Under the pieces are notes generated by a model. It saw nothing but the letters and a program-made list of their open reading frames with translations. It did not search any database and had not been told where the DNA came from. Positions 1 to 64,000 of a stretch of DNA of 64,000 nucleotides are shown piece after piece; within the stretch, counting starts at the first letter, position 1; every line of letters starts with the position of its first letter. Both the position numbers and the translations under genes were made by a program. Source of the DNA: an uncultured Verrucomicrobiae bacterium (GTDB taxonomy: Bacteria; Verrucomicrobiota; Verrucomicrobiia; Limisphaerales; UBA11358). The stretch covers positions 83,498 to 147,497 of the forward strand of contig CAVTWB010000011.1 in the NCBI GenBank assembly GCA_963738245.1. Reading direction: 5' to 3'.

Positions 1-559
1 GCGTGTAAATCTCCTTCATTGCCGCGACGGGCCGCTGCGAACCAACGCCGATGACGATGCGGTCGGGCTTCATCAGGTCGCCGACGGCAAAACCTTCGCG
101 CAGAAATTCCGGGTTGCTCACCACGTCAAATTCCACCTTCGCCGCACAATAGCGCTTGATGGTTGCGCCCACTTTTTCACCGGTCTTGACGGGCACGGTG
201 CTTTTGTCCACGACAATTTTGTAGCTCGTCATGGCCCCGGCGATGTCGCGCGCCACGCGTTCGATGTAGCTTAAGTCCACCGAACCGTCCGGCTGCGGCG
301 GCGTCGGCACGGCAATGAAAACCACATCGGATTTTTGCACGCCTTCCGCCGTGCTGTTCGTGAAGGAGAGCCGCCCGGCGGCGACATTTTTCTTCACGAG
401 TTCTTCGAGGCCGGGTTCGTAAATGGGAATGCCGCCGGCTTGGAGCGTCTTGACCTTGGCCGCGTCACTGTCCACGCAGATCACCTGATGCCCGACTTCG
501 GCAAAACAGGTGCCGGTGACGAGGCCAACGTAGCCCGTGCCGATGATTGCCAGTTTCAT
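1..559 (-). CDS. ugd: UDP-glucose 6-dehydrogenase, N-terminal part (gene runs off window start)
   Basis: Absent from the ORF track because it is truncated. My minus-strand translation from ATG 557-559 gives MKLAIIGTGYVGLVTGTCFAEVGHQVICVD...VVSNPEFLREG. This carries the Rossmann GxGxxG and the NPEFLREG motif of the UDP-glucose/GDP-mannose dehydrogenase family. Confidence 0.85.
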   Translation of the reverse strand, partial: MKLAIIGTGYVGLVTGTCFAEVGHQVICVDSDAAKVKTLQAGGIPIYEPGLEELVKKNVAAGRLSFTNSTAEGVQKSDVVFIAVPTPPQPDGSVDLSYIERVARDIAGAMTSYKIVVDKSTVPVKTGEKVGATIKRYCAAKVEFDVVSNPEFLREGFAVGDLMKPDRIVIGVGSQRPVAAMKEIYT

Positions 560-561
560 GC

Positions 562-1401
562 TCAACGGCTCAAATTGAACGGGACGGTGCCGGCTGGCGC
601 GGGCGCCACGACTGCAGCCGGAGCTTTTATTTTTAACTCCATCGCCCGCTGGGCGGCTTCCGAACCGATCGGGCTGTTCTGAAATGTGCGCGCAATTTCA
701 GTGTAAAGATTCACCGCGTCTGCGATTTTGCCCTGGGACTCGTCAATCCGGGCGAGCGCGAATTTTGCGGTGGCCACCACGTTGACATCGCCAACCTGAC
801 CGGCCGCCCTTTGATAAGCGCTGAAGGCCAGATCCGTTTTGCCCTGCGCGTCGAGGCTGGCCGCCACGCCCAGTTCGGCCTGCGGCGTGAAAAAATTGTC
901 GGGATACGTGTTGAGGAATTTTTCAAACTGCGCCTGCGCGCCGGCGTAATTGCCTGCGGTGAACAGCGCCGTCGCGCCTTCCAGCAGGGCGCGCTGGCCG
1001 GCAGCCGTGCCGGAATAATCCGTCGCGACTTTCAGGCAGGCATCGGCCAGCCCGCCGCCGGTGTTGGAAACCAGAGCCTGCGTCAGCGCCTGGCCGGCGG
1101 CGATTTCGTTCTGGTTTTGCCGGTAGGAATAAAACGAAAAAATGAAGACGGCGATCAAAACCAGGACCGCGCCGTAAATGATGCGTTTCAGGTTGGCCTC
1201 TACCCACGGCAATAATTTGAAAACGATATCTCGGCGGTTGCTTCTTGTGATTGCATAACAGCCGGCAATTCTTCTGCGCAAAACACCAAAACGCAAGCCT
1301 GAAATCTGCGGGCGGGCGGAGTGTTCCTGCCGGAAACACATTGACGGCGGCGCTGCGCGGAAACCAAACTGCCGCCGGCAAACGCCCGAATGAAAAATCA
1401 T
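562..1401 (-). CDS. membrane-anchored TPR-like protein (YfgM-like architecture)
   Basis: ORF 562..1401. One TM helix (IIYGAVLVLIAVFIFSFY) is followed by Ala-rich TPR-like helices. Its stop abuts the ugd start. The true start is uncertain; TTG at 1210-1212 is possible. Confidence 0.6.
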   Translation of the reverse strand: MIFHSGVCRRQFGFRAAPPSMCFRQEHSARPQISGLRFGVLRRRIAGCYAITRSNRRDIVFKLLPWVEANLKRIIYGAVLVLIAVFIFSFYSYRQNQNEIAAGQALTQALVSNTGGGLADACLKVATDYSGTAAGQRALLEGATALFTAGNYAGAQAQFEKFLNTYPDNFFTPQAELGVAASLDAQGKTDLAFSAYQRAAGQVGDVNVVATAKFALARIDESQGKIADAVNLYTEIARTFQNSPIGSEAAQRAMELKIKAPAAVVAPAPAGTVPFNLSR

Positions 1402-1840
1402 ATTCTACAAATCCGCGCTGACCGGAACAACTGCGAGCCACCGCCGAACTGCTGGAATCCATCGCCCGCAACCGCGAGCTGCTGGCCGGCGTTTCCGGAG
1501 GCGGAACGAACGCGGCTGATGAAGGCCGCCGGCCAGATTTCCCGGCCCGACGCGGTCGCCCGGCGGCGGTTGGTGAAGGCGACGAAACGCCAGCGCAAGG
1601 CCGACAAATCGCAGACGCGCGAGAAAAGGCGCTGAACCAGACCGGCATCCGCAAATTGCGCCGGCAGACAGTTTTCACCACGCCGAATGTGTTTTCCGCC
1701 GCCGATCTTCAAGCAGGAGGAAGTCGAAGGACAATCCCGATTTCCACGAAGCCGTCGAGCCGCAGAATTGCTACGTCTGCAAAAAGGATTACTCGCAGAT
1801 CCACCATTTCTACGACCAGCTCTGCCCGGCGTGCGCGGAG

Positions 1841-2971
1841 TTGAACTGGCGCAAGCGCACCGAACTCGCCGGCCTGCGCGGGCGCGTGGCGCTGCTCACC
1901 GGCGGCCGCGTAAAAATCGGCTATCAGGCTGGGATCAAGCTGCTCCGCTGCGGCGCGCAGCTCATCGTCACGACGCGTTTTCCGCGCGACTCGGCGATGC
2001 GTTACGCCGCCGAGCCGGATTTCAAAGACTGGGGCCATCGGCTGGAAATTTTTGGACTCGACCTGCGCCACACGCCGAGCGTGGAGGCGTTTTGCAAACA
2101 TCTGCTCGCGACGACATATGCGCGGCTGGATTTCATCATCAACAACGCCTGCCAGACCGTGCGGCGTCCGCCGGATTTTTACGCGCACATGATGGAACGC
2201 GAGAATGGGCCATTGCACGACTTGCCACCGGACGCGGCGAAATTGCTCGGCGCATACGAAGGCTTGCGTGGGTATCATCTGTTGCCGGAAGGCGGAGTTG
2301 CCGTTGGAGTTCAAGCTTTAGCTTGTCCGGGGGGCAAGCTGAAGCTTGAACTCCAACACGCAGGCATCACCCACGCCGCCGCGCTTTCCCAGGTGCCACA
2401 GCTTCCCGAAGAACTGGCCGCGCAACAAGCCTTGTTCCCGCAAGGCCAGCTCGACCAGGATTTGCAGCAGGTGGATTTGCGCGAGCGTAATTCCTGGCGT
2501 TTCCTCATGCACGAAGTGCCGACGGTGGAACTGCTCGAAGTGCAGCTCGTCAACGCCATCGCACCGTTCATCCTCAACGCCCGGCTCAAGCCGCTCATGC
2601 TCCGCACGCCGGAGCGCGACAAGCACATCGTCAACGTTTCGGCCGTGGAAGGGCAGTTTTACCGGAAGTTCAAGACAACGCGGCATCCGCACACGAACAT
2701 GGCCAAGGCCGCGCTGAACATGATGACGCGCACGGCGGCGGCGGATTACCACGCCGACGGCATCCACATGAATGCCGTGGACACCGGCTGGGTGACGGAC
2801 GAAGACCCCGCGCACATCGCCGAGCGCAAGGTGGCGGAGCATCGCTTCCATCCGCCGCTGGATATCGTGGACGGCGCGGCGCGCATCGTGGATCCGATCA
2901 TCGTTGGCTTCAACACCGGCATGCACATCTGGGGAAAATTCCTGAAAGACTACCGCGAGACGGATTGGTAA
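1841..2971 (+). CDS. SDR-family oxidoreductase; conserved N-terminal extension lies upstream of the first in-frame start
   Basis: ORF 1841..2971: [32 protein letters not shown]...FIINNACQT, with NAD(P)-binding and SDR motifs. The frame stays open upstream to 1577 and encodes [22 protein letters not shown] without any start codon. Confidence 0.8.
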
Positions 2972-3003
2972 CAAAAAAAAGCCCGGAGCTTTCGCCCCGG
3001 GCT
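2972..3003 (-). terminator. rho-independent terminator of the pilin-like gene
   Basis: Hairpin AGCCCGG...CCGGGCT (2980-3003). On the minus strand it is followed by T8 (plus-strand A8 at 2973-2980). Confidence 0.6.
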
Positions 3004-3026
3004 GGTGATTCAAACCTGGTTTAAAA

Positions 3027-3401
3027 TTACTGCAATGCGTGCGCCGGAGTGACCGTCGAACCCAGCGAGCAGGTCGGAGTCGCCCCCACCGAGCCGTCGG
3101 AATAGGTGCCGCTGGCCGGGCAGGCCGGCACGCTGCTGTTCGCGTTCAACTTGATGTAAGGCGTCAAGTCGCTCGGGAAGGTGATGGTCGCACCGGTGGT
3201 CTGTTTTGTTTCCAACGCGAACTGGTTGGCCGCCGCGTCAATCTGGCGGAGGTTGTTGATGCAGGCATTGGCCTGTGAGGTCGCGCGGGCTTTCACGAAG
3301 TTGGGAATCGCGATGGCCGCCAAGAGGCCAATGATGGCCACGACGATCATGATTTCAACCAGCGTGAAGCCGGCCTTGCGGATGTTTTTCATTGTCTTCA
3401 T
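3027..3401 (-). CDS. prepilin-type N-terminal cleavage/methylation domain protein (pseudopilin-like)
   Basis: Internal ATG at 3401 gives MKTMKNIRKAGFTLVEIMIVVAIIGLLAAIAIPNF. This is the class III signal peptide G|FTLxE followed by a hydrophobic helix. Confidence 0.85.
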   Translation of the reverse strand: MKTMKNIRKAGFTLVEIMIVVAIIGLLAAIAIPNFVKARATSQANACINNLRQIDAAANQFALETKQTTGATITFPSDLTPYIKLNANSSVPACPASGTYSDGSVGATPTCSLGSTVTPAHALQ

Positions 3402-3577
3402 TTTTGTTTTCTTTCTTTGGTGCGGCGTGAACTTCGCGACCGGCGGGTTATTATGATTACAGTTTTTGTTCACTTTGATTGCCGGTCGCAACCGCGAACT
3501 GAATGCTATCTAGCATCCACGTTGCCATGTTATCTGACACACTGTCAATTTACTGTGAAGTTCCGCCTATACTTTCT

Positions 3578-3594
3578 GTAGGGCAGTGCCCTAC
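3578..3594. promoter_or_regulatory. palindrome GTAGGGCA-G-TGCCCTAC between the response regulator stop and the pilin-like gene
   Basis: An 8-1-8 inverted repeat read directly from the sequence. It is a candidate operator for the adjacent LuxR/NarL-type regulator or a weak terminator. Confidence 0.25.
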
Positions 3595-3603
3595 ACTGAA
3601 TGT

Positions 3604-4263
3604 TTATTTTGACTTTTGGCCTTCGTGCCAGCGCACCGCCTCGCGCAGCAGTTCGGTCGCGTTTGCGAGCTGGAGTTTGACCTTGATGCGGGCACAATAG
3701 GCTTGGACGGTCTTGAAGCCAACGTGCAAATGATCAGCGATCTGCCGGGTATTATGGCCGAGACCCAATAATTGAAACACTTCCAACTCGCGGTTGCTCA
3801 ACTGTTCGACGGGCGAACCGCCCGCCGCCGTTCCTCCCGCCACAAATTTTTCATTTATCATGGTGGTAACATTTTCGCTGACATATAGCTGTCCGGCCAT
3901 CACGTCGCGGATTCCCTGGATGATTTTTGTGGCGGCCTCGCGCTTCATGATATAACCCCGCGCCCCGGCCCGGAGGGCACGTTCGGCATAGAGCGATTCG
4001 TCATGCATTGACAAAACCAGCATTTTCACCGCCGGATGAAACTCCTTGATGCTTTTGATCAGTTCGATGCCTGACCCATTTTCGAGCGAGATGTCCACAA
4101 TTGCGACACTGGGTTGGACAGTTCTGACCAGTTCCAGTGCCTGCGGTTCATTGCTGGCTTCGCCGCAAATTTCGAGGTCGGGCTGGCGGTTGATGAGATT
4201 GGCCAGACCTTCGCGCACCAGCGGATGGTCATCCACCAGAAGGATTTTAATTTTTTGCGGCAT
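3604..4263 (-). CDS. NarL/LuxR-family response regulator (REC + HTH)
   Basis: From internal ATG 4263: MPQKIKILLVDDHPLVREGL...LSNRELEVFQLLGLGHNTRQIADHLHVGFKTVQAY. It overlaps the kinase stop by 17 nt. Confidence 0.9.
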   Translation of the reverse strand: MPQKIKILLVDDHPLVREGLANLINRQPDLEICGEASNEPQALELVRTVQPSVAIVDISLENGSGIELIKSIKEFHPAVKMLVLSMHDESLYAERALRAGARGYIMKREAATKIIQGIRDVMAGQLYVSENVTTMINEKFVAGGTAAGGSPVEQLSNRELEVFQLLGLGHNTRQIADHLHVGFKTVQAYCARIKVKLQLANATELLREAVRWHEGQKSK

Positions 4264-5317
4264 AGTTTTTATTTGATCCGGAATCGGCGGCCAGCTTGCA
4301 GGTGACGCGCGTCCCCTGAGTCGGCAGGCCTTCGACGCTGAAAATCGCGCCAATCATGTCGGCGCGGTAGGCCATGAGACGCAGCCCCATGCCGTTGCCG
4401 TTCCGTGGGTTTACCGGCAGTCCGCCGCCGTCATCGGTAATGGTCAACTCCAGTTCATCGTCGGCTGAATTGAGACAGATGTTGATGTGCCTGGCTTTGC
4501 CATGCCGAATGGCATTGCTGACCGCCTCCTGCGCGATCCGGAGCAAATGCGTGGCGATATTCGCATCTTGTAACGTCATGGCTTGCGAACACTCAAACCG
4601 GCAGGTCACATGAAACCGGTCGCTCACGGTGGCCGCGAGTTCCTTGAAAATATCCTGAATGCCGCCGGTCTGCATTTCAATGGGGTGCAAACCGCGCGCC
4701 ACCTGGCGGGTCAGTTCGATGGCTTCTTCAATTAACACCACCAGCCGTTGGGCATCCGCCGCTTCCGCTGCCGACTTGTCCGACAGTTTCTGACCGAGCA
4801 CCTGCCCCACAAATGCCGTGCCCGTCAGGTGCTGGCACAAACTATCGTGCAGGTCGCGACCGATGCGCCGCTGTTCCTGCTCGGCGGTCTCCAGCAGTTC
4901 CTTTTGCAGGCGCGACCGCTCCTTAATTTCCCTGGACAAAGCTTCCGTCCGCTGGTGCACGCGCGATTCCAGTTCCCGCTGCAAGTTGCGGAGCTTGGTC
5001 GCCAGCACCACCACCACGAAATAAAAGGTGAATTTGACCAACGCGTTCCAGAGCGGGACCACATAGCTTGAAAAGTGGGTGCCGGCGGCAAGGTTCATGG
5101 AAATCCACGCCGTCGCGCTCAGGATGGAAATCAAGACCGCGAAAGCGAACCCATAATACCAGGCGGCGATGAAAACGGGCGTGAGATAAAAAATTGAAAA
5201 GCCGGTTTCGTAGCCCGTCTCGTAATCCGCCCAGGCGACCACGCCAACGATGCCCAGGCACAATGCCGCCACCGCCGGCTTCGACCAGGTTTCAAGTCGC
5301 TGGATTTGCTTGAACAT
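4247..5317 (-). CDS. sensor histidine kinase (HisKA_3 + HATPase, 4 TM N-terminus)
   Basis: ORF 4247..5317: RIGRDLHDSLCQHLTG (H-box of the NarX/DegS type) and ...ITDDGGGLP...GMGLRLM (ATPase G-boxes). Confidence 0.85.
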   Translation of the reverse strand: MFKQIQRLETWSKPAVAALCLGIVGVVAWADYETGYETGFSIFYLTPVFIAAWYYGFAFAVLISILSATAWISMNLAAGTHFSSYVVPLWNALVKFTFYFVVVVLATKLRNLQRELESRVHQRTEALSREIKERSRLQKELLETAEQEQRRIGRDLHDSLCQHLTGTAFVGQVLGQKLSDKSAAEAADAQRLVVLIEEAIELTRQVARGLHPIEMQTGGIQDIFKELAATVSDRFHVTCRFECSQAMTLQDANIATHLLRIAQEAVSNAIRHGKARHINICLNSADDELELTITDDGGGLPVNPRNGNGMGLRLMAYRADMIGAIFSVEGLPTQGTRVTCKLAADSGSNKNYAAKN

Positions 5318-5516
5318 CTTGCCGGCACACTAATCCGACCGGGCACGCGTGGCGATGCAAAATTTTAATGCCCGCGACGAAGCAGCAATTTATCTGTTCG
5401 GGGTTTTCTTTTACCAGCATCCAACGCCGGTTAAATTTTCGAACACATCCCGGTTGCGAATTCCGGCAATTGCCCTTAATCTGTCGGGCTGGGAAATTTT
5501 GTCCGCCATCACTTGC

Positions 5517-6053
5517 ATGAACGAAGAGCCGTTTGACACAACGCCGTCCGAAGCGCCGGTCGCCGAACTGGTGCCGGAGCAACTCGCCGAACTCAAGGCG
5601 CGCGCCGCCAAGGCCGATGACCATTGGGAACGGCTGCTGCGCGTGACCGCCGATTTTGAGAATTTCAAAAAGCGCGCCGCGCGCGAACGCACCGAGGCCG
5701 GCCACGCCGCCAGTTCCGCGCTGCTCAACAAACTTCTGCCCATCCTGGATAATTTTGAAATGGCGCAGGCCGCCGCGCAAACCGCGCAGGGCGACAAACT
5801 CGCGGCATTGCAGACTGGCATCGCCATGATCCAACAGCAGTTCAAAACCCTGCTCGCGGATGCCGGGCTGGAAGAGGTGGACGCCGCCGGAAAACCGTTT
5901 GACCCGACTTTCCACGAGGCGGTCTCCCAGCAGGAATCGGATAAAATTCCGGAAGGCCAGGTCATCCAGCAAATCCGGAAGGGATACAAATTTCGCGAAC
6001 GCCTGCTGCGCCCGGCGGCGGTCACCGTGGCTAAAAAACCGGCGGCGAAATAG
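5517..6053 (+). CDS. grpE: nucleotide exchange factor GrpE
   Basis: From ATG 5517: MNEEPF...RVTADFENFKKRAARE...LLPILDNFEMA...GKPFDPTFHEAV. Confidence 0.9.
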   Translation: MNEEPFDTTPSEAPVAELVPEQLAELKARAAKADDHWERLLRVTADFENFKKRAARERTEAGHAASSALLNKLLPILDNFEMAQAAAQTAQGDKLAALQTGIAMIQQQFKTLLADAGLEEVDAAGKPFDPTFHEAVSQQESDKIPEGQVIQQIRKGYKFRERLLRPAAVTVAKKPAAK

Positions 6054-6159
6054 CCACCTTCCGCATGCAGCCTGACCGGCCATGCCCGCGAACCACCAGC
6101 GGCTGGGGTTCCGCCTTGACGTTATTAATATGTGCTGGCAGATTTTGATCCTGTTTGCA

Positions 6160-6234
6160 GCCAGCGTAGCTCAGTGGTAGAGCAATGCTTTCGTAAAGCA
6201 AAGGTCGTCGGTTCAATCCCGACCGCTGGCTCCA
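6160..6234 (+). tRNA. tRNA-Thr (anticodon CGU), CCA encoded
   Basis: Manual cloverleaf: acceptor GCCAGCG/CGCTGGC, D arm GCTC/GAGC, anticodon loop TTCGTAA, T arm GTCGG-TTCAATC-CCGAC. Confidence 0.9.
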
Positions 6235-6451
6235 TCATTATCGGCGGGCGGAGTGATGGCATGGAATCAGGGAGTCGCACCGACACCCATTTGGAAGCGC
6301 CGTTAAATCGGGAATCCCAGCCGTCAGCCTGCCCGCCGCTCACCAATACACACGTTAGGTTTTACCTGTCTTCGCGATCGCGCGAAAAACAACTCATGGC
6401 TGTATCGGTTTCCACACGCATTCACCCGTCGCCGCCAATGCCTTTCTTCAA

Positions 6452-7165
6452 TTAATTGCAGGCTGGCTTTGGCGACCGTCGCTGTGCTTTGTCGGAAAAT
6501 CTGCAGAGCAAAATATGTGTTGGAATGAAGATGACCGCCGGCATCGCCACGATCAAAAACGTCAGCCAGGCCCAGCCGGGCAGCCAAGTTTGAACCGCAG
6601 TGTCGCTGAATCCGAACACATAATCAATGTTCACCGGCGCAAGCGGGTTGGCAAGTTTCGCGCCGGGGCCGGGCAGGAAAAAATAACTGATCAGCATCGC
6701 GCCCCAAGCCAGGCTCGTCCAGGCGAACAATGCCCGGCGGTCATAGCCGAGTCGAATAACCAGGAACAGCAGCAGAAATGGCAGCCATCCATGGAACAGC
6801 GAAAGGCCGCGCAGAAACAGCGAGCGGTGCGCGTCAAACATATAGTCGGTCATCCCGATAAACCTAAAACCCGCCAGGTGCGCGGCAAAATCGCCACACC
6901 AGAGCGTCAACTGCGGAAGGATGATACCCACGGCGGCCATGCTGGCGAGCAGCCGGTTTTCCAGCCACATCGCGGCCAGGGTGATGAACAGGGCCAGATC
7001 ACAAAAATATAAAAAGTTCGCCGGCCCATATTGCTTCCAGTAAACCGGCACGAGCACGGCCATAAATACTGTGAACCCCAGTTTGACCGCCAGAGGAATC
7101 CGACGTGTTCTGACAGGCGTGCTGGTGGCGGGATTTCGTTTTTGATGTGTTTGGATAAATGTCAT
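6452..7165 (-). CDS. polytopic membrane protein, unknown function
   Basis: ORF 6452..7165 with about 6 hydrophobic helices. No family recognised. Confidence 0.6.
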   Translation of the reverse strand: MTFIQTHQKRNPATSTPVRTRRIPLAVKLGFTVFMAVLVPVYWKQYGPANFLYFCDLALFITLAAMWLENRLLASMAAVGIILPQLTLWCGDFAAHLAGFRFIGMTDYMFDAHRSLFLRGLSLFHGWLPFLLLFLVIRLGYDRRALFAWTSLAWGAMLISYFFLPGPGAKLANPLAPVNIDYVFGFSDTAVQTWLPGWAWLTFLIVAMPAVIFIPTHILLCRFSDKAQRRSPKPACN

Positions 7166-7355
7166 GCGGCGACACTAACCGCACTTGGATCCGGGGCGTG
7201 AATTGAAAAGAAATTTTTGAAATTGAGAAAATCAATGGCCCGCGCGAACGATTTTATCCGCCGCCCATTTTGGTTTCGAGGAGCTTGCCAAACCCGGCTT
7301 CCAACGTTTCCCGATTCCTGACCCGGCGACACTTGCCGGCCTGCATGACACCGCC

Positions 7356-8894
7356 GTGTTTTTAGAGGCCATGGAATTTCGCCGAAATGTGCAATCATCG
7401 TTTCAATTGATGTCACGGCTTTTTTATCAATTCAAGCCCCAACGCAAAATGCGTTATAAACTGCGCATGCATATGGAGCAAACAGCGGACGACGCCAGCC
7501 GGTTTCAATGGGAGAACGGTTCAAGTCATGTGGCGACATCCGGCAAATGCAAGACTGCCGCTGTGATTCCTGCGATTGTCACGCCGGAATCCGTTGGCTA
7601 CCCTGCGCACGTGAACCACAAGGCGAACAAAGTCGTGGCTGCGGCGGCAAATCCGCGACCGGCGGCGGTGGCGCGAACAGTTTCATCACGGAGATCGTGG
7701 CATCAATGGCTTTACCGTTTTATTACCGGTGTTTATTTCGAACGCATCACGCTGATTCATCCGGAGCGTTTGCCGCTTGCAGGCCCGGTGCTTTATCTGG
7801 GGCTGCATCGCAACGGCGCGGTGGACGGTTTCGTTTATGATCAGGTCTTGCGCCATCCGGTGTTCATGATTTCCACGCAGCTTCGCAAAAACTGGTTCTC
7901 CCGGATGTTCTTTCAAGGAATTGCCGTCGCCCGGGCCAAGGATGAAGGCGATCATGCGCTCAACAACGCAGCGCTGCATGAGTGCGTGGATCATTTGCGG
8001 GCCGGCGGCGAACTGTTTGTGTTTCCTGAAGGAACCAGTTCGCTGGGACCGCGTCATCTGCCCTTCAAGAGTGGCGGAGTGTGGTTGCTGCTGGATTATC
8101 TCGCCGATGGAGACCATCAACCGATTCAAGTCGTGCCGCTCGGAATTCATTACGAATGTCCTTGGGCTTTTCGCGGCAAGGTTGAAGTCGTCGTCGGGCC
8201 ACCGATCTTGACCGAGTTGCCGCCGGGTGCCAGTCGCATCGAAAATCTCAAGACGATGAAGCGCCGCGTGCAAGCCTCGCTGGAAGCCGTCGGCATAAAT
8301 GTCTCCTCGGACGAGCAACAGCAATTGATCCAACGCTTCGCCTATGTCTCAACTTTGGGGACAGCACGATCTTATTTTGAATCGTTGAAAGCAATGGAGG
8401 CCGGCGTGCCGGATAAAATCATGGACGCCTGGCGCGGTCTTGAACCGGAATTACAAAATGCCAAACTCTGGTTTCATCAAGGCGTGCCGTTGTTCCCCGT
8501 CGGGCCGGTTGTGCCCTATCTGGCGGCGCTGCTGTTCGTCAGCCCGGTCGTTCTCGCCGCCGTCATGCTGAATCTGCCGCCATTCCTCGCCGGCTGGTAT
8601 GCGGGAAAGAAATTCCCCGACGATCGTAATGTTGTTTCGCTCTGGAAAATTCTGGCGGGCGTGCCCATTTTCGCGCTGTGGATCGGAACCGTCGCGGCTG
8701 CCCTGTTGCTGCTGGGAAATTACCTGTGGCTCGCCGCATACCTGGCCGTTTCCTACGCCGGCGTGAAGCTCTATTGCCGGTTCAAGAAACTCGCCGTCGC
8801 GGTTCACAATGCATTGCGACATCCATTTCTTCGGAAGCGGATGCTGAACTTTCATCAAACCGTTCTGCAAGCTCTGCCCGATGAAGCCGCCTGA
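7356..8894 (+). CDS. PlsC-family (lysophospholipid) acyltransferase with C-terminal TM helices
   Basis: HRNGAVDG (HX4D) and FPEGTSS motifs, with 3-4 C-terminal TM helices. Start uncertain (GTG 7356, ATG 7371 or later). Confidence 0.75.
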   Translation: MFLEAMEFRRNVQSSFQLMSRLFYQFKPQRKMRYKLRMHMEQTADDASRFQWENGSSHVATSGKCKTAAVIPAIVTPESVGYPAHVNHKANKVVAAAANPRPAAVARTVSSRRSWHQWLYRFITGVYFERITLIHPERLPLAGPVLYLGLHRNGAVDGFVYDQVLRHPVFMISTQLRKNWFSRMFFQGIAVARAKDEGDHALNNAALHECVDHLRAGGELFVFPEGTSSLGPRHLPFKSGGVWLLLDYLADGDHQPIQVVPLGIHYECPWAFRGKVEVVVGPPILTELPPGASRIENLKTMKRRVQASLEAVGINVSSDEQQQLIQRFAYVSTLGTARSYFESLKAMEAGVPDKIMDAWRGLEPELQNAKLWFHQGVPLFPVGPVVPYLAALLFVSPVVLAAVMLNLPPFLAGWYAGKKFPDDRNVVSLWKILAGVPIFALWIGTVAAALLLLGNYLWLAAYLAVSYAGVKLYCRFKKLAVAVHNALRHPFLRKRMLNFHQTVLQALPDEAA

Positions 8895-9789
8895 ACATTG
8901 GCGGCTGTTGCCGCACGAAATTTTCTTCGGGCTTTTCCTGGTCATCACCTGGATGCGGCTGGGTTTCACGGCGGGTTTCCTCGGCGGCGACGCGCTTCTT
9001 TATTTGGCTTTGATTGCCATTAATGTCGGAGTGATCTGGTTTTGCCGCTCTGGCGGAACTTCCGGGCGCTGGCGGCTCGGCCTGCTGTTTTATCCGGTGG
9101 CGATGAACCTCGTCTTTCTACAAATGAAAACGGCGATTCCAAAAATTCACCCGGAACACATGGACGTGCTCCTCCAGCACATTGACAAGCTGGCCCTTGG
9201 AACGAACCTCAGTCTTCGCCTGCAGCCGCTGATTCACCCGGCGCTCACCGAGTTCTTCAGTTTTTGCTACATCCTGTTTTTTCCGTATCTGCTGTTCAGC
9301 ATGATTTATTATTTCTGCGGCGACTTGAAATTGTTGATAAAATTCGTGACCGGCCTGTTCACCATCTACGGCATCGGTTTTCTCGGCTACTCGTTCGTTC
9401 CCGCATCCGGACCTTATCACGCGCTGGCGGATCAATTCACCGTGCCGCTGAACGGCTGGTGGATCACAAATTGGAATGCCGCCATCGTCGCTCGCGGCAG
9501 CAACGGCGTGGACGTTTTTCCCAGCCTCCATTGTGCAGTTTCCAGCTTCATTCTTTTTTTCGACCGACGGCATCGCCTGTGGCGTTTCCGGCTTTACCTC
9601 ATTCCCTGTGTCGGATTGTGGTGCTCGACGATTTACCTCCGCTATCACTATTTTGTTGATGTGGTCTGTGGTTTCATCCTCTCGGCCTTTGCGCTGTGGA
9701 TCGCAAAACATTTTCCCAAGAAAAACGAGGCGGAAACTCCAGCCAAGCCCTCATGCAAAACCACAACCGCCGTTTCAACCACCCTATGA
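8881..9789 (+). CDS. PAP2-superfamily membrane protein resembling inositol-phosphorylceramide/sphingomyelin synthases
   Basis: VFPSLHCAV...LRYHYFVDVVCG motifs (PAP2_C type) in a polytopic protein. It overlaps the upstream gene by 14 nt. Confidence 0.7.
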   Translation: MKPPEHWRLLPHEIFFGLFLVITWMRLGFTAGFLGGDALLYLALIAINVGVIWFCRSGGTSGRWRLGLLFYPVAMNLVFLQMKTAIPKIHPEHMDVLLQHIDKLALGTNLSLRLQPLIHPALTEFFSFCYILFFPYLLFSMIYYFCGDLKLLIKFVTGLFTIYGIGFLGYSFVPASGPYHALADQFTVPLNGWWITNWNAAIVARGSNGVDVFPSLHCAVSSFILFFDRRHRLWRFRLYLIPCVGLWCSTIYLRYHYFVDVVCGFILSAFALWIAKHFPKKNEAETPAKPSCKTTTAVSTTL

Positions 9790-12296
9790 ACTACACCTTC
9801 ACCTTCCAAGACCCGCTGGCCGTCCGCCTCGAATTGAGCGGCGGCAAAGGCGCGAATCTTTCCATCCTCACCCAACGGGGATTTCCCGTTCCGCCCGGCT
9901 TCATCATCTCGGCGCAGGCCTATCGGGATTTTATTGCCGGCGGCAGCGAAATTCTCCGTGCGGTCAACCAGCTTCCTTTCCACGACGCGGGCTTGCTCCG
10001 CGCCGAAAGCGGGAAGCTGCGGGAGGCGTTGAGCCAGCTTCCCCTGCCTGAGCGCGTCGCCCAGGAAGCCCGCGCCCAATTAAGCCGCTTCCCCGAAGAC
10101 CAGGCGTTTTCCGTCCGCTCTTCCTCGACGATGGAAGATCTGGCGAGCGCCGCTTTTGCCGGACAACATGAAACTTATCTAAATTGTTCCGGTGCCGGAC
10201 AAATCCTTGAAAAGATCAAGGCCTGCTACTGCTCGCTGTGGTTTGACCGGGCAATCGCATATCGCCATCAGCAGGGCTTTGATCATGCGCTGGCTGCCAT
10301 GGCGATCGTGGTCCAGCAAATGGTGCAATGCGATGTCGCCGGCGTCGGCTTCAGCATCAATCCGGTCAACGGCGATCTCAATGAAATGATCGTGGATGCG
10401 AATTTCGGCCTTGGCGAATCGGTCGTCAGCGGCGAGGGCGAAGTGGACCATTTTACCCTTGATCGCACCACACGCACAATTCGTTCGGCGAACATCGCGG
10501 AGAAAAGCCGCAAAATAGTTGGCGTCGCCGGCGGCACCACGGAGGTTCTTTTGAACCCGACGGAAGGCGCGCGTCCTTGCTTGAGCGATGGGCAATTGGG
10601 CCAGTTGGCCGACCTGTTGCTGCGCATCGAAACCAGCTACCGTTTTCCGCAGGACATTGAGTGGGGCTTTGCCGGCGGACAATTGTTTCTGCTTCAGTCG
10701 CGCCCCATCACCACGATTCCGCCGCGCTGGACGCGCGACGAATCCGCCGAACGCTTCCCGAATGTCATCACGCCGCTGACGTGGGATTTTGTGGAAAGCG
10801 GATTTCATCGCTCGCTCAACTATTCATTCCGGCTCATGGGCTTTCCGCCGTTCAACGGCAAATGGTTCGGCATGCACGGACATTACATTTACGGAAATCA
10901 GAACGCGGTGGAACTTTACGGACGCCGGGCGCCGTTTGTCGTGCGCAACCTTGAAGAACTTCACGCCGCCATTCCGAAGCTGCGCGAGGAATTTCGGTGG
11001 GTGCAGGAGCTGCCGGTGACCTGGGCGAGAGATCTCGATTTCTATCTCATCTCCATCGGCAGATTCATGACCGAGCCGCTCGCCGGCAAAAGCCTGCGCG
11101 AGGTCTGGGGCTTTGTCCGCGCCGTCAATGAACATGGCGCCGATTATTTTCTGCCAAACATCGCCATCTCGATCACGCACAGCACGCTTTACCGGCTGCT
11201 GCACCGGCTGCTGCAAATGGGTTTCGGGCCGGACGCGGCCGACTCGCTGTTCGACCGGCTCATGGCGTTCTGCGAGACCAAGACCGGCGTCATCAACAAG
11301 GAGCTGTTCGAACTGGCCGCCCTGATCCGCGCCCGGCCCGAATTGGAGAAACTCTTAAACGAGCGATCCTCCCGCGAAGTCATCGAACAGAAAATGCCGG
11401 CCCGTTTTCCAGAATTTAACTCGCGGCTCGAAAAGTTTCTCCGCGACCACGGCCACCGTGAAGTGGATTTTGACGCCTATTCACCGACCTGGCTCGAACT
11501 GCCGTGGGTGGTGTTGGACAACGTCCGGCTGATTTTGCAGACGCCGATGGAGCAGACCCCCGCCGCCAAGGAGCGGGAGCTGAAAATCCGGATGCAGCAG
11601 GCGGAATGGGAGCTGTTTCAGAAACTGCCGGCGGATCTCCACTTTTTCTTCGCCGAGATTCTGCGCCTGGCCCGCGTTTATACGGGCCTGGATGATCTGG
11701 AACATTATCAAACCACGCGTCTGACATTGCCGTTGCGCCGTGGCTTGCGCGAACTGGGCGGGCGCCTCGTCGCGCGCGGCATTCTGGCCGGGCCGATGGA
11801 CATTTTCTTTGCGCGTGGCGAACAGATTGACAAGGCGATTGACCGTGATGATGACAATGGTTGGAAAGAGTTTGCGGAAACCGTCTGCCGCCAGAAGGAA
11901 GCCTACCTTCGCGACAAGGCGCGAAAGCCCGAGTGGATTCTCGGAGAAAGCAAACCGGCCGAGACCGTTTCCGGCGACTGCCTTTCCGGGCTGGCCGGCA
12001 GTCCCGGTCAGGCGGAAGGCCCGGTCTTCATGGTTATGAATCCGGACGATTTCGCGAAGTTCCCCAAAGGCGCAGTGCTGGTGGCACGCACCACCAACCC
12101 GACTTGGACCCCGCTGTTTTATTGTGCCGTTGCCGTCGTTACGGAGAGCGGCGGGCCGCTTTCACACGGAGCGGTCACCGCCCGCGAGATGCGCATCCCG
12201 GCGGTGATGTCCGTGAAAGAATCATTGAGCCGGTTAAAAAACGGCCAGCGCATCCGCGTGGATGGCACTCAGGGCAGGATTTATCTTTTAACATAG
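9786..12296 (+). CDS. PEP-utilizing phosphotransferase (PPDK_N ATP-grasp + swivelling His domain; PEP synthase / rifampin-phosphotransferase-like architecture)
   Basis: From ATG 9786 (ATGA overlap with the upstream stop): LSGGKGANLSILTQRGFPVPPGF at the N-terminus. The C-terminus reads TNPTWTPLFYCAVAVVTESGGPLSHGAVTAREMRIPAV. No TIM-barrel PEP domain is present. Confidence 0.85.
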   Translation: MNYTFTFQDPLAVRLELSGGKGANLSILTQRGFPVPPGFIISAQAYRDFIAGGSEILRAVNQLPFHDAGLLRAESGKLREALSQLPLPERVAQEARAQLSRFPEDQAFSVRSSSTMEDLASAAFAGQHETYLNCSGAGQILEKIKACYCSLWFDRAIAYRHQQGFDHALAAMAIVVQQMVQCDVAGVGFSINPVNGDLNEMIVDANFGLGESVVSGEGEVDHFTLDRTTRTIRSANIAEKSRKIVGVAGGTTEVLLNPTEGARPCLSDGQLGQLADLLLRIETSYRFPQDIEWGFAGGQLFLLQSRPITTIPPRWTRDESAERFPNVITPLTWDFVESGFHRSLNYSFRLMGFPPFNGKWFGMHGHYIYGNQNAVELYGRRAPFVVRNLEELHAAIPKLREEFRWVQELPVTWARDLDFYLISIGRFMTEPLAGKSLREVWGFVRAVNEHGADYFLPNIAISITHSTLYRLLHRLLQMGFGPDAADSLFDRLMAFCETKTGVINKELFELAALIRARPELEKLLNERSSREVIEQKMPARFPEFNSRLEKFLRDHGHREVDFDAYSPTWLELPWVVLDNVRLILQTPMEQTPAAKERELKIRMQQAEWELFQKLPADLHFFFAEILRLARVYTGLDDLEHYQTTRLTLPLRRGLRELGGRLVARGILAGPMDIFFARGEQIDKAIDRDDDNGWKEFAETVCRQKEAYLRDKARKPEWILGESKPAETVSGDCLSGLAGSPGQAEGPVFMVMNPDDFAKFPKGAVLVARTTNPTWTPLFYCAVAVVTESGGPLSHGAVTAREMRIPAVMSVKESLSRLKNGQRIRVDGTQGRIYLLT

Positions 12297-12338
12297 CAAC
12301 ATTGAAAATGGTTTGACGCGAATTTCGTTTTTCAAAAG

Positions 12339-12370
12339 TTGTCGTTGCAAGTTGACGTTTCTGATAAAAT
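12339..12370 (+). promoter_or_regulatory. possible sigma70-type promoter for the tRNA (TTGTCG-N17-TGATAAAAT)
   Basis: Read from the sequence. The extended -10 TGnTAAAAT ends 19 nt before the tRNA 5' end. Confidence 0.3.
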
Positions 12371-12389
12371 TCCGCAGTCTGATTCAGCC

Positions 12390-12466
12390 GGGCCTGTAGC
12401 TCAATTGGTTAGAGCAGAGCACTCATAATGCTTTGGTTCTCGGTTCAAGTCCGAGCAGGCCCACCA
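12390..12466 (+). tRNA. tRNA with CAU anticodon, probably tRNA-Ile2 (lysidine) rather than elongator Met
   Basis: Cloverleaf: acceptor GGGCCTG/CAGGCCC, anticodon loop CTCATAA, T arm CTCGG-TTCAAGT-CCGAG. The C4-G69 and C5-G68 pairs and overall similarity to E. coli ileX favour Ile2. Confidence 0.85.
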
Positions 12467-12518
12467 ATCAACACACCACAACCCACCTTCGCCGCACGCA
12501 ATTCGATAGAAACTGAAA

Positions 12519-13583
12519 ATGAGGCTGACGCGTCAAAGATTATATTGGTTGCTCCTGCCGGTCCTGCTGATTTTAACCACGGCCGGATGCGGCACATTCA
12601 TGGCTCATCGAATGGCGCAGGCCCCGAATACTTATCCAGACTGGTTTGCCCCGGAAGCACCTGTCTTGCTGGGATTCAGCCCGAAGTTTCTCACAAACTT
12701 TCCCAAACAATTCGTGGAGGTCGGACCGCCCGGGGCAAAACTGTGTTATCGAATAATTGAACCGGCTGATTACCACCTCAAAGTCTCCTCGACCAACTGG
12801 CTGGAACATGGCCGGAAACAGACCGAATTCGATTTCCAGGCCGACCTCCCCGGCCGAACGAATATCTGGACATCAGCGCCTCGCGGAACGGTGGTATTGC
12901 TGCACGGCTATGGTCTGGCCCAATTTTCGCTGGCACCCTGGGCCTTGAGACTGGCAGAGACGGGCTGGCGATGTGTTCTGGTGGATCTGCGTGGGCATGG
13001 CAAGTCCACAGGCAAACAGATTTATTTCGGCATTGAAGAAACACATGATTTGAGCCAGTTGCTGGATCAACTGGCGCGGGACGGCAATTTTAAAAAACCG
13101 TTGGCGGCCTTCGGGGAATCTTACGGCGCGGCAATGGCCTTGCGATGGGCAATGGCCGATCCGCGTGTCATTACAGTCGTGGCCATCACACCCTATGCCA
13201 GCTTGTCAAATTCGGTCATGAACCTTCGCCACGAGTATGCTGATTGGCTGCCGAAAATAATTGTCAAGGCTGGCTTGAAGCAGTTGCCGGGGTTGTTGGG
13301 CGTGACGGCGAACGAACTCGATACCACAACCGGAATGGCCAGGCATCCGGTCAATGCGCTTTTTGTGGCCGGCACGGAAGATAAAATCACACCGGTGGCC
13401 GATGTTGAACAATTGTATAAATTGGCGGCCCCAGGAAGCGAACTGGTCGTGGTGCCTGATGCCACACACGAAACCGTGACGTATTACTTGGCGGAGCTGG
13501 CGCCACCGGTGCTGGCTTGGCTGTCGGACGCCAGTTCACAAGGCGATCTGGCTGGCACCAATCATGTGTTCACCGCAAAGTGA
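12519..13583 (+). CDS. alpha/beta hydrolase lipoprotein
   Basis: Lipobox LLILTTAGC, then VVLLHGYG...DLRGHGKSTG and the nucleophile elbow GESYG. Confidence 0.85.
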   Translation: MRLTRQRLYWLLLPVLLILTTAGCGTFMAHRMAQAPNTYPDWFAPEAPVLLGFSPKFLTNFPKQFVEVGPPGAKLCYRIIEPADYHLKVSSTNWLEHGRKQTEFDFQADLPGRTNIWTSAPRGTVVLLHGYGLAQFSLAPWALRLAETGWRCVLVDLRGHGKSTGKQIYFGIEETHDLSQLLDQLARDGNFKKPLAAFGESYGAAMALRWAMADPRVITVVAITPYASLSNSVMNLRHEYADWLPKIIVKAGLKQLPGLLGVTANELDTTTGMARHPVNALFVAGTEDKITPVADVEQLYKLAAPGSELVVVPDATHETVTYYLAELAPPVLAWLSDASSQGDLAGTNHVFTAK

Positions 13584-13679
13584 AGGGTGAGGCAGTTTTG
13601 CCCTGTTGAAATCAAATTTGACCATCCAGCTTCGCCTGACGGCGGAGGGTGTGGGCGAGCACCTTGAAGGCGGCTTCGG

Positions 13680-14190
13680 CCAAGGACTCCAGCTTTAATA
13701 ACCGGGCTTCACTGCTCCGTGACGGTGCCTTGCCGATAATTTCCCAAGCCCTCCAGCCAGTTGGCGCGATCTCCCAGACAATTGCCGGAACCGTTCGGGA
13801 AACTCTTTTAGCCGTCCCGGCAACTTGTTTTACGGCTCCGAGAACTTATTAAGCGGCTCCACCAACTTTTCAGACCATTCCAAGAACTTTTCAAGCCTTC
13901 CAAAAAGTTTTTTGGAAGGCTCCAAGAACTTTTTGAACCGTCTGAGGAACTTTTTGAATGCTTCCAGCAACTTCTTGAGAGGCTTCGGCAACTTTTTGGA
14001 AGTCTCCGGCAACTGCTGGAAGGGTTCCAGCAACTTTTTGAAGGCCTCCAAGAACTTCTTGAGCCTTCCGAAGAACTCTTTAGAAGTCTCCGGCAACTTC
14101 TTGAGAGGCTCCAAGAACTTATTTAGCGGCTTAAAAAGTTCCCGAAAAGGCTTAAAACGCCTAAAAATACCCTAAAACAGATAAAAACGG
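13680..14190. repeat. array of about 24 contiguous degenerate 21-bp units (consensus GGCTCCAAGAACTTYTTGAAG)
   Basis: Units were phased by hand, e.g. 13918-13938 GGCTCCAAGAACTTTTTGAAC, 13960-13980 GCTTCCAGCAACTTCTTGAGA and 14044-14064 GCCTCCAAGAACTTCTTGAGC. Track ORFs 13825..14175(+) and 13830..14114(-) are both open purely because of the repeat. Confidence 0.85.
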
Positions 14191-14429
14191 GCATTGTTTA
14201 ACTGGCAACGGCCCCGGCAGCGTTCCGGTGGTCAAAAAGCGACAGTTTGGCGGGTCTGCCGGCGAACGGACGTGGCGGCTTTCGGCAGAAAGCCGCATTC
14301 TTCAATTTCCTTGGATTGGCGACGCTCTGCCGAGTCGCCGCTACATAATGCCCCGACGCGGCCAGTCGTTTGGACAGCAAAAATTGTAAAATGACAGGGT
14401 GCCGAAATTTATGATATTATCCCGCTTGG

Positions 14430-14759
14430 ATGCAACCGGTGGATAAATTCATGTTCGGGGTGGGCATTTTGTGGAGCCTGTTCACGCTCTACGGCCTCGG
14501 CATGTTCTATCCGCCCATGAACCGGTGGATGCGGGAATGGGAAATCAAAATCGGCAAAGGGAGAACGGGGATGCCGACCCGCCTGCAACGGGTGGTTTTC
14601 ATTCTGCTGACCTGCCTGATGACGACCGTGGCCTTTGCGAGCGCCTACCATCGCAAACTCGACACGGTCATCGGCATCAGCTCCGGCACGGCCTGTGCCC
14701 TGATGATGATTCTGCCGGGGCTGTATTTTGCGCTGGGGCTGGCTGAACAAGCGTCTTAA
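14430..14759 (+). CDS. small membrane protein (3 TM), unknown function
   Basis: ORF 14430..14759 with hydrophobic segments FGVGILWSLFTLYGLGMF, VVFILLTCLMTTVAFA and ACALMMILPGLYFALGL. Confidence 0.55.
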   Translation: MQPVDKFMFGVGILWSLFTLYGLGMFYPPMNRWMREWEIKIGKGRTGMPTRLQRVVFILLTCLMTTVAFASAYHRKLDTVIGISSGTACALMMILPGLYFALGLAEQAS

Positions 14760-14794
14760 AAAGCGGCCAGGGCCGGAGGCGTGACGCGGGTTAA

Positions 14795-15005
14795 TTCATC
14801 CTGAAGGGATGAAATCATTCAGCCCGGCGTTGAAGCACAGCGACTACGCCGGGTGATCAATCACAAATTAAACCAACCCTGAAGGGGTTGAAGCCCGGCG
14901 CGAACAACGGTGATGCAACCCCGTTGGGGTTGGAAATGATTTTGGACGGATGACCCAAGGTAGCTGCGCAACGTTGGGCTGATGGATTGAATCCCGTTGG
15001 GATTT
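14795..15005. repeat. hairpin-rich intergenic repeat element (five short stem-loops)
   Basis: CATCC-TGAA-GGGATG (14798-14812), CCCGGCG..CGCCGGG (14823-14853), CAACCC-TGAA-GGGGTTG (14874-14890), CAACCCC-GTT-GGGGTTG (14926-14942), AATCCC-GTT-GGGATT (14990-15004). Confidence 0.5.
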
Positions 15006-15275
15006 ACTTTTCATGCGCAGCGCTCGATGCGAAAGAATTAACGATGCTATTGACATTGGAATTGCGTTGGTAAAGCGCATCGTAGCGCTCCAGCAATTCA
15101 AGAAACAACTCAACCTTTTCTGTAATTACGCCAAGATCGTCGATGCATTGAAACCGCAAATGCTGAATTACTTTTCCATCCATCGTGGAATGCTCCTGCG
15201 CAGCCGCTGTATAAATCTGCCTGCTTTGCTGAACGGCATCTGAGACATTTTTGCGGATTTCAGAGTGCAGTTGAA

Positions 15276-15926
15276 TTAAGCATGAAATATATTTCGGGCA
15301 AAAGGACGCAGATCAATCTTCTCACCAAGTTGTTTGATTTCTTCCAGCACGGAAACTTTGAAGCCGTGGTTAGAAGCAAGTTCGTTAAAATCCAGTCGCG
15401 GCTCAACAGAGACTTGATCGAATACATGTTTCTTTCGCGTTTCTACCCTTGATTGTTTATAGGAGATGCTATGAACGGGCAGACCACAGTGTTGAACGTG
15501 ATTGCGGAGGGCTTCGAGTAAACGATATCCGAGATGCTTATCGTATAATGTGCCCTTAAACTTCTTGACCGACTCCAACTGATCGGATGTTTTCCCAAAC
15601 ATGGTTGAGAGACCATGATCCGTATGATCAAGATAGAGCCGCATTGAGCTAAGAAGATTTACCAAGTGCCTATCGAGGCTAAGGCGGTCTTGCATTGCAT
15701 TGTTGTGGCCTGTCGCCTTCCAAAGCAAGAAGTGGTGCGCCTGGTTCAACAATGCCATTTCCCATTCATGGAAATTATCAAGCACTAGTTGGAAACGCTC
15801 TTCAAAGCCTAGAGCTAGGAGGCAAAAGCTTTTAGCTCGGTTTATGGAATCGTATCGCTCCTCGGCAATTTCAGCCTCTAGCCAGAGAGCTTGATCATAT
15901 GCAAATCCAACAACCGTGTATCTCAT
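15276..15926 (-). CDS. hypothetical protein with a HEPN-like RNxxxH motif; probably continues to 15004 through a frameshift
   Basis: ORF 15276..15926 in a low-GC islet, containing LEALRNHVQHCG (Rx4H). Beyond the stop, another frame reads on as YISCLIQLHSEIRKNVSDAVQQ...ELLERYDALYQRNSNVNSIVNSF to a stop at 15004-15006. Confidence 0.6.
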   Translation of the reverse strand: MRYTVVGFAYDQALWLEAEIAEERYDSINRAKSFCLLALGFEERFQLVLDNFHEWEMALLNQAHHFLLWKATGHNNAMQDRLSLDRHLVNLLSSMRLYLDHTDHGLSTMFGKTSDQLESVKKFKGTLYDKHLGYRLLEALRNHVQHCGLPVHSISYKQSRVETRKKHVFDQVSVEPRLDFNELASNHGFKVSVLEEIKQLGEKIDLRPFARNIFHA

Positions 15927-15956
15927 GGCGTTTGAGTTTCGTCGTTTGAAACAGCT

Positions 15957-16010
15957 TCACAACTTCAAGTCATCATCCGTCACCGCGCCAAGCGAGGCGC
16001 TCAGTGACGT
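15957..16010 (-). repeat. copy A of the ilvD 3'-terminal segment
   Basis: TCACAACTTCAAGTCATCATCCGTCACCGCGCCAAGCGAGGCGCTCAGTGACGT. On the minus strand it encodes ..[14 protein letters not shown]. Compare 19026-19094. Confidence 0.8.
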
Positions 16011-16011
16011 C

Positions 16012-18203
16012 TCATTTTACCGGTTGAAAATCTTTATGTCCAGTTTGCCAGAGCAGGAAGGCGAACTGGCCCGCCGTGTCCTTGAACGTGACCGTTTTTT
16101 CCTCCGTGAAATGGCCGTTGTCGTAGTTCACCTTCATCAGCACGGGCCGGCCGGAAGTCGTCGCCGCCTGCAGCGCCGCGATGAACTTGCCCGTCTCCCA
16201 GGGAACCACGCGCGGGTCGTTCCAGCCGGCCACGCCCAGCACCGCCGGATATTTCACGCCCGGCCGGACGTGCTGGACGCCGTCCATCTCGTATAACGCC
16301 TGGCACTCGACGGGGTCCGTCACCGTGCCGAATTCCGGGATGTTGGGCGGGCCGTTGGGCGTGAACTCCATGCGCATCGCGTTCGCGCACCCGACATTGC
16401 ACAGCGCCGCCCCAAACAGGTCCGGCCGGTCGGTGATGGCCCGGCTGATGAGGATGCCGCCGGCGCTCCGGCCGGTGCAGGCCAGCTTGGACGGACTGGT
16501 GTAGCCCTTGGCCACCAGATATTCGGCGCAGGAAATAAAATCCTTCCACGTGTTCGGCTTGGTGGTCTTGAAACCGGCCTTATACCAGGCCTCGCCCTTT
16601 TCGCTGCCGCCCCGGACATGCGCAAAGGCCAGCACCACGCCGCGATTGGCCAGCGAATTGAAAATGCTGAAGGACGGAATGGCGCTGAATCCGTAGGCGC
16701 CATAGCCCCGGAGGATGCAGCAGTTGGAGCCGTCCAGCGGGATTCCTTTTTTGTAAATGATGGAGAGCGGAATCATCACGCCGTCGTGCCCGGGCGCTTC
16801 GACTTCCTCGGAAACCAGGTTTTCAAAACCCGGATACGAGACGTCGGTGTTGAAAATGCTCTTCGCGAACGTGTCCTTCCGGGCATCGAAATCGTAAATC
16901 GTCAGCGGCAGCGTCCAGGAATAAATGTTCACCAGGCAGCGGTCGGTTTTCTTGTCGGGACAACTGACGTCCACGGTCCCCGACGCCGGCAGCTTGACCG
17001 TTTCCGTCTGGCCGGAGGCAAAATCATATTTCACGAGATGGCGGAGAACCCCGTCGGAATAAACGATGAGCAGATAATGTTTGCTCCTGGTGATGTATTG
17101 GATGGAATCGGCGGCTTCGGGAATGACGGTTTCCGCGTGCGGCCAGTCGGGATGCTTCACGCTCGTGCGGACGACCTTGTATTTCGGCGCATCGGTATGG
17201 GTCACGGCGTAAATGTAATCGCCATTGAACGCATAGCCGCGCACGAGATTGTCGGATGGCTGGCAAAGCACGTCCCACTTGATTTTCCCGCCCTTCAATC
17301 CGGCGGCCGGCGCGTAGAACATGCGCATTTCATTTTGGACGGTGGACACCGAGCCGATGAGATAATCGGGAAAGGATTCTTCGATGGAGGCGGACGGCCA
17401 TTCCTTGGCGGCGATGCCGAGTTCCGGGTTGCTTTCATCGCTGAAAATGTCGCGGTCGGCGGCGAAGTCCGTGCCGAGCTGGTGCAGCCGGGTTTGACGG
17501 TTCAGCTCGATCCCGGGGCTTTTAATGTCAGTAATTTTGCTGGCGTCGTAGAAAAAAGATTTGCCGTCCTTCGTCCAGCCATTGACGCCGCCGGAAGGAT
17601 AATAGCGCTCCGGCAGCAGTGTGCCATCGTCCACCTTCAGGATTCGTATCTCCGACCATTCCGCGCCGCCTGAGGTTAATGCGAGGGCAACATGTTTTCC
17701 ATCCCAGGAAGGGACGGCATCATTGATCGTGGTGATGACACCGGCCTTGTAAGTGGTGGGATCAAAAATCAATTTTTCAGGCCCGCCCCACCCTTCCCGG
17801 CAATACAGCTTGCCGACATTTTCGCCGCCGCAGCGTTTTCTTGTAAAAGACGCGGCCATGTTCAAAGGTGATTCCCGAATAAGTTGCCGGCTTGAGCTTG
17901 TCCAAGGCTATCCATTCCTGCACCAGCGCATCCCTGCCGGGAATCTTGGCGATCACATCATCGGTCAATTGCGCCTGCTCCTTGAACCAGGTGATGACAT
18001 TGGTGTCCTTCAGATTTTCCAGCCAGCGGTAGGGATCGTAGTAGGTTTTCCCGATAATAGGTGTCCGAGACATCAACGGTTTTGGTCGGCGGATAATTCC
18101 ATTGCGCGTGGCAAGGCATGGCCCACATTAACGTCAGGAAAAGGAATGGCAACCCCTTCGCGATGAAACTGCGCCCGGATAATTCAGAAGCAAGTTGGAT
18201 CAT
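16012..18203 (-). pseudogene. prolyl oligopeptidase (S9A) split into three frames
   Basis: Three track ORFs together give a signal peptide, YYDPYRWLE, a beta-propeller and an S9 catalytic domain (GRSAGG). They are 17958..18203 (signal peptide + N-terminus), 17777..18076 (GKTYYDPYRWLENLKD...) and 16012..17865 (rest). Frame changes lie near 18060 and 17830. Confidence 0.85.
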
Positions 18204-18272
18204 TTGCTTCCTAATTGAAAGCGGACGCCATTCCTGCGCATTTCTTCCTGACCGAAGTTCATAGCTGCATGT

Positions 18273-18341
18273 TCACAACTTCAAGTCGTCATCCGTCACC
18301 GTGCCGAGCGAGGCGCTGGTGACATGGGCGGCGTATTTGGC
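18273..18341 (-). repeat. copy B of the ilvD 3'-terminal segment
   Basis: TCACAACTTCAAGTCGTCATCCGTCACCGTGCCGAGCGAGGCGCTGGTGACATGGGCGGCGTATTTGGC. It encodes ..[21 protein letters not shown], against ..[21 protein letters not shown] at the real ilvD end. Confidence 0.85.
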
Positions 18342-18354
18342 GTGCATCGGAAGA

Positions 18355-18567
18355 CTAGGCGCGCGTCTTTTTCCTGGCGCGGATGCGGGCGGTGACGGTG
18401 GAAATGGATTTGTCGCGCAGATGCCCGCGGCGTTCACGGGTGTAGTCGCCGTGTCCGTGCTCGAATTGAAGAAGGAAGCGCGCCATGCCCAACGGGCCAA
18501 GCGCGGCGGCGAGCGCCTTGTATCCGGCGGCTCGCAGTTCGGCGGGATTGAGCATTTCAGTTTTCAT
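18355..18567 (-). CDS. small protein downstream of the PIN gene (putative antitoxin partner)
   Basis: From internal ATG 18567: MKTEMLNPAELRAAGYKALAAALGPLGMARFLLQFEHGHGDYTRER... It overlaps the PIN stop by 11 nt. Confidence 0.5.
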   Translation of the reverse strand: MKTEMLNPAELRAAGYKALAAALGPLGMARFLLQFEHGHGDYTRERRGHLRDKSISTVTARIRARKKTRA

Positions 18568-19015
18568 CGCTGGATTCTTGTATAAGCCATTTGGCCGGAT
18601 TTTCAACCTTTACCTTGAGTTCGTCCACATGGCGGTGAGCGCGGCGAATGAGATAGTCATCCGGCGTCAGAAAACAATCTGCGTGTGCCGCTTCCGCTGA
18701 TGCCAGATGCAAAGCGTCCAACGGCGAGATGTTCCATTTGTGAAACTGCGTGGCGCGACGCTCAATGCCCGCCGTGAGCGAAACATGTTTGGAACTGGCG
18801 TCGAGGAGCATTTCAACTTTCTCCCGCCGTTCTTCGTCCGGCATCTGGGAAAGTTCGTCATCAATGATGTCGCTGCTGGCGAGTTTCAACTTCCCGGCGG
18901 CAGCCATTTCCAAGATGCTCAAGACGGCCTCTGCTTCGAGGCGCACACGATTCTGCGATTGATCGTCGAATGGACGATTCAAGCAACACACATCGAGATA
19001 TACGGTCATGGGCAT
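18557..19015 (-). CDS. PIN-domain protein (VapC-like toxin)
   Basis: MPMTVYLDVCCLNRPFDDQSQNRVRLEAEA...DALHLASAEAAHADCFLTPDD, with acidic PIN residues in the expected order. It starts 10 nt after the ilvD stop. Confidence 0.75.
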   Translation of the reverse strand: MPMTVYLDVCCLNRPFDDQSQNRVRLEAEAVLSILEMAAAGKLKLASSDIIDDELSQMPDEERREKVEMLLDASSKHVSLTAGIERRATQFHKWNISPLDALHLASAEAAHADCFLTPDDYLIRRAHRHVDELKVKVENPAKWLIQESSDEN

Positions 19016-19025
19016 CGGCGATGAG

Positions 19026-20748
19026 TCACAACTTCAAGCCGTCATCCGTCACCGCGCCGAGCGAGGCGCTCGTGACGTGGGCGGCGTATTTGGCCAGCAC
19101 GCCGCGCGTGTAGCGGGGCGCGGGCTTCTTCCACGCCTTGCGGCGGGCGGCCAGTTCCTTCGCTGGAATGGCCAGCGTCAGTTCCCGCTTCTCGGCGTCA
19201 ATGCGGATGGGGTCGCCGTTCTTCACCAGCGCAATCGTCCCGCCCACGTAAGCCTCCGGCGTGATGTGCCCGACCACGAAGCCGTGGCTGCCGCCGGAGA
19301 ACCGTCCGTCGGTGATGAGCGCCACGTCCTTGCCGAGGCCCTTGCCCATGATGGCGGAGGTCGGCGAGAGCATTTCCCTCATGCCGGGTCCGCCTTTCGG
19401 TCCTTCGTAGCGGATGACGATGACGTGGCCCTTCTTGACCGTGCCGTTGAGAATGGCTTTCATCGCCTTCTCCTCGGATTCAAACACGATGGCCTTGCCC
19501 TCGAAGTGCAATCCTTCCTTGCCGGAAATTTTCGCGACCGCGCCTTCGCTGGCGAGATTGCCGCGCAGGATGACCAGATGGCTGTCTTTCTTGATCGGAT
19601 TGTCGAAGCCGTGAATGATCGTCTGCGTGGCTCGGATACGGTTTCACGTCGGCGAGCGTCTCGGCCATCGTTTCGCCGGTGACGGTCAGCGCGTCGCCGT
19701 GCAAGCAGTTTTTTGTCGAGCAACATTTTCATCAGCGGCCGGATGCCGCCGATGGCGACGACTTCGGACATCAAATGTTTTCCGCTCGGCTTCAAGTCGG
19801 CGAGCACGGGCACGCGTTTGCCGATGCGCGTGAAATCGTCAATGGTCAGCTTCACCTTCGCCGCGTGCGCGATGGCGAGCAGATGCAGCACGGCATTCGT
19901 CGAGCCGCCGAGCGCGATGACCACGGTGATGGCGTTCTCAAACGCCTTCTTGGTGAGGATGTCGAGCGGCTTGATGCCCGAAATGCAGCATTTTCACGAC
20001 GGCGGCCCCGGCGGCGCGGCAGTCGTCCATCTTCGCGGGCGAAACGGCGTTTTGCGCGGAGCTGTTCGGCAAACTCATGCCCAGCGCTTCAATGGCGCTG
20101 GCCATCGTGTTGGCGGTATACATGCCGCCGCAGGAACCGGCGCCGGGAATGGCGCATTGTTCCACCGCTTTAAATTCCTCGTCGGAAATTTTGTGGTTCG
20201 CGTGCTGCGCCGATGGCTTCAAAAACGGAAACCACGTCGAGCTTGCGCTGCGCCGGATCGCCCGTGATGCAGCCGGGCAGAATCGTGCCGCCATAAACGA
20301 ACACAGCGGGGCGGTTCATGCGCGCGATGGCGATGAGCGAGCCGGGCATGTTCTTGTCGCAGCCGCCGATGGCCACGTAGCCGTCCATGCCGGCGCAGCC
20401 GACGACGGTTTCAATGGAGTCGGCAATGACCTCGCGCGAGACGAGCGAATACTTCATGCCTTCGCTGCCCATCGAAATGCCATCGGAAACGGTGATGGTG
20501 TTAAAAACGATCGCCTTGCCGCCGCCTTCGTTCACGCCCTTTTCGGATTCGAGCGCAAGCTTGTCAATGTGCATGTTGCACGGCGTGACATTGCTCCACG
20601 TCGAGGCGATGCCGATGATGGGCTTGGAAAAATCTTCCTCCTTAAAACCGACGGGATAAAGCATGGCGCGGGCGGCGGCGCGTTCGGGGCCGTCCACGAG
20701 AATGCTGGAAAAGGGGCGGAGGTTGATCGCGGACTTGTTCTTTTTCAT
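19026..20748 (-). pseudogene. ilvD: dihydroxy-acid dehydratase IlvD, broken by at least 4 frameshifts
   Basis: Collinear fragments: 20170..20748 ([29 protein letters not shown]..), 19938..20294 (..[20 protein letters not shown]..), 19460..19924 (..[18 protein letters not shown]..), 19480..19704 ([16 protein letters not shown]) and 19026..19511 (..[15 protein letters not shown]..). Confidence 0.9.
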
Positions 20749-20850
20749 CGGGAAAGGTTGCCGGAAAAAATACCGCGCGGCAAGTCGCGGGAGTTTGTTG
20801 CCGGTCTGAAGTGTTTTCGGCAGAACATCTGCAAACGCGCGCGCTTTTTG

Positions 20851-22002
20851 TCAAGAAACCGGCGCGCTCAATGCCCGCTCCGTTTTCAAGCGCAACTGGC
20901 CGCACGCGGCGTCTATGTCGCCGCCCTTTTCGCGGCGCAGCGTGGCCGGAACCCGCTGCTTCTCCAGCGCGGCCAGAAAACTTTCCTGAACTTTTTCGTC
21001 CGGCCGTTCCCATTGCAGGCCTTCGACCTTGTTGTAAGGAATCAAGTTCACCTTCGCGCGCAAGTGGCGGGCGAGCGCGCCGAGCGGCTGGGTCTGTTCG
21101 ATCCCATCATTCACGCCGGCGATCAAAATGTATTCGAACGTGATCATCCGGTCCTTTTGCCCCTGATAATATTCCAGCGCGGCGGTGAGTTCCTTGAGCG
21201 GATACTTGCGGTTGACGGGCATGATGCGCTGCCGGACTTCATCGGTCGCGCCGTGCAGGGAAATGGCGAGACGGAACTGTTCCGGTTCGTCCGCGAGCCG
21301 GCGAATTTGCGGGACAAGCCCGCTGGTGGAAATGGTGATTTTCCGCGCGCCGATGCCGCCGCCCCACGGCGCGTTCAGGATGCGCAACGCCTGGAGCAGA
21401 TTTTCGTAATTCGCCAGCGGCTCGCCCATGCCCATGATGACGAGATTATCAATCATCCTCTTGCTCATCGTCATTCTCGTTCTCGCATTTGGTTCTTCGC
21501 TGGAATTTGAGGATGAGAATGACGATGAGGATGATTCATTCCTATTCCACCGCTCAACCGCGAGAACCTGTTCAACGATTTCATTCGGCGCGAGATTACG
21601 TTTCCAGCCGTCGAGGCCGCTCGCGCAGAACTTGCAGCCGTAGGCGCAGCCGACCTGCGTGGATACGCAGAGCGTGTGCCGGTCGCTCGCGTCGCCGTAA
21701 AGCGCGGGATTGGCGGGAATCAAAACGCTTTCGATGAATGCGCCGTCGGCCAGCTTCCAGAGAAATTTCTGCGTGATGTCGCGCGCACCCTGCTTGCGGA
21801 CGAGTTCGAGCGTTTGCAGCGAATAATTTTCCTGCAACTGCCCGAGCAATTTTTTTGGCAGGTTGGTCATCGCGTCCCACGTCGTGGCGCGGCGGGCATA
21901 AAGCCATTCGAGCAACTGGGTGACGCGATAAGCCGGCTGCTCCCACAATGTGAATTGAGCTTCCAGTTCTTCGCGCGTCACTGATTTGATGTCAGTCAAC
22001 AC
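20851..22002 (-). CDS. rlmN: 23S rRNA/tRNA m2A methyltransferase RlmN (radical SAM)
   Basis: CVSTQVGCAYGCKFCASG radical-SAM cluster and GMGEPLANYENL. Contains an unusual Ser-rich insert. Confidence 0.9.
   Translation of the reverse strand: MLTDIKSVTREELEAQFTLWEQPAYRVTQLLEWLYARRATTWDAMTNLPKKLLGQLQENYSLQTLELVRKQGARDITQKFLWKLADGAFIESVLIPANPALYGDASDRHTLCVSTQVGCAYGCKFCASGLDGWKRNLAPNEIVEQVLAVERWNRNESSSSSFSSSNSSEEPNARTRMTMSKRMIDNLVIMGMGEPLANYENLLQALRILNAPWGGGIGARKITISTSGLVPQIRRLADEPEQFRLAISLHGATDEVRQRIMPVNRKYPLKELTAALEYYQGQKDRMITFEYILIAGVNDGIEQTQPLGALARHLRAKVNLIPYNKVEGLQWERPDEKVQESFLAALEKQRVPATLRREKGGDIDAACGQLRLKTERALSAPVS
21451..21536. repeat. imperfect inverted repeat inside rlmN (encodes the Ser-rich insert)
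   Basis: AATCATCCTC-ttgctc-ATCGTCATTCTC ... GAGAATGACGAT-GAGGATGATT, i.e. 10+12 bp arms. Confidence 0.5.
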
Positions 22003-22042
22003 GCCGGCAATTTAACCGTTGCGAACCGGAAAACCGAACTTT

Positions 22043-22777
22043 TTATCCGAAGCGTCTGAAGGAATTTTTTGCAACCGGGGGCTGGCCGGATATCACGGCA
22101 TCGCCGAACGGTCGGCCAGCACCAAGCGCGTTGTCGCGGCGGATTCGTCCGGCGGGAATGGAAACGTCGCCGTCGCGCAGGCGGGCGAGCATCTCAATTT
22201 TTTCCGCGCCGGTGGCCAGCCACAAAATTCGCCGCGAACGGTTAAGCAGCGGATACGTCAACGTCATGCGGCGGCGTTTTTGATAAATGCCGGTGAGCGC
22301 CACGTCGGCGTCGGTGATGTTCAAAACCGGATCGCCGGGAACCAGCGAAGCCGTATGTCCGTCCGGGCCAAGCCCCAAGTGCGCGAGATCCAGCACCGGC
22401 GGCGAGCCGGCGATTTTTTGCAGCGTGTCCGCATAATTTCCGGCGGCGGCGGACAAATCTTTTTCCTCCACCGGCATCGCATAAATTTGCTCCGGGCGCA
22501 GCGGCGCGTGCGACAACAGGCTTTCACGGAGGTGCGTGAGGTTGCGGTCCGGGTCGCCGGCCGGCGCGATGCGCTCGTCCACTTGAAACACATGGACGTT
22601 CGCCCACGGCATTTCTTCACTGGCCAGATTGCGGAGCATTTGCCACGGCGTCCTGCCGCCACTGACCGCCATGACGAACCGTCCGCGCGCCGCCACCGAC
22701 TCGCGGGCTTCGGCAGCGATTGTTTTTGCCGCGGCGGCGGCGACGGCATCGGCGTTGTCGAATAATTGAAATTTCAT
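22043..22777 (-). CDS. pgl: 6-phosphogluconolactonase
   Basis: From ATG 22777: MKFQLFDNADAV...GRFVMAVSGGRTPWQML...VHVFQVDERIAP. Confidence 0.85.
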   Translation of the reverse strand: MKFQLFDNADAVAAAAAKTIAAEARESVAARGRFVMAVSGGRTPWQMLRNLASEEMPWANVHVFQVDERIAPAGDPDRNLTHLRESLLSHAPLRPEQIYAMPVEEKDLSAAAGNYADTLQKIAGSPPVLDLAHLGLGPDGHTASLVPGDPVLNITDADVALTGIYQKRRRMTLTYPLLNRSRRILWLATGAEKIEMLARLRDGDVSIPAGRIRRDNALGAGRPFGDAVISGQPPVAKNSFRRFG

Positions 22778-22858
22778 TCCCTTATTTGGCAGGCTAGACC
22801 GGCCAAATCTCAAGCGCGGCTTTGAAGCGGAACATGGCGAAAACAATCAAAACGAAAC

Positions 22859-22946
22859 TGGCGGAGAGAGTGGGATTTGAACCCACGGTAGTGTTACCTA
22901 CGCACGCTTTCCAGGCGTGTGCCTTAAACCACTCAGCCATCTCTCC
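22859..22946 (-). tRNA. tRNA-Ser (anticodon GGA), CCA encoded
   Basis: The reverse complement reads GGAGAGATGGCTGAGTGGTTTAAGGCACACGCCTGGAAAGCGTG...GGGTTCAAATCCCACTCTCTCCGCCA. It has a long variable arm and anticodon loop CTGGAAA. Confidence 0.9.
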
Positions 22947-23162
22947 AGCCGATTTTACGCTGAACAATGATTGCCTGTTGAAACCTGCCGTTTGAAAGAA
23001 AGGCCGCAACAACATCAGGCATCTGTTTCTCATGAATATGGGTTCGGAGCAAGCTGATTCGCCGTTCGCACAAAATGCCGGAGGGTTCCCCACTTGCCGT
23101 GAAATTTCATGCGGTAAAGGGTTTTAAAGGGTTTAATTCCTGGCCGGCGCCTGCCTGCCCGT

Positions 23163-23570
23163 TCAGGCAGTCTTGTTTTCCGGCGGTTTTACAACCAGTG
23201 CCGCAAGCTTTTTTTCGGCGACCTCCACATCCGATAATTTTTGGGGCAGGGCTGGTTTTGGCTCCGGCTCCTCGCGCCCTGCCGGCGGCTGGACGGGTTC
23301 GACGGTCCGGCCAGCTTCGGGATAGGCCAGATGGATCAGCCATCGGGTGCGCAGCAGCCACACAGCCATGGCCAGAGTAAAACCCACCGGCAGAAAGGTG
23401 GAAACAATGTTGACCATGCTGGCACCCCGGAGCTGCGTCAGAGCCATGAAGATTTGCACGAACAAGTCCTTCAAGCCGAGGCAAAGGAAGAACAGTCCCA
23501 CCAGCCGGACGGCGAGCTGGAAGATCTCCCTGAAAATATTTTTTGGCTTCATGTTTCGGTTGTATTTCAA
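23163..23570 (-). CDS. small membrane protein with Pro/Glu-rich tail, unknown function
   Basis: ORF 23163..23570 with 2-3 TM helices. Start may be at 23552. Confidence 0.5.
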   Translation of the reverse strand: MKYNRNMKPKNIFREIFQLAVRLVGLFFLCLGLKDLFVQIFMALTQLRGASMVNIVSTFLPVGFTLAMAVWLLRTRWLIHLAYPEAGRTVEPVQPPAGREEPEPKPALPQKLSDVEVAEKKLAALVVKPPENKTA

Positions 23571-23712
23571 ATTTGATTGTCAGGCTGCCCGGATACTTTG
23601 ACAACGACGAACAAGCAGCCGCCCGCCGGTTTCGTCTGTTTTTCCGCGGCAATCACGAAAACATCGCGACATTGTTCTGCAAAGTCCTGCCCGCAAAGGC
23701 GGGCAAAATGAA

Positions 23713-25491
23713 TCAGGGTGCAATGTAAATTTCAAACACTGAAGTATAGGCTGGCGGGGTCGGAAACGGGGATGCTGCGCCACCACCTACCACATAGATG
23801 CGGTTGCCGCGCAGCACCGGGAAAATGCCGTGCCGGGCCGTGGGCATGGGCGTGCCCAACCGCCAGGTGTTGGATGCCACATTGTAAATGTCCACGCGGT
23901 TATAGACATTATTCACCGTTGCGCCGGTGCCGCCGCTGACCGTTTCGCCGCCCATGACATAAAAATCTCCGTTGTAATAAACGGCCTTGCCCATGCCGCC
24001 GCGCTCTTGTGGCAAAGGTGCCAGCGTCGAACCTGGATCTACGCTGGTTGACCAGGTGTTGCTCGCCGGATCGTAAATTTGCACCGTGGTATAACCAAGG
24101 GCGGGTGCATGATGATCGTCACGCCCGCCGAAGACGTAAAATTTGTTGCCATCCGTGCCCGAAGCGGCGTGGTTGATGCCGTTGGTGGTGGTGAAAGGCA
24201 ACGGCGGCAATGAGGCCCACGTATTTGCCACCGGATCATAGACCGCCGCCGCATTGGTGCTGACTCCAAGATTGCTGGTGCCAGAAATCACCCCCACCAG
24301 ACCGCCCGCAATGTATATTTTGCCGTTGATGAGTGCCGAGCAGCACGACCCCGCAGCATACGGAGCCGGCGCGCCGATGGACCAGCCGTTGGTGGACGGG
24401 TCGTAAACCTGCACCTGCCCGGAGGAATTGGCATCGAAGCCGCCGATAAGATACATCCGGCCGTTGAACACCTCCACCGCGTGATGATTTCCCGTGAAAG
24501 GCCGGTCGGGGTTCATAAAGCTCCATGTATTTGACACGATGTTGAAGACCATCATGGGCGAAGTATAGGTCGGAGCATAAGCGTTCGACATTCCGGTGAC
24601 GTAAAGATTGTTTCCCAGCCAGCCGCAGGACATTTCGGTCATGACAAGCGGCAAAGGCGGACCGGTTATCCACGAGTTCGGCACGCCGTTGTAGGCGGCC
24701 GTCAGTTGCATGAACTGGTTCGGCGCGGCTTTTACCGGCGCAGCCAAACGGAATTTTTCCGTCACCAGTCCGCCGTTGGTTGAAACCGGAATCGGCCCGG
24801 TCACGAGATTGGTTCCCGAAGACCAGGCCGTCAAATTGCTCGAAACATTGGCACCAAACAGCACATCAATCGCGGCGGCATTGCCCCGGAAGTTCAACGT
24901 CAGAAAATTGCTCGTCAGGATCGTGTCGGTGCCGGCCCAGGTGACATTGGTGTTGTCCGCCACCAGCGGCAGGAGGTTAAACGCATACTTGAGCAGGTTC
25001 ACCATTCCGTCGCCGACCGGGTTCGCCCCCAGGCCGCTCACGGCGGGATTGGTTAATTGCGCGGCGGTGAAGTTGGCAAGCTGCCATTGAACCCAGGGCG
25101 TGAGCGTCGTGTCGCTGTTGGTGTTGGAATAGCTCGAATTCCCCGCACCGTTGAAAGCGCACACCCGATAATAGTATTTGATTCCCGGGTTAAGATTTAT
25201 TGCCGCGTAGGCGGTAACATTGGCGGTCGTGTCGGCGATGACCGAGAACGAAATTCCGTCCAGCGACTGTTCGACCTGAAAACCGGTTTCATTGGAGGAA
25301 TTGTCATTCCAACCCAGAATGACCTCTTGAGAAGTGATCGCAGTGGCGACCAGTCCGCTGGGTGCCGCCGGCTGACCTAAACACATCATGCTGCCAACCA
25401 GCCAAATCATCGCCGTCGCCCACCAAGCAGGCCGGCCAGAAATAGCACTGCCGGTCCGAACCGGGCCGGTTATCCATTGTTTAATACCCAT
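23713..25491 (-). CDS. secreted Fn3 + Kelch-repeat beta-propeller protein
   Basis: Signal peptide. An Fn3-like segment (..ITSQEVILGWNDNSSNETGFQVEQS..YYYRVCAFN) is followed by repeated (V/I)YDPxxNxW Kelch signatures. Confidence 0.8.
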   Translation of the reverse strand: MGIKQWITGPVRTGSAISGRPAWWATAMIWLVGSMMCLGQPAAPSGLVATAITSQEVILGWNDNSSNETGFQVEQSLDGISFSVIADTTANVTAYAAINLNPGIKYYYRVCAFNGAGNSSYSNTNSDTTLTPWVQWQLANFTAAQLTNPAVSGLGANPVGDGMVNLLKYAFNLLPLVADNTNVTWAGTDTILTSNFLTLNFRGNAAAIDVLFGANVSSNLTAWSSGTNLVTGPIPVSTNGGLVTEKFRLAAPVKAAPNQFMQLTAAYNGVPNSWITGPPLPLVMTEMSCGWLGNNLYVTGMSNAYAPTYTSPMMVFNIVSNTWSFMNPDRPFTGNHHAVEVFNGRMYLIGGFDANSSGQVQVYDPSTNGWSIGAPAPYAAGSCCSALINGKIYIAGGLVGVISGTSNLGVSTNAAAVYDPVANTWASLPPLPFTTTNGINHAASGTDGNKFYVFGGRDDHHAPALGYTTVQIYDPASNTWSTSVDPGSTLAPLPQERGGMGKAVYYNGDFYVMGGETVSGGTGATVNNVYNRVDIYNVASNTWRLGTPMPTARHGIFPVLRGNRIYVVGGGAASPFPTPPAYTSVFEIYIAP

Positions 25492-25750
25492 AAGTTAACA
25501 TTCGCCAATTTATATGACAAAATCCGTTGCTGACGCCATGGGGTATTCACCCCATACAAATTCAAACAGCTTGTTCGCCCGGTCCGATTTTCCCTGAATC
25601 ACCGGGCGACGCACCAACTGGTTCCAAAGTCATCCTCCGCTTTGCTGTGCGGGACCACACCCGTCATTTTAACAAAATTAGAGGTTTTTTCAAGTCCGTC
25701 TTTGCTGTTGCCCAGTTGCCAGATGCGCCACAAACCTTTAACCTGATGCC

Positions 25751-26371
25751 GTGATTGCTCTTCTCGACTACGGCTCCGGCAACCTGCGCAGCGTCCACAA
25801 ATCGCTGCTCAAGGTCGGCGCGGAGGTTCGCATCGCCCGGTCGCCGCACCAAATCGGTGACGCGAGCGCGATGGTTTTACCCGGCGTCGGCGCATTCGAC
25901 GATTGCATAAACGCCATGCGCAAGCAGGAACTGCTCCAGGCCGCGCGCGATTTCATCCAGACCGGCAAACCGTTTCTCGGCATCTGTGTCGGCTACCAGG
26001 CGCTGTTTGAGCGGAGCGAGGAATTCAATTCCTGCGCCGCCGGACTTGGACTTTTCAAAGGCAGCGTCGTCCGCTTCACGGAAAAGCCCGGATTGAAAAT
26101 CCCGCAGATCGGCTGGAACCAGATTGAGATTGCGAAAACGGATTGCCCGCTGTTTCGCGGCATCGAAAATGGCAGCTATGTTTATTTCGTCCACAGCTTT
26201 TATCCGCAGCCGGTGGACAAATCCGTCATCGCGACGCGCACGGATTACGGCGACACCTTTGCGTCGTCCGTCTGGCGCGACAATGTTTATGCCACGCAAT
26301 TTCACCCGGAGAAAAGCCAGAAGGTCGGTCTGCAACTGCTGAAGAATTTTGCAGAACTGGCACACGATTAA
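25751..26371 (+). CDS. hisH: imidazole glycerol phosphate synthase glutaminase subunit HisH
   Basis: GTG start; MIALLDYGSGNLRSVHKSL...PFLGICVGYQALFE...QFHPEKS. Confidence 0.9.
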   Translation: MIALLDYGSGNLRSVHKSLLKVGAEVRIARSPHQIGDASAMVLPGVGAFDDCINAMRKQELLQAARDFIQTGKPFLGICVGYQALFERSEEFNSCAAGLGLFKGSVVRFTEKPGLKIPQIGWNQIEIAKTDCPLFRGIENGSYVYFVHSFYPQPVDKSVIATRTDYGDTFASSVWRDNVYATQFHPEKSQKVGLQLLKNFAELAHD

Positions 26372-26425
26372 AACAAACTGTAATTCTTGGAGAACAATTA
26401 ACATTAGAGCGAAACGATTGAACAT

Positions 26426-26653
26426 ATGAACAGCGTCTCCAGAATTTTAGTCGGGGGTTTTGGCGTGGTCATTCTATGCTATGCAGCACGAGGATTCATG
26501 ACTGGAAAAATCGTCATTGGAGGTGCGAGATTTCACCATGGATCAGAAGTGGTGCTTCGTGTCGAGCAACCAGACAAATATTGGATTTATATCGTTGTCT
26601 TTGTTATTGGTGGCGTCATTTTAATTTGGCAGGGATTGAGGAATAAATCATAA
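26426..26653 (+). CDS. small 2-TM protein, unknown function (low-GC islet)
   Basis: ORF 26426..26653. Confidence 0.45.
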
Positions 26654-26783
26654 TGTGGTTTTCATTTTCTTAGCCCTAGGTATTTCACCTGATGGCAATC
26701 TGCTGTCCGCACTTGCAATTTATTCGCGGCTGGCGCAACTTGCACCCAGCAGTTTAGCTACAAACCAAAACCAAAGGAAAATT

Positions 26784-27398
26784 ATGGCACACGAACTCCC
26801 GCCCCTGCCCTATGACAAGGCCGCCCTCGAACCCCACTTCGACGCGTTGACGATGGAGATCCATCACGACCGCCATCACAAGGCGTATGTGGACAACCTC
26901 AACAAGGCCATCGCCGGCAACGCCGCGCTGGAAGCCAAGTCGCTCTGCGACCTGATCAAGGATCTCGCGTCAGTGCCGGACAACATCCGCGGCCCGGTCC
27001 GCAACAACGGCGGCGGCCACGCGAACCATTCGTTCTTCTGGAAAATCCTCGGCCCTAACGCCGGCGGCGCGCCCACCGGCAAGCTTGCGGACGACATCAA
27101 AGCCACGTTCGGCAGCTTCGACGATTTCAAGGCCAAGTTCGAGGCGGGCGGCATCGGCCGATTCGGCAGCGGCTGGGTCTGGCTCGTATCGAACAACGGC
27201 AAGCTGGAGATCGTCTCCACGGCCAACCAGGACAATCCCTGCATGGGCAAGGCCATCGCCGGTTGCGAAGGCAAGCCGGTGCTCGGCTGCGACGTCTGGG
27301 AACACGCGTATTACCTGAAATACCAGAACAAGCGCGCGGATTATTTGAAGGCGTTTTGGAACGTGGTGAACTGGACGGAAGTCGCGAAGAATTATTAA
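26784..27398 (+). CDS. sodA: Fe/Mn superoxide dismutase
   Basis: From ATG 26784: [18 protein letters not shown]...[10 protein letters not shown]...[19 protein letters not shown]. Confidence 0.92.
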
Positions 27399-27474
27399 GT
27401 CACCGTAGCAGCCGAGGTGACGAGGCTCAAAATTAATTAGAGTCTCCTTACGTCGTCTCCTGCATTTTAAAACC

Positions 27475-27520
27475 AAACGCGCCGATGGTCGAAGTTCGAC
27501 ATCGGCGCGTTTTTCGTTTT
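27475..27520 (+). terminator. rho-independent terminator after sod
   Basis: AAACGCGCCGATG..CATCGGCGCGTTT stem followed by TTTTCGTTTT. Confidence 0.75.
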
Positions 27521-27565
27521 ATGCAGGGACGCCGGCTCAACCAGCCCGGAACTTGACGGACCGTG

Positions 27566-29402
27566 TCAGTTAGTTTTTAACGCCGGGGCCGCGGCGAGGA
27601 GGGTGGCCAGGTCCGTGTCGGATTTGACCGTGAACTGGCGGATGTTGCCGTCGGTGCGGGCGATGAAGGTCATCGTGTCATCGGCGGAATATTCGGGGTG
27701 AAGGTTCGTGATGGAGTCGGTCACGGGATCCAGCGTCGTGGCGTTGTCGTTGTAATGCACCGCCGGTTTGCCGTCCACATAAAGCATGTTGCTGTCCCTG
27801 GTTTGGATGCCAAGCAGGTAGGCGAAGTTTCCGGTGCTGACCCAATAAACATGCTGGCTGTCCGGGCTGAAGAAGATGTGGTTGACCATGCCGGGTTTGG
27901 CGCAGATCAGCTTGCCATCCACCACCACGCCCTGCTGGCCGTTTCCGTTGATGAGATAGGCAAGGTGCTTGTCGTCCGGGCTGAAGACATAATTCCCCTG
28001 CATATAACCGGGCTGGGCGACGCCGTCGAGACACACCGTGCCGCCTCCGCTGATGTAGGCGTAATGCGTTCCCTGCGGGCTGAAGGTGAGCTGGCTGACG
28101 CGTTGACCGGCCCCGCTGCTGGTATCCTTGCCGTCCATGAGAACGTGCGGGGTATTATCCGGCGTGACAGCATAAGCGCCAATGCGATTGCCGACCGGGC
28201 TTAAAACGGGCATGAGCGTGTTGCCGTAGGGATTGGATTCATCGTCGTCGATGACCAGGAACTGGCGGCCGTTGGAGTTGGCCACATAGACGAACTTGGA
28301 GGAATCGGCGGTGAATCCCGGCACCGGCAGATTCAAGTTGCCAAAACTCGCAGTTGTTCCCCGTCCAGGTGACATATTGCCAGTGCATATTGCTGTCGTT
28401 GGCAACCTGCTGGGCGATGCTGGGGTATTCATCGCCTTTCTTTCCGTCAATGATCATGAATTTGGCGCCGGTCTTGGTGTCGCACAGTGCGGCGTAATGG
28501 TTGCCGTCCAAACTGAAATAAACCTTTTCAACGTTAAGCCCTTCGGTGCCGGCCACCTGTTTGCCGTTGACGACCAGAAAAGACAGGGCGTTCGGCTGTG
28601 GCGTGATGATCATGGCAATCTGCTTGCCATCGGGTGAAATTGTTATCTGCCGGAAAGAATTTGCCTTGATCTCCGGCTTGCCGTTCAGGAGCAAAATATT
28701 ATTTCCGTCCGGCGTGCGCATCGTGCTGACGAGATTGTTCTGCGCGGTGAATTGCACAATGTCACCGAAGAAATCGACCTGCTTTCCGTCCACGAATGCC
28801 CACGCGCCGGTGCCGTCGCGGTTGTAATTGATGTAGGCATAACGGCTGCCGTCGGGACTAAGCACGAGTTGCGGCAGCGTGCGCATCGCCGGGCCGGGCT
28901 TGCCATCCACCATGATGACATAATTTCCCTGCGCGTCGTCATCGCTCCAGAAAATGTGCTGGCCGTTGGCGGAAAAGGTGAGGTTGAGGCTGGAACCGAG
29001 GTTGTGGGTGTTGATGGGACCGCGCGCCAGTTCCTTGCCGTCAAGCATCACCACATATTCATCGCCCTGCTTGGCCATGTAGGCCCAGTGCGCGCTGTCC
29101 TTGGAGAAGATGACGGGGATGGGCATGTTGACCCACATGCTTTCCGCGCGGTATTGGTCGCCGGCGATGTTAAAGATCAGGTTGTCAATTTTGGGCCCGG
29201 CCACGCCGTCCATGAGGATCTGGTAATGGCTGCCCTTGGCGGCAAAGATCGCCATGTGATTTCCTTGGGGGCTGCGGGAGCCGCCGAAAAGCTGGCCGTC
29301 CGGCCCCAATGGCTGCTGGTTCACGGTGACATCCGCCAGCGCAGGGCCTGCGGCGCCGAGCAGCATTAGAAATGAAATGGTAAGAGATTTGCAGCGCCAC
29401 AT
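27566..29402 (-). pseudogene. secreted PD40/TolB-like beta-propeller repeat protein, one frameshift
   Basis: ORFs 28239..29402 (signal peptide, repeated SPDG..YA..VDGK units) and 27566..28450 (the same repeats) overlap in different frames. The switch lies near 28330-28380. Confidence 0.7.
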
Positions 29403-29809
29403 AATGTTCCCTTGGTTATGGTTTGATTTTCACCGCCACACACTTCTTCAAACAAATCCGATTGCCCGGTTGCAGTCAAGTCCGCAACAACCTTTCAGCC
29501 GATATTTGATTGTCTTATGTGGAACGGATTTCGCAATTTGCCCGGCCGGTGCATTCGCCCTGCGCTGGCTTGGGCGGCCGTCCGCAAGGCGCGTTTTTTG
29601 TGGTGTCGGCGCCCTGCACCGATGGTGGCCGTCCGCGAGGACCGGGCCGGAGGCTCGACGCTGCGTATCCTCACCACGAATGGTTTGGTTTTACTGGTGC
29701 AAATGGTTGCCGCGTGAAGAATTTTCCGGCTTGTATCAGGGCTTTTAAGACAACACATTGACCATCAATGAATCCATTGGAGCATTTCTAGGACAAAGGC
29801 GCGTATGCG

Positions 29810-30074
29810 GTGGTTCGCCTCGCTGGAAAGATTTCGTTCCGCGAATTTGCCGACCAGTTGAGCCGCGCCGTTTTTTTGTGCCGGGAACGAAATATTGGAA
29901 AACTGCTTTTTGTTTCAACAGGGTTGACCGGTTTTGAACCGCCCAGACTGGGTTCGTTCGGGCAAATTCAGCGTCCTGGTGGCGAAAAATCGCGGACTGG
30001 CCGGCAACAACTTTGAGACGGAAGCGGAGGCCTTGACGTGGCTGCTTGGCGAATCGGACCAGCCCTTGAAATGA
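29810..30074 (+). CDS. possible small gene split by a frameshift, unknown function
   Basis: ORF 29810..30016 (VVRLAGKISFREFADQL...), then another frame reads FSVLVAKNRGLAGNNFETEAEALTWLLGESDQPLK to a stop at 30072-30074. Confidence 0.3.
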
Positions 30075-30290
30075 TGCCCCCCGCCCGGCGGCGTGTGAGC
30101 GGAGAGGTTGTCAATGCAAACCGCTTGAACTAGATGTTGTTAAAAAATTCATGCCGGCACTTTATCAAGACCGCAAACCCATTGCGGATAATTTAGGCCT
30201 TGATAATGCCTTGATTGGCGGGCCATATATCATCTGAAAATCACAAATGAAACCGACGATGGGTTATATTGAAAACACGAAAGGTAATTT

Positions 30291-30518
30291 ATGAATATAT
30301 TGGCGACGGTTGATTTTGGGCAGAAACAGGTCACGCAATCGTGGGAATATCTGGAAGGCGACCCATCGCCCTACCTTTTGGTGTTGAAACTTGAAAGCGG
30401 AGATTTGCTGGCCATCAGCCTGGAAGACCGGTTTGAAAAAGAAGTTGAAGGGCAAAAGTGTTATCTTGCCACCCTGAATATCTCAAATGCCATCATCGTG
30501 ACTCCGGCCCCAAATTAA
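30291..30518 (+). CDS. small hypothetical protein
   Basis: ORF 30291..30518 in a low-GC islet. Confidence 0.45.
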   Translation: MNILATVDFGQKQVTQSWEYLEGDPSPYLLVLKLESGDLLAISLEDRFEKEVEGQKCYLATLNISNAIIVTPAPN

Positions 30519-30609
30519 GTCGCAATTCGAAGATATTCGGCAGGTATAAAGCTTTGCAAAAACAACCGGAAATCATGGAAACGAGCAACTTTGACGGGGA
30601 AGCACAAAG

Positions 30610-31062
30610 ATGATTGCCCAGACATCCTTCGGCGTGATTGAAATGCCACATAATGGCCTGCTGATGCTGGCCGGTTGGGTTTTGAGCTGCCTGATTTTCG
30701 GCTGGGGTGGCTATCGCTGGTGGCTATGCGCCCAGAATGAAGCTGAAAAACGCAAGGCCAGAAACGAGGTTCTCGCAATCATAGAACGGTTGATGGCGGA
30801 TAATTCCAAAATTTTCAACCTTCAGGATCTTTATATGGACTCCAAGGAAGTCATGCGGGATGCCGTTTTCAGGTTTTCGGGTCAACTGGACAAGACCGCC
30901 CGCTGCAAATTAGAGGAGACATGGACCGGTTACGACAATATCAAATTTGACGGCCATTGGTCGCCAACCGAAGGCAATCCGGATACGGAAAAGTTTAAGA
31001 ACGACCAAAAGATCATGTTGGAATCTTTGAAAAAATTGCGGGAGGAAATTTGCAAATCCTAG
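30610..31062 (+). CDS. membrane-anchored hypothetical protein
   Basis: ORF 30610..31062 with an N-terminal TM (LLMLAGWVLSCLIFGWGGY) and a helical charged domain. Confidence 0.55.
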   Translation: MIAQTSFGVIEMPHNGLLMLAGWVLSCLIFGWGGYRWWLCAQNEAEKRKARNEVLAIIERLMADNSKIFNLQDLYMDSKEVMRDAVFRFSGQLDKTARCKLEETWTGYDNIKFDGHWSPTEGNPDTEKFKNDQKIMLESLKKLREEICKS

Positions 31063-31155
31063 GGTGCCACGGGAAAGCCTTGGAAATCGGCCAGGTCAGA
31101 TTTCATCCCGTTGGCAGCAGCGTCAAACCGTGCTATGTTGTGGTTACTATCCGCT

Positions 31156-31569
31156 ATGAAAACACTTGGAATCATTCCGTCCATCCTCGCCACCGTGCTG
31201 TTCGCGGGCTGTGCCTCGACCGGCTCCATCAAAACCTTCACGCCATTCGATGACAACAAACAAGCAACATTCTCAGTAGGGCAGGTTTTTATGGTTGAAT
31301 TGCCGGGCAATCCAGCCACGGGTTTCCGCTGGGTTTGCCGGCCGGTGTCTGAACCGGTTGTGGAACAAGTTGGTGAACCCGAATTCGTCAATGGTGCTGC
31401 CCCGGTCGGAAACATCGGTGGCGCGGGGATGAATTATTTCAGATTTCGCGCTGCGAAAGCTGGCCATCAAACCTTGACGATGGATTACGCCAGGCCTTGG
31501 GAGAGAGGTGTCGCTCCGGCGCAGACCTTGAGCTTCGAGGTGGTGGTGGTGGTCGCTGTTAGCCATTGA
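31156..31569 (+). CDS. chagasin-family (I42) cysteine peptidase inhibitor, lipoprotein
   Basis: From ATG 31156: lipobox LFAGC, then ELPGNPATGFRW, the family NPTTGYxW signature. Confidence 0.75.
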   Translation: MKTLGIIPSILATVLFAGCASTGSIKTFTPFDDNKQATFSVGQVFMVELPGNPATGFRWVCRPVSEPVVEQVGEPEFVNGAAPVGNIGGAGMNYFRFRAAKAGHQTLTMDYARPWERGVAPAQTLSFEVVVVVAVSH

Positions 31570-31777
31570 GACAGCGGGTGATGAATCGCCGCACGCTCAG
31601 GCAACCGTGCGGCGTATGAGCGGGAAAAATGACGTTCTCACCCATCGGACGGGAGCGGGATTAAGGGTGAGGGAATTACCATGCGGCACGCACCATAATT
31701 CAGCCTGTCAATGCAAGGATGCTTGCAACCCATCCGGACATTGACGGCAGATCTCACCTGCCTTTAACTTTTTTAGT

Positions 31778-31951
31778 CTTTAATGTGGGATTATGCCGTT
31801 GACAAATAATGAAGGTAGGGCGCGTTACTCCGTGCGCGCCGTCTGACAAAAGCATCGGAAACACACGTTTTTCTCCATGCGCGGCGGGCAGAGGACTGCC
31901 CGCCCTACCAGTTTTGTCCAATTGTTTGTGAACGATATAATCCCACTTTAA
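31778..31951. repeat. long imperfect palindrome (about 175 bp)
   Basis: Outer arms TTAATGTGGGATTAT (31779-31793) / ATAATCCCACTTTAA (31937-31951). Inner arms GGTAGGGCG (31814-31822) / CGCCCTACC (31901-31909). The segments between the arms are partly complementary. Confidence 0.6.
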
Positions 31952-32034
31952 TGGCTGAAAATGCGGACAATCTACGGTGATTTATTGACAAAGAATGGCG
32001 AGCGCCACGCCGGCACAAGCCCCACACTGGATTC

Positions 32035-33681
32035 ATGGTTCCACCAGCCAAACCGGAGCCGGTGCAATTGATGCCGACGAAAGTCCCGAATGCCCAGAAG
32101 GCCGCCTACGATGCCGCATGGGAATCGGCTTTTGCCAGTCTGCTGGAGTTCCATCGGCGGCACGGCCATTTCCAGGTCCCGAATGATGCAGAGCATCCCC
32201 ATCTGCACTACTGGACCGCCCATCAGCGCGTGCGTCTATCCAAGGGCACCATGTCACCCGAACGCCAGAAACGACTGCAAGTGGCGGGATTTCCCGATGA
32301 AGCCCATTTGCTCCAGCGGCGGAAAGGCGGTCGTATTTGGGACCGGCACTTTAAAAAGCTGATGGATTTCCGCCGCGCCCACGGACATTTCGATGTTCCG
32401 GGGACGGACGCGAATTACAAAGCTCTAAAGGAATGGGTTAATACCCAGCGCCGGAAACATAATTCAGGCCGGTTGCTTCCTGACCGCGAGCGATGTCTCG
32501 AAGCATTTGGATTCCCTTGGTCTGCTTCCAAGCTGAAATGGGAGACCAGGTTCGCCGAACTGGCCGCCCGTAAGAAAAATTTCGGCCATTGCCACATCCC
32601 GGCGGGTTGGCCGGAAAACCCGGCGCTGGCCCGCTGGATGAACATCCTGCGTCATGGCCGCAAAAATGGCACATTAAGCAAGGAATGGATTGCCCGGCTG
32701 GACCAGTTGGGTTTTGATTGGGGACCACCCCGCGCCACGGGAGGACACGATGCAAAGTGGGAAGCACGGTTCACCGAACTGGCCGCCTACCATCAGCGAT
32801 TCGGCCATTGCCGCGTGCCCATGTTCTGGCCGGAGAATCCCGGTTTGGCCAGATGGGTGTCGTCCCAACGCGTCCGCCGCAAATCAGATAAGCTGTCGCC
32901 CGAACGGCTTGCCCAGCTGGACGCGCTGGGATTTCTTTGGAAACTTGTGGGATGTTCGGACGAGAAATGGGATGCCCGTTTTGCCGAACTGGCCGCCTAC
33001 CATCAGCGATTCGGCCATTGCAGCGTGCCAAATGATTGGCCCGAAAACCCGGTGCTGGCCCGCTGGGTGCAGCTTCAACGCATCAGCCGGCGGATCGGTC
33101 GGTTAAAACCCGGACGCCTTGCCCGGCTGGAGACTCTGGGTTTTGATTGGGAAGCACAGTGCGCCACTGTGGAAAACGACGCAAAATGGGAGATTCGTTT
33201 TGCCGAACTGGCCGCCTATCATCGGCGATTCGGCCATTGCCAGGTGCCGGCTCAATGGCCGGAAAACCCTGAGCTGGCCTGTTGGGTGCGCGCCCAGCGC
33301 TCAAGGGCTCAATGGGGAAATTTAACCGCCGAACGCCGCGCCCGGCTCGACGCGCTGGGATTTCTTTGGAAACTCGTGCGGTGTTCGGACGAGACCTGGA
33401 ATGCCCGTTTTGCCGAACTAGCCGCCTTCCAGAAACGGTTCGGACATTGCCTGGTGCCAAAACATTGGCCCGAAAACCCGGAGCTGGCAGATTGGGTGAA
33501 CCGGGAGCGCATGCGTTTCAGCCACACCCGGCAAAGGCAGCCGGAGCGCATTGACCGGTTGGATGCGATTCAATTCGTCTGGGCGGGAGGCTGGAGCACT
33601 TTGGGCAGATGTTGGCGGAAAAAGCGCCTGGCTTTCATGAACGGAATGATTCGGAAAACCCGTCAGCCCGGCGGCGTGTGA
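32035..33681 (+). CDS. protein made of about 8 tandem helicase-associated (HA, PF03457-like) domains
   Basis: Repeating unit KWEARFxELAAYHxRFGHCxVPxxWPENPxLARWVxxQRxxxxxGxLxxERxxxLDALGFxW. Confidence 0.8.
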   Translation: MVPPAKPEPVQLMPTKVPNAQKAAYDAAWESAFASLLEFHRRHGHFQVPNDAEHPHLHYWTAHQRVRLSKGTMSPERQKRLQVAGFPDEAHLLQRRKGGRIWDRHFKKLMDFRRAHGHFDVPGTDANYKALKEWVNTQRRKHNSGRLLPDRERCLEAFGFPWSASKLKWETRFAELAARKKNFGHCHIPAGWPENPALARWMNILRHGRKNGTLSKEWIARLDQLGFDWGPPRATGGHDAKWEARFTELAAYHQRFGHCRVPMFWPENPGLARWVSSQRVRRKSDKLSPERLAQLDALGFLWKLVGCSDEKWDARFAELAAYHQRFGHCSVPNDWPENPVLARWVQLQRISRRIGRLKPGRLARLETLGFDWEAQCATVENDAKWEIRFAELAAYHRRFGHCQVPAQWPENPELACWVRAQRSRAQWGNLTAERRARLDALGFLWKLVRCSDETWNARFAELAAFQKRFGHCLVPKHWPENPELADWVNRERMRFSHTRQRQPERIDRLDAIQFVWAGGWSTLGRCWRKKRLAFMNGMIRKTRQPGGV

Positions 33682-33752
33682 CCGGACGTTGTCAATGCAA
33701 AGATGTTTGCAACCCTCCAGGCATTGCCGGCCACACCCCGCACTTCCAGAAT

Positions 33753-34127
33753 TCATCTTGGCCGGAAAATCTCGCGGTGCTCATCGCGGTAATGTTCGAA
33801 CTGTTTCTCCTGTTCCGGTGTGAGAATGGCCGAGACTTTCTCCTGCGCGTTGCTGATGATGCCGGCAAATTGCGGCTGATACTGCTCGCGCAGGGAACTG
33901 AGCTGCGTATGCGCGTCGAGCAGGATTTCGTGAAGCTGCTTCTGCTGTTCCGCGTCCAGCCCCAGTCGGCAGTCGAGGCCGCGCTCAATCCGTTCACGGA
34001 CGAGTTCGGGCTGCGCGATGGCGCGCTGGATGAAATGCCGCACGGCGATGCGCGTGGTCACGATGCCCGCCAGGAAGCCGGCGCAAAAAATCAATCCGAT
34101 CAATACGATGAGCTTGAATGTTTTCAT
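33753..34127 (-). CDS. periplasmic Spy/CpxP-like protein (third gene of ECF operon)
   Basis: N-terminal TM/signal, then a helical Q/E-rich domain with LTPEQEKQF. Confidence 0.6.
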   Translation of the reverse strand: MKTFKLIVLIGLIFCAGFLAGIVTTRIAVRHFIQRAIAQPELVRERIERGLDCRLGLDAEQQKQLHEILLDAHTQLSSLREQYQPQFAGIISNAQEKVSAILTPEQEKQFEHYRDEHREIFRPR

Positions 34128-34128
34128 G

Positions 34129-34419
34129 TTAAAATCCGTTTCCGGTAAGCAGCCATTGCTGGGAAAGCTGCGACACGCCGTCGGTCAGGTTCGTCTGCGC
34201 GCTGCCGGCCAGCCAGTCGCCCGCAACACATAGCGCAATGACCACAACGGCGGCCCCGGCCAGGCGCGGAAAAAATACGTTCATCTGGTCGAACACCGTC
34301 ACCGCGCGCGGCGCGGGTTCATGTTTGATGGCCTGCATCACCACAAATTCAAAGCCTTCCGCCGGCACGGGTGGATTTTCCCTGCGCGCAGCCGCAAACA
34401 GTTTTTCCAGTTTATTCAT
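34129..34419 (-). CDS. putative anti-sigma factor (single TM)
   Basis: 96 aa with a central TM (AGAAVVVIALCVAG). It overlaps the sigma gene stop by 8 nt. Confidence 0.6.
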   Translation of the reverse strand: MNKLEKLFAAARRENPPVPAEGFEFVVMQAIKHEPAPRAVTVFDQMNVFFPRLAGAAVVVIALCVAGDWLAGSAQTNLTDGVSQLSQQWLLTGNGF

Positions 34420-35025
34420 GTTTTGAATTTTTAATTTTTTCCAACGCGCTTTTTAGCTTCATCCGCGCACGCAGCGCACGCACGCGCACGGCCACGCCCG
34501 AAATCCCCATCAGCCCGGCGATCTCCTTCACGCTGCGGCCCTCGATCTCCTGCAACGTGATGACCAGCCGGTCGGCGGGTGCCAGATCGCGCATCGCCAG
34601 GTCGAGCAGCTCCCGCGCGGCACCGGCCTCCGGCTCGCCTTCATCTCCGTCCGCCTGGAGCCAGTCCAGGGCGTCTTCCCCCACTTCGTCAAACCCCACC
34701 TCGTTCCGCACCCGTTGGCGTTTCCGCAAATGATCAATCGCCGCGCGCACCGCGATGCGTGAAATCCAGTGCTCGAACGGTGCGCGGCCGTCAAATTGTT
34801 CGAGGGCCCGCCATGCCTTGACAAACGTTTCCTGCGCGAGATCTTCCAGCCGCTGGGCGTCGCGCTCGTAGCGCGACAGCACGGCGAACACGCGCGCCTG
34901 GTGCCGGCGGACGATTTCAGCAAACTCGTCGGTCGCACCATTCGGATCCGTTCCAGCAATTGGATTTCATCGCTCACCGCGTCCGTTATATGCCCGAACA
35001 ATTTGGCGGAGTCACCCATTTTCAA
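34412..35025 (-). CDS. ECF-type RNA polymerase sigma factor, one frameshift in region 2
   Basis: 34412..34891 gives VFAVLSRYERDAQRLEDLAQETFVKAW...(region 4) GRSVKEIAGLMGISGVAVRVRALRAR. The N-terminus (MGDSAKLF..QLLERIR) is in another frame, and a 1-nt loss in an A-run near 34941 joins it to NGATDEFAEIVRRHQARVF. Confidence 0.8.
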
Positions 35026-35060
35026 ATCTCTGCTAGCCGCCCGGTCATGTTACATCTCCA

Positions 35061-35089
35061 TATACGCAGCCGTGTCCCGAAATGTTACA
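35061..35089 (-). promoter_or_regulatory. ECF-type promoter TGTAACATTTC-N12-CGTATA driving the sigma operon
   Basis: The minus strand reads TGTAAC (35089-35084), then 17 nt, then CGTATA (35066-35061). Confidence 0.5.
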
Positions 35090-35110
35090 TCCGAAGGAAA
35101 TATTTCGGGA

Positions 35111-35138
35111 TGTAACATTTCACGCACCTGCTCCGTAT
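35111..35138 (+). promoter_or_regulatory. ECF-type promoter TGTAACATTTC-N12-CGTAT driving 35193..35837
   Basis: TGTAAC at 35111-35116, 17 nt, CGTAT at 35134-35138. It mirrors the minus-strand promoter. Confidence 0.5.
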
Positions 35139-35192
35139 GACATGGCGGAGGCACGAAAGCCTGAAACAATAAACTGTAAATTTGAAAATATT

Positions 35193-35837
35193 ATGAAAAC
35201 GAACATTAACTCCATGAAGAAACTTGTGACCACCGCCGTGGCGGTTCTCTCGCTGGGCGCGCTGGCCGCGAACGCCCTGGAAATCAACCGCTCCGGCTCC
35301 TACCAGAACAGCCGCGGCGCGTCCGGCACCTTTGAACAGACCATCAACCGCCAGCCAAGTGACTATTCGCGCGTCACCACCATCGGCGACCACACGGCGA
35401 CCGTGAACCGCACCGCCGTGCGCAACGGCAACACCCTGACCGTGGACGGCAGCCGCACGGGCTTTGACGGCAAAACCTCCGGCTGGAACAAGACCATCAC
35501 CGGCAACGGCAACGGGACCGCATCAGTGACCGGCCAATACACCCGCCAGAACGGAAACACGATTGACACCAGCGCGACCGCCACCAAGACCGCAGACGGC
35601 CACACGACGGCCGGGACTTATTCCACCAGCACCGGCCGGAGCGGCAGTTATACGATTGATGTGGTGAACGCCGACGGCACGCACACCAGAACGGAAAGCG
35701 TCACCGGCGCGGACGGCAAAACCGCCACCAAGGTTGTGACCCTGGACAAGGACGGCAACACGATTGACCGCACGGTCGCCACGACCGGACCGAACGGCCA
35801 GACAGAAACCCATTCCGGCAGCGTGACCTTGAACTGA
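35193..35837 (+). CDS. secreted Thr/Gly/Asn-rich repetitive protein
   Basis: From ATG 35193: signal peptide MKTNINSMKKLVTTAVAVLSLGALAANA, then low-complexity T/G/N repeats. Confidence 0.7.
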   Translation: MKTNINSMKKLVTTAVAVLSLGALAANALEINRSGSYQNSRGASGTFEQTINRQPSDYSRVTTIGDHTATVNRTAVRNGNTLTVDGSRTGFDGKTSGWNKTITGNGNGTASVTGQYTRQNGNTIDTSATATKTADGHTTAGTYSTSTGRSGSYTIDVVNADGTHTRTESVTGADGKTATKVVTLDKDGNTIDRTVATTGPNGQTETHSGSVTLN

Positions 35838-36127
35838 TCATTCCGGAAAATTCCAAGCGAATCTCCGCCGCGGCAAACGGCGGGGATTTTTTTGCTTGCC
35901 GGTGATGAAGAGAGCCAACCCTCGCCCATCGGGTGGGAGGGATCATCAATGAGGGAATTGCTGTGGCACCCCACCTTGTCAATGCAAGGATACTGACAAC
36001 CTGCGGTGTTTTTCTGCGCTTTGCCTCTGAAAATCAGCTTTGGCAGGCGGATGGAGGTTGGCCTGACTCAGAGAAATGGGCTTACCTGGAACTGACGGCG
36101 CGGGAGACGGCGGCGCATCTGGAGCTG

Positions 36128-37063
36128 ATGGCGACGACGAAGGAGAGCGTCGGCGAAGTGACGGGAACGAAGGATTTCGAGCGGACATCCTTCCAGCCGG
36201 CACCGGGCCGGGTGGAGATGATTCACACCCAGTTCGGTTTCAACTGGGTGCTGGTTTATTGGGATGCGCCGCGCATGGGCGGCAAGCCGTGGGGTTACCG
36301 GGTTTACCGGACGGACAAGATCAGCGCGCCGGTGCTGGTGGCGACGGTCACGGAAACGGAGGCGTTGCTGCCCGGCCAGCCGGAGCGGGTGAAGCTGTGT
36401 TATCATGTCACCACGTTCAACGCCGCCGGTGAAAGTCCGGCCAGCCCCTATTTCAGCCTGATGTTGAATGATCCGGAGGAAGTTGAACCGCCCCCTGCCC
36501 CGCCGGGGGCTGCGACCAGGCAGCCGACAGTTCCGGCAATTTCGGAACATGAAATGTCCGTCCGCCAAGAACTGAACGCGGCGATGCTGACGTTCGTGAA
36601 AAAGACGATGGAATATATGATGACTCCGGGCGATGGAGACGAGGTGATGCGGCAGGTGGCGACGGAAGAATATCGCCAGGCGGTGCTCAAGGCCGCTAGC
36701 CAGAACATCGAGTCGTCGCTGACGTGGCACACGCTGGCGGTGTGGGCGGAGGAAGGCAAGGAGCGGATTGGTTATTTTTCGCGTGCAATGGAATGTTGCC
36801 ATGCGGAAGCGAAGGTAAAAAGGCCGGAGACCTTCCAGGAAAAGTGGGCGTTTGTCCACACGCAGGCGGACTGCCTGTTTGAGATCGGGCGCGTGCATTT
36901 TTACGAGGACGCACCGGCGGCGGCGCAGGAATTCCTGACCAAGGCACTGGTGCTGGCAAAAGAGGCCGATGCGTTGCGGGAAAAGGCCGGGGTGATGGAT
37001 GACCTGCTCGAAGGCCGCATCGGCGAACTGCTGTTGCAACTGCCCGACGAAAGCAAACCATGA
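36128..37063 (+). CDS. hypothetical protein (Fn3-like N-domain + helical C-domain)
   Basis: ORF 35933..37063. The earliest part overlaps a dispersed repeat, so ATG 36128 is preferred. WVLVYWDAPRMGGKPWGYRVYRT..YHVTTFNAAGES is Fn3-like. Confidence 0.6.
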   Translation: MATTKESVGEVTGTKDFERTSFQPAPGRVEMIHTQFGFNWVLVYWDAPRMGGKPWGYRVYRTDKISAPVLVATVTETEALLPGQPERVKLCYHVTTFNAAGESPASPYFSLMLNDPEEVEPPPAPPGAATRQPTVPAISEHEMSVRQELNAAMLTFVKKTMEYMMTPGDGDEVMRQVATEEYRQAVLKAASQNIESSLTWHTLAVWAEEGKERIGYFSRAMECCHAEAKVKRPETFQEKWAFVHTQADCLFEIGRVHFYEDAPAAAQEFLTKALVLAKEADALREKAGVMDDLLEGRIGELLLQLPDESKP

Positions 37064-37174
37064 ACACAGTGGGCAAGCATCATCGCATCAATGGACATCC
37101 TGCTTCCCCCCATTTGGACAGAGCATTCAATCGGGAATTGTAATTCTTCCTCAACCGATCCAGACTTTTCGCCC

Positions 37175-37843
37175 ATGAACGTTTTCATCATTCACGCCCA
37201 TGCCGAGCCAAGGAGTTTCAATGGGGCCATGTTTCAGACGGCGCAGGAAACCTTGCGCGCCGCCGGCCATGCCGTGGTGACTTCGGACCTGTATGCGATG
37301 CAGTTCAATCCGGTGTCGGATCGCCGGAATTTCAGCACGGTCAAGAATCCCGACTATTTCAAACAGCAGATCGAAGAGATGCACGCCACGGAGGCGGGCG
37401 GTTTTGCGCCGGACGTGGAGGCGGAACTGCGAAAGATGGAGGGGTGCGACCTGATGATCTGGCAGTTTCCGCTGTGGTGGTTCGGGCTGCCGGGAATACT
37501 CAAAGGCTGGGCGGACCGCGTGTTCGCCATGGGCCGCACCTACGGCGGCGAGCGGTTCTACGAAAACGGCGTGTTCAAAGGCAAGCGGGCTTTGTTGTCG
37601 GTGACGACGGGCGGCCCGGAGGCGGCCTATCAGAAGGGCGGCTGGAATGGGGACATCCACGCCATCTTGCGCCCGATTCAGCGCGGGATTCTGCGCTTTA
37701 CCGGCTGGGACGTGCTGCGGCCCAACCTCGTCTATTCGCCGGTGCGGATATCCGATGAGGAACGGCAAGCCGGGTTGAACGCGTGGTCGGCGAGGCTGCG
37801 AGCCATCGAGTCCGAGCCGCCGGTTGACGTGGGAGAATACTGA
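37175..37843 (+). CDS. NAD(P)H:quinone oxidoreductase (Flavodoxin_2 family)
   Basis: From ATG 37175: MNVFIIHAHAEPRSFNGAM...WQFPLWWFGLPGILKGWADRVF. Confidence 0.85.
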   Translation: MNVFIIHAHAEPRSFNGAMFQTAQETLRAAGHAVVTSDLYAMQFNPVSDRRNFSTVKNPDYFKQQIEEMHATEAGGFAPDVEAELRKMEGCDLMIWQFPLWWFGLPGILKGWADRVFAMGRTYGGERFYENGVFKGKRALLSVTTGGPEAAYQKGGWNGDIHAILRPIQRGILRFTGWDVLRPNLVYSPVRISDEERQAGLNAWSARLRAIESEPPVDVGEY

Positions 37844-37919
37844 GGTCGGACCGTTCCGCACTTGCACGGATTGCGGTTCAATGCAAGTTTACGGCAACTA
37901 AATTACGGAAGGGAAAATT

Positions 37920-38939
37920 ATGAGCACGAAATTCAAAGCCTACGCCGCCACCGCCAAAGGTCAGCCCCTCACCCCGTTCGAGTTCGATCCCGGCCCGCTC
38001 GGCGGCGAGCAGGTGGAGATCAAGGTCAGCCACTGCGGCATCTGTCATTCCGACCTTTCGATGCTGGACAATGAATGGGGCTTTTCCACCTATCCATTTG
38101 TGCCCGGGCACGAGGTGGCGGGGACGGTTGTGGCAGCCGGCGAACAGGCGAAGCGGGTGAAGGTGGGCGACCGGGTGGGGCTGGGCTGGTTTTCGCGCAG
38201 TTGCCTGCACTGTCCGCAGTGCCTGGCGGGCGACCATAATTTGTGCGCCACGGCGGAGCAGACCATGATCGGCCGGTTCGGAGGATTCGCCGACCGCGTG
38301 CGCTGTCACTGGCTTTGGGCGACCCCGCTGCCGGCGGCCATTGATGCCGTCAAGGCCGGGCCGTTGTTCTGCGGCGGCATCACGGTGTTCAACCCGATTG
38401 TGCAGTGCGGCGTGCAGCCGACCCAGCGCGTGGGTGTGATCGGCATCGGCGGCCTCGGCCACATGGCCCTGCAATTTCTGAACAAATGGGGCTGCGAGGT
38501 GGTGGCGTTCACGTCGAGCGACGCCAAGCGCCAGGACGCGCTGAGCTTCGGCGCGCATGACACGGTCAGTTCGCGCGATTCTGCACAGATGCAAAAGCTG
38601 GCGGGTTCGCTGGATTTCATTTTGGTGACGGCGAATGCGACGCTGGACTGGAATGCCATTCTGGCCACGCTTGCGCCGAAAGGCCGGTTGCATGTGGTGG
38701 GCGCGGTGCCGGAGCCGATTCCGGTGCCAGCCTTCACTTTATTGGCCGGACAGAAGGCGATTTCCGGTTCGCCGCTCGGGAGTCCGGCGACGACGGCGAA
38801 GATGCTCGCGTTTTGCGCGCGACACGGCATTGCCCCGACCATCGAAAAATTCCCGATGTCGCGGGTGAACGAGGCGTTGGAACATTTGCGCGCGGGCAAG
38901 GCCCGTTACCGCATCGTGCTGGAAAACGACATCAAATAA
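37920..38939 (+). CDS. zinc-dependent NAD(P) alcohol dehydrogenase (YahK/cinnamyl-ADH type)
   Basis: VSHCGICHSDLSMLDNEWG..PFVPGHEVAG and GIGGLGH. Confidence 0.9.
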   Translation: MSTKFKAYAATAKGQPLTPFEFDPGPLGGEQVEIKVSHCGICHSDLSMLDNEWGFSTYPFVPGHEVAGTVVAAGEQAKRVKVGDRVGLGWFSRSCLHCPQCLAGDHNLCATAEQTMIGRFGGFADRVRCHWLWATPLPAAIDAVKAGPLFCGGITVFNPIVQCGVQPTQRVGVIGIGGLGHMALQFLNKWGCEVVAFTSSDAKRQDALSFGAHDTVSSRDSAQMQKLAGSLDFILVTANATLDWNAILATLAPKGRLHVVGAVPEPIPVPAFTLLAGQKAISGSPLGSPATTAKMLAFCARHGIAPTIEKFPMSRVNEALEHLRAGKARYRIVLENDIK

Positions 38940-38996
38940 GCGGGCGCGGATTTTTGGTGAAAACTTTTTTCCCCGGGGATAAGCTGGCCCGCCGTT

Positions 38997-39725
38997 GTGA
39001 TGCTCGACCGATTTTTCAAATTTCGCAAACCGCCGGATGCGCCGCCGGAAGCCATGCAGGTCGGCCTGCGGGCGGTGCCGCTGTTGCTGGTGCATCATCC
39101 GCGGGCGCGGCGTTATCTGCTCCGCCTGCGGCCGGACGGCATGGTGCGGGTCACGATCCCGAGGCGCGGGACGGCGGCTGCGGCCCGGGATTTCGCGGCG
39201 CGGAATGCCGGCTGGCTGGAGCAACAATTCCAACGTCTGGCCGCCCAACCGGAACCGCCCGCCGGCTGGCAGCTCGGAACGGAGATCCTTTTCCGCGGCG
39301 AGCCGGTCCGCATCGAACCGGAGGCGGAGGGTTGCATCCGGTTTGGCAACGAACGGGTGAAAGTGGCGGAGGCGTCCGCCGATTTAAGGCCGGTCATCCA
39401 AAAACATCTGCGCCAGCGCGCGGCCCAGGAGCTGCCAGCGCGCGTTTGGGAACTGGCGGCCGGGCACGACATCACGGTGAACCGCGTCTCGGTGCGGAAC
39501 CAGAAATCGCGCTGGGGTTCTTGCTCCCGGCGCGGAACGATTTCGCTGAACTGGCGGTTGATCCAGGCGCCAGAATTTGTGCGCGACTACATCATCCTGC
39601 ATGAGCTGGCCCACCGACGACAGATGAACCACTCGGAAAAGTTCTGGCAGGAGGTGGCGCGGTTGTGTCCGGATTATCGGGAGGCCGAGCGGTGGGTGAA
39701 GCAGAATGCGAGATTGTTAGGATAG
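38997..39725 (+). CDS. YgjP-like M48/DUF45 metallopeptidase-fold protein
   Basis: WGSCSRRGTISLNWRLI...ILHELAHRRQMNHSEKFW (HExxH). Confidence 0.85.
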   Translation: MMLDRFFKFRKPPDAPPEAMQVGLRAVPLLLVHHPRARRYLLRLRPDGMVRVTIPRRGTAAAARDFAARNAGWLEQQFQRLAAQPEPPAGWQLGTEILFRGEPVRIEPEAEGCIRFGNERVKVAEASADLRPVIQKHLRQRAAQELPARVWELAAGHDITVNRVSVRNQKSRWGSCSRRGTISLNWRLIQAPEFVRDYIILHELAHRRQMNHSEKFWQEVARLCPDYREAERWVKQNARLLG

Positions 39726-39796
39726 CGGAAGCGGATTGATTACGCCTGTGGTTTCCAGGCATCGGCTTTCATGTGATTTCAGCGTAACTTTAAATT

Positions 39797-40237
39797 ATGA
39801 AGCCAAAGAAGACACCCGGCATCAGCCGGATTGACCAGCCGTCGCACCGCACGCACGGATTTTTTCTGCGGGCGGCCCGCCTGGGGCAGATCTATTCCGG
39901 TTTTTATTCCGACAAAAAATACGGCGGCCGGGCGCAGGCATTGGCGGCGGCAGTGGAGCATCGCGGCAAGCTGCTAAGAATCCTGGGATTGCCCGCCCAG
40001 AAATCGCGCCGCTATTGGGCGGAACTGCCACGGCGCAAGGGCCGGTCAGGCATCGTCGGGGTGCAGCGTGTGATTGACCGGCATGGCAGGTCGTGGCGGA
40101 AATACTGGCGGGCCACGTGGAGCCCGGAGAAGGGCGTGGTGCGGAAGAAACAATTTTCCATCCGCATTCACGGCGAGGAAAAGGCCCGGGAACTGGCCAT
40201 CCGTGCCCGGCGCGCCGGCGTGCGCAGCATGAAATGA
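39797..40237 (+). CDS. AP2-domain DNA-binding protein (two AP2-like units)
   Basis: GISRIDQPSHRTHGFFLRAAR...GGRAQALAAAVEHR and GIVGVQRVIDRHGRSWRKYWRATW...GEEKARELAIRARRAG. Confidence 0.65.
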   Translation: MKPKKTPGISRIDQPSHRTHGFFLRAARLGQIYSGFYSDKKYGGRAQALAAAVEHRGKLLRILGLPAQKSRRYWAELPRRKGRSGIVGVQRVIDRHGRSWRKYWRATWSPEKGVVRKKQFSIRIHGEEKARELAIRARRAGVRSMK

Positions 40238-40367
40238 AGGCCACCAACCAGCGGAGCAGCGCGGCCTGCACTCACCATTGAACGGCTCGCTCCGCACCAA
40301 ATCGAAGCAAGCCCGGTTGTCCGCCAGCGCCAGTTTCGCCTGCCGGATCGCTTCACGATAACCCTTA

Positions 40368-41349
40368 ATGACATTGCCCATCGAATTTCATATCCGCCAC
40401 CTGGCTCAACGCCACGCGGCGATCCGCCGGGCGGTCACGCCCCTGCCGGGCAGCCGGCCGCGCAATCATTTCAAGCCGCTCAATATTCCCGGCGGCTGCG
40501 ACGGCCTGACCCTGCTGGCGGCGCTCGGTCGCATGGTCGCGAATATGCCGGAGTCCGCGTGGCAGGCGGAGTTTGCCCGGGGCCGGGTCGTGAACCGGGA
40601 ACAGGAACCGGTGGCGGCCACGCAGATCGTCCGCGCCGGGCAGCGCTACCAGCATCTGTTCCCGGACGTGACCGAGCCGGAGGTGAACGGCGCCGTGGAA
40701 ATTTTGCACGAGGATGAGGCGCTGATCGTGGTGAACAAGCCCGCCCCGCTGCCGATGCACGCCGGCGGCAGGTTTTATCTCAACACGCTCCGGCACATCC
40801 TGAACGCGGCCTATCATCCGCAGAAGCCGCAGCCGGCACACCGGCTGGACGCCAACACGACCGGCGTGGTGCTGGTGGCGCGCACGCGGCCTTTTGCCGC
40901 CAATCTGCAATCGCAATTCGCGCAGGCGGCGGGTGGAGAAAATTTATCTGGTCCGCGTGCCGGGCCGGTTGCCCGGGGATGAATTTTATTGCGACGCGCC
41001 CATCAGCGCCGCTTTCGGCGAACGGTGTTCGCGCACGGTGGATTTGGAAAACGGCCTGGCGGCGCGCACGGAATTTCGCCTGCTCCGGCGTCTGGCCGAC
41101 GGCACGAACCTGCTCGAAGCGCGGCCGTTGACCGGACGCACCAACCAGATCCGCGTGCATCTCTGGCATCTGGGGTTTCCGGTGTGCGGCGATGCGATTT
41201 ATCTGCCCGGCGGGAAACTTGGCCACACGCAGACGCTGGCGGTGGGCGATGCGCCGCTCTGCCTCCACGCGGCGCGGTCGAAATTTCTGCATCCGTCGAG
41301 CGGGGAGCCGGTGGAGTTCAACGCCCCCCTGCCCGCCTGGGCAAATTAG
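40368..41349 (+). pseudogene. RluA-family pseudouridine synthase, one frameshift
   Basis: 40368..40982 (..VVNKPAPLPMHAGGRF..HRLDANTTGVVLVART) and 40894..41349 (..YLVRV..LLEARPLTGRTNQIRVHL) in different frames. The switch lies near 40925. Confidence 0.8.
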
Positions 41350-41409
41350 ATTTACGATTGCCGGTCTGCGCGCCACCATGGACGAAGTTTTCAAAGGCAT
41401 CATTGTGAC

Positions 41410-41958
41410 ATGAACAAAAAGAAGGAATTTCCGCTGGCGCAAGTTTATGGCCTGCTTGAACCCGGGCCGGTGGTGCTGTTGAGCACCGCCCGCGCCGGCC
41501 GGTTCGACGTGATGCCGATGTCGTGGCACACGATGATGGAGTTTGTGCCGCCGCTGGTGGGTTGCGTGGTCAGCAGCGCGAACCATTCGTTCGAGGTTTT
41601 GCGCAAGACCGGCGAGTGCGTGATCAACATCCCCACGGCGGATCTGGCCAAAACGGTGGTGGCCTGCGGCAACGCCTCGGGCCGGTCGGTGGACAAGTTC
41701 AAAACCTTCGGCCTCACGCCGGTCGCCGGCACGGTGGTCAAGGCGCCGCTCATCGCCGAGTGTTATGCCAGCCTGGAATGCACGGTGGCGGACCGGAAGC
41801 TGGTGCTGAAATACAATTTCTTCGTGCTGGAAGTGGTCAAGGCGTGGATGGATCCCGGCCGGAAGCGCCCGGAGACGATTCATCATCAGGGCGAAGGCTT
41901 GTTTTTCGTGCCGGGCCGGAAAATCAGCCTGCCCTCGCCAAAAACCTTCTTTTTTTGA
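41410..41958 (+). CDS. flavin reductase-like FMN-binding protein
   Basis: ORF 41410..41958; LLEPGPVVLLSTARAGRFDVMPMSWHTM split-barrel signature. Confidence 0.85.
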   Translation: MNKKKEFPLAQVYGLLEPGPVVLLSTARAGRFDVMPMSWHTMMEFVPPLVGCVVSSANHSFEVLRKTGECVINIPTADLAKTVVACGNASGRSVDKFKTFGLTPVAGTVVKAPLIAECYASLECTVADRKLVLKYNFFVLEVVKAWMDPGRKRPETIHHQGEGLFFVPGRKISLPSPKTFFF

Positions 41959-42187
41959 ACCGGGTTTCGGGCTGCTTCAATCTGACGGTCACCAGTTAAG
42001 CGGGACAAATGAAATACCACCCACTTGGGGGGCTGGACGAACCGGATCTCTGTGATAGTGTAACAAGATTCACTATGCACGTCGCCCAGGTCATCAAAAG
42101 TCGCATGTGATTAATAAACCAAAAAAAAACCCGAACTGACGAATGCCTGACTCAACCTCGTGTCGTCATATTAACAAAAACAAATAA

Positions 42188-44275
42188 ATGAAATTATCTA
42201 CCTTGGACATTCCGTGTCTTTCATGGCTGGCAGGCGGTAAAAAATCTTTGGCCCTGTTGTCTGCCGCCGTCGTTTCTGTCATCGGCCCCATCACGGCCCA
42301 GGCGACGCTGATCGCCTACGAGCCGTTTAATTATTCCGGCTCGCAGATTAACAACGGCACTCCTGTGCCTTCCGGCACGCCCACCCAGACCACGGGCGGC
42401 GGCTGGGTGGCCGGCAACTGGTCTTGTGCGCCCGCTCCCGGCGGTGCCCTGGCTTGGAACTCCGCCGGGCTGACCTACCCTGCTCTGCCGACGGCCAACG
42501 GCTCCATTTCCACCCTCGGTGCCAATTATTTGTATGAAAAGATAGCCAGCGCGCCCACTTCGGGCAGCGTCTGGGTGAGCTTTCTTTTCCAGCAGAATGG
42601 CGACAACGGCGGAACCAGGAACGGCATCATTTTGGAAAACAGCAGCGGCACGGGCGTAATGTTTGCCTACCATCAATACAGCGGCTCCCAAGGTTATCCC
42701 TGCCTGATGGCGATGAGCGGAACGATCTCGGTTGGCACGGAACTGGGAGACAGTTCGGCGCTTCAGACCTATGCCAGCGCGAATCTCTACGTGCTTCAAT
42801 TTACCTATTCCGGCGGGGTGGTCACCAGCATCTCGGTCTATTCCAATCCGACGGCCGGGCAGAGCACGGTGCCGGCGCCCGACTTCACGATCACCTCGGG
42901 CTTGGGCAGCATCGGACAACTCGTTAATTTCGGTTTGGCGAACCCGGCCCCCAACCAGCCTATAACGGTTGATGAATTCCGTGTCGGCACCACCTTCGGC
43001 GATGTCGTGGGTGCGGCGGCCACGGCTCCCACGGTTCCAACCACCCTCACGCTTTCAGTCGCCTCGGGCAAGGAAATCAGTTGGACGGCCAATAATACCG
43101 ACAGTTATCAGCCCCAAAGTTCCACCGACGGCATCACTTGGAACAATCTGGGCGGCGTTTTGGTCGGCAACGCGGTGACCTCGGTCTATGACCCCGCGCC
43201 GGTCGCCTTCTATCAGGTTCTGGATTACACCGTGGGCGGGCCTAGCACGAATCAAATCATCAACGGCAGCTTTGAAATCCCCGACCTCACCGAGAATAGC
43301 GGCGCGTTCGACTGGGTTTCCTCCCCGAATGACACCTACGACAGCGTCTGGGTGACCAACAGTTATGGCTCCATCCTGCCGCATTCCGGCACGAACCTTC
43401 TTTACATGGAAGGAACCACCGCCGCCTCGACCCCCACACCGCCAAACACTTTTGCCTATCAAAATCAGATTCCCGTGACTCCCGGGCTGCCCTACACGGT
43501 GAGTTTTTATGCCGCCAACCCGGTTAAAATTAGTGGAGCCAACCCGCAGTATCTTATCCAGTTTTATGACGGGATGGGCAACTTTATCTCCCAAACAGCG
43601 CCCAGCTTCATGTCCGCCGGAAATTCCTGGACGCTGTTCAGCACCACCGTCACTGCTCCTGTGAACGCCGCCCAGATGGCTGTCAATTTCATCCAGGCCG
43701 TTGGTGCCGGTGCCAGTTCGGATTGGGTTACTTTGATTGATGACGTGTCCATTACCTACCCGACCACCGGCCCGACCAATGTGCTGGCCGCCACGGTTCA
43801 AGCGGGTGCAATCTTCACGGCGACGATTCTGACCAACGGAGTCACGGCCACCGCCGCAACCGGGAATGTCGAGTTCCTGACCAACAGCGTGGATCAGAGC
43901 ACCGGGGCGGTCGGGAGCGGCACCGCCAACAGCACGCCCGCCGTCGTGCCCCCGTCCTACACCGTCACCGCCATCTACTCCGGCGACGGCACCTATCTCG
44001 GCAGCACGAACACCCTGGTGGTGGGCGGCAGCAACTTCGGACCCGGCAAAGGCTCCGTGAGCTTGTCCGGTGGCAATTCCACCGTGGTCATGTCGGGCGT
44101 ATCGGGCAACCAATACGCGTTGGAGCGCGCAACCAATGTCACCTTCACCGCCGGCATTTCAAACTTCCCGACGGCCATTGCCCCGGCCAGTGGCAATGTA
44201 ACCAACGTGGACAACTTCAGCGATCTGGGCGGGGCGCCCAAGGCGGCATTCTACCGGCTGAAATACATCCCATAG
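42188..44275 (+). CDS. large secreted surface protein (CBM-like and Ig-like segments)
   Basis: Signal peptide ..VIGPITAQA, an INGSFE.. jelly-roll-like segment, and [24 protein letters not shown], which resembles a bacterial Ig-like domain. Confidence 0.75.
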
Positions 44276-44357
44276 TAAAACTGGTTTGCGAGTCGAACGA
44301 AATATCAGCCAAAGGACGGGCCTGCCGAAACGGCAGGCCCGTCGGGTGACCGCCAAC

Positions 44358-45119
44358 ATGCAAACAGAAACGAAAACAAAAACCGGGTTTACCCTGATTG
44401 AACTGCTGGTGGTCATTGCCATCATCGCGATCCTGGCCGCCATGCTGCTGCCCGCGCTGGCCAAGGCCAAAACCAGGGCCAAGGCGATTGCCTGCAACAA
44501 CAACAACCGTCAAATCGGCCTGGCGATGATGATGTATACCGGCGACTACGCCGACTACCTGCCGCCGTTGAATGACAAGAATTTTAACACCCACTCCACC
44601 AACTGGTATTTCAGGATCATCGACAGCGGCAAATACATCACCAGCAGTTCGACCTCGAACAACGTCTGGCGCTGCCCGGTGGTGATGAATACGGACATTG
44701 ATCCCGCCACGGTGACATACTATGACTCCCCCTGCGAAGGCTATGGTCCGCTGGAAGACACCGGCAACCCCGCCAATGGAGTCATCCGCTACTACCTGGA
44801 TCTCAATGGCAACCCTGAAGGCAGCCGCAAATTAAGTTCCATCCACCGGCCCAGCCAGATCTGGTTGAACGGCGATGTGGGGCGGCCCAAAGCCAATGGC
44901 AACATCAACCAACTGCCACCGAGCGGCTACGTCACGGACATCACCGTCATCAAGCCGGTCATCGGTTCGGGCTGGACGACGGTGCCGGTCAACAAACAGG
45001 CCGCGTGCCGGCACAACAGCATGGCCGTCTTTGCGCTTTGCGACGGGCATGTCGAAAGCTGGAAATGGTTGGATTTGAGCACCGACCTCAACGACGTTTT
45101 TGCCCTCAACTCATTTTAA
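44358..45119 (+). CDS. prepilin-type N-terminal methylation domain protein (DUF1559-like, C-terminal DGHV)
   Basis: From ATG 44358: [38 protein letters not shown] ... [13 protein letters not shown]. Confidence 0.85.
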
Positions 45120-45377
45120 GGCGTCGTTGCATTGCCAGATCCAAAGAAATCAGCCGGAACGATTTCTCATTCCGGCTGGCGGGCAATAATGCCTGGCTTC
45201 AAAGCTTCACTTGGCCATGATGCTGACGGTATGCAAGATATGCGCCTGCCCGCCGTCGCCATTGCGGGCCGGCGTCAAAAACCCATTCATCCCCGCCCAA
45301 CCGCCCTTCACCCCGCTACGGGCCGGCGCGTGGCCGGGTTGACCGGTCTTTGCTGATTTCCCTTGTTTTTGATGGTT

Positions 45378-45750
45378 TTTACTCCAGATTTGGTCGGTAA
45401 GCCATATTGACCGGCCGGTAAGCCATATTGACCGGTCTCTTTTCTCTATGGATTAACCGTCAAGCCATATTGACCGGTCAGCGAGCTATATTGACTGGTC
45501 TCCGGTCCTGTTTGATTGGCCGTTAAGCCATATTGACCGCCGGCACCTCCATATTGACCCGTCGTTAAGCCTTATTGCCCGGCCGCCATTCTTTATAGAC
45601 TGGTTGCTGGTCTTTATTGATGGGCCGCCAAGCCATATTGTCCGGTCGTCAAGCTCTATTGACCGGGGACCGCTCTCTATTGACCGGTGGCAGATCAATC
45701 TGGCTTGACGACGATTTTAACTGTCCCGGCGGCCATTTTAACCGGTCCGC
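45378..45750. repeat. array of about 16 contiguous degenerate 21-bp units (consensus GTCAAGCCATATTGACCGGTC)
   Basis: The AAGCCATATTGACCGG core starts at 45399, 45420, 45462, 45483, 45525, 45546, 45567, 45588, 45609, 45630, 45651 and 45672. Every spacing is a multiple of 21, and degenerate copies fill 45441 and 45504. Confidence 0.85.
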
Positions 45751-46205
45751 AACCGGTCTGGTGGGTGGGATTGGGACAGTCGCCGGGAGGTTGTCCGGGA
45801 CAAACCAGCGCTCATTTAAGAGCTGCCGCAATTATTTTCAACTTTTTTTTCATCCCGTCCGGGCCTCCCTTTCAGGAAACCACACTGCCGTGGAGTGCCA
45901 GCCGTAATTTACCCGGGCAAATCAGGCCGGGATAAACTGCCGGCGACCGCTCTTGGACTCACCCTCGAAATCATTCGGCCGGCTGACGCCCGCCGCCGGT
46001 TTGAATGCCGGGGAAGTCTGGCTTGAGTCATTTTGAACTCACCATTGGTTGTCCGGTCAGCGCCCGTTCCTGCCAGGCGCGCTTTTATTGGCGCCCGTGA
46101 TTTTTCCGGCGCCTGGCATGGGCAAGGCTAAGGGGAGGCTGCGATGTTGCGCGGCAAACAAAACGCCAGGCGGGCATCAGAATCCAGACGACCAAAATAA
46201 AACAT

Positions 46206-46832
46206 ATGAAAACTAAAAGAGCCGGCCTCAAGGTGCTGCGGAATTTTTACAAATATCCCGGCCATCAACTCGGGGTCTTTGGCAGCAACGTCGGGGTGAG
46301 CCTCGACGTCACGCTGTTCCTCAACCTGCCGTTTGACCCCAAGGCCGTCTCGGCCCTGGCGGCGGACCTGATCGTCAAACAGGGTGCCCTCCTCACCGGC
46401 GGCACGGTGGCCAAGGCGGCCCGGGACAAGGCCTTTGACGCCTTGACGGACGCGCTCAACGCCGACGCGAACATTGTGGAGAACGTCGTGGGCGCCAACA
46501 TGCAGATGCTCCTCGCCACCGGCTACCTGCCGGTGAACACCAACCACGCCTCGTCGCCCCTGGACGACACGGACATCGTGAGCTTTCTGAACAACGGCAC
46601 CACCCAGGCGCTCCTGCAGTTGCTGCCGGTGCGCAACGCCAAGTCGTATCAGTTGCAGTTGAGCACGGATGGCGGCAAGACGTGGGCGGAGGCGGGCATC
46701 TCCACGCGGGCCACCCGGATTGTGTTCCCCAACCTGACGCCGGGGGCGACGTATTTCGTGCGCGCGCGGGCCATCGGCGGCAGCACCGGCGCGAGCGCAT
46801 GGACCGCCCCCCGTTCCATCATGTCCACGTGA
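46206..46832 (+). CDS. hypothetical protein with C-terminal Fn3-like domain
   Basis: ORF 46206..46832; YQLQLSTDGGKTWAEAG..FPNLTPGATYFVRARAIG. The antisense 46128..46880 ORF is an Arg/Gly-rich artefact. Confidence 0.65.
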   Translation: MKTKRAGLKVLRNFYKYPGHQLGVFGSNVGVSLDVTLFLNLPFDPKAVSALAADLIVKQGALLTGGTVAKAARDKAFDALTDALNADANIVENVVGANMQMLLATGYLPVNTNHASSPLDDTDIVSFLNNGTTQALLQLLPVRNAKSYQLQLSTDGGKTWAEAGISTRATRIVFPNLTPGATYFVRARAIGGSTGASAWTAPRSIMST

Positions 46833-47146
46833 GCGGTGGATATTCACAAGTTGTAGCGTCGAGCCTGCGGCTCGATCCATCAGCGCGCAGCGCCGACACT
46901 ACACCTTTTGATTTCAAAAACAAATTTGCCCGGACCTGACCGGGCAGACGGGCGGCGGGCAGCTTCTGGATTCATTGCCCCCGCCCGCAATTGTTTTAGC
47001 CGTGGATGAAGGCCGGCGCTGTCCGGCGTTCGAGGTCCGCCGTTCTCCTCGCCCGCTCCGTTTCTTGGAATGGAAATCAGCCCCTCCCGCAAACGTGTGG
47101 TTTTTGCCGGTTCCATATTCATGAGGAAAATCCTTATAAACGATTA

Positions 47147-47175
47147 TTGACAAATCAGAAAGCGTAAAATATCAT
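47147..47175 (+). promoter_or_regulatory. near-consensus sigma70 promoter TTGACA-N17-TATCAT facing the cassette array
   Basis: TTGACA at 47147-47152 and TATCAT at 47170-47175. A GTTAGGC core follows at 47223-47229. Confidence 0.45.
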
Positions 47176-47250
47176 GCCCTAAAGCTGAATGTGATTAACC
47201 GCAAAATCAAATATAATGAATAGTTAGGCAGCATTACACACCACACATAT

Positions 47251-47493
47251 ATGAAAAACACACTGATGATAGTTCTATGCAGCGCAGCAATACTTGCGTC
47301 AGGTTGCGCCACATCACATTCCCACTACACAGCTTGGGATTACAAGGTCGTTGATGGATATGTTCCTTCGGACCTCGAAAAAGAGTTGAAGCAGTTGGGC
47401 AGCGACGGATGGGTTGTTGTTTCAGCCACATCACCGAAACCGTTTGGAGACAATACGCCAGCGATTATTGTGATTCTAAAGCGGCAAAAATAG
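47251..47493 (+). CDS. cassette ORF 1: small lipoprotein (DUF4177-like)
   Basis: MKNTLMIVLCSAAILASGC lipobox; WDYKVV...LGSDGWVVVS. Confidence 0.65.
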   Translation: MKNTLMIVLCSAAILASGCATSHSHYTAWDYKVVDGYVPSDLEKELKQLGSDGWVVVSATSPKPFGDNTPAIIVILKRQK

Positions 47494-47511
47494 TAGAGAT
47501 TGAGATATGCT

Positions 47512-47664
47512 GCCTAACAAGTCGCCGGAGCCAACCGCCGTTGGCGCTGAAGCCTGCCCCGTTCTACGGGGTTCCGCTGTCGCGGGCGTAAAGCCCCGTG
47601 GGGCCACGCCCCTTTACGCGGTTCACGCCGCGAGGAAGGCATGGCTCAGCTTTCTACGTTAGGC
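47512..47664 (+). mobile_element. attC-like site 1 (GCCTAAC ... GTTAGGC)
   Basis: R''-like GCCTAAC 47512-47518, GGAGCCAAC, unrelated centre, ATGGCTCAGCTTTCTAC, R'-like GTTAGGC 47658-47664. Confidence 0.6.
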
Positions 47665-47677
47665 CACAGCAAGCGCC

Positions 47678-48007
47678 ATGAAGATATTCAGCATTACCTT
47701 GGTCAGCGCAGTTCTGTTTTGTCTGTTTATGGTTGTTGCGTTTCGCTTGTCTCGCCGTAACCCGCCAGACAAGCTCAAAGCATTGCAGAGTCTTTTGCCT
47801 GCTGATTGGAAGCTGGTGACATGGGGTTGGTGGGAGATGGGCTGGTTTGCCAAGTTTGAGTTTTGTGGCCGTAGATTTGACGTCGGTTCGCACCGAGACG
47901 ACATCGAGATTGTTGAGTTGGTTGGCACAGATAGGCGTGTCGTGGCGACAGAAGGCCAAAAATCACCAGGACAGATTTATGAGTTACTCGCAAAAGCTGT
48001 GGCCTAA
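47678..48007 (+). CDS. cassette ORF 2: membrane-anchored hypothetical protein
   Basis: ORF 47678..48007. Its TAA stop lies inside the GCCTAAC of the next site. Confidence 0.6.
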   Translation: MKIFSITLVSAVLFCLFMVVAFRLSRRNPPDKLKALQSLLPADWKLVTWGWWEMGWFAKFEFCGRRFDVGSHRDDIEIVELVGTDRRVVATEGQKSPGQIYELLAKAVA

Positions 48008-48231
48008 CACCGCGCGAGGCTGTGTGAAAAGTGGCGGAGCGAAATCCGGTAACGATCAAATTTTGGATATGGCGAACTTTGATGAAATGAGCAGGCGGCT
48101 GCGACGGTCGAAAACTGAGTTTTCACACAGCCTCTCGCCGGAGCCAACGGCGGCTGTTCCGCCTTTGGGAGTTTGAAACAAATTCACGCTTGCGGTTTTC
48201 CACGCCGTGGCTCAGCTTTGGATCGTTAGGC
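48002..48231 (+). mobile_element. attC-like site 2, interrupted by a 125-bp TIR element
   Basis: GCCTAAC 48002-48008, GGAGCCAAC 48140-48148, GTGGCTCAGCTTTGGATC, GTTAGGC 48225-48231. Confidence 0.55.
48010..48134. mobile_element. MITE-like insertion, copy 1 (17-19 bp terminal inverted repeats)
   Basis: Begins CCGCGCGAGGCTGTGTGAAAA and ends TTTTCACACAGCCTC. The 147-bp block 48002-48148 is identical to 48732-48878. Confidence 0.6.
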
Positions 48232-48254
48232 CGCTAAATAAAACCATATATTAT

Positions 48255-48728
48255 ATGAAATCACTCGTTTACCCACTAAGTTTAACATTGACTGTTCTTC
48301 TTCTATGCAGTTGTGCCTCCACAAGTTCTCATATTCTTATAGGATCCAGGCGCCCACCAATAAACCCGTCACTTGTGAAGCTCTATCTCCATCCACCAGC
48401 AAATTATGAGGAGGTGGCAGTTGTGTCAGCGGATAGCCGAAATAGTTATGCGGACAGCGCACAAGCGAAGATGGATGTAGCCATCACCAACTTAAAGGCG
48501 GAGGCAGCCGAACTCGGTGCAAACGGCATACTTTTGAGCAGCGCTAATGATCAATACGGTGGTTCTATCGGCAGCATTTCTGCCATTGGAGCTGGTATAG
48601 GCTCTGGTATTGGTAACAATGTGAGTGCTCCCACGTCGACGACAGCATTTTGGTCAGGGACATCCTTTTCTTATCCAATTTTTAATAAGTCAGCAGCTGG
48701 AATAGCGATTTATGTCAAAGAGAACTGA
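48255..48728 (+). CDS. cassette ORF 3: lipoprotein, unknown function
   Basis: From ATG 48255: MKSLVYPLSLTLTVLLLCSC lipobox. The earlier part of ORF 48207.. lies within attC-like site 2. Confidence 0.65.
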   Translation: MKSLVYPLSLTLTVLLLCSCASTSSHILIGSRRPPINPSLVKLYLHPPANYEEVAVVSADSRNSYADSAQAKMDVAITNLKAEAAELGANGILLSSANDQYGGSIGSISAIGAGIGSGIGNNVSAPTSTTAFWSGTSFSYPIFNKSAAGIAIYVKEN

Positions 48729-48731
48729 GAT

Positions 48732-48963
48732 GCCTAACACCGCGCGAGGCTGTGTGAAAAGTGGCGGAGCGAAATCCGGTAACGATCAAATTTTGGATAT
48801 GGCGAACTTTGATGAAATGAGCAGGCGGCTGCGACGGTCGAAAACTGAGTTTTCACACAGCCTCTCGCCGGAGCCAACCGGCAGCGGCGCGTCTGCGTCA
48901 ATCGGTAACGCCCGTGGCTGGCCGCGTCACTGGTTGCCGATGGTTCAGCTTTATTCGTTAGGC
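48732..48963 (+). mobile_element. attC-like site 3, interrupted by the same TIR element
   Basis: GCCTAAC 48732-48738, GGAGCCAAC 48870-48878, TGGTTCAGCTTTATTC, GTTAGGC 48957-48963. Confidence 0.55.
48740..48864. mobile_element. MITE-like insertion, copy 2
   Basis: Identical to 48010-48134. Confidence 0.6.
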
Positions 48964-49007
48964 GATTGAGCGCCTTGCCAGAACACTCCAACAGCAAAAA
49001 CTAACAA

Positions 49008-49655
49008 ATGACCAAACTCCGTGTAGAAAGCTTCACCATTTCGATTGATGGCTTCGGCGCAGGCCCGAATCAGAGCCTGGAGAACCCGCTTGGCGTCGGC
49101 GGACCCGCCCTTCATGGATGGGCGATGGCGACCCGCACCTTTCAGGAGAAAGTGCTGGGAAACAAAGGCGGAGAGGCCGGGATTGACGACGACTTTGCCC
49201 AGCGCGGCTTCCACAATGTGGGCGCGTGGATCATGGGCAGAAACATGTTCGGGCCGGTGCGCGGTGCCTGGCCGGATGAGAGCTGGCGAGGGTGGTGGGG
49301 TGAGAACCCGGTTTACCATGCGCAAGTTTTCGTGCTCACTAATCATCCTCGTGCGCCTCTCGTAATGGAGGGAGGCACGACTTTTCATTTCGTTACTGAC
49401 GGGATTCGCGTCGCACTTGAACGAGCGCGCGAAGCCGCCAACGGAAAGGATGTCCGCATCGGAGGCGGAGCGGCGACCATCAGGCAATACCTTCAGGAGC
49501 GATTGATCGATGAACTACATATCGCCATCTCACCAGTCTTGCTGGGCGCGGGTGAGCGGTTGTTCGACGGCATCAATCTCGTAGATTTGGGATACACATG
49601 CACCCAGCATGTCCCAACGCAGCGAGCAACTCACATCGTGCTAACCCGCACATGA
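49008..49655 (+). CDS. dihydrofolate reductase-family protein (RibD C-terminal domain type)
   Basis: MTKLRVESFTISIDGFGAGPNQ...GRNMFGPVRG...VRIGGGAATIRQYLQERLIDELHIAISPVLLGAGERLF. Confidence 0.85.
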   Translation: MTKLRVESFTISIDGFGAGPNQSLENPLGVGGPALHGWAMATRTFQEKVLGNKGGEAGIDDDFAQRGFHNVGAWIMGRNMFGPVRGAWPDESWRGWWGENPVYHAQVFVLTNHPRAPLVMEGGTTFHFVTDGIRVALERAREAANGKDVRIGGGAATIRQYLQERLIDELHIAISPVLLGAGERLFDGINLVDLGYTCTQHVPTQRATHIVLTRT

Positions 49656-49761
49656 ACTCAACGTCGCCTCTTGAGAAACTAGGCGTATAAGTTTATGGGG
49701 TGCAAAGGAGTTTGTAGCCGAGCGCGGCGGACTGATTATTGACCTTCAGAGACGTGAGAGG

Positions 49762-50112
49762 TTGCAGCGATATTGGCAGCGAGCGTGTAGCAACTTTCGC
49801 TGGCATCGGCGGTTTCCTCAAGCCCCGATTTCCGAGATTCGTGAGTTTCTTGATTTGTTCGTTGATGCTTTTGCTTTTAACCGGAAGCGGCGCTGCTGTT
49901 TTTCAACGGATGACCGAATCATGGAGATATATCGGACGATTTATCCGACCAACGACCACGGGGTTGACAGCGTGGAGTTGGAGTTTTTGTGCAAGATGGT
50001 CGAGAAGCGTTACGGCCTTGATTTGGCCTCGTCGTGGCGCGAAGACATCACGCTTGGAGAGATTTATGAGCAGACACATACGCCTAATATGCGGACAGGC
50101 TGCAAGGGCTGA
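49762..50112 (+). CDS. small hypothetical protein
   Basis: ORF 49762..50112 (TTG start, uncertain). ..DSVELEFLCKMVEKRYGLDL faintly resembles a carrier-protein helix. Confidence 0.4.
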   Translation: MQRYWQRACSNFRWHRRFPQAPISEIREFLDLFVDAFAFNRKRRCCFSTDDRIMEIYRTIYPTNDHGVDSVELEFLCKMVEKRYGLDLASSWREDITLGEIYEQTHTPNMRTGCKG

Positions 50113-50295
50113 CGTCTTCACCCAACCCAAAACGGCGCAGAGAGCTTTCTTCGCGCCGTTGGCATTTCGGAGCTTACCGCTTCCGCCATTCGGTTTTCGG
50201 CGGCTCCGGCAAACTTGCCCCCGCGCGCCGTTCAGCCAAAGGCAACGCCAACATTTTTGCGTGTGCCGGCGGGCTTTTTGCGGTAACTACGGGAC

Positions 50296-52194
50296 ATGAA
50301 CCGTGGCCTCCGCGTCACCACGCCGCCGGTCAAACCGTTGCTGGTTTATGACGGTGATTGCAATTTCTGCACGCTCTGGATCCGCCGCTGGCGGCAGTTG
50401 ACCGGCGACGCCGTGGATTATCTGCCCGCGCAGGACCCGCGCATCGCGGAACGGTTTCCGGAAATTCCGCAGGCCAGCTACGCCGCCGCCGTCCAGCTTG
50501 TCACCACCGACGGCCTGGTTTATGCCGGCGCGGAGGCGGTCTTCCGCACGCTCGCGCATCATCCGCGCTGGCAATGGCTGTTGCGCGCCTACGAAACCTC
50601 GCCGGTCGTGGCCGGGGTCACGGAGCGGGCCTACCGGTTCGTGGCGGAACACCGGCCGCTGTTCTCCCGGCTCACGCGCTGGTGCTGGGGCCGCCGGCTT
50701 GAAGCGCCGTCGTATTCCCTGGTCCGCTGGATTTTTCTGCGCGCGCTGGGTGTCGTTTATCTGGCCGCCTTCGTCTCGCTCTGGACGCAAGTCAACGGGT
50801 TGATCGGCCACAACGGCATCCTGCCGGCGGACCAGTTCATGTCGGAGGTGAAACAGTCGTGCGACATCCAGGGCATCGGCCTGGAGCGGTTCCACCTGGT
50901 GCCGACGTTGTGCTGGCTCGACAGTTCCGACGCCTTCCTCAATTTCCAATGCGCCGCCGGGACAATTTTGGCCGTGTTGCTGATTGCCGGCCTCGCGCCC
51001 GCGCCATGTCTTTTTCTGCTTTGGCTGGTTTATCTCTCGCTCACCACCGTCGCGCGCGATTTTCTCGGCTTCCAATGGGACAATCTGCTGCTCGAAACCG
51101 GCCTGCTGGCCGTCTTCTTCGCACCGCTGCAGCTTCTGCCGCGAACCTCGCGGGAGGCGCCGCCGTCAAAATTGTTTTTATGGCTGCTGCGGCTGCTGTT
51201 GTTCAAGCTGATGTTTTCGTCGGGCTGCGTGAAGCTCCTGAGCGGCGACCCGGCGTGGCGCAATCTCACGGCGCTCACCTTCCATTATCAAACGCAGCCG
51301 CTGCCGACGTGGATCGGCTGGTATGCGCAACAACTGCCGGTGTGGTTTCAAAAACTTTCCTGCGCCGCGATGTTCGGCATCGAACTCGGCGCGCCGTTTC
51401 TGATTTTTGCGCCGCGCCGCGTGCGGTTCGCCGGCGGCGGGCTGCTGGCGGGATTGCAACTGCTCATCCTGCTCACCGGCAATTACGCCTTCTTCAACTG
51501 GCTGACGCTCGCGCTCTGCCTGCTGTTGCTGGATGATTTCGTCCTGGAGAAACTGATTCCCGCCAAGCTGCGGCCCAAGTTTTCCTGCGACGACTCCGTT
51601 TCAACGCTGAATCGTCCGCGCCCGTGGTCGCGCCAGTGGCCGCGCCGTCTTCGCGCCGTGGTGGCGGGAATTCTTCTGGCCGGTTCCGGTTTCATGCTGG
51701 CCGACACGCTGGGCATCCGGAATCCGCTGCTCGCGCCGTTCGGCCTGGTGGCGGAAGTGCTCGCGCCGTTCCGCAGCGTGAACAGCTACGGCCTGTTCGC
51801 CGTGATGACGACGCAGCGCAATGAAATCATCGTCGAGGGCAGCAACGACGGCGTGAACTGGCTGCCGTATGAATTCAAATACAAGCCCGGCGATTTGAAC
51901 CGCCGGCCGGTTTTTGTCGCGCCCTTCCAGCCGCGTTTGGACTGGCAGATGTGGTTCGCGGCGCTGGGCAATTACCAGCAGAATCCGTGGTTCGGGAATT
52001 TTTGCACGCGGCTGCTGCAAGGCTCGCCCGACGTGCTGAAGCTGCTGGCCAAAAATCCGTTTCCCGGCAAACCGCCGCGCTTCATCCGCGCGGAATTATT
52101 CAATTACCGGTTTACCAGCTTCACGGAACGGCGCGCGACCGGCGCGTGGTGGCGGCGCGAGCCGCTGGGCGAATACATGCCGCCGAACAATTGA
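50296..52194 (+). CDS. fusion of DCC-family thiol-disulfide oxidoreductase (DUF393) and lipase maturation factor (LMF1-like) membrane domain
   Basis: N-terminus LLVYDGDCNFCTLWIRRW (DCC CxxC). Later GFQWDNLLLETGLLAVFFAP and ..FVAPFQPRLDWQMWFAAL, typical of the LMF family. Confidence 0.8.
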   Translation: MNRGLRVTTPPVKPLLVYDGDCNFCTLWIRRWRQLTGDAVDYLPAQDPRIAERFPEIPQASYAAAVQLVTTDGLVYAGAEAVFRTLAHHPRWQWLLRAYETSPVVAGVTERAYRFVAEHRPLFSRLTRWCWGRRLEAPSYSLVRWIFLRALGVVYLAAFVSLWTQVNGLIGHNGILPADQFMSEVKQSCDIQGIGLERFHLVPTLCWLDSSDAFLNFQCAAGTILAVLLIAGLAPAPCLFLLWLVYLSLTTVARDFLGFQWDNLLLETGLLAVFFAPLQLLPRTSREAPPSKLFLWLLRLLLFKLMFSSGCVKLLSGDPAWRNLTALTFHYQTQPLPTWIGWYAQQLPVWFQKLSCAAMFGIELGAPFLIFAPRRVRFAGGGLLAGLQLLILLTGNYAFFNWLTLALCLLLLDDFVLEKLIPAKLRPKFSCDDSVSTLNRPRPWSRQWPRRLRAVVAGILLAGSGFMLADTLGIRNPLLAPFGLVAEVLAPFRSVNSYGLFAVMTTQRNEIIVEGSNDGVNWLPYEFKYKPGDLNRRPVFVAPFQPRLDWQMWFAALGNYQQNPWFGNFCTRLLQGSPDVLKLLAKNPFPGKPPRFIRAELFNYRFTSFTERRATGAWWRREPLGEYMPPNN

Positions 52195-52221
52195 AGGAAC
52201 CAGCGCGGGCGGGGATTGCCG

Positions 52222-54915
52222 TCAGACCAGTTGCGGCTGGATTTTATCCGGGTCAACGCCCAAATCCTTGATGGCCTGCGCGACAACTTCGCGCCCGATG
52301 AGGTTTTTCTCCGCCAGCGCGTAAAGCGTGCCGATGACGGTGGACTCGGCATCCACGCCGAAGAACCGGCGCAGGCGCGCGCGGGTGTCGCTGCGCCCGA
52401 AGCCGTCCGTGCCGAGCGTGAACAATCCGCCGGGAACCCACGGCGCAATCTGGTCCGGCACGGTGCGGATATTGTCCGAGACCGCGACGAAGGCCCCCTG
52501 CTCTTTCGCGAGCAGGTTTTCGACGTAGGATTTTTTCGGAGTCTCCGTCGGGTGCAAAACATTCCAGCGCTGGCAGGCGATGGCGTCGGTGCGAAGCAGC
52601 TTGTAACTGGTCGCGCTCCAGACATCGGCGCTGACTCCGTATTTTTCCGCGAGAATTTCCTGCGCCTTCAACGCCGATTGCATGATCGAGCCGCTGCCGA
52701 AAATGTGCGCCTTGATTTTCTTGTCCTCCGCGCCGGGCTTGAATTTATACAGGCCCTTCAAGATGCCGTCCTCGACGCCATCGGGCATAGCGGGCATCGC
52801 ATGATTTTCGTTATAGACGGCGAGGTAATAAAAAATGTCCTCGTGCTCGACGAACATCCGGCGCAGGCCGTCGGCCACGATGACCGCGAGTTCGTAGGCG
52901 AACGCGGGATCGTAAGGCAGGCAGGTTGGAATCGTGCTGGCATGGAGCAGGCTGTGGCCGTCCTGATGTTGCAGGCCCTCGCCGTTGAGCGTCGTTCGGC
53001 CGGAAGTTGCGCCGAGCAAAAAGCCCTTCGCCCGGATGTCGCCGGCAAGCCAGAACAAATCGCCGACGCGCTGCGGACCGAACATCGAGTAGTAAATATA
53101 AAACGGAATTGTCGGCACGCCATGCGTGGCATAGCTCGTGCCGGCGGCGATGAACGACGCCATCGAACCGGCCTCGCTGATGCCTTCTTCGAGGATCTGG
53201 CCGTCTTTCGTCTCGCGATAATACATCAGCGATTTGTTGTCCACCGGCTCGTAAAGCTGCCCCTTGGGCGAATAAATCCCAACCTCGCGAAACAGCGAGT
53301 CCACGCCGAACGTGCGCGCCTCGTCGGGAATGATCGGCACGATTTGCCGGCCGATGGATTTATGGCGCAACAGCAACCGCAGCACGCTGACGAAAGCGGT
53401 CGTGGTGGAAACCTCCGTCTTGCCGGGGTTGAAAAATTCCACAAAATAATCCCGCGCGGGCGCGTCGAGCGTGGCCGGCTTGACAATGCGTGCCGGAAGA
53501 AACCCGCCAAGTTTTTTGCGCTGCTTGAGAAGATATTTCATCTCCGGGCTGTCGGCCGGCGGACGATAGAACGGCATGTCGGCAATGACGTCGTCGGTCA
53601 GCGGAATGTCGAAACGCGCCCGGAACTCGCGGAGTTCCTTCTCGTTCATTTTCTTCTGCTGGTGCGAAATGTTTTTGCCCTCGCCCGCTTCGCCGAGGCC
53701 GTAGCCCTTGACGGTTTTGGCAAGCACAACGGTCGGCTGGCCCTTGTGTTCCATCGCGGATTTGTAGGCCGCATATACCTTGCGCACATCGTGGCCGCCG
53801 CGCAGGAGCTTGGAAATCTGCTGGTCGCTCAGATGATTCACCAGTTCGAGCAGCTGCGGATATTTGCCGAAGAAATGTCTGCGCGTGTAGCTGCCCGGCT
53901 CGACGATGTATTTCTGGTAATCGCCGTCCACGCATTCTTCAAAGCGCTTAAGCAGGAGACCGGACTTGTCGCGCTTGATGATGTCGTCCCATTCGGTGCC
54001 CCAGATCACCTTGATGACATTCCAGCCCGCCCCGTGGAACAAGCCTTCCAGCTCCTGGATGATTTTTCCGTTGCCGCGCACCGGGCCGTCGAGCCGCTGC
54101 AAATTGCAATTCACAACCCAGACGAGGTTGTCGAGATTTTCGCGCGCGGCGAGCGTGATGGCGCCGAGCGATTCCGGCTCGTCTGATTCGCCGTCGCCGA
54201 GGAACGCCCAGACCTTCGGTTCTTCCTTCCAGTTCACCAACCCGCGCGCCTGCAGGTAACGGTTGAACCGCGCCTGATACAGCGACATGATCGGGCCGAG
54301 GCCCATTGAGACCGTTGGAAACTGCCAGAACTCCGGCATCAAATATGGATGCGGATACGACGACAGCCCGCCGCCCTCGGCGAGTTCCTGGCGGAAATTT
54401 TGCAACTGTTTTTCGCTGATGCGGCCTTCGAGATAGGCGCGCGCATACATGCCGGGCGCGGCGTGACCCTGGAAATATACGATGTCGCCGGGAAAGTTTT
54501 CCGTCGCGCCGCGGAAAAAATGATTCTGCGCCACTTCGTAAAGCGTCGCCGACGACGCGAACGACGCGATATGCCCGCCGACGTTCGTGTTGGAATTCGC
54601 CTTCACCACCATCGCCATCGCGTTCCAGCGGATGAGGCTTTTGATGCGGCGCTCGATGTCGCGGTCGCCGGGGAATGCCGCCTGCTGCTCCGGCGGGATG
54701 GTGTTGACATAAGGCGTGGTCAGGCCGGCGGACGGGCGTGGTGCGGTGCGCAACTGATCCGCGAGCTTTTCCAGCAGTTGCGCCGTGCGCTCCGGCCCCT
54801 GGCTTTGCATGGCCAGTTCAAACACCGATTGCAACGATTCCGACATCTTGTCGCCGTTGCCGGTGGACGCGGACGCGCCACGCGAACCGTAAATGTCTTT
54901 TTTTGATGCTTTCAC
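52222..54915 (-). CDS. aceE: pyruvate dehydrogenase E1 component (homodimeric type)
   Basis: 897-aa intact ORF; ..GGHIASFASSATLYEV..FLGDGESDEPESLGA.. ThDP motifs. Confidence 0.95.
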   Translation of the reverse strand: MKASKKDIYGSRGASASTGNGDKMSESLQSVFELAMQSQGPERTAQLLEKLADQLRTAPRPSAGLTTPYVNTIPPEQQAAFPGDRDIERRIKSLIRWNAMAMVVKANSNTNVGGHIASFASSATLYEVAQNHFFRGATENFPGDIVYFQGHAAPGMYARAYLEGRISEKQLQNFRQELAEGGGLSSYPHPYLMPEFWQFPTVSMGLGPIMSLYQARFNRYLQARGLVNWKEEPKVWAFLGDGESDEPESLGAITLAARENLDNLVWVVNCNLQRLDGPVRGNGKIIQELEGLFHGAGWNVIKVIWGTEWDDIIKRDKSGLLLKRFEECVDGDYQKYIVEPGSYTRRHFFGKYPQLLELVNHLSDQQISKLLRGGHDVRKVYAAYKSAMEHKGQPTVVLAKTVKGYGLGEAGEGKNISHQQKKMNEKELREFRARFDIPLTDDVIADMPFYRPPADSPEMKYLLKQRKKLGGFLPARIVKPATLDAPARDYFVEFFNPGKTEVSTTTAFVSVLRLLLRHKSIGRQIVPIIPDEARTFGVDSLFREVGIYSPKGQLYEPVDNKSLMYYRETKDGQILEEGISEAGSMASFIAAGTSYATHGVPTIPFYIYYSMFGPQRVGDLFWLAGDIRAKGFLLGATSGRTTLNGEGLQHQDGHSLLHASTIPTCLPYDPAFAYELAVIVADGLRRMFVEHEDIFYYLAVYNENHAMPAMPDGVEDGILKGLYKFKPGAEDKKIKAHIFGSGSIMQSALKAQEILAEKYGVSADVWSATSYKLLRTDAIACQRWNVLHPTETPKKSYVENLLAKEQGAFVAVSDNIRTVPDQIAPWVPGGLFTLGTDGFGRSDTRARLRRFFGVDAESTVIGTLYALAEKNLIGREVVAQAIKDLGVDPDKIQPQLV

Positions 54916-55001
54916 TTGAGTAAATTCACGCTCCAGCGCAGGAAATGCGCAACCAGATTAAACCCAATCCGGCCGGCCAAAGCCAGCGAAATTACTCTAC
55001 C

Positions 55002-55742
55002 ATGAAGTGGTTCAATCTCAACCTCCATCCGCCCGCCGAGCAGCTTGCGGGCGACGAGGCGCTGCTTGACCGGTGCGAAAACGGCGGCGGCGAAGAAACC
55101 CTGCTGTTCTGGGAGCCGCGCCAATTATTCGTCGTCGTCGGCTACGCGAACAAAGTGGCGACCGAAGTGAACGTCGCCGCGTGCGCCGCGAAAGGCGTTC
55201 CGATTTTTCGGCGCTGCTCCGGCGGCGGCACGGTGCTGCAGGCTCCCGGCTGCTTGAACTACGCGCTCATCCTGCGCATCACCGATGACGGGCCATGTCG
55301 CACCATTACGTCGGCCAATAAATTCATCATGGAGAAAAACCGGGCGGCAATCGAAACACCTTTCAAATCGCAAATCGCAAATCGCAAATCGCAAATCTCC
55401 GTCCGCGGCCACACCGACCTGGCGATGGCCGGACGGAAGTTTTCCGGCAATTCACAGCGCCGGAAAAAAAACTTCCTGCTGTTTCACGGGACGTTTCTTT
55501 TGAATTTCAACCTGGCCCTCGTCGGCGAATTCCTGCGGATGCCGTCGCAGCAGCCGGATTATCGCGCCGGGCGCAGCCACGATGAATTTCTGGCGAACCT
55601 GAATCTTCCGGCGCGCGAGGTCATCGCCGCCGTGAAGCAGGCATGGGGCGCGGACGGCGAGCTGCACGATTTTCCAGAAGCGGAAACCAAAAATCTCGCC
55701 GCGCGGAAATATGCGGACGACAGATGGAACCTGAAGTTGTAA
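55002..55742 (+). CDS. lipoate/octanoyl protein ligase family protein (LplA/LipB fold)
   Basis: From ATG 55002: ..RRCSGGGTVLQAPGCLNYALIL..GRKFSGNSQRR. It lies divergent from aceE. Confidence 0.8.
   Translation: MKWFNLNLHPPAEQLAGDEALLDRCENGGGEETLLFWEPRQLFVVVGYANKVATEVNVAACAAKGVPIFRRCSGGGTVLQAPGCLNYALILRITDDGPCRTITSANKFIMEKNRAAIETPFKSQIANRKSQISVRGHTDLAMAGRKFSGNSQRRKKNFLLFHGTFLLNFNLALVGEFLRMPSQQPDYRAGRSHDEFLANLNLPAREVIAAVKQAWGADGELHDFPEAETKNLAARKYADDRWNLKL
55364..55397 (+). repeat. heptanucleotide microsatellite (CAAATCG) x 4.9 inside the ligase gene
   Basis: CAAATCG at 55364, 55371, 55378 and 55385, plus CAAATC at 55392. Encodes KSQIANRKSQI. Confidence 0.9.
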
Positions 55743-55780
55743 TTGAAATCCGCGCCGCCAGCCGTTAAGTAATTCCCCGG

Positions 55781-56614
55781 ATGCGAAAAATTACCTCAAT
55801 CCTGCTTTGCATTATTGTTCTGGAATTTTGCGGCCATTGCGCCGGCGCGGACTACAAGCAGATTTTAATTTCACCCACGACCAATGCCATCCGAGTCCGC
55901 CTGCCGCTGACGGACGTGACCGGCAAAGTCCGCGTGAAGGAAAAGACGCCGGCCGGCTTTGGAATTCCGGTTGCGCCGAGCAAGACCGTGCTCGACGGAA
56001 ATTATTATCTCGAATGGCAGATCGGCTATGACGTTCCGAACACCAACAGCCCGACCGTCGTTCCCCAAATCAATTTCATCCGCAACGGCGAAATCAAATA
56101 CGGCCACGAGCTTGCCAGGATTATTTTTGAAGCCGTGCAGCTCGGCTTGATTTCGACCAATGATTTAATCCGCGAAATTGAAGTGTTGAAAAAAATTCCA
56201 GCAAATGAGTTCGAGGAAAATCAGGCGGTGCGGGTGGAAGTTTCAACGAACAGTGCGGCGGATGGTTTCCAAAGCGCGGTCCAGCGCCTGCCGCAGTTCA
56301 CCAAGACCACGCCGCGCGGCTGGGTGCAAATCCAGCTCAAGCAGAAGCAGCGCGCCGTCGGCTATCAGGCGATGGTTTATGTCTGCCTGCCGATGACGGA
56401 AGTGCTGACGATGGACGGCTCGCCGCGACAGGCCGGAAAGGCGCACCCAAAGGAAACCGTTTATTACGATTTCAACCGCGACAATGCAGCGTTCCTGCTG
56501 GACATCGTCCACGCCTTCGGCATCGCCTCGCTGCAGCACAATGAAGACCTCCGCAACATTCTCGGCAAGATTTTGCAAACGGCTGGCAGCAGCGTGTCGG
56601 CAGACCGCCGCTGA
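55781..56614 (+). CDS. secreted hypothetical protein
   Basis: ORF 55781..56614 with an N-terminal signal-like segment. Confidence 0.6.
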   Translation: MRKITSILLCIIVLEFCGHCAGADYKQILISPTTNAIRVRLPLTDVTGKVRVKEKTPAGFGIPVAPSKTVLDGNYYLEWQIGYDVPNTNSPTVVPQINFIRNGEIKYGHELARIIFEAVQLGLISTNDLIREIEVLKKIPANEFEENQAVRVEVSTNSAADGFQSAVQRLPQFTKTTPRGWVQIQLKQKQRAVGYQAMVYVCLPMTEVLTMDGSPRQAGKAHPKETVYYDFNRDNAAFLLDIVHAFGIASLQHNEDLRNILGKILQTAGSSVSADRR

Positions 56615-56621
56615 GGAGCCG

Positions 56622-57800
56622 CTACGCCTTCTTCCGCCGCCAGCCGGCGATGAACATGCCGTTGCCGCCCAAGTCTTGCGGCCAGATGGTTTTTGTAGCG
56701 ATGGTCGGTTGACCGCCCGAAAAAATCGCAGGCAACAGCAGCGGTTCAAACTCCGCCGCAAACTTCGCATTAAAATCGTCCACCACCTCCGTCGTCTCCG
56801 CGCGCGACAAGGTGCAGACGGAGAAAATCAATTTGCCGCCCGGTTTCACGCTCGGCGCGACGTGCGCCAGCAAATTCTTCTGAATCGCCGACAATTCGCG
56901 CACGTCGTTTTCGGTCGTGGTCCAACGCGCCTGCGGATTGCGCTGCCAGGTGCCGATGCCGCTGCACGGCGCGTCCACCAGCACGCCGTCAAACTTCGTT
57001 TTCGTCGGCAGCTTCCTGCCGCCGTCCCAAAACACCGAGCGATAATTGAAAACTTTGGCGCGGCCGGTCCGTCGCTTGAGCTTTTGCAAACGCCATTCCG
57101 CGCGGTCGCTCGCCCAGAGCAGGCCCTTGTTCTGCATCAAGTCGGAAAGGTGGAGCGTCTTGCCGCCTTCGCCCGCGCAAGTGTCCCACCACGTCTCGCC
57201 CGGCTGCGGATCGCAGAGCAGGCCGACGACTTGTGACGCGATGTCTTGGATCTCAAATTCGCCCGCGTGAAATTCCGGCGTCTTGAACAAATCCATTTCG
57301 CCATTGAACACCAAGGCGTCCGGCAACAACGGGCTGGCTTCCGCGCCAAATAATTTTTCCGCGAGCGACGCCGCCGTTCCGCGCTTGGCGCGCAGCCACA
57401 ATTTCGGTTCGCGCTGCAAGGAACGCAGCCAGTCATCGCCGACCTCCATGCAGTCCGCCGTCCAAGCCGGCACGGCCTTGGCGCGCAACTCGGACAGGGG
57501 AACGCTGGCTTCGTTGTCCTGGAACCGCTGGTTCAACCGCAGCGCCAGCCGCATTTTTGCCTCCACGCCGCGCTCCTCGCGCAGCCAGACGTGCCAGCGG
57601 TAATAAATGAAAACGGTCTTGGCGATTTCCGTCGCGTCGAAGGGCGCGAGGTTGCGGAGCGATTTCAGCACCTCGCGCAACGCGGCGTCCGCCGGCTTGT
57701 CCTTGCCGGTTTGCCGGATCACTTCCGCCGCAATTTCGTGAACTTTATGAATCACCGCCGCAGCATACGCGATTGGGCGGCGACAACACAACGCGGACAT
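56622..57800 (-). CDS. RsmB/NOL1/NOP2/Sun-family rRNA m5C methyltransferase
   Basis: DTCAGEGGKTLHL (SAM motif) and LVDAPCSGIGTWQRNP. Start set at ATG 57800 because the acnA terminator hairpin occupies 57824-57849. Confidence 0.8.
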   Translation of the reverse strand: MSALCCRRPIAYAAAVIHKVHEIAAEVIRQTGKDKPADAALREVLKSLRNLAPFDATEIAKTVFIYYRWHVWLREERGVEAKMRLALRLNQRFQDNEASVPLSELRAKAVPAWTADCMEVGDDWLRSLQREPKLWLRAKRGTAASLAEKLFGAEASPLLPDALVFNGEMDLFKTPEFHAGEFEIQDIASQVVGLLCDPQPGETWWDTCAGEGGKTLHLSDLMQNKGLLWASDRAEWRLQKLKRRTGRAKVFNYRSVFWDGGRKLPTKTKFDGVLVDAPCSGIGTWQRNPQARWTTTENDVRELSAIQKNLLAHVAPSVKPGGKLIFSVCTLSRAETTEVVDDFNAKFAAEFEPLLLPAIFSGGQPTIATKTIWPQDLGGNGMFIAGWRRKKA

Positions 57801-57811
57801 CTTGAGAAACT

Positions 57812-57850
57812 GGAAATGAAAATGCCGGGCTTCTGGATTGAAGCCCGGCA
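57812..57850 (-). terminator. rho-independent terminator of acnA
   Basis: GCCGGGCTT/AAGCCCGGC stem (57824-57849). On the minus strand it is followed by ATTTTCATTTCC. Confidence 0.65.
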
Positions 57851-57867
57851 TCTGAATTATTTTTTCC

Positions 57868-60748
<2,881 letters not shown>

Positions 60749-60856
60749 TTAATTTTGTAATTATAACAATAACCATAAGAAAATGAAGATTGTGCGCGGC
60801 GCTGTCAAGCGAAGCGCGCAAGAGAAATTTGCCGCCAACTTTGGAGCGCGAGCAAA

Positions 60857-61243
60857 TCAGTTCGCCACCGGCGCGAGGTGCAGGATTTCGCCGATGCGTT
60901 TTTCGAGACGGTTCAAATCCAGCGGCTTGGTGAAGAAATCCTCCGCGTGCATGGTCGCGGTGCGCCTGGTGATGTCGCCGGTGAGCGCGCTCATGAAAAT
61001 GACGGGAATTTTTTTCGTGGCTGGCTGGCGGCGCAGAATTTCACAGACCGACAGGCCGTCAAGGTCGGGCAGCAGGATGTCCAGCAGGATGAGATCCGGC
61101 TTCAACGTCCGCGCCTGGCTCAAGGCGTGGATGCCGTCATGGGCCACGATCAGGTCATAGCCGTGCCCCGCGAGCTTGTATTGCAACAGCTCGATGAAGT
61201 CATTCTCGTCATCCACTATCAGGATGCTTGGCACCATGCTCAC
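60857..61243 (-). CDS. single-domain CheY-like response regulator
   Basis: ILIVDDENDFIELL..DLILLDILLPDLDG..FMSALT..FTKP. Confidence 0.85.
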   Translation of the reverse strand: MSMVPSILIVDDENDFIELLQYKLAGHGYDLIVAHDGIHALSQARTLKPDLILLDILLPDLDGLSVCEILRRQPATKKIPVIFMSALTGDITRRTATMHAEDFFTKPLDLNRLEKRIGEILHLAPVAN

Positions 61244-61453
61244 AACCTAGCTTACTTTGCGCCAAACACAAAGACCGCCGGGTTAAAACCGTGTGACGAA
61301 ATGGAAACGGAAATTTGAACGCCAACCAATGTTTGCAAGGAATTCCAGCGGAACAAATTGCCAGGGCCCGGCTCACGGCATGATCGTGAACATGAATTAT
61401 TGCCACGAAAATTTTCCGCGCAATTCCCGCAAACAGCCGCCACCGGCTTATCC

Positions 61454-63631
61454 TCACCGCACCTGGTAATATTTCTGCGTGTATTCCTTGACCATGCGGT
61501 CGGTGGTGAACTGCGGCACGAGTGTCTTCATGGTGCAGCGGATGCGCTGGATCCATTTGCGCGGGATGCCCTGCTCGTCGCGGTCGAAGAACAGCGGCAC
61601 GACCTGTTCGGTGAGCGTCTGGTAAAGATTCGCGCTGTCCACGCGGTCCTGCTCCTCGATGCTGTCGGGATGCGAATCCTTGCCGATGGCGAAGCCATTG
61701 GTGCCGTCGTAGCCTTCGCGCCACCAGCCGTCGAGGATGCTCATGTTCATGCAGCCGTGGCAGCTCGCCTTCATGCCGCTGGTGCCGGATGCTTCGAGCG
61801 GGCGGCGTGGATTGTTCAGCCAGATGTCGCAACCGGAAACCATCTGCCGCGCGACGTGGATGTCGTAGTTTTCGAGAAAGACAAGGCTGCCCGTCAGTTC
61901 GCTGTGCTTGCTCAAATGAATGATCTGCTGGATGAATCGTTTGCCCTCGTCGTCGCGCGGGTGCGCTTTGCCGGCGAAAATGAACTGCACAGGCCGCTGC
62001 TTGTCATGCGTGAGCTTTACAATATTTTCGAACTGCTGGAAAATGAGCGGCGCGCGTTTGTAGGTGGCGAACCGGCGCGCGAAGCCGATGGTCAACGCGT
62101 CGGGATTCAGCAGGTGGTCGAAGCGGATGTAGTCGCCCTGCGTGGCGCGCTGGCTTTGCTGCAACAGCCGGCGGCGGGCGAATTCAATCAGCTCGCGGCG
62201 CAGCTTATAGCGCAACGCCCAAAGCTCCTCGTCGGCGACAAACGCCGGGTCGGTCATCTTCTCCCAGAAATCATTGTGATTAACCGCCGTCGCCCAGTCC
62301 TCGCCGAATTTTTCACGGCAGATGATCGCGGTGCTGGTGTTGCCATTAGTGAGCTTCTTGCGCCAGAACTGCCGCACGGTGCCCTTCATCCAGCCGAGCA
62401 GATGAATGCCGTTGGTGATGTGGCCGATGGGAACCTTATCGACGGGCGTGCCGGGATAAAGGCTCTGCCACATCTCGCGGCTGACATCGCCGTGCAGCTC
62501 GCTGACGGCGTTGGCGGCGCGCGACACCTTCAACGCGAGCACCGTCATGCAGAACGGCTCGTCCTTGTCCGCCGGATTCACGCGGCCCAGCGCCATGATG
62601 TCCGCAAACGGCACGTTCAACAGCAAGTGATAAGCCTGCAAAGCATAATCCATCAACGCCGGCGTGAAGCGGTCGTGCCCGGCCTCGACCGGCGTGTGCG
62701 TGGTGAAATGGCATTCCGCCTTCGTCGCGGTCAGCGCGTCGGGAAAACTCTTGCCGGCGGCCATCTTCTCGCGGATCAATTCCAGCGTGAGAAACGCCGC
62801 GTGGCCTTCGTTCATGTGGAACAGCGAGGGCGCGACGCCGAGCGACCGCAGCAGACGCGTGCCGCCAATGCCGAGCAAAATTTCCTGCATGATGCGCGTT
62901 GTGCTGTCGCCGCCGTAAACGCGCAGCGTCAGGTCACGGAAATGCTGCTCGTTTTCCGGGCGGTTGGTGTCCAGCAGATACACTGGCGCGCGGCCGACGT
63001 TGACGCGCCACGCCTGGAAGAACACGCGGCTCATGCCGATTTCCACGCTGCACACGAGCCGTTCGCCCCTGGCGTCCAGCACCGGTTCCACCGGCACGTT
63101 CTGCGGATCCACCGGATTGTAAAATTCCGTCTGCCAGTTGTTCGAGTCAATCGCCTGCTGAAAATAACCTTCGCGGTAAAACAGGCTGATGCCGACAAAT
63201 CCCAAACCGAGGTCGCTCGCGGACTTTGCGTGGTCGCCGGCGAGGATGCCGAGGCCGCCGGCGGAAATCGGCAGCGACTCGTGGAAGCCAAACTCGGCGG
63301 AATAATATGCGACCGGATTTTTGTGCAACGCCGGCGCGTGCTGATGGCACCAGGTCGTTTGATCCGTGAGGTAGGCATTAAAATCATTCAACACCGCCCT
63401 GGCGCGCTGCTGAAAATCGGCGTCCTGCAGCCGCGCGCGCAGCTCGGCGTCGGAAACTTCGTGCAACACGGCGACGGCGTTGTGGAAAAGATTCTGCCAC
63501 GCGCGCGGCGACAATTCCTGAAACAAGTCCTGCGCCTCCTGGTCCCAGCACCACCAGAGATTGCGCGACAATTTTTTCAAGCCCGCGACCAGTTCGGTCA
63601 ATTCGGCAGCCGTCAACGGTTTTCGTGTCAT
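61454..63631 (-). CDS. glgP: alpha-glucan (glycogen/maltodextrin) phosphorylase, GT35
   Basis: 725-aa intact ORF; ..GGLGILAGDHAKSASDLG..EASGTSGMKA.. Confidence 0.92.
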   Translation of the reverse strand: MTRKPLTAAELTELVAGLKKLSRNLWWCWDQEAQDLFQELSPRAWQNLFHNAVAVLHEVSDAELRARLQDADFQQRARAVLNDFNAYLTDQTTWCHQHAPALHKNPVAYYSAEFGFHESLPISAGGLGILAGDHAKSASDLGLGFVGISLFYREGYFQQAIDSNNWQTEFYNPVDPQNVPVEPVLDARGERLVCSVEIGMSRVFFQAWRVNVGRAPVYLLDTNRPENEQHFRDLTLRVYGGDSTTRIMQEILLGIGGTRLLRSLGVAPSLFHMNEGHAAFLTLELIREKMAAGKSFPDALTATKAECHFTTHTPVEAGHDRFTPALMDYALQAYHLLLNVPFADIMALGRVNPADKDEPFCMTVLALKVSRAANAVSELHGDVSREMWQSLYPGTPVDKVPIGHITNGIHLLGWMKGTVRQFWRKKLTNGNTSTAIICREKFGEDWATAVNHNDFWEKMTDPAFVADEELWALRYKLRRELIEFARRRLLQQSQRATQGDYIRFDHLLNPDALTIGFARRFATYKRAPLIFQQFENIVKLTHDKQRPVQFIFAGKAHPRDDEGKRFIQQIIHLSKHSELTGSLVFLENYDIHVARQMVSGCDIWLNNPRRPLEASGTSGMKASCHGCMNMSILDGWWREGYDGTNGFAIGKDSHPDSIEEQDRVDSANLYQTLTEQVVPLFFDRDEQGIPRKWIQRIRCTMKTLVPQFTTDRMVKEYTQKYYQVR

Positions 63632-63767
63632 AAGTGTAATTGCGGTTTCGCGTCCTTAATTCCGCCGGTCGGCGACCGACGTTGGCGGAAGCTAACGCAG
63701 CGGAAATAAATCGGCAAATAAAATTTATTTGGCGTTCCCGGCGGTTCCGCGGCTAAAATTCCCCACG

Positions 63768-64000
63768 TTGAAAAAATACTGGCACGTCATCGGCCTCGGG
63801 ATTCAGAACAACCTGACGTATCGCTTCAATTATCTGACGCGGACGCTGTTCAGCTTCATCCCGCTGTTCGCCATGCTGTCGCTGTGGCGCACGATTTACA
63901 CGGCGAACGGCGCCGGCCACCTGCTCTCCGGCTACACGCAGGCGCAGATGATTTTCTATTACCTGATGGTCGCCATCGTGGACGTGATGACGGCGGTGAA
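63768..64000 (+). CDS. ABC-2 type transporter permease (DUF990-like), N-terminal part, runs off window
   Basis: My translation from TTG 63768: MKKYWHVIGLGIQNNLTYRFNYLTRTLFSFIPLFAMLSLWRTIY... Confidence 0.65.
   Translation, partial: MKKYWHVIGLGIQNNLTYRFNYLTRTLFSFIPLFAMLSLWRTIYTANGAGHLLSGYTQAQMIFYYLMVAIVDVMTAV

Follow-up and report, generated by a model that had tools for sequence, protein, structure and literature searches.

The window (the whole 64,000-nucleotide stretch of DNA that was analyzed) comes from contig 11 of an 18-contig, 3.4-Mb genome. The tandem array that is our subject is intergenic, lying between the stop codon (13583) of a convergent alpha/beta-hydrolase gene (Pfam Hydrolase_4) and ORF109, a called plus-strand gene for a small membrane protein (14430-14759) that has its own conserved, sigma-70-like promoter 220 bp beyond the array. 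Also nearby are genes for a HEPN-like orphan and an S9 peptidase. Exact-sequence look-up found neither the hydrolase nor ORF109 on record, and Pfam and PADLOC searches with both ORFs that cross the array returned only noise.

The core of the array (13813-14169) consists of ~17 clean 21-bp units, head to tail and in exact phase when laid out in a 21-bp register, with the consensus GGCTCCAAGAACTTTTTGAAG. TRF reports periods of 21, 42 and 84 across 13879-14120, and identity at a lag of 21 is at least 0.49 in all 126-bp windows that start between 13702 and 14080, compared with a background over the whole 64 kb of 0.29 on average (sd 0.06, 99th percentile 0.47); a fainter signal (0.35-0.45) extends back to ~13640. 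To the left of the core, lag-21 identity above background and alignment with orthologous loci mark a flank (13690-13812) that holds 5-6 decayed units, e.g. CTCCCAGACAATTGCCGGAAC, which continue in phase to ~13690. To the right, fixed spacing and orthologue alignments define a conserved flank (14122-14250) made up of the last decayed units, phased A-tracts ~10 bp apart and the block AAAAGCGACAGTT. The original prediction had described exact 21-bp phasing, decay toward both ends and an A-rich right end, all of which the register layout bears out, the phasing being seen also by TRF and in lag-21 identity. Its figure of about 24 units agrees with our total of 21-24, of which only ~17 are recognizable, the rest being decayed; its placement of the array's start just after the hydrolase gene needs correction, as ~100 bp of unrelated DNA separates the hydrolase stop from the array.

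Within the units (TRF, motif counts and the register layout together give the core consensus as GGCTCCAAGAACTTYTTGAAG), AACTT is a near-invariant core, set in the dyad CAAGAA-C-TTCTTG. The core pattern CCAAGAACTTNTTGA, with at most 2 mismatches, occurs 7 times, always within the array, whereas shuffled sequences gave a mean of 0.39 occurrences and never 7; the spacings between these cores are all 21 bp except for one 42-bp step that spans a core-less unit. The palindromic core claimed previously is therefore strongly enriched, but the perfect palindrome CAAGAACTTCTTG is found once only, in the unit at 14044, and the remaining units approximate it. Tandem repeats with partial dyad symmetry are present, and the units would be candidate binding sites. 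These measurements confirm that the array is a genuine, exactly phased 21-bp tandem repeat.

Relatives of the array and how it evolves

Several routes to related loci failed. The hydrolase has orthologues in 12 congeners, none of them accompanied by the array or by matching neighbors; a DNA search for the array in 40 relatives gave no match, nor did a protein search for ORF109 in those 40. The pattern AACTT-N3-GA at 21-bp spacing was too loose to serve as a family probe and mostly returned unrelated coding repeats. A larger protein collection, in contrast to the 40 relatives, held 36 homologues of ORF109, and the closest of these led to two orthologous loci (L180 and L181); a third (L183) was reached through the flank pattern.

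All three share the right-hand neighborhood of the window (ORF109, S9 peptidase and ilvD), and chromosomal contigs as long as 1.1 Mb show synteny with the locus. Their order is a minus-strand gene encoding 517 aa, a ~35-bp spacer, a left flank beginning CCAGCCTTAATAA, the array, and a right flank; the A-tract-rich right flank is followed by a variable palindromic insert, the conserved sigma-70-like promoter and ORF109/117 on the plus strand. On the left, homology between the window and these relatives stops at ~13688, and beyond this synteny break the convergent hydrolase gene stands where the relatives have the 517-aa gene, which is absent from this incomplete genome. From the anchor CCAGCYTTAATAA onward, the left-flank stretch aligns with all three orthologues, with gaps of exactly 21 columns. 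The right flank is visibly better conserved than the array core in the comparisons with L180 and L181 and is 84% identical to that of L183, and the distance from TTTAGCGGCT to AAAAGCGACAGTT is exactly 103 bp in the window, in the three orthologues, and in L173/L184, a short copy that has a window-type right flank in a different gene context.

The array itself changes much faster than its surroundings. Flanking sequence is 92-94% identical between the window and L181 (89-94% over the three orthologues), compared with only 69% for the array region, and the predominant unit differs by lineage: CCAAGAACTTYTTGAAG in the window, CCAAAGAATTCTTTCAG alternating with CCAACGAACTTGTTGAAG in L181, and GGCAACTTCCTGAAC or GGCAATTGG in L183. 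What is conserved across lineages is an AAYTT core, the 21-bp period and a length of ~12-24 units. Between the flank anchors, the window and L181 both span 443 bp, against 377 in L180 and 380 in L183, so that the comparison of copy number between relatives, which had been proposed as a check, gives a clear answer: unit number differs between close relatives, as in a VNTR, by about three units, and the length differences among assemblies, like the alignment gaps, amount to whole units or nearly so. Edges that are better conserved than the core are the usual picture for a repeat homogenized by unequal exchange. These alignments show that the array changes by gain or loss of units, which are homogenized to a different variant in each lineage. 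A more distant relative (L182) has the ORF109 gene and its promoter with no array, which implies that the array is dispensable for ORF109.

An exhaustive profile search with the plus-frame ORF that crosses the array returned 37 proteins; we read the top matches and fetched their contigs, and these top matches proved to be gene calls laid over homologous arrays on peat and soil metagenome contigs. These contigs define what we call the home locus of the family, and its order is constant at the six home loci examined (L174, L175/L187, L176-178, L179, L186 and contig 8 of the present genome): an XRE-type HTH gene (~139 aa, matching Pfam HTH_31 and HTH_3), an array of 12-17 units, and, 60-240 bp further on, a gene encoding 227 aa. 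On contig 8, the HTH gene occupies 153016-153432 and is followed by the array (~153560-153865) and by the 227-aa gene (153936-154617), the reading of which is split over three frames. AlphaFold predicts five helices followed by an fn3-type sandwich for the 227-aa protein (mean pLDDT 78), the architecture also of the large paralogous family. Five more distant paralogues in the same genome each have a different 21-bp array upstream.

The window array is 82% identical to the L174 array over 200 bp, and another related array lies on contig 4 of the same genome (43380-43790; C4 below). A six-frame search finds family arrays in 15 of 163 species of the genus, often with matches on both strands, and about half of them contain stop codons. 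Neither the XRE regulator gene nor the 227-aa gene lies near the window array which, judging by these similarities, is an extra ("orphan") paralogue of a conserved array family.

A genome-wide class of 21-bp arrays

Across the whole genome, TRF finds 72 loci of at least 100 bp with a period of ~21, 42, 63 or 84, and 65 of these have a period exactly divisible by 21. Units from different loci are mostly unrelated in sequence. About 70% of the arrays lie wholly outside rough gene calls and the rest mostly under short, weak ORFs; 12 of the 65 have stops in all six frames. Dyad symmetry is modestly higher in the units of this class than in random intergenic 21-mers (5.85 vs 5.31 pairs of 10, p = 4e-4).

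The genome also contains ~35 paralogues of a ~210-aa protein with a helical N-terminal part and a C-terminal fn3 domain. An array is found within 1 kb upstream of ~25 of these genes and upstream of every 227-aa paralogue, and about half of the ~65 arrays lie upstream of fn3-type paralogues. The window has a second array, at ~45.4 kb, that belongs to this fn3-upstream set. With its exact 21-bp period, its length of over 100 bp and its intergenic position, the array studied here is a member of the class, but it does not lie upstream of a ~200-230-aa helical-plus-fn3 gene (HMM and tblastn searches find no fn3-family gene within reach of it), as the sister arrays on contig 8 and at L174-L179 and L186 do.

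No 21-bp arrays were found in the 400 kb sampled from a congener, which suggests that they are confined to part of the genus, and in the literature that we searched, we found no mention of arrays of this kind for Verrucomicrobia. Other repeats, e.g. a REPIN-like element, also collect in the long spacers of this genome.

Two general explanations for phased repeats upstream of genes were set aside. The 10.5-bp A/T harmonic that intrinsic curvature would produce is the strongest one in 19 of 65 arrays, compared with 22% under the null, i.e. it is not enriched; in the window array, it is very weak (0.15, against 4.12 at 21 bp). As for a sigma-54 enhancer, the sole -24/-12 candidate (CTGGCAACGGCCCCGGCA, at ~14201) is wrongly spaced and its TGGCA is not conserved, reading TGGAA in L181 and TGAAA in L180. 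A TGGCA-N7-TTGC motif accompanies only a few fn3-family genes.

Coding, binding and other readings

Two open frames cross the array. On the minus strand, a candidate coding frame of 94 codons (13830-14114) begins with TTG, runs through heptads of the form F-K-K-F-L-E-x and ends with the TAA at 13830-13832; it contains no ATG, and the TTG is preceded by a TAG. On the plus strand, an open frame of 116 codons (13825-14175), also with a TTG start, reads GSKNFLx. Both frames read as the original prediction had them, including the break of KKFLEAF/KKLLEPF by that TAA, and the elevated third-position GC that it reported for both is also seen (G+C by codon phase, 0.26/0.38/0.69), the two being high together because the frames share their third positions. 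We do not count the 0.44 spread of G+C among codon phases as evidence of coding: by our estimate, it is within the range of repeated random 21-mers. Over the array as a whole, the plus GSKNFLx frame is fully open, the minus KKFLEAF frame has one stop, and a plus LQELFEx frame and a Ser-rich minus frame have two each. Such open frames are expected for any repeat with a stop-free unit and are thus not evidence of a gene. The plus-frame ORF is most likely an accident of the repeat. Pfam finds nothing above noise in it, and its apparent homologues (P0001, P0006, P0014, P0019 and P0033) result from gene calling over related arrays and traverse different inserted palindromic elements in their N-terminal parts.

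The minus frame deserves closer attention. It is possible, if rather unlikely, that the array encodes or recently encoded, on the minus strand, a small amphipathic protein of heptad repeats (F-K-K-F-L-E-x, or h-p-p-h-h-p-x) and that relatives transcribe it together with the next minus-strand gene; in that case, the window copy would be a pseudogene that the TAA at 13830 has cut short and that the loss of its downstream partner has left isolated. What speaks for this is chiefly a 3-bp periodicity. In every array of the family, the least variable unit positions are 1, 4, 7, 10, 13, 16 and 19, which are second codon positions of the minus frame and whose conservation preserves the hydrophobic/polar heptad pattern. 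Variability summed by phase is 15/28/36 in the window, 14/31/39 in L174, 6/21/31 in L181 and 6/31/34 in L176, with per-array permutation p values from 0.33 to 0.0005 (the latter for L176). Substitutions that are synonymous in the minus frame number 30 of 79 in the window, and 32 of 72 and 26 of 51 in further arrays of the family, where 12.4, 13.7 and 13.0 are expected, a 2-2.4-fold excess over a simple uniform null. The 3-bp signal is missing from the genome's other arrays (4 of 62 at p<0.05, with 3.1 expected). The codon-usage log-odds of +0.13 per codon are low, yet inside the range of real genes; the minus frame is open in L174 (with an ATG), L176, L179, L181 and L183; in L180, L181 and L183 the frame ends, as read by eye, at a conserved TAA ~40 nt before the ATG of the 517-aa gene; and the C4 and L184 copies also lie directly upstream of minus-strand genes.

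These statistics are inflated, since unit variants have been amplified and the arrays share ancestry, and multiplication of unit variants by duplication also means that the independent substitutions are few; moreover, the family was singled out post hoc from ~40 families. The conserved positions double as mirror partners around the dyad center (10/13, 7/16, 4/19), and the plus frame, which uses the same triplets, scores nearly as well, with CTT<->TTG exchanges preserving Leu there. No intact frame with a start and a stop conserved in orthologues was found (the original prediction had named an intact orthologous gene as what would settle the array as coding). The start is conserved in neither frame, the TTG being part of the unit; in L181 the first start is at codon 103 of 144, and its open frame is immediately preceded by a stop. 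The window, too, has stops, and the frame breaks in L180 and on contig 8. No homologous proteins are on record: searches of 5.8 billion protein clusters with the minus-frame products from the window and from L183 matched nothing, and gene callers call nothing across the array in L180 or L181. The peptide would also be altered wholesale between close relatives (FKKFLEx, FKKFVGT/LKEFFGS, FRKLPEP), and a compensated 1-nt shift in L181, between TCCAA and GAACTT, keeps the DNA motifs and the 21-bp period while changing the peptide. Finally, the array of the sister locus occupies the upstream position that clearly non-coding arrays have at paralogous genes. Single-base slips of core spacing (22 or 43 bp) in the C4 and contig 8 arrays were discounted as an argument against coding. 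Because we take the periodicity to be real but have no explanation for it, we retain the gene as a minority possibility; if the array ever was one, the window copy is a broken one.

The reading that we prefer, although we would put it no higher than an even chance, is that the array is a non-coding minisatellite of 21-bp units that loads a protein with two-helical-turn phasing and evolves by gain, loss and homogenization of units. It is favored because the array belongs to a mostly intergenic class of ~65 and has sister copies that lie upstream of genes and beside a regulator gene, and because there is no conserved start, no minus-frame protein match, and a record of stops and frame breaks in orthologues. 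In position, period, length and evolutionary behavior, the family matches the fn3-upstream arrays, for which coding is excluded. Of the two possibilities that the original prediction had left side by side, a non-coding binding array and a degraded heptad-repeat gene, the evidence thus leans toward the former, with a codon-like signal that is nonetheless real.

In molecular terms, each unit would be one partly dyad-symmetric candidate site, and a dimeric DNA-binding protein would occupy these sites at intervals of two helical turns, on one face of the DNA and cooperatively, forming a nucleoprotein array that could set the expression of neighboring genes. The best candidate for the binder is the XRE regulator encoded beside the sister array: its gene lies directly before the array at all six home loci, making it the only consistent candidate. 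The XRE recognition helix (VSRQM...) is identical beside arrays of different unit type, which would be compatible with recognition of the AAYTT core that the arrays have in common, though it does not count as evidence of this. We saw no co-variation of either this helix or the 227-aa protein with unit type, and since the helix is the same beside different units, co-variation lends the pairing of regulator and array no support. A rearrangement at ~13688 probably swapped the left-hand neighbor gene of the window copy for the convergent hydrolase gene. This whole binding model is our inference from sequence, and several observations weigh against it: the XRE candidacy rests on adjacency at the sister loci, with no such gene near the window copy; constraint on every third base is the pattern of a coding repeat and is unusual for a protein-binding site; and the fast turnover of the core is explained equally well by weak or no constraint. 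The window copy may be no active control region but a relic or a decoy, because it has neither regulator nor 227-aa gene, its left neighbor has been replaced, and the ORF109 promoter is separate.

That last observation on turnover leads to an account with no function at all, which we consider unlikely: slippage and unequal exchange would regenerate a 21-bp repeat seeded by duplication of a sister array and harmless in a long spacer. It draws on the rapid change of the core (69% identity against 92-94% for the flanking genes in L181), on differences of about three units between close relatives, on copies in unrelated contexts (C4, L173/L184 and the ORF109 locus), on L182 having no array before the same gene, and on the other repeats, such as the REPIN-like element, that the long spacers of the genome have gathered. 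Mere tolerance sits less well with retention at the same locus in four lineages with an exact period and a length of 18-21 units, with a conserved right flank and its exact 103-bp spacing in five loci, with an AAYTT core that is near-invariant while other positions turn over, and with the strong association of the class with the upstream regions of one protein superfamily; nor are the arrays a general by-product of replication in the genus, given the 400 kb of a congener that contain none. An RNA role, as a long leader or non-coding RNA whose self-complementary units form extended hairpins, seems very unlikely to us. Both strands do fold far better than shuffled sequences (z = -5.3 and -4.4; none of 100 shuffles reached the same stability), and some sister arrays end only ~70 bp before a start codon, so that the array may be transcribed within the leader. 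The fold, however, follows trivially from a quasi-palindromic unit; the arm positions do not co-vary, position 9 varying independently of 15; unit types differ between orthologues, so that no specific helix is preserved; the only Rfam matches are weak chance ones to microRNA models; and the conserved ORF109 promoter lies downstream of the array. The original prediction had also raised the possibility of an assembly artefact, a collapsed or expanded repeat, to which the single-base slips in the C4 and contig 8 arrays might seem to lend color. We regard this as next to impossible because three independent metagenome assemblies from other samples (L180, L181 and L183) have the array in this very position between matching flanks, the L181 span being identical at 443 bp.

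A broader conjecture, which we regard as a long shot, would make the arrays lineage-restricted, undescribed cis-elements, each paired with a member of the helical-plus-fn3 family. The 3-bp-step constraint in the window's family would then come either from dual use, as a DNA platform and as a translated amphipathic heptad peptide, or from a filament-forming protein that steps three bp per subunit, with seven subunits per two helical turns.

Comparison with known systems and significance

The nearest described system appears to be sopC of plasmid F, in which 12 direct repeats of 43 bp each carry a 16-bp inverted repeat that is bound by SopB (PMC3177203). Like sopC, the present array is a contiguous run of a dozen or more direct repeats whose period corresponds to an integral number of helical turns, the dyad-symmetric core of each unit would suit an HTH dimer, and a gene for a DNA-binding protein adjoins the array (here, at the sister loci). 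Unlike sopC, it is chromosomal, has a 21-bp rather than a 43-bp period, and is one of ~65 arrays that differ in their units; next to the copies examined there is neither a ParA/SopA-type NTPase gene nor a ParB-like gene, and the home arrays lie upstream of fn3-type genes. We therefore reject a partition centromere: no partition NTPase or ParB-like gene is found among the neighbors of the window array, and the synteny is chromosomal and not that of a plasmid or prophage.

In the ParR-parC (plasmid R1), omega repressor (the heptads of pSM19035) and TubR-tubC systems, small dimeric repressors coat short tandem repeats that lie in or next to a promoter, and the resulting helical nucleoprotein also autoregulates the adjacent operon. 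The repeats of these plasmid and prophage partition cassettes number ~7-10, with units of 7-12 bp, and the binders are of the RHH or winged-helix type. Coating of short tandem repeats by a small dimeric repressor is what we would propose here by analogy; none of the components of these systems, however, is present at the window array. Plasmid iterons are direct repeats of 17-22 bp bound by Rep initiators; there are 3-7 of them, usually spaced, beside a rep gene, an AT-rich unwinding region and DnaA boxes. The present array resembles them in its ~21-bp unit and its direct, phased repetition and differs in having no rep gene and a syntenic chromosomal neighborhood (S9 peptidase, ilvD). Iterons are rejected on these grounds: Pfam finds no Rep-like protein among the hydrolase, both array ORFs, ORF109 and ORF216, and there are ~65 arrays per genome. 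The iteron-like and centromere-like analogies that had been drawn for this array thus find no counterpart in the gene content nearby (no replication or partition gene), in the chromosomal context or in the dozens of arrays per genome.

Mycobacterial MIRUs, at 46-101 bp and in a few copies per intercistronic gap, form one sequence family genome-wide. They share with our arrays an intergenic position, a unit length that is a multiple of three, a unit number that varies between close relatives, and open frames that run in the direction of the adjacent gene; our arrays are unlike them in having a 21-bp unit, 12-24 copies per array and a unit of their own at each locus. Amphipathic heptad-repeat (coiled-coil-like) proteins provide the parallel on the coding side, with the seven-codon period, the h-p-p-h-h-p-x pattern and the conservation of second codon positions; unlike such proteins, the minus frame has no conserved start or intact frame, Pro or Gly in most heptads, and no homologue.

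Most known examples of phased, binding-type sites in long tandem arrays come from plasmid centromeres and origins. What is new here is a phased tandem site array that is chromosomal, is found at many loci and is paired with genes. The class is unusual in that the unit is specific to the array and that many of the arrays are associated with a single protein superfamily, and the presence of dozens of such arrays on the chromosome of a free-living soil bacterium points to an undescribed mode of gene control or DNA organization. The window's family is the best-resolved case, with a home locus, a candidate regulator, several paralogous copies and four orthologues, and as it is the only family with a codon-like constraint, it makes the choice between coding and binding directly testable. 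The window copy, an orphan member, matters mainly as a clue to the role of a little-understood class of arrays; the class itself and its unexplained 3-bp constraint are the interesting parts.

ORF109 and its promoter

To the right of the array lies the gene for ORF109, a conserved small protein; together with its promoter region it occupies window positions 14391-14759. This protein has 36 homologues at 48-87% identity; none of them turned up in a search of 40 related genomes, and ORF109 matches no Pfam family. Judged by eye, it looks like a three-helix membrane protein. Conservation of its sigma-70-like promoter (ATGACA-18-TATTAT) extends to a relative without the array.

Palindromic inserts and RAYT-related sequence beside the array

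A 77-bp palindromic element lies at window 14270-14344, with two inverted arms (GTAGCGGC..CGGCAGA..GCCGC) separated by an AT-rich spacer, and is dispersed in approximately 34 copies genome-wide. It resembles a REPIN, in which two REP sequences headed by GTAG are paired, and the genome encodes three homologues of RAYT-like (Y1_Tnp) genes. In L180, L181 and L183, the metagenome loci orthologous to this one, the same position is occupied by other palindromic inserts. Farther right, window 14795-14892 is 77-82% homologous to the inverted repeats that border a RAYT (Y1 transposase) gene in the metagenome locus L174; in the window this stretch is solitary, and the RAYT gene is absent there.

Related arrays and their home locus

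The home locus of the array family is found on genome contig 8 (153016-154617), where an XRE-type HTH gene is followed by an array (about 14 units), after which comes a gene for a 227-aa helical+fn3 protein. Reading the latter gene requires three frames, reflecting either frameshifts or assembly indels. In each of four metagenome loci with this module (L174, L175, L176 and L179), sigma-70-family genes lie just upstream of the XRE gene; they carry Sigma70_r2/r4 domains, and some are long and also contain TPR or DUF3738. Contig 4 (43380-43790) carries a third member of the family to which the window array belongs; it comprises about 19 units, and its spacing slips once by a single base. This array stands 167 bp upstream of an ABC-type ATPase gene on the minus strand, and its other side borders a gene-poor gap of 788 bp, within which there is no 227-aa gene. 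The metagenome locus L184 (reverse strand, ~2230-2420) offers another context: here a short copy, 6-7 units long, shares its right flank with the window array and is situated immediately upstream of a gene on the minus strand. The product of that gene starts MPDIVLTTLNAKFIH, and the minus frame of the array continues into the gene without a stop.

Helical+fn3 paralogues across the genome

A helical+fn3 protein of ~210 aa has about 35 paralogues across the whole genome. A sigma-54-like motif (TGGCA-N7-TTGC) is found upstream of only a few of the paralogue genes, and most of them are preceded by a 21-bp array of their own, as exemplified by the array at window 45399-45735 and the fn3 gene that follows it at ~46.1-46.8 kb. 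One such array-plus-gene unit is present in three identical copies, on contigs 9, 11 and 14.

Follow-up and report, generated by a model that had tools for sequence, protein, structure and literature searches.

A 21-bp-phased element upstream of an fn3 gene

The window, a 64,000-nucleotide stretch of contig C11, belongs to a 3.44-Mb metagenome-assembled genome of a peat-soil Verrucomicrobium that is 84% complete and comprises 18 contigs, in which all gene calls are our own readings of open reading frames. Within the window, a discrete element of ~415 bp (45336–45755) consists of a T-rich leader, a series of tandem 21-bp units, and a degenerate tail, and is followed on the same strand by a predicted sigma-54 promoter and the gene for a 208-aa protein (Table 1). 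A distance of 360 bp separates the last unit of the array from the –24 element of this promoter, which places the units 360–715 bp upstream. In a Pfam scan, the neighbors of the array were a DUF1559 prepilin-like protein and the fn3 protein.

Table 1. Features of the array locus in window coordinates
Feature	Position	Strand	Remarks
87-bp hairpin-containing small repeat	45143–45229	.	Marks the left boundary of the triplicated segment in C11 and C14, but not in C9
Left end of the element	45336–45398	+	Out-of-phase core copy TTGACCGGTC at 45339, then T-rich leader
T-rich leader, TTTGCTGATTTCCCTTGTTTTTGATGGTTTT...	45348–45398	+	Best conserved part; 75–90% identity between diverged copies
14 units in strict 21-bp phase	45399–45692	+	Consensus AAGCC-ATATTGACCGG-TCGnn; core C-Y-n-TAT-W-GAC-nn-GTC; non-coding
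Tail of three degenerate units	45693–45755	+	GATCAATCTGGCTTGACGACG, then two ATTTTAAC(C)-type units
Intervening region, array to promoter	45756–46113	+	~85% conserved with ortholog L145 from about 45870; largely absent in L149
Sigma-54 type –24/–12 promoter, TGGCATGGGCAAGGCT	46114–46129	+	Sequence-predicted; identical in L145/L146
5' leader of the fn3 transcript	46130–46205	+	Conserved; GATGTTGCGCGGC...CCAGGCGGGCATC...GAATCCAGA
208-aa protein gene	46206–46832	+	N-terminal four-helix domain, flexible linker, C-terminal fn3 domain
fn3 3' flank, right end of the triplicated segment	46833–47025	.	Hairpin at 46927–46946
Integron remnant	47065–47241	-	First ~19 codons of intI (47122 down to 47065; MNMEPAKTTRLREGLI...) and intI-upstream region
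Integrase-less integron cassette array	47251–48882	+	Small ORFs between attC-type sites (GCCTAAC...GTTAGGC)

The 208-aa protein matched the fn3 family of Pfam weakly and in its C-terminal part, and searches of Pfam, NCBIfam, and PHROGs gave nothing specific beyond fn3. An AlphaFold2 model (54-sequence alignment, mean pLDDT 79.8) contained a short helix (residues 9–12), four main helices (19–105), a disordered linker (110–119), and an fn3 sandwich (124–206). The N-terminus of the protein is basic and conserved, and no signal peptide was apparent by inspection. We rejected the idea that this is a recognizable DNA-binding protein, as Foldseek searches of the PDB and BFVD matched only the fn3 half (to titin, NCAM, and phage tail proteins, for example) and a helix-turn-helix match in PHROGs was insignificant (E = 0.19).

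Anatomy of the array

A preliminary description of this DNA had counted at least 14 units at 45399 + 21n with weaker trailing copies. Read in 21-bp rows, the array indeed contained 14 good units in strict register, the first at 45399, and three degenerate units that continue the register to 45755. Identity at lags of 21, 42, and 63 was 0.56–0.61, and the lag-21 value for the 14 good units (0.575) lies well above the best-lag values of 2000 shuffles, which averaged 0.32 (sd 0.013) and reached at most 0.375; TRF called the best part only (45395–45563). The information content of the unit sits in a contiguous core of 10–13 bp, C4, T7 A8 T9 T10 G11 A12 C13 (C14) G15 G16, in which C4 is invariant and T7, A8, T9, T10, G11, A12, C13, G15, and G16 are each present in 11–14 of the 14 units; positions 1–3, 5–6, and 17–21 vary. 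The inverted repeat GGTCAA-N6-TTGACC, which the preliminary description had placed in the best units, occurs nowhere in the array in that exact form. Instead, CGTCAA-N6-TTGACC occurs twice (45458 and 45647), and the unit has (G)ACCGGT(C), or TGAC-N2-GTCA, as its internal dyad.

The array is non-coding DNA, as had been proposed, with 4–10 stops in each of the six frames across 45399–45755. That it descends from a heptad-repeat coding region, with seven amino acids per unit, is scarcely credible. Twenty-one base pairs do equal seven codons, and the minus strand reads as ...RSIWL... heptads over an open stretch of 70 residues, but stops interrupt every frame, the conserved positions form a contiguous core with no 3-base period or third-base pattern, and the orthologous arrays of L145 and L149 (see below) keep core and phase with no open frame. 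The same stops and contiguous core argue against fragments of a repeat-protein gene family, a possibility raised at the outset.

The dyad GACCGGTC makes a small hairpin conceivable in each 21-nt module, and the array might be transcribed and act as RNA, for instance as a multi-site sponge or scaffold of such hairpins. A leader that is the best conserved part of the element could hold the promoter for such a transcript, and the lack of coding capacity would fit. We nevertheless regard this as improbable. Rfam gave no match at E ≤ 1 within 40000–50000, the leader contains no sigma-70-like promoter (the sole match was weak and on the minus strand, at 45741–45714), and a 21-bp phase free of indels is expected from the helical geometry of DNA, whereas independent RNA hairpins have no need of it.

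Iterons (R6K, RK2, P1, F) and type II/III centromeres (parC of R1 and pSK41, tubC) are head-to-tail repeats with two-turn spacing that are coated by a dimeric or winged-helix protein. With 14–17 tandem direct repeats at exactly 21 bp, the window array resembles the R6K, RK2, and P1 iterons as well as parC and tubC, but a function as an iteron-type replication origin or partition site is very improbable and largely refuted by four observations. First, a Pfam scan of ten neighboring proteins revealed no Rep, ParA, ParM, TubZ, or ParB-type gene. Second, no DnaA box (TTATCCACA-like) lies in the element; the nearest single-mismatch copy is at 46475, and counts across the window are near chance. Third, there is no AT-rich unwinding region, as the GC content is 48–62% across the element (45300–45800). 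Finally, the array is chromosomal, multicopy, and promoter-associated, has many more units than the known systems, and shares its genome with four other copies of its own family and about 70 arrays of other sequence.

Conservation between copies

The 10-mer TATTGACCGG occurs 20 times in the genome, with 15 of these occurrences in three identically spaced blocks on C11 (the window), C14, and C9. Further copies of the array lie at C4:~144430–144850 and C3:~236230–236600, so that the family occupies five places on four contigs, and it is also present in two relatives, G135 (Limisphaerales bog MAG PKZR01000300, locus L062) and G172. Because members of the family come from independent ENA, JGI, and NCBI assemblies, an assembly artifact, the other explanation raised against the array in advance, can be dismissed. 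A scan of 596 Gb of genomes with the leader pattern, which proved too permissive for specific recovery, returned almost only chance matches in AT-rich genomes and one true match, L062.

Homology among the C11/C9/C14, C4, C3, G135, and G172 copies is confined to about 415 bp, corresponding to the window element. In pairwise comparisons with the window copy, identity was 75–90% in the leader, 70–79% at core positions, 48–62% at spacer positions, and 34–56% in DNA outside the element. The order of units is preserved between copies, such that TTTCTCTATGGATTAACCGTC, the degenerate third unit, has TTTCTTTATTGATTAACCGTT as its counterpart in C4, which indicates that similarity among units is maintained by selection on the core rather than by recent homogenization. 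Leader, core, phase, and a complement of 12–14 units are common to six copies from four assemblies; indels leave the phase unbroken in five of the six, and L149 has one 22-bp step. The degenerate tail is retained in the C4, G135/L062, G172, and L149 copies. Unit number is not fixed, as the G172 copy has 7–8 units.

Linkage to promoters and fn3 genes

The orthologous loci L145 and L146 (82% identity of the fn3 protein) and L149 (78%) share the T-rich leader and have 12–13 units of a TAT(T/A)GAC array upstream of the fn3 gene. L145/L146 have the same promoter sequence as the window and L149 has a similar one, and conservation extends to the 5' leader. The presence of a predicted sigma-54 promoter downstream of the array, both here and in these orthologs, is more readily explained by a cis element of the enhancer or operator type than by an iteron, a centromere, or a nucleoid-organizing site.

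The fn3 family, which has hundreds of uncharacterized homologs in metagenomes, occupies 26–36 loci in this genome (tblastn, HMMER). TRF detected a period-21 array within about 700 bp upstream, on the strand of the gene, for 20 of 26 paralogs, and degenerate arrays could be seen by eye upstream of some others. Most paralogs also have a sigma-54 type –24/–12 sequence, TGGCA(C/T)-N5-(T/A)NGCT(T/A), 85–110 nt upstream of the ATG, and array-to-promoter distances range from about 10 to 390 bp. Relatives of the same genus carry period-21 arrays of other unit sequence upstream of their fn3 homologs. Among the paralogs, residues 19–64 are the most variable, and array type tracks protein subfamily. We set this covariation aside as evidence of recognition, as co-duplication of gene and array would yield the same pattern.

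One paralog (C14:148060–148681), closest to that at C4:233415, appears frameshifted in its fn3 half and is likely a pseudogene; its upstream array and sigma-54 promoter are intact.

A genome-wide class of 21-bp arrays

The preliminary description had proposed a recurring architecture from two arrays in one window, and a TRF census of the genome bore this out strongly. Period 21 accounted for 158 rows, with 53, 28, and 15 rows for periods 42, 63, and 84, compared with 30 for period 18 and 8 each for periods 20 and 24. Merging of rows gave 144 arrays, of which 72 were at least 100 bp long with a median of about 10 units. What these arrays share is the two-turn period and not a motif, as their consensus units fell into about 53 unrelated sequence families. 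Internal dyads with arms of at least 5 bp were present in 25 of the 72 arrays, compared with about 8 expected (p = 4e-7). Of the functions offered in the preliminary description, binding sites for a dimeric protein are therefore the most plausible, given this enrichment and the conservation of core over spacer, whereas the iteron, partition, and nucleoid-organizing candidates are not supported, with neither rep/par genes nor DnaA boxes nor an unwinding region beside the array.

We found a strict, outward-facing sigma-54 site within 600 bp of 11 of the 72 large arrays, compared with 2% of random positions, indicating that the arrays are enriched at sigma-54 promoters and not restricted to them. 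At the strict pattern, this count also argues against a sigma-54 promoter as a universal partner of the arrays. DNA curvature, in the form of AT/GC phasing at 10.5 or 21 bp, was considered as a common property of the arrays and was not found.

Periods 7 (195 rows), 12 (124 rows), and 14/15 were also unusually frequent in the TRF output. The second array of the window (13830–14175; unit about TCCAAGAACTTTTTGAAGGC) is flanked by genes for a lipoprotein hydrolase and a small membrane protein, with no fn3 gene or sigma-54 site adjacent; it is open on both strands, and its minus strand reads as KKFLEAF-type heptads over 94 residues.

Array-bearing inserts at metF and the efflux operon

Two copies of the window family lie upstream of unrelated genes, one (C4) before a gene for a 107-aa YHS/TRASH-like protein and an RND efflux operon for metal efflux, and the other (C3) before metF. 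Both metF and the YHS/RND operon keep their own promoter regions, in which no sigma-54 site was seen. In G135, the element has a divergent 107-aa gene on one side and, on the other, an aminotransferase gene that converges on it with its 3' end, and it precedes no co-oriented gene.

We compared the metF site with that of close relatives, including L154 (G172), L155, L157, and L159. No array is present upstream of metF in 12 of 13 close relatives, and the empty site consists of the terminator hairpin of a porin-like gene followed within 74 bp by the start of metF. In our genome, an array-bearing insert of ~740 bp occupies this site (C3:236084–236897), bounded by a direct duplication of 11–13 bp (left TTTTTATTTTCC, right TTTTTATTTCCCC); outside its array, the insert matches nothing else in the genome. 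At the same point, G172 carries an unrelated insert of ~620 bp with a different 21-bp array (unit ACCTTTGCCAGTCTGCGACGA) and the same flanking duplication. These inserts suggest that insertion occurs with a staggered duplication of the target or that the point is a recombination hotspot. At the YHS gene, the upstream DNA of G172 contains the window array family and, between array and gene, an additional lipoprotein gene; G161 has another unrelated array there, and the promoter-like region of the YHS gene is conserved in relatives that have no array. Together, these comparisons show repeated gain of array-bearing DNA at the same intergenic points. Such gain supports a partly selfish or cassette-like behavior, which is compatible with a regulatory role once an array is in place. 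A more speculative and rather unlikely possibility is that array-bearing segments make up a novel type of cassette, one that enters the DNA just after terminators and duplicates 11–13 bp of its target.

It is possible, but in our judgment unlikely, that the element is mainly a dispersed and perhaps mobile non-coding repeat, of the form leader-(unit)n-tail, with little or no regulatory role, in which case its linkage to fn3 genes would reflect the descent of duplicated segments. The restriction of homology to about 415 bp among five copies on four contigs and those in relatives, the unrelated genes downstream, the lack of any co-oriented gene in G135, the empty metF site, the paired inserts with their shared duplication, and a unit number that ranges from 7 to 14 all fit this proposal. 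However, it does not account for a core that is kept over its spacers without homogenization or for the conserved order of array, promoter, and gene in orthologs, and the unique sequence in the metF insert indicates that something other than the 415-bp element alone was mobilized. BOX elements of Streptococcus pneumoniae and MIRU elements of mycobacteria likewise combine a leader, tandem units, and a tail, are dispersed between genes, and vary in unit number, but they reach tens to hundreds of copies per family, compared with five here and a set of 72 arrays in about 53 families that share one period. The window array also differs from BOX and MIRU in its core-specific conservation and its conserved linkage to one gene family and promoter. 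Dispersal as a repeat is not exclusive of the regulatory explanation to which we now turn.

A putative regulatory lattice

A bacterial promoter is typically under the control of a single operator or enhancer site or of a few. On the sequence evidence above, we lean toward the explanation that the window array is a phased lattice of putative sites for a dimeric DNA-binding protein and serves as an enhancer or operator of a sigma-54-dependent gene. About 14 sites exactly two helical turns apart would all lie on the same face of the DNA, and the ~415-bp element would be the far-upstream part of a module that continues with a spacer of ~360 bp, the sigma-54 promoter, the 5' leader, and the fn3 gene. 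A sequence-specific and probably dimeric protein would recognize the TAT(T/A)GAC-N2-GTC core and coat the array cooperatively, forming a long, one-sided nucleoprotein filament that could control the enhancer-dependent promoter downstream. This filament might concentrate or assemble an AAA+ activator, in the manner of an enhancer, or might silence or insulate the promoter, in the manner of an operator. Copies of the element can also arise at other intergenic sites, such as those at metF and the metal-efflux operon. The periodicity, the lack of coding capacity, the conservation of core over spacer, the linkage to promoter and fn3 gene in orthologs, and the genome-wide class are observed; protein binding itself, the identity of the binder, and the sign of its effect are what we infer in this scheme.

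The closest known parallels are sigma-54 UAS elements, such as those for NtrC at glnAp2 and NorR at norV, which similarly place dyad-like sites on one helix face upstream of a –24/–12 promoter. Our genome encodes one rpoN and nine sigma-54 activators, some of the NtrC type, and an activator operon lies beside the C14 copy of the module, which is the ancestral one (see below). This operon (C14:260392–265071) is divergent from the module and encodes a phosphorelay, with a 714-aa hybrid histidine kinase that is CHASE3-like, a 388-aa hybrid of response regulator and kinase, and an NtrC-type activator of about 400 aa (C14:260392–261591) with AAA+ and Fis-type HTH domains. It is a candidate for the cognate regulator; its adjacency to the module is not kept in L145/L146. 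LytTR sites (AgrA, ComE, AlgR), in which 9-bp direct repeats separated by 12-bp spacers also give a 21-bp spacing upstream of promoters, differ from the window array in having two or three repeats rather than 14 and an unrelated core motif; one partial LytTR domain (in an 84-aa frame) was the only one in the genome.

Several points count against the lattice as an enhancer or operator of this kind. Classical sigma-54 enhancers have two or three sites at about 80–150 bp upstream, and 14 sites beginning 360 bp from the –24 element exceed both the usual number and the usual distance. In addition, the window family also lies before genes that have no sigma-54 promoter, and the arrays of fn3 paralogs are unrelated in sequence. 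The small share of arrays with a strict sigma-54 site (11 of 72), the setting of the G135 copy, and the variable unit number also count against it. Specificity is the main problem, as about 53 unrelated families and nine sigma-54 activators make a dedicated activator for each array implausible. The ways out that remain are other regulators, a protein of the module itself, or that many arrays are low-function, spreading repeats.

A more speculative and quite unlikely solution is that the modules specify themselves, with each small fn3 protein recognizing a private 21-bp lattice before its own gene and a few satellites, such as those at metF and the efflux operon. Recognition would involve the variable N-terminal helical domain and the conserved basic N-terminal arm, yielding dozens of orthogonal, filament-forming protein–DNA pairs that gate enhancer-dependent promoters. 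Self-specification would explain how about 53 array sequences coexist with nine sigma-54 activators.

Under the regulatory-lattice explanation, a soil lineage of Verrucomicrobia (Limisphaerales) would place lattices of 10–17 sites, at exact two-turn spacing and with sequences that differ from gene to gene, before a large family of enhancer-dependent genes. If a binding factor were found, the lattices would constitute a new regulatory architecture of long, one-sided nucleoprotein filaments, possibly with many orthogonal pairs, and would offer a handle on an uncharacterized family of fn3 proteins. That arrays are gained more than once at identical intergenic positions is also relevant to the acquisition of regulatory DNA. 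A full-text literature search of limited coverage returned nothing relevant to this class of arrays, which is weak evidence that the class is undescribed. New in this study are the leader–units–tail anatomy, the copies at genes other than fn3, the empty-site and target-duplication evidence, the count of families, and the link to integron integrases; the promoter, the association with paralogs, the integrase-less cassette array, and the non-coding nature of the array were derived independently here.

A triplicated segment at integrons

BLAST searches showed that the segment 45143–47025 of the window recurs at about 99.7% identity at C14:265197–267079 and, from 45230 onward, at C9:174203–175998. 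This 1.9-kb segment contains the array, a spacer of about 450 bp, and the 208-aa ORF, and every copy adjoins an integron; no terminal inverted repeats or target duplication were seen at its ends. The 87-bp repeat at its left edge includes a 12-pair hairpin (45151–45178) and is possibly a bidirectional, terminator-like small repeat. The repeat has a perfect 9-bp stem (CAGCCGGAA...TTCCGGCTG), and an extra copy lies at the 3' end of another fn3 paralog (C14:519427–519512).

In the window, the integrase gene is deleted apart from its first ~19 codons and the upstream region, and the remnant is 96% identical to another integron (C14:181822–181996). A near-consensus sigma-70 promoter (47147–47175) points toward the cassettes, whose attC-type sites lie at about 47512–47680, 48002–48151, and 48732–48882. 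The integron boundary motifs RYYYAAC ... GTTRRRY are absent from the 21-bp array, and the true attC sites, which start at ~47512, lie outside the element. Next to the segment in C9, and convergent with it, lies an intact tyrosine recombinase of 376 aa that has the integron-integrase-specific insertion (...KYPNAAREWGWQWLFPSA...) and ends in ...TTTQIYTHVMQRPG, and in C14 the integrase is split into two frames. Beyond the integrase, both loci contain arrays of small ORFs and attC-type sites. A fragmented, convergent integrase (Phage_integrase and Phage_int_SAM_4) also lies downstream of the fn3 gene in L145/L146, and the right flank of L146 matches C14:271609–272161. This match indicates that C14 is the ancestral locus and that those in C9 and the window arose secondarily and recently at other integrons; the module as a whole has evidently been copied from one integron to another.

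Four of the five integron-integrase loci in the genome have a module of array, sigma-54 site, and fn3 gene within about 250–500 bp of the 3' end of intI. Three of these loci are the copies of the 1.9-kb segment, which are about 99.7% identical beside integrases that are only about 60% identical. The fourth module (C14:183313–184225) belongs to a different fn3 subfamily and is in tandem orientation. An integron-adjacent module recurs in L145/L146, and the C10 integron has none. An insertion bounded by CGCGTAAAGCC-type repeats, which encodes a small protein of the GIY-YIG type (MFYVYILQSETDDGLYIGFT...), disrupts one integron integrase gene (C14:181939–183090) about 174 codons from its start, and the C-terminal remnant of intI (GLGVRSPLDG) follows the insertion.
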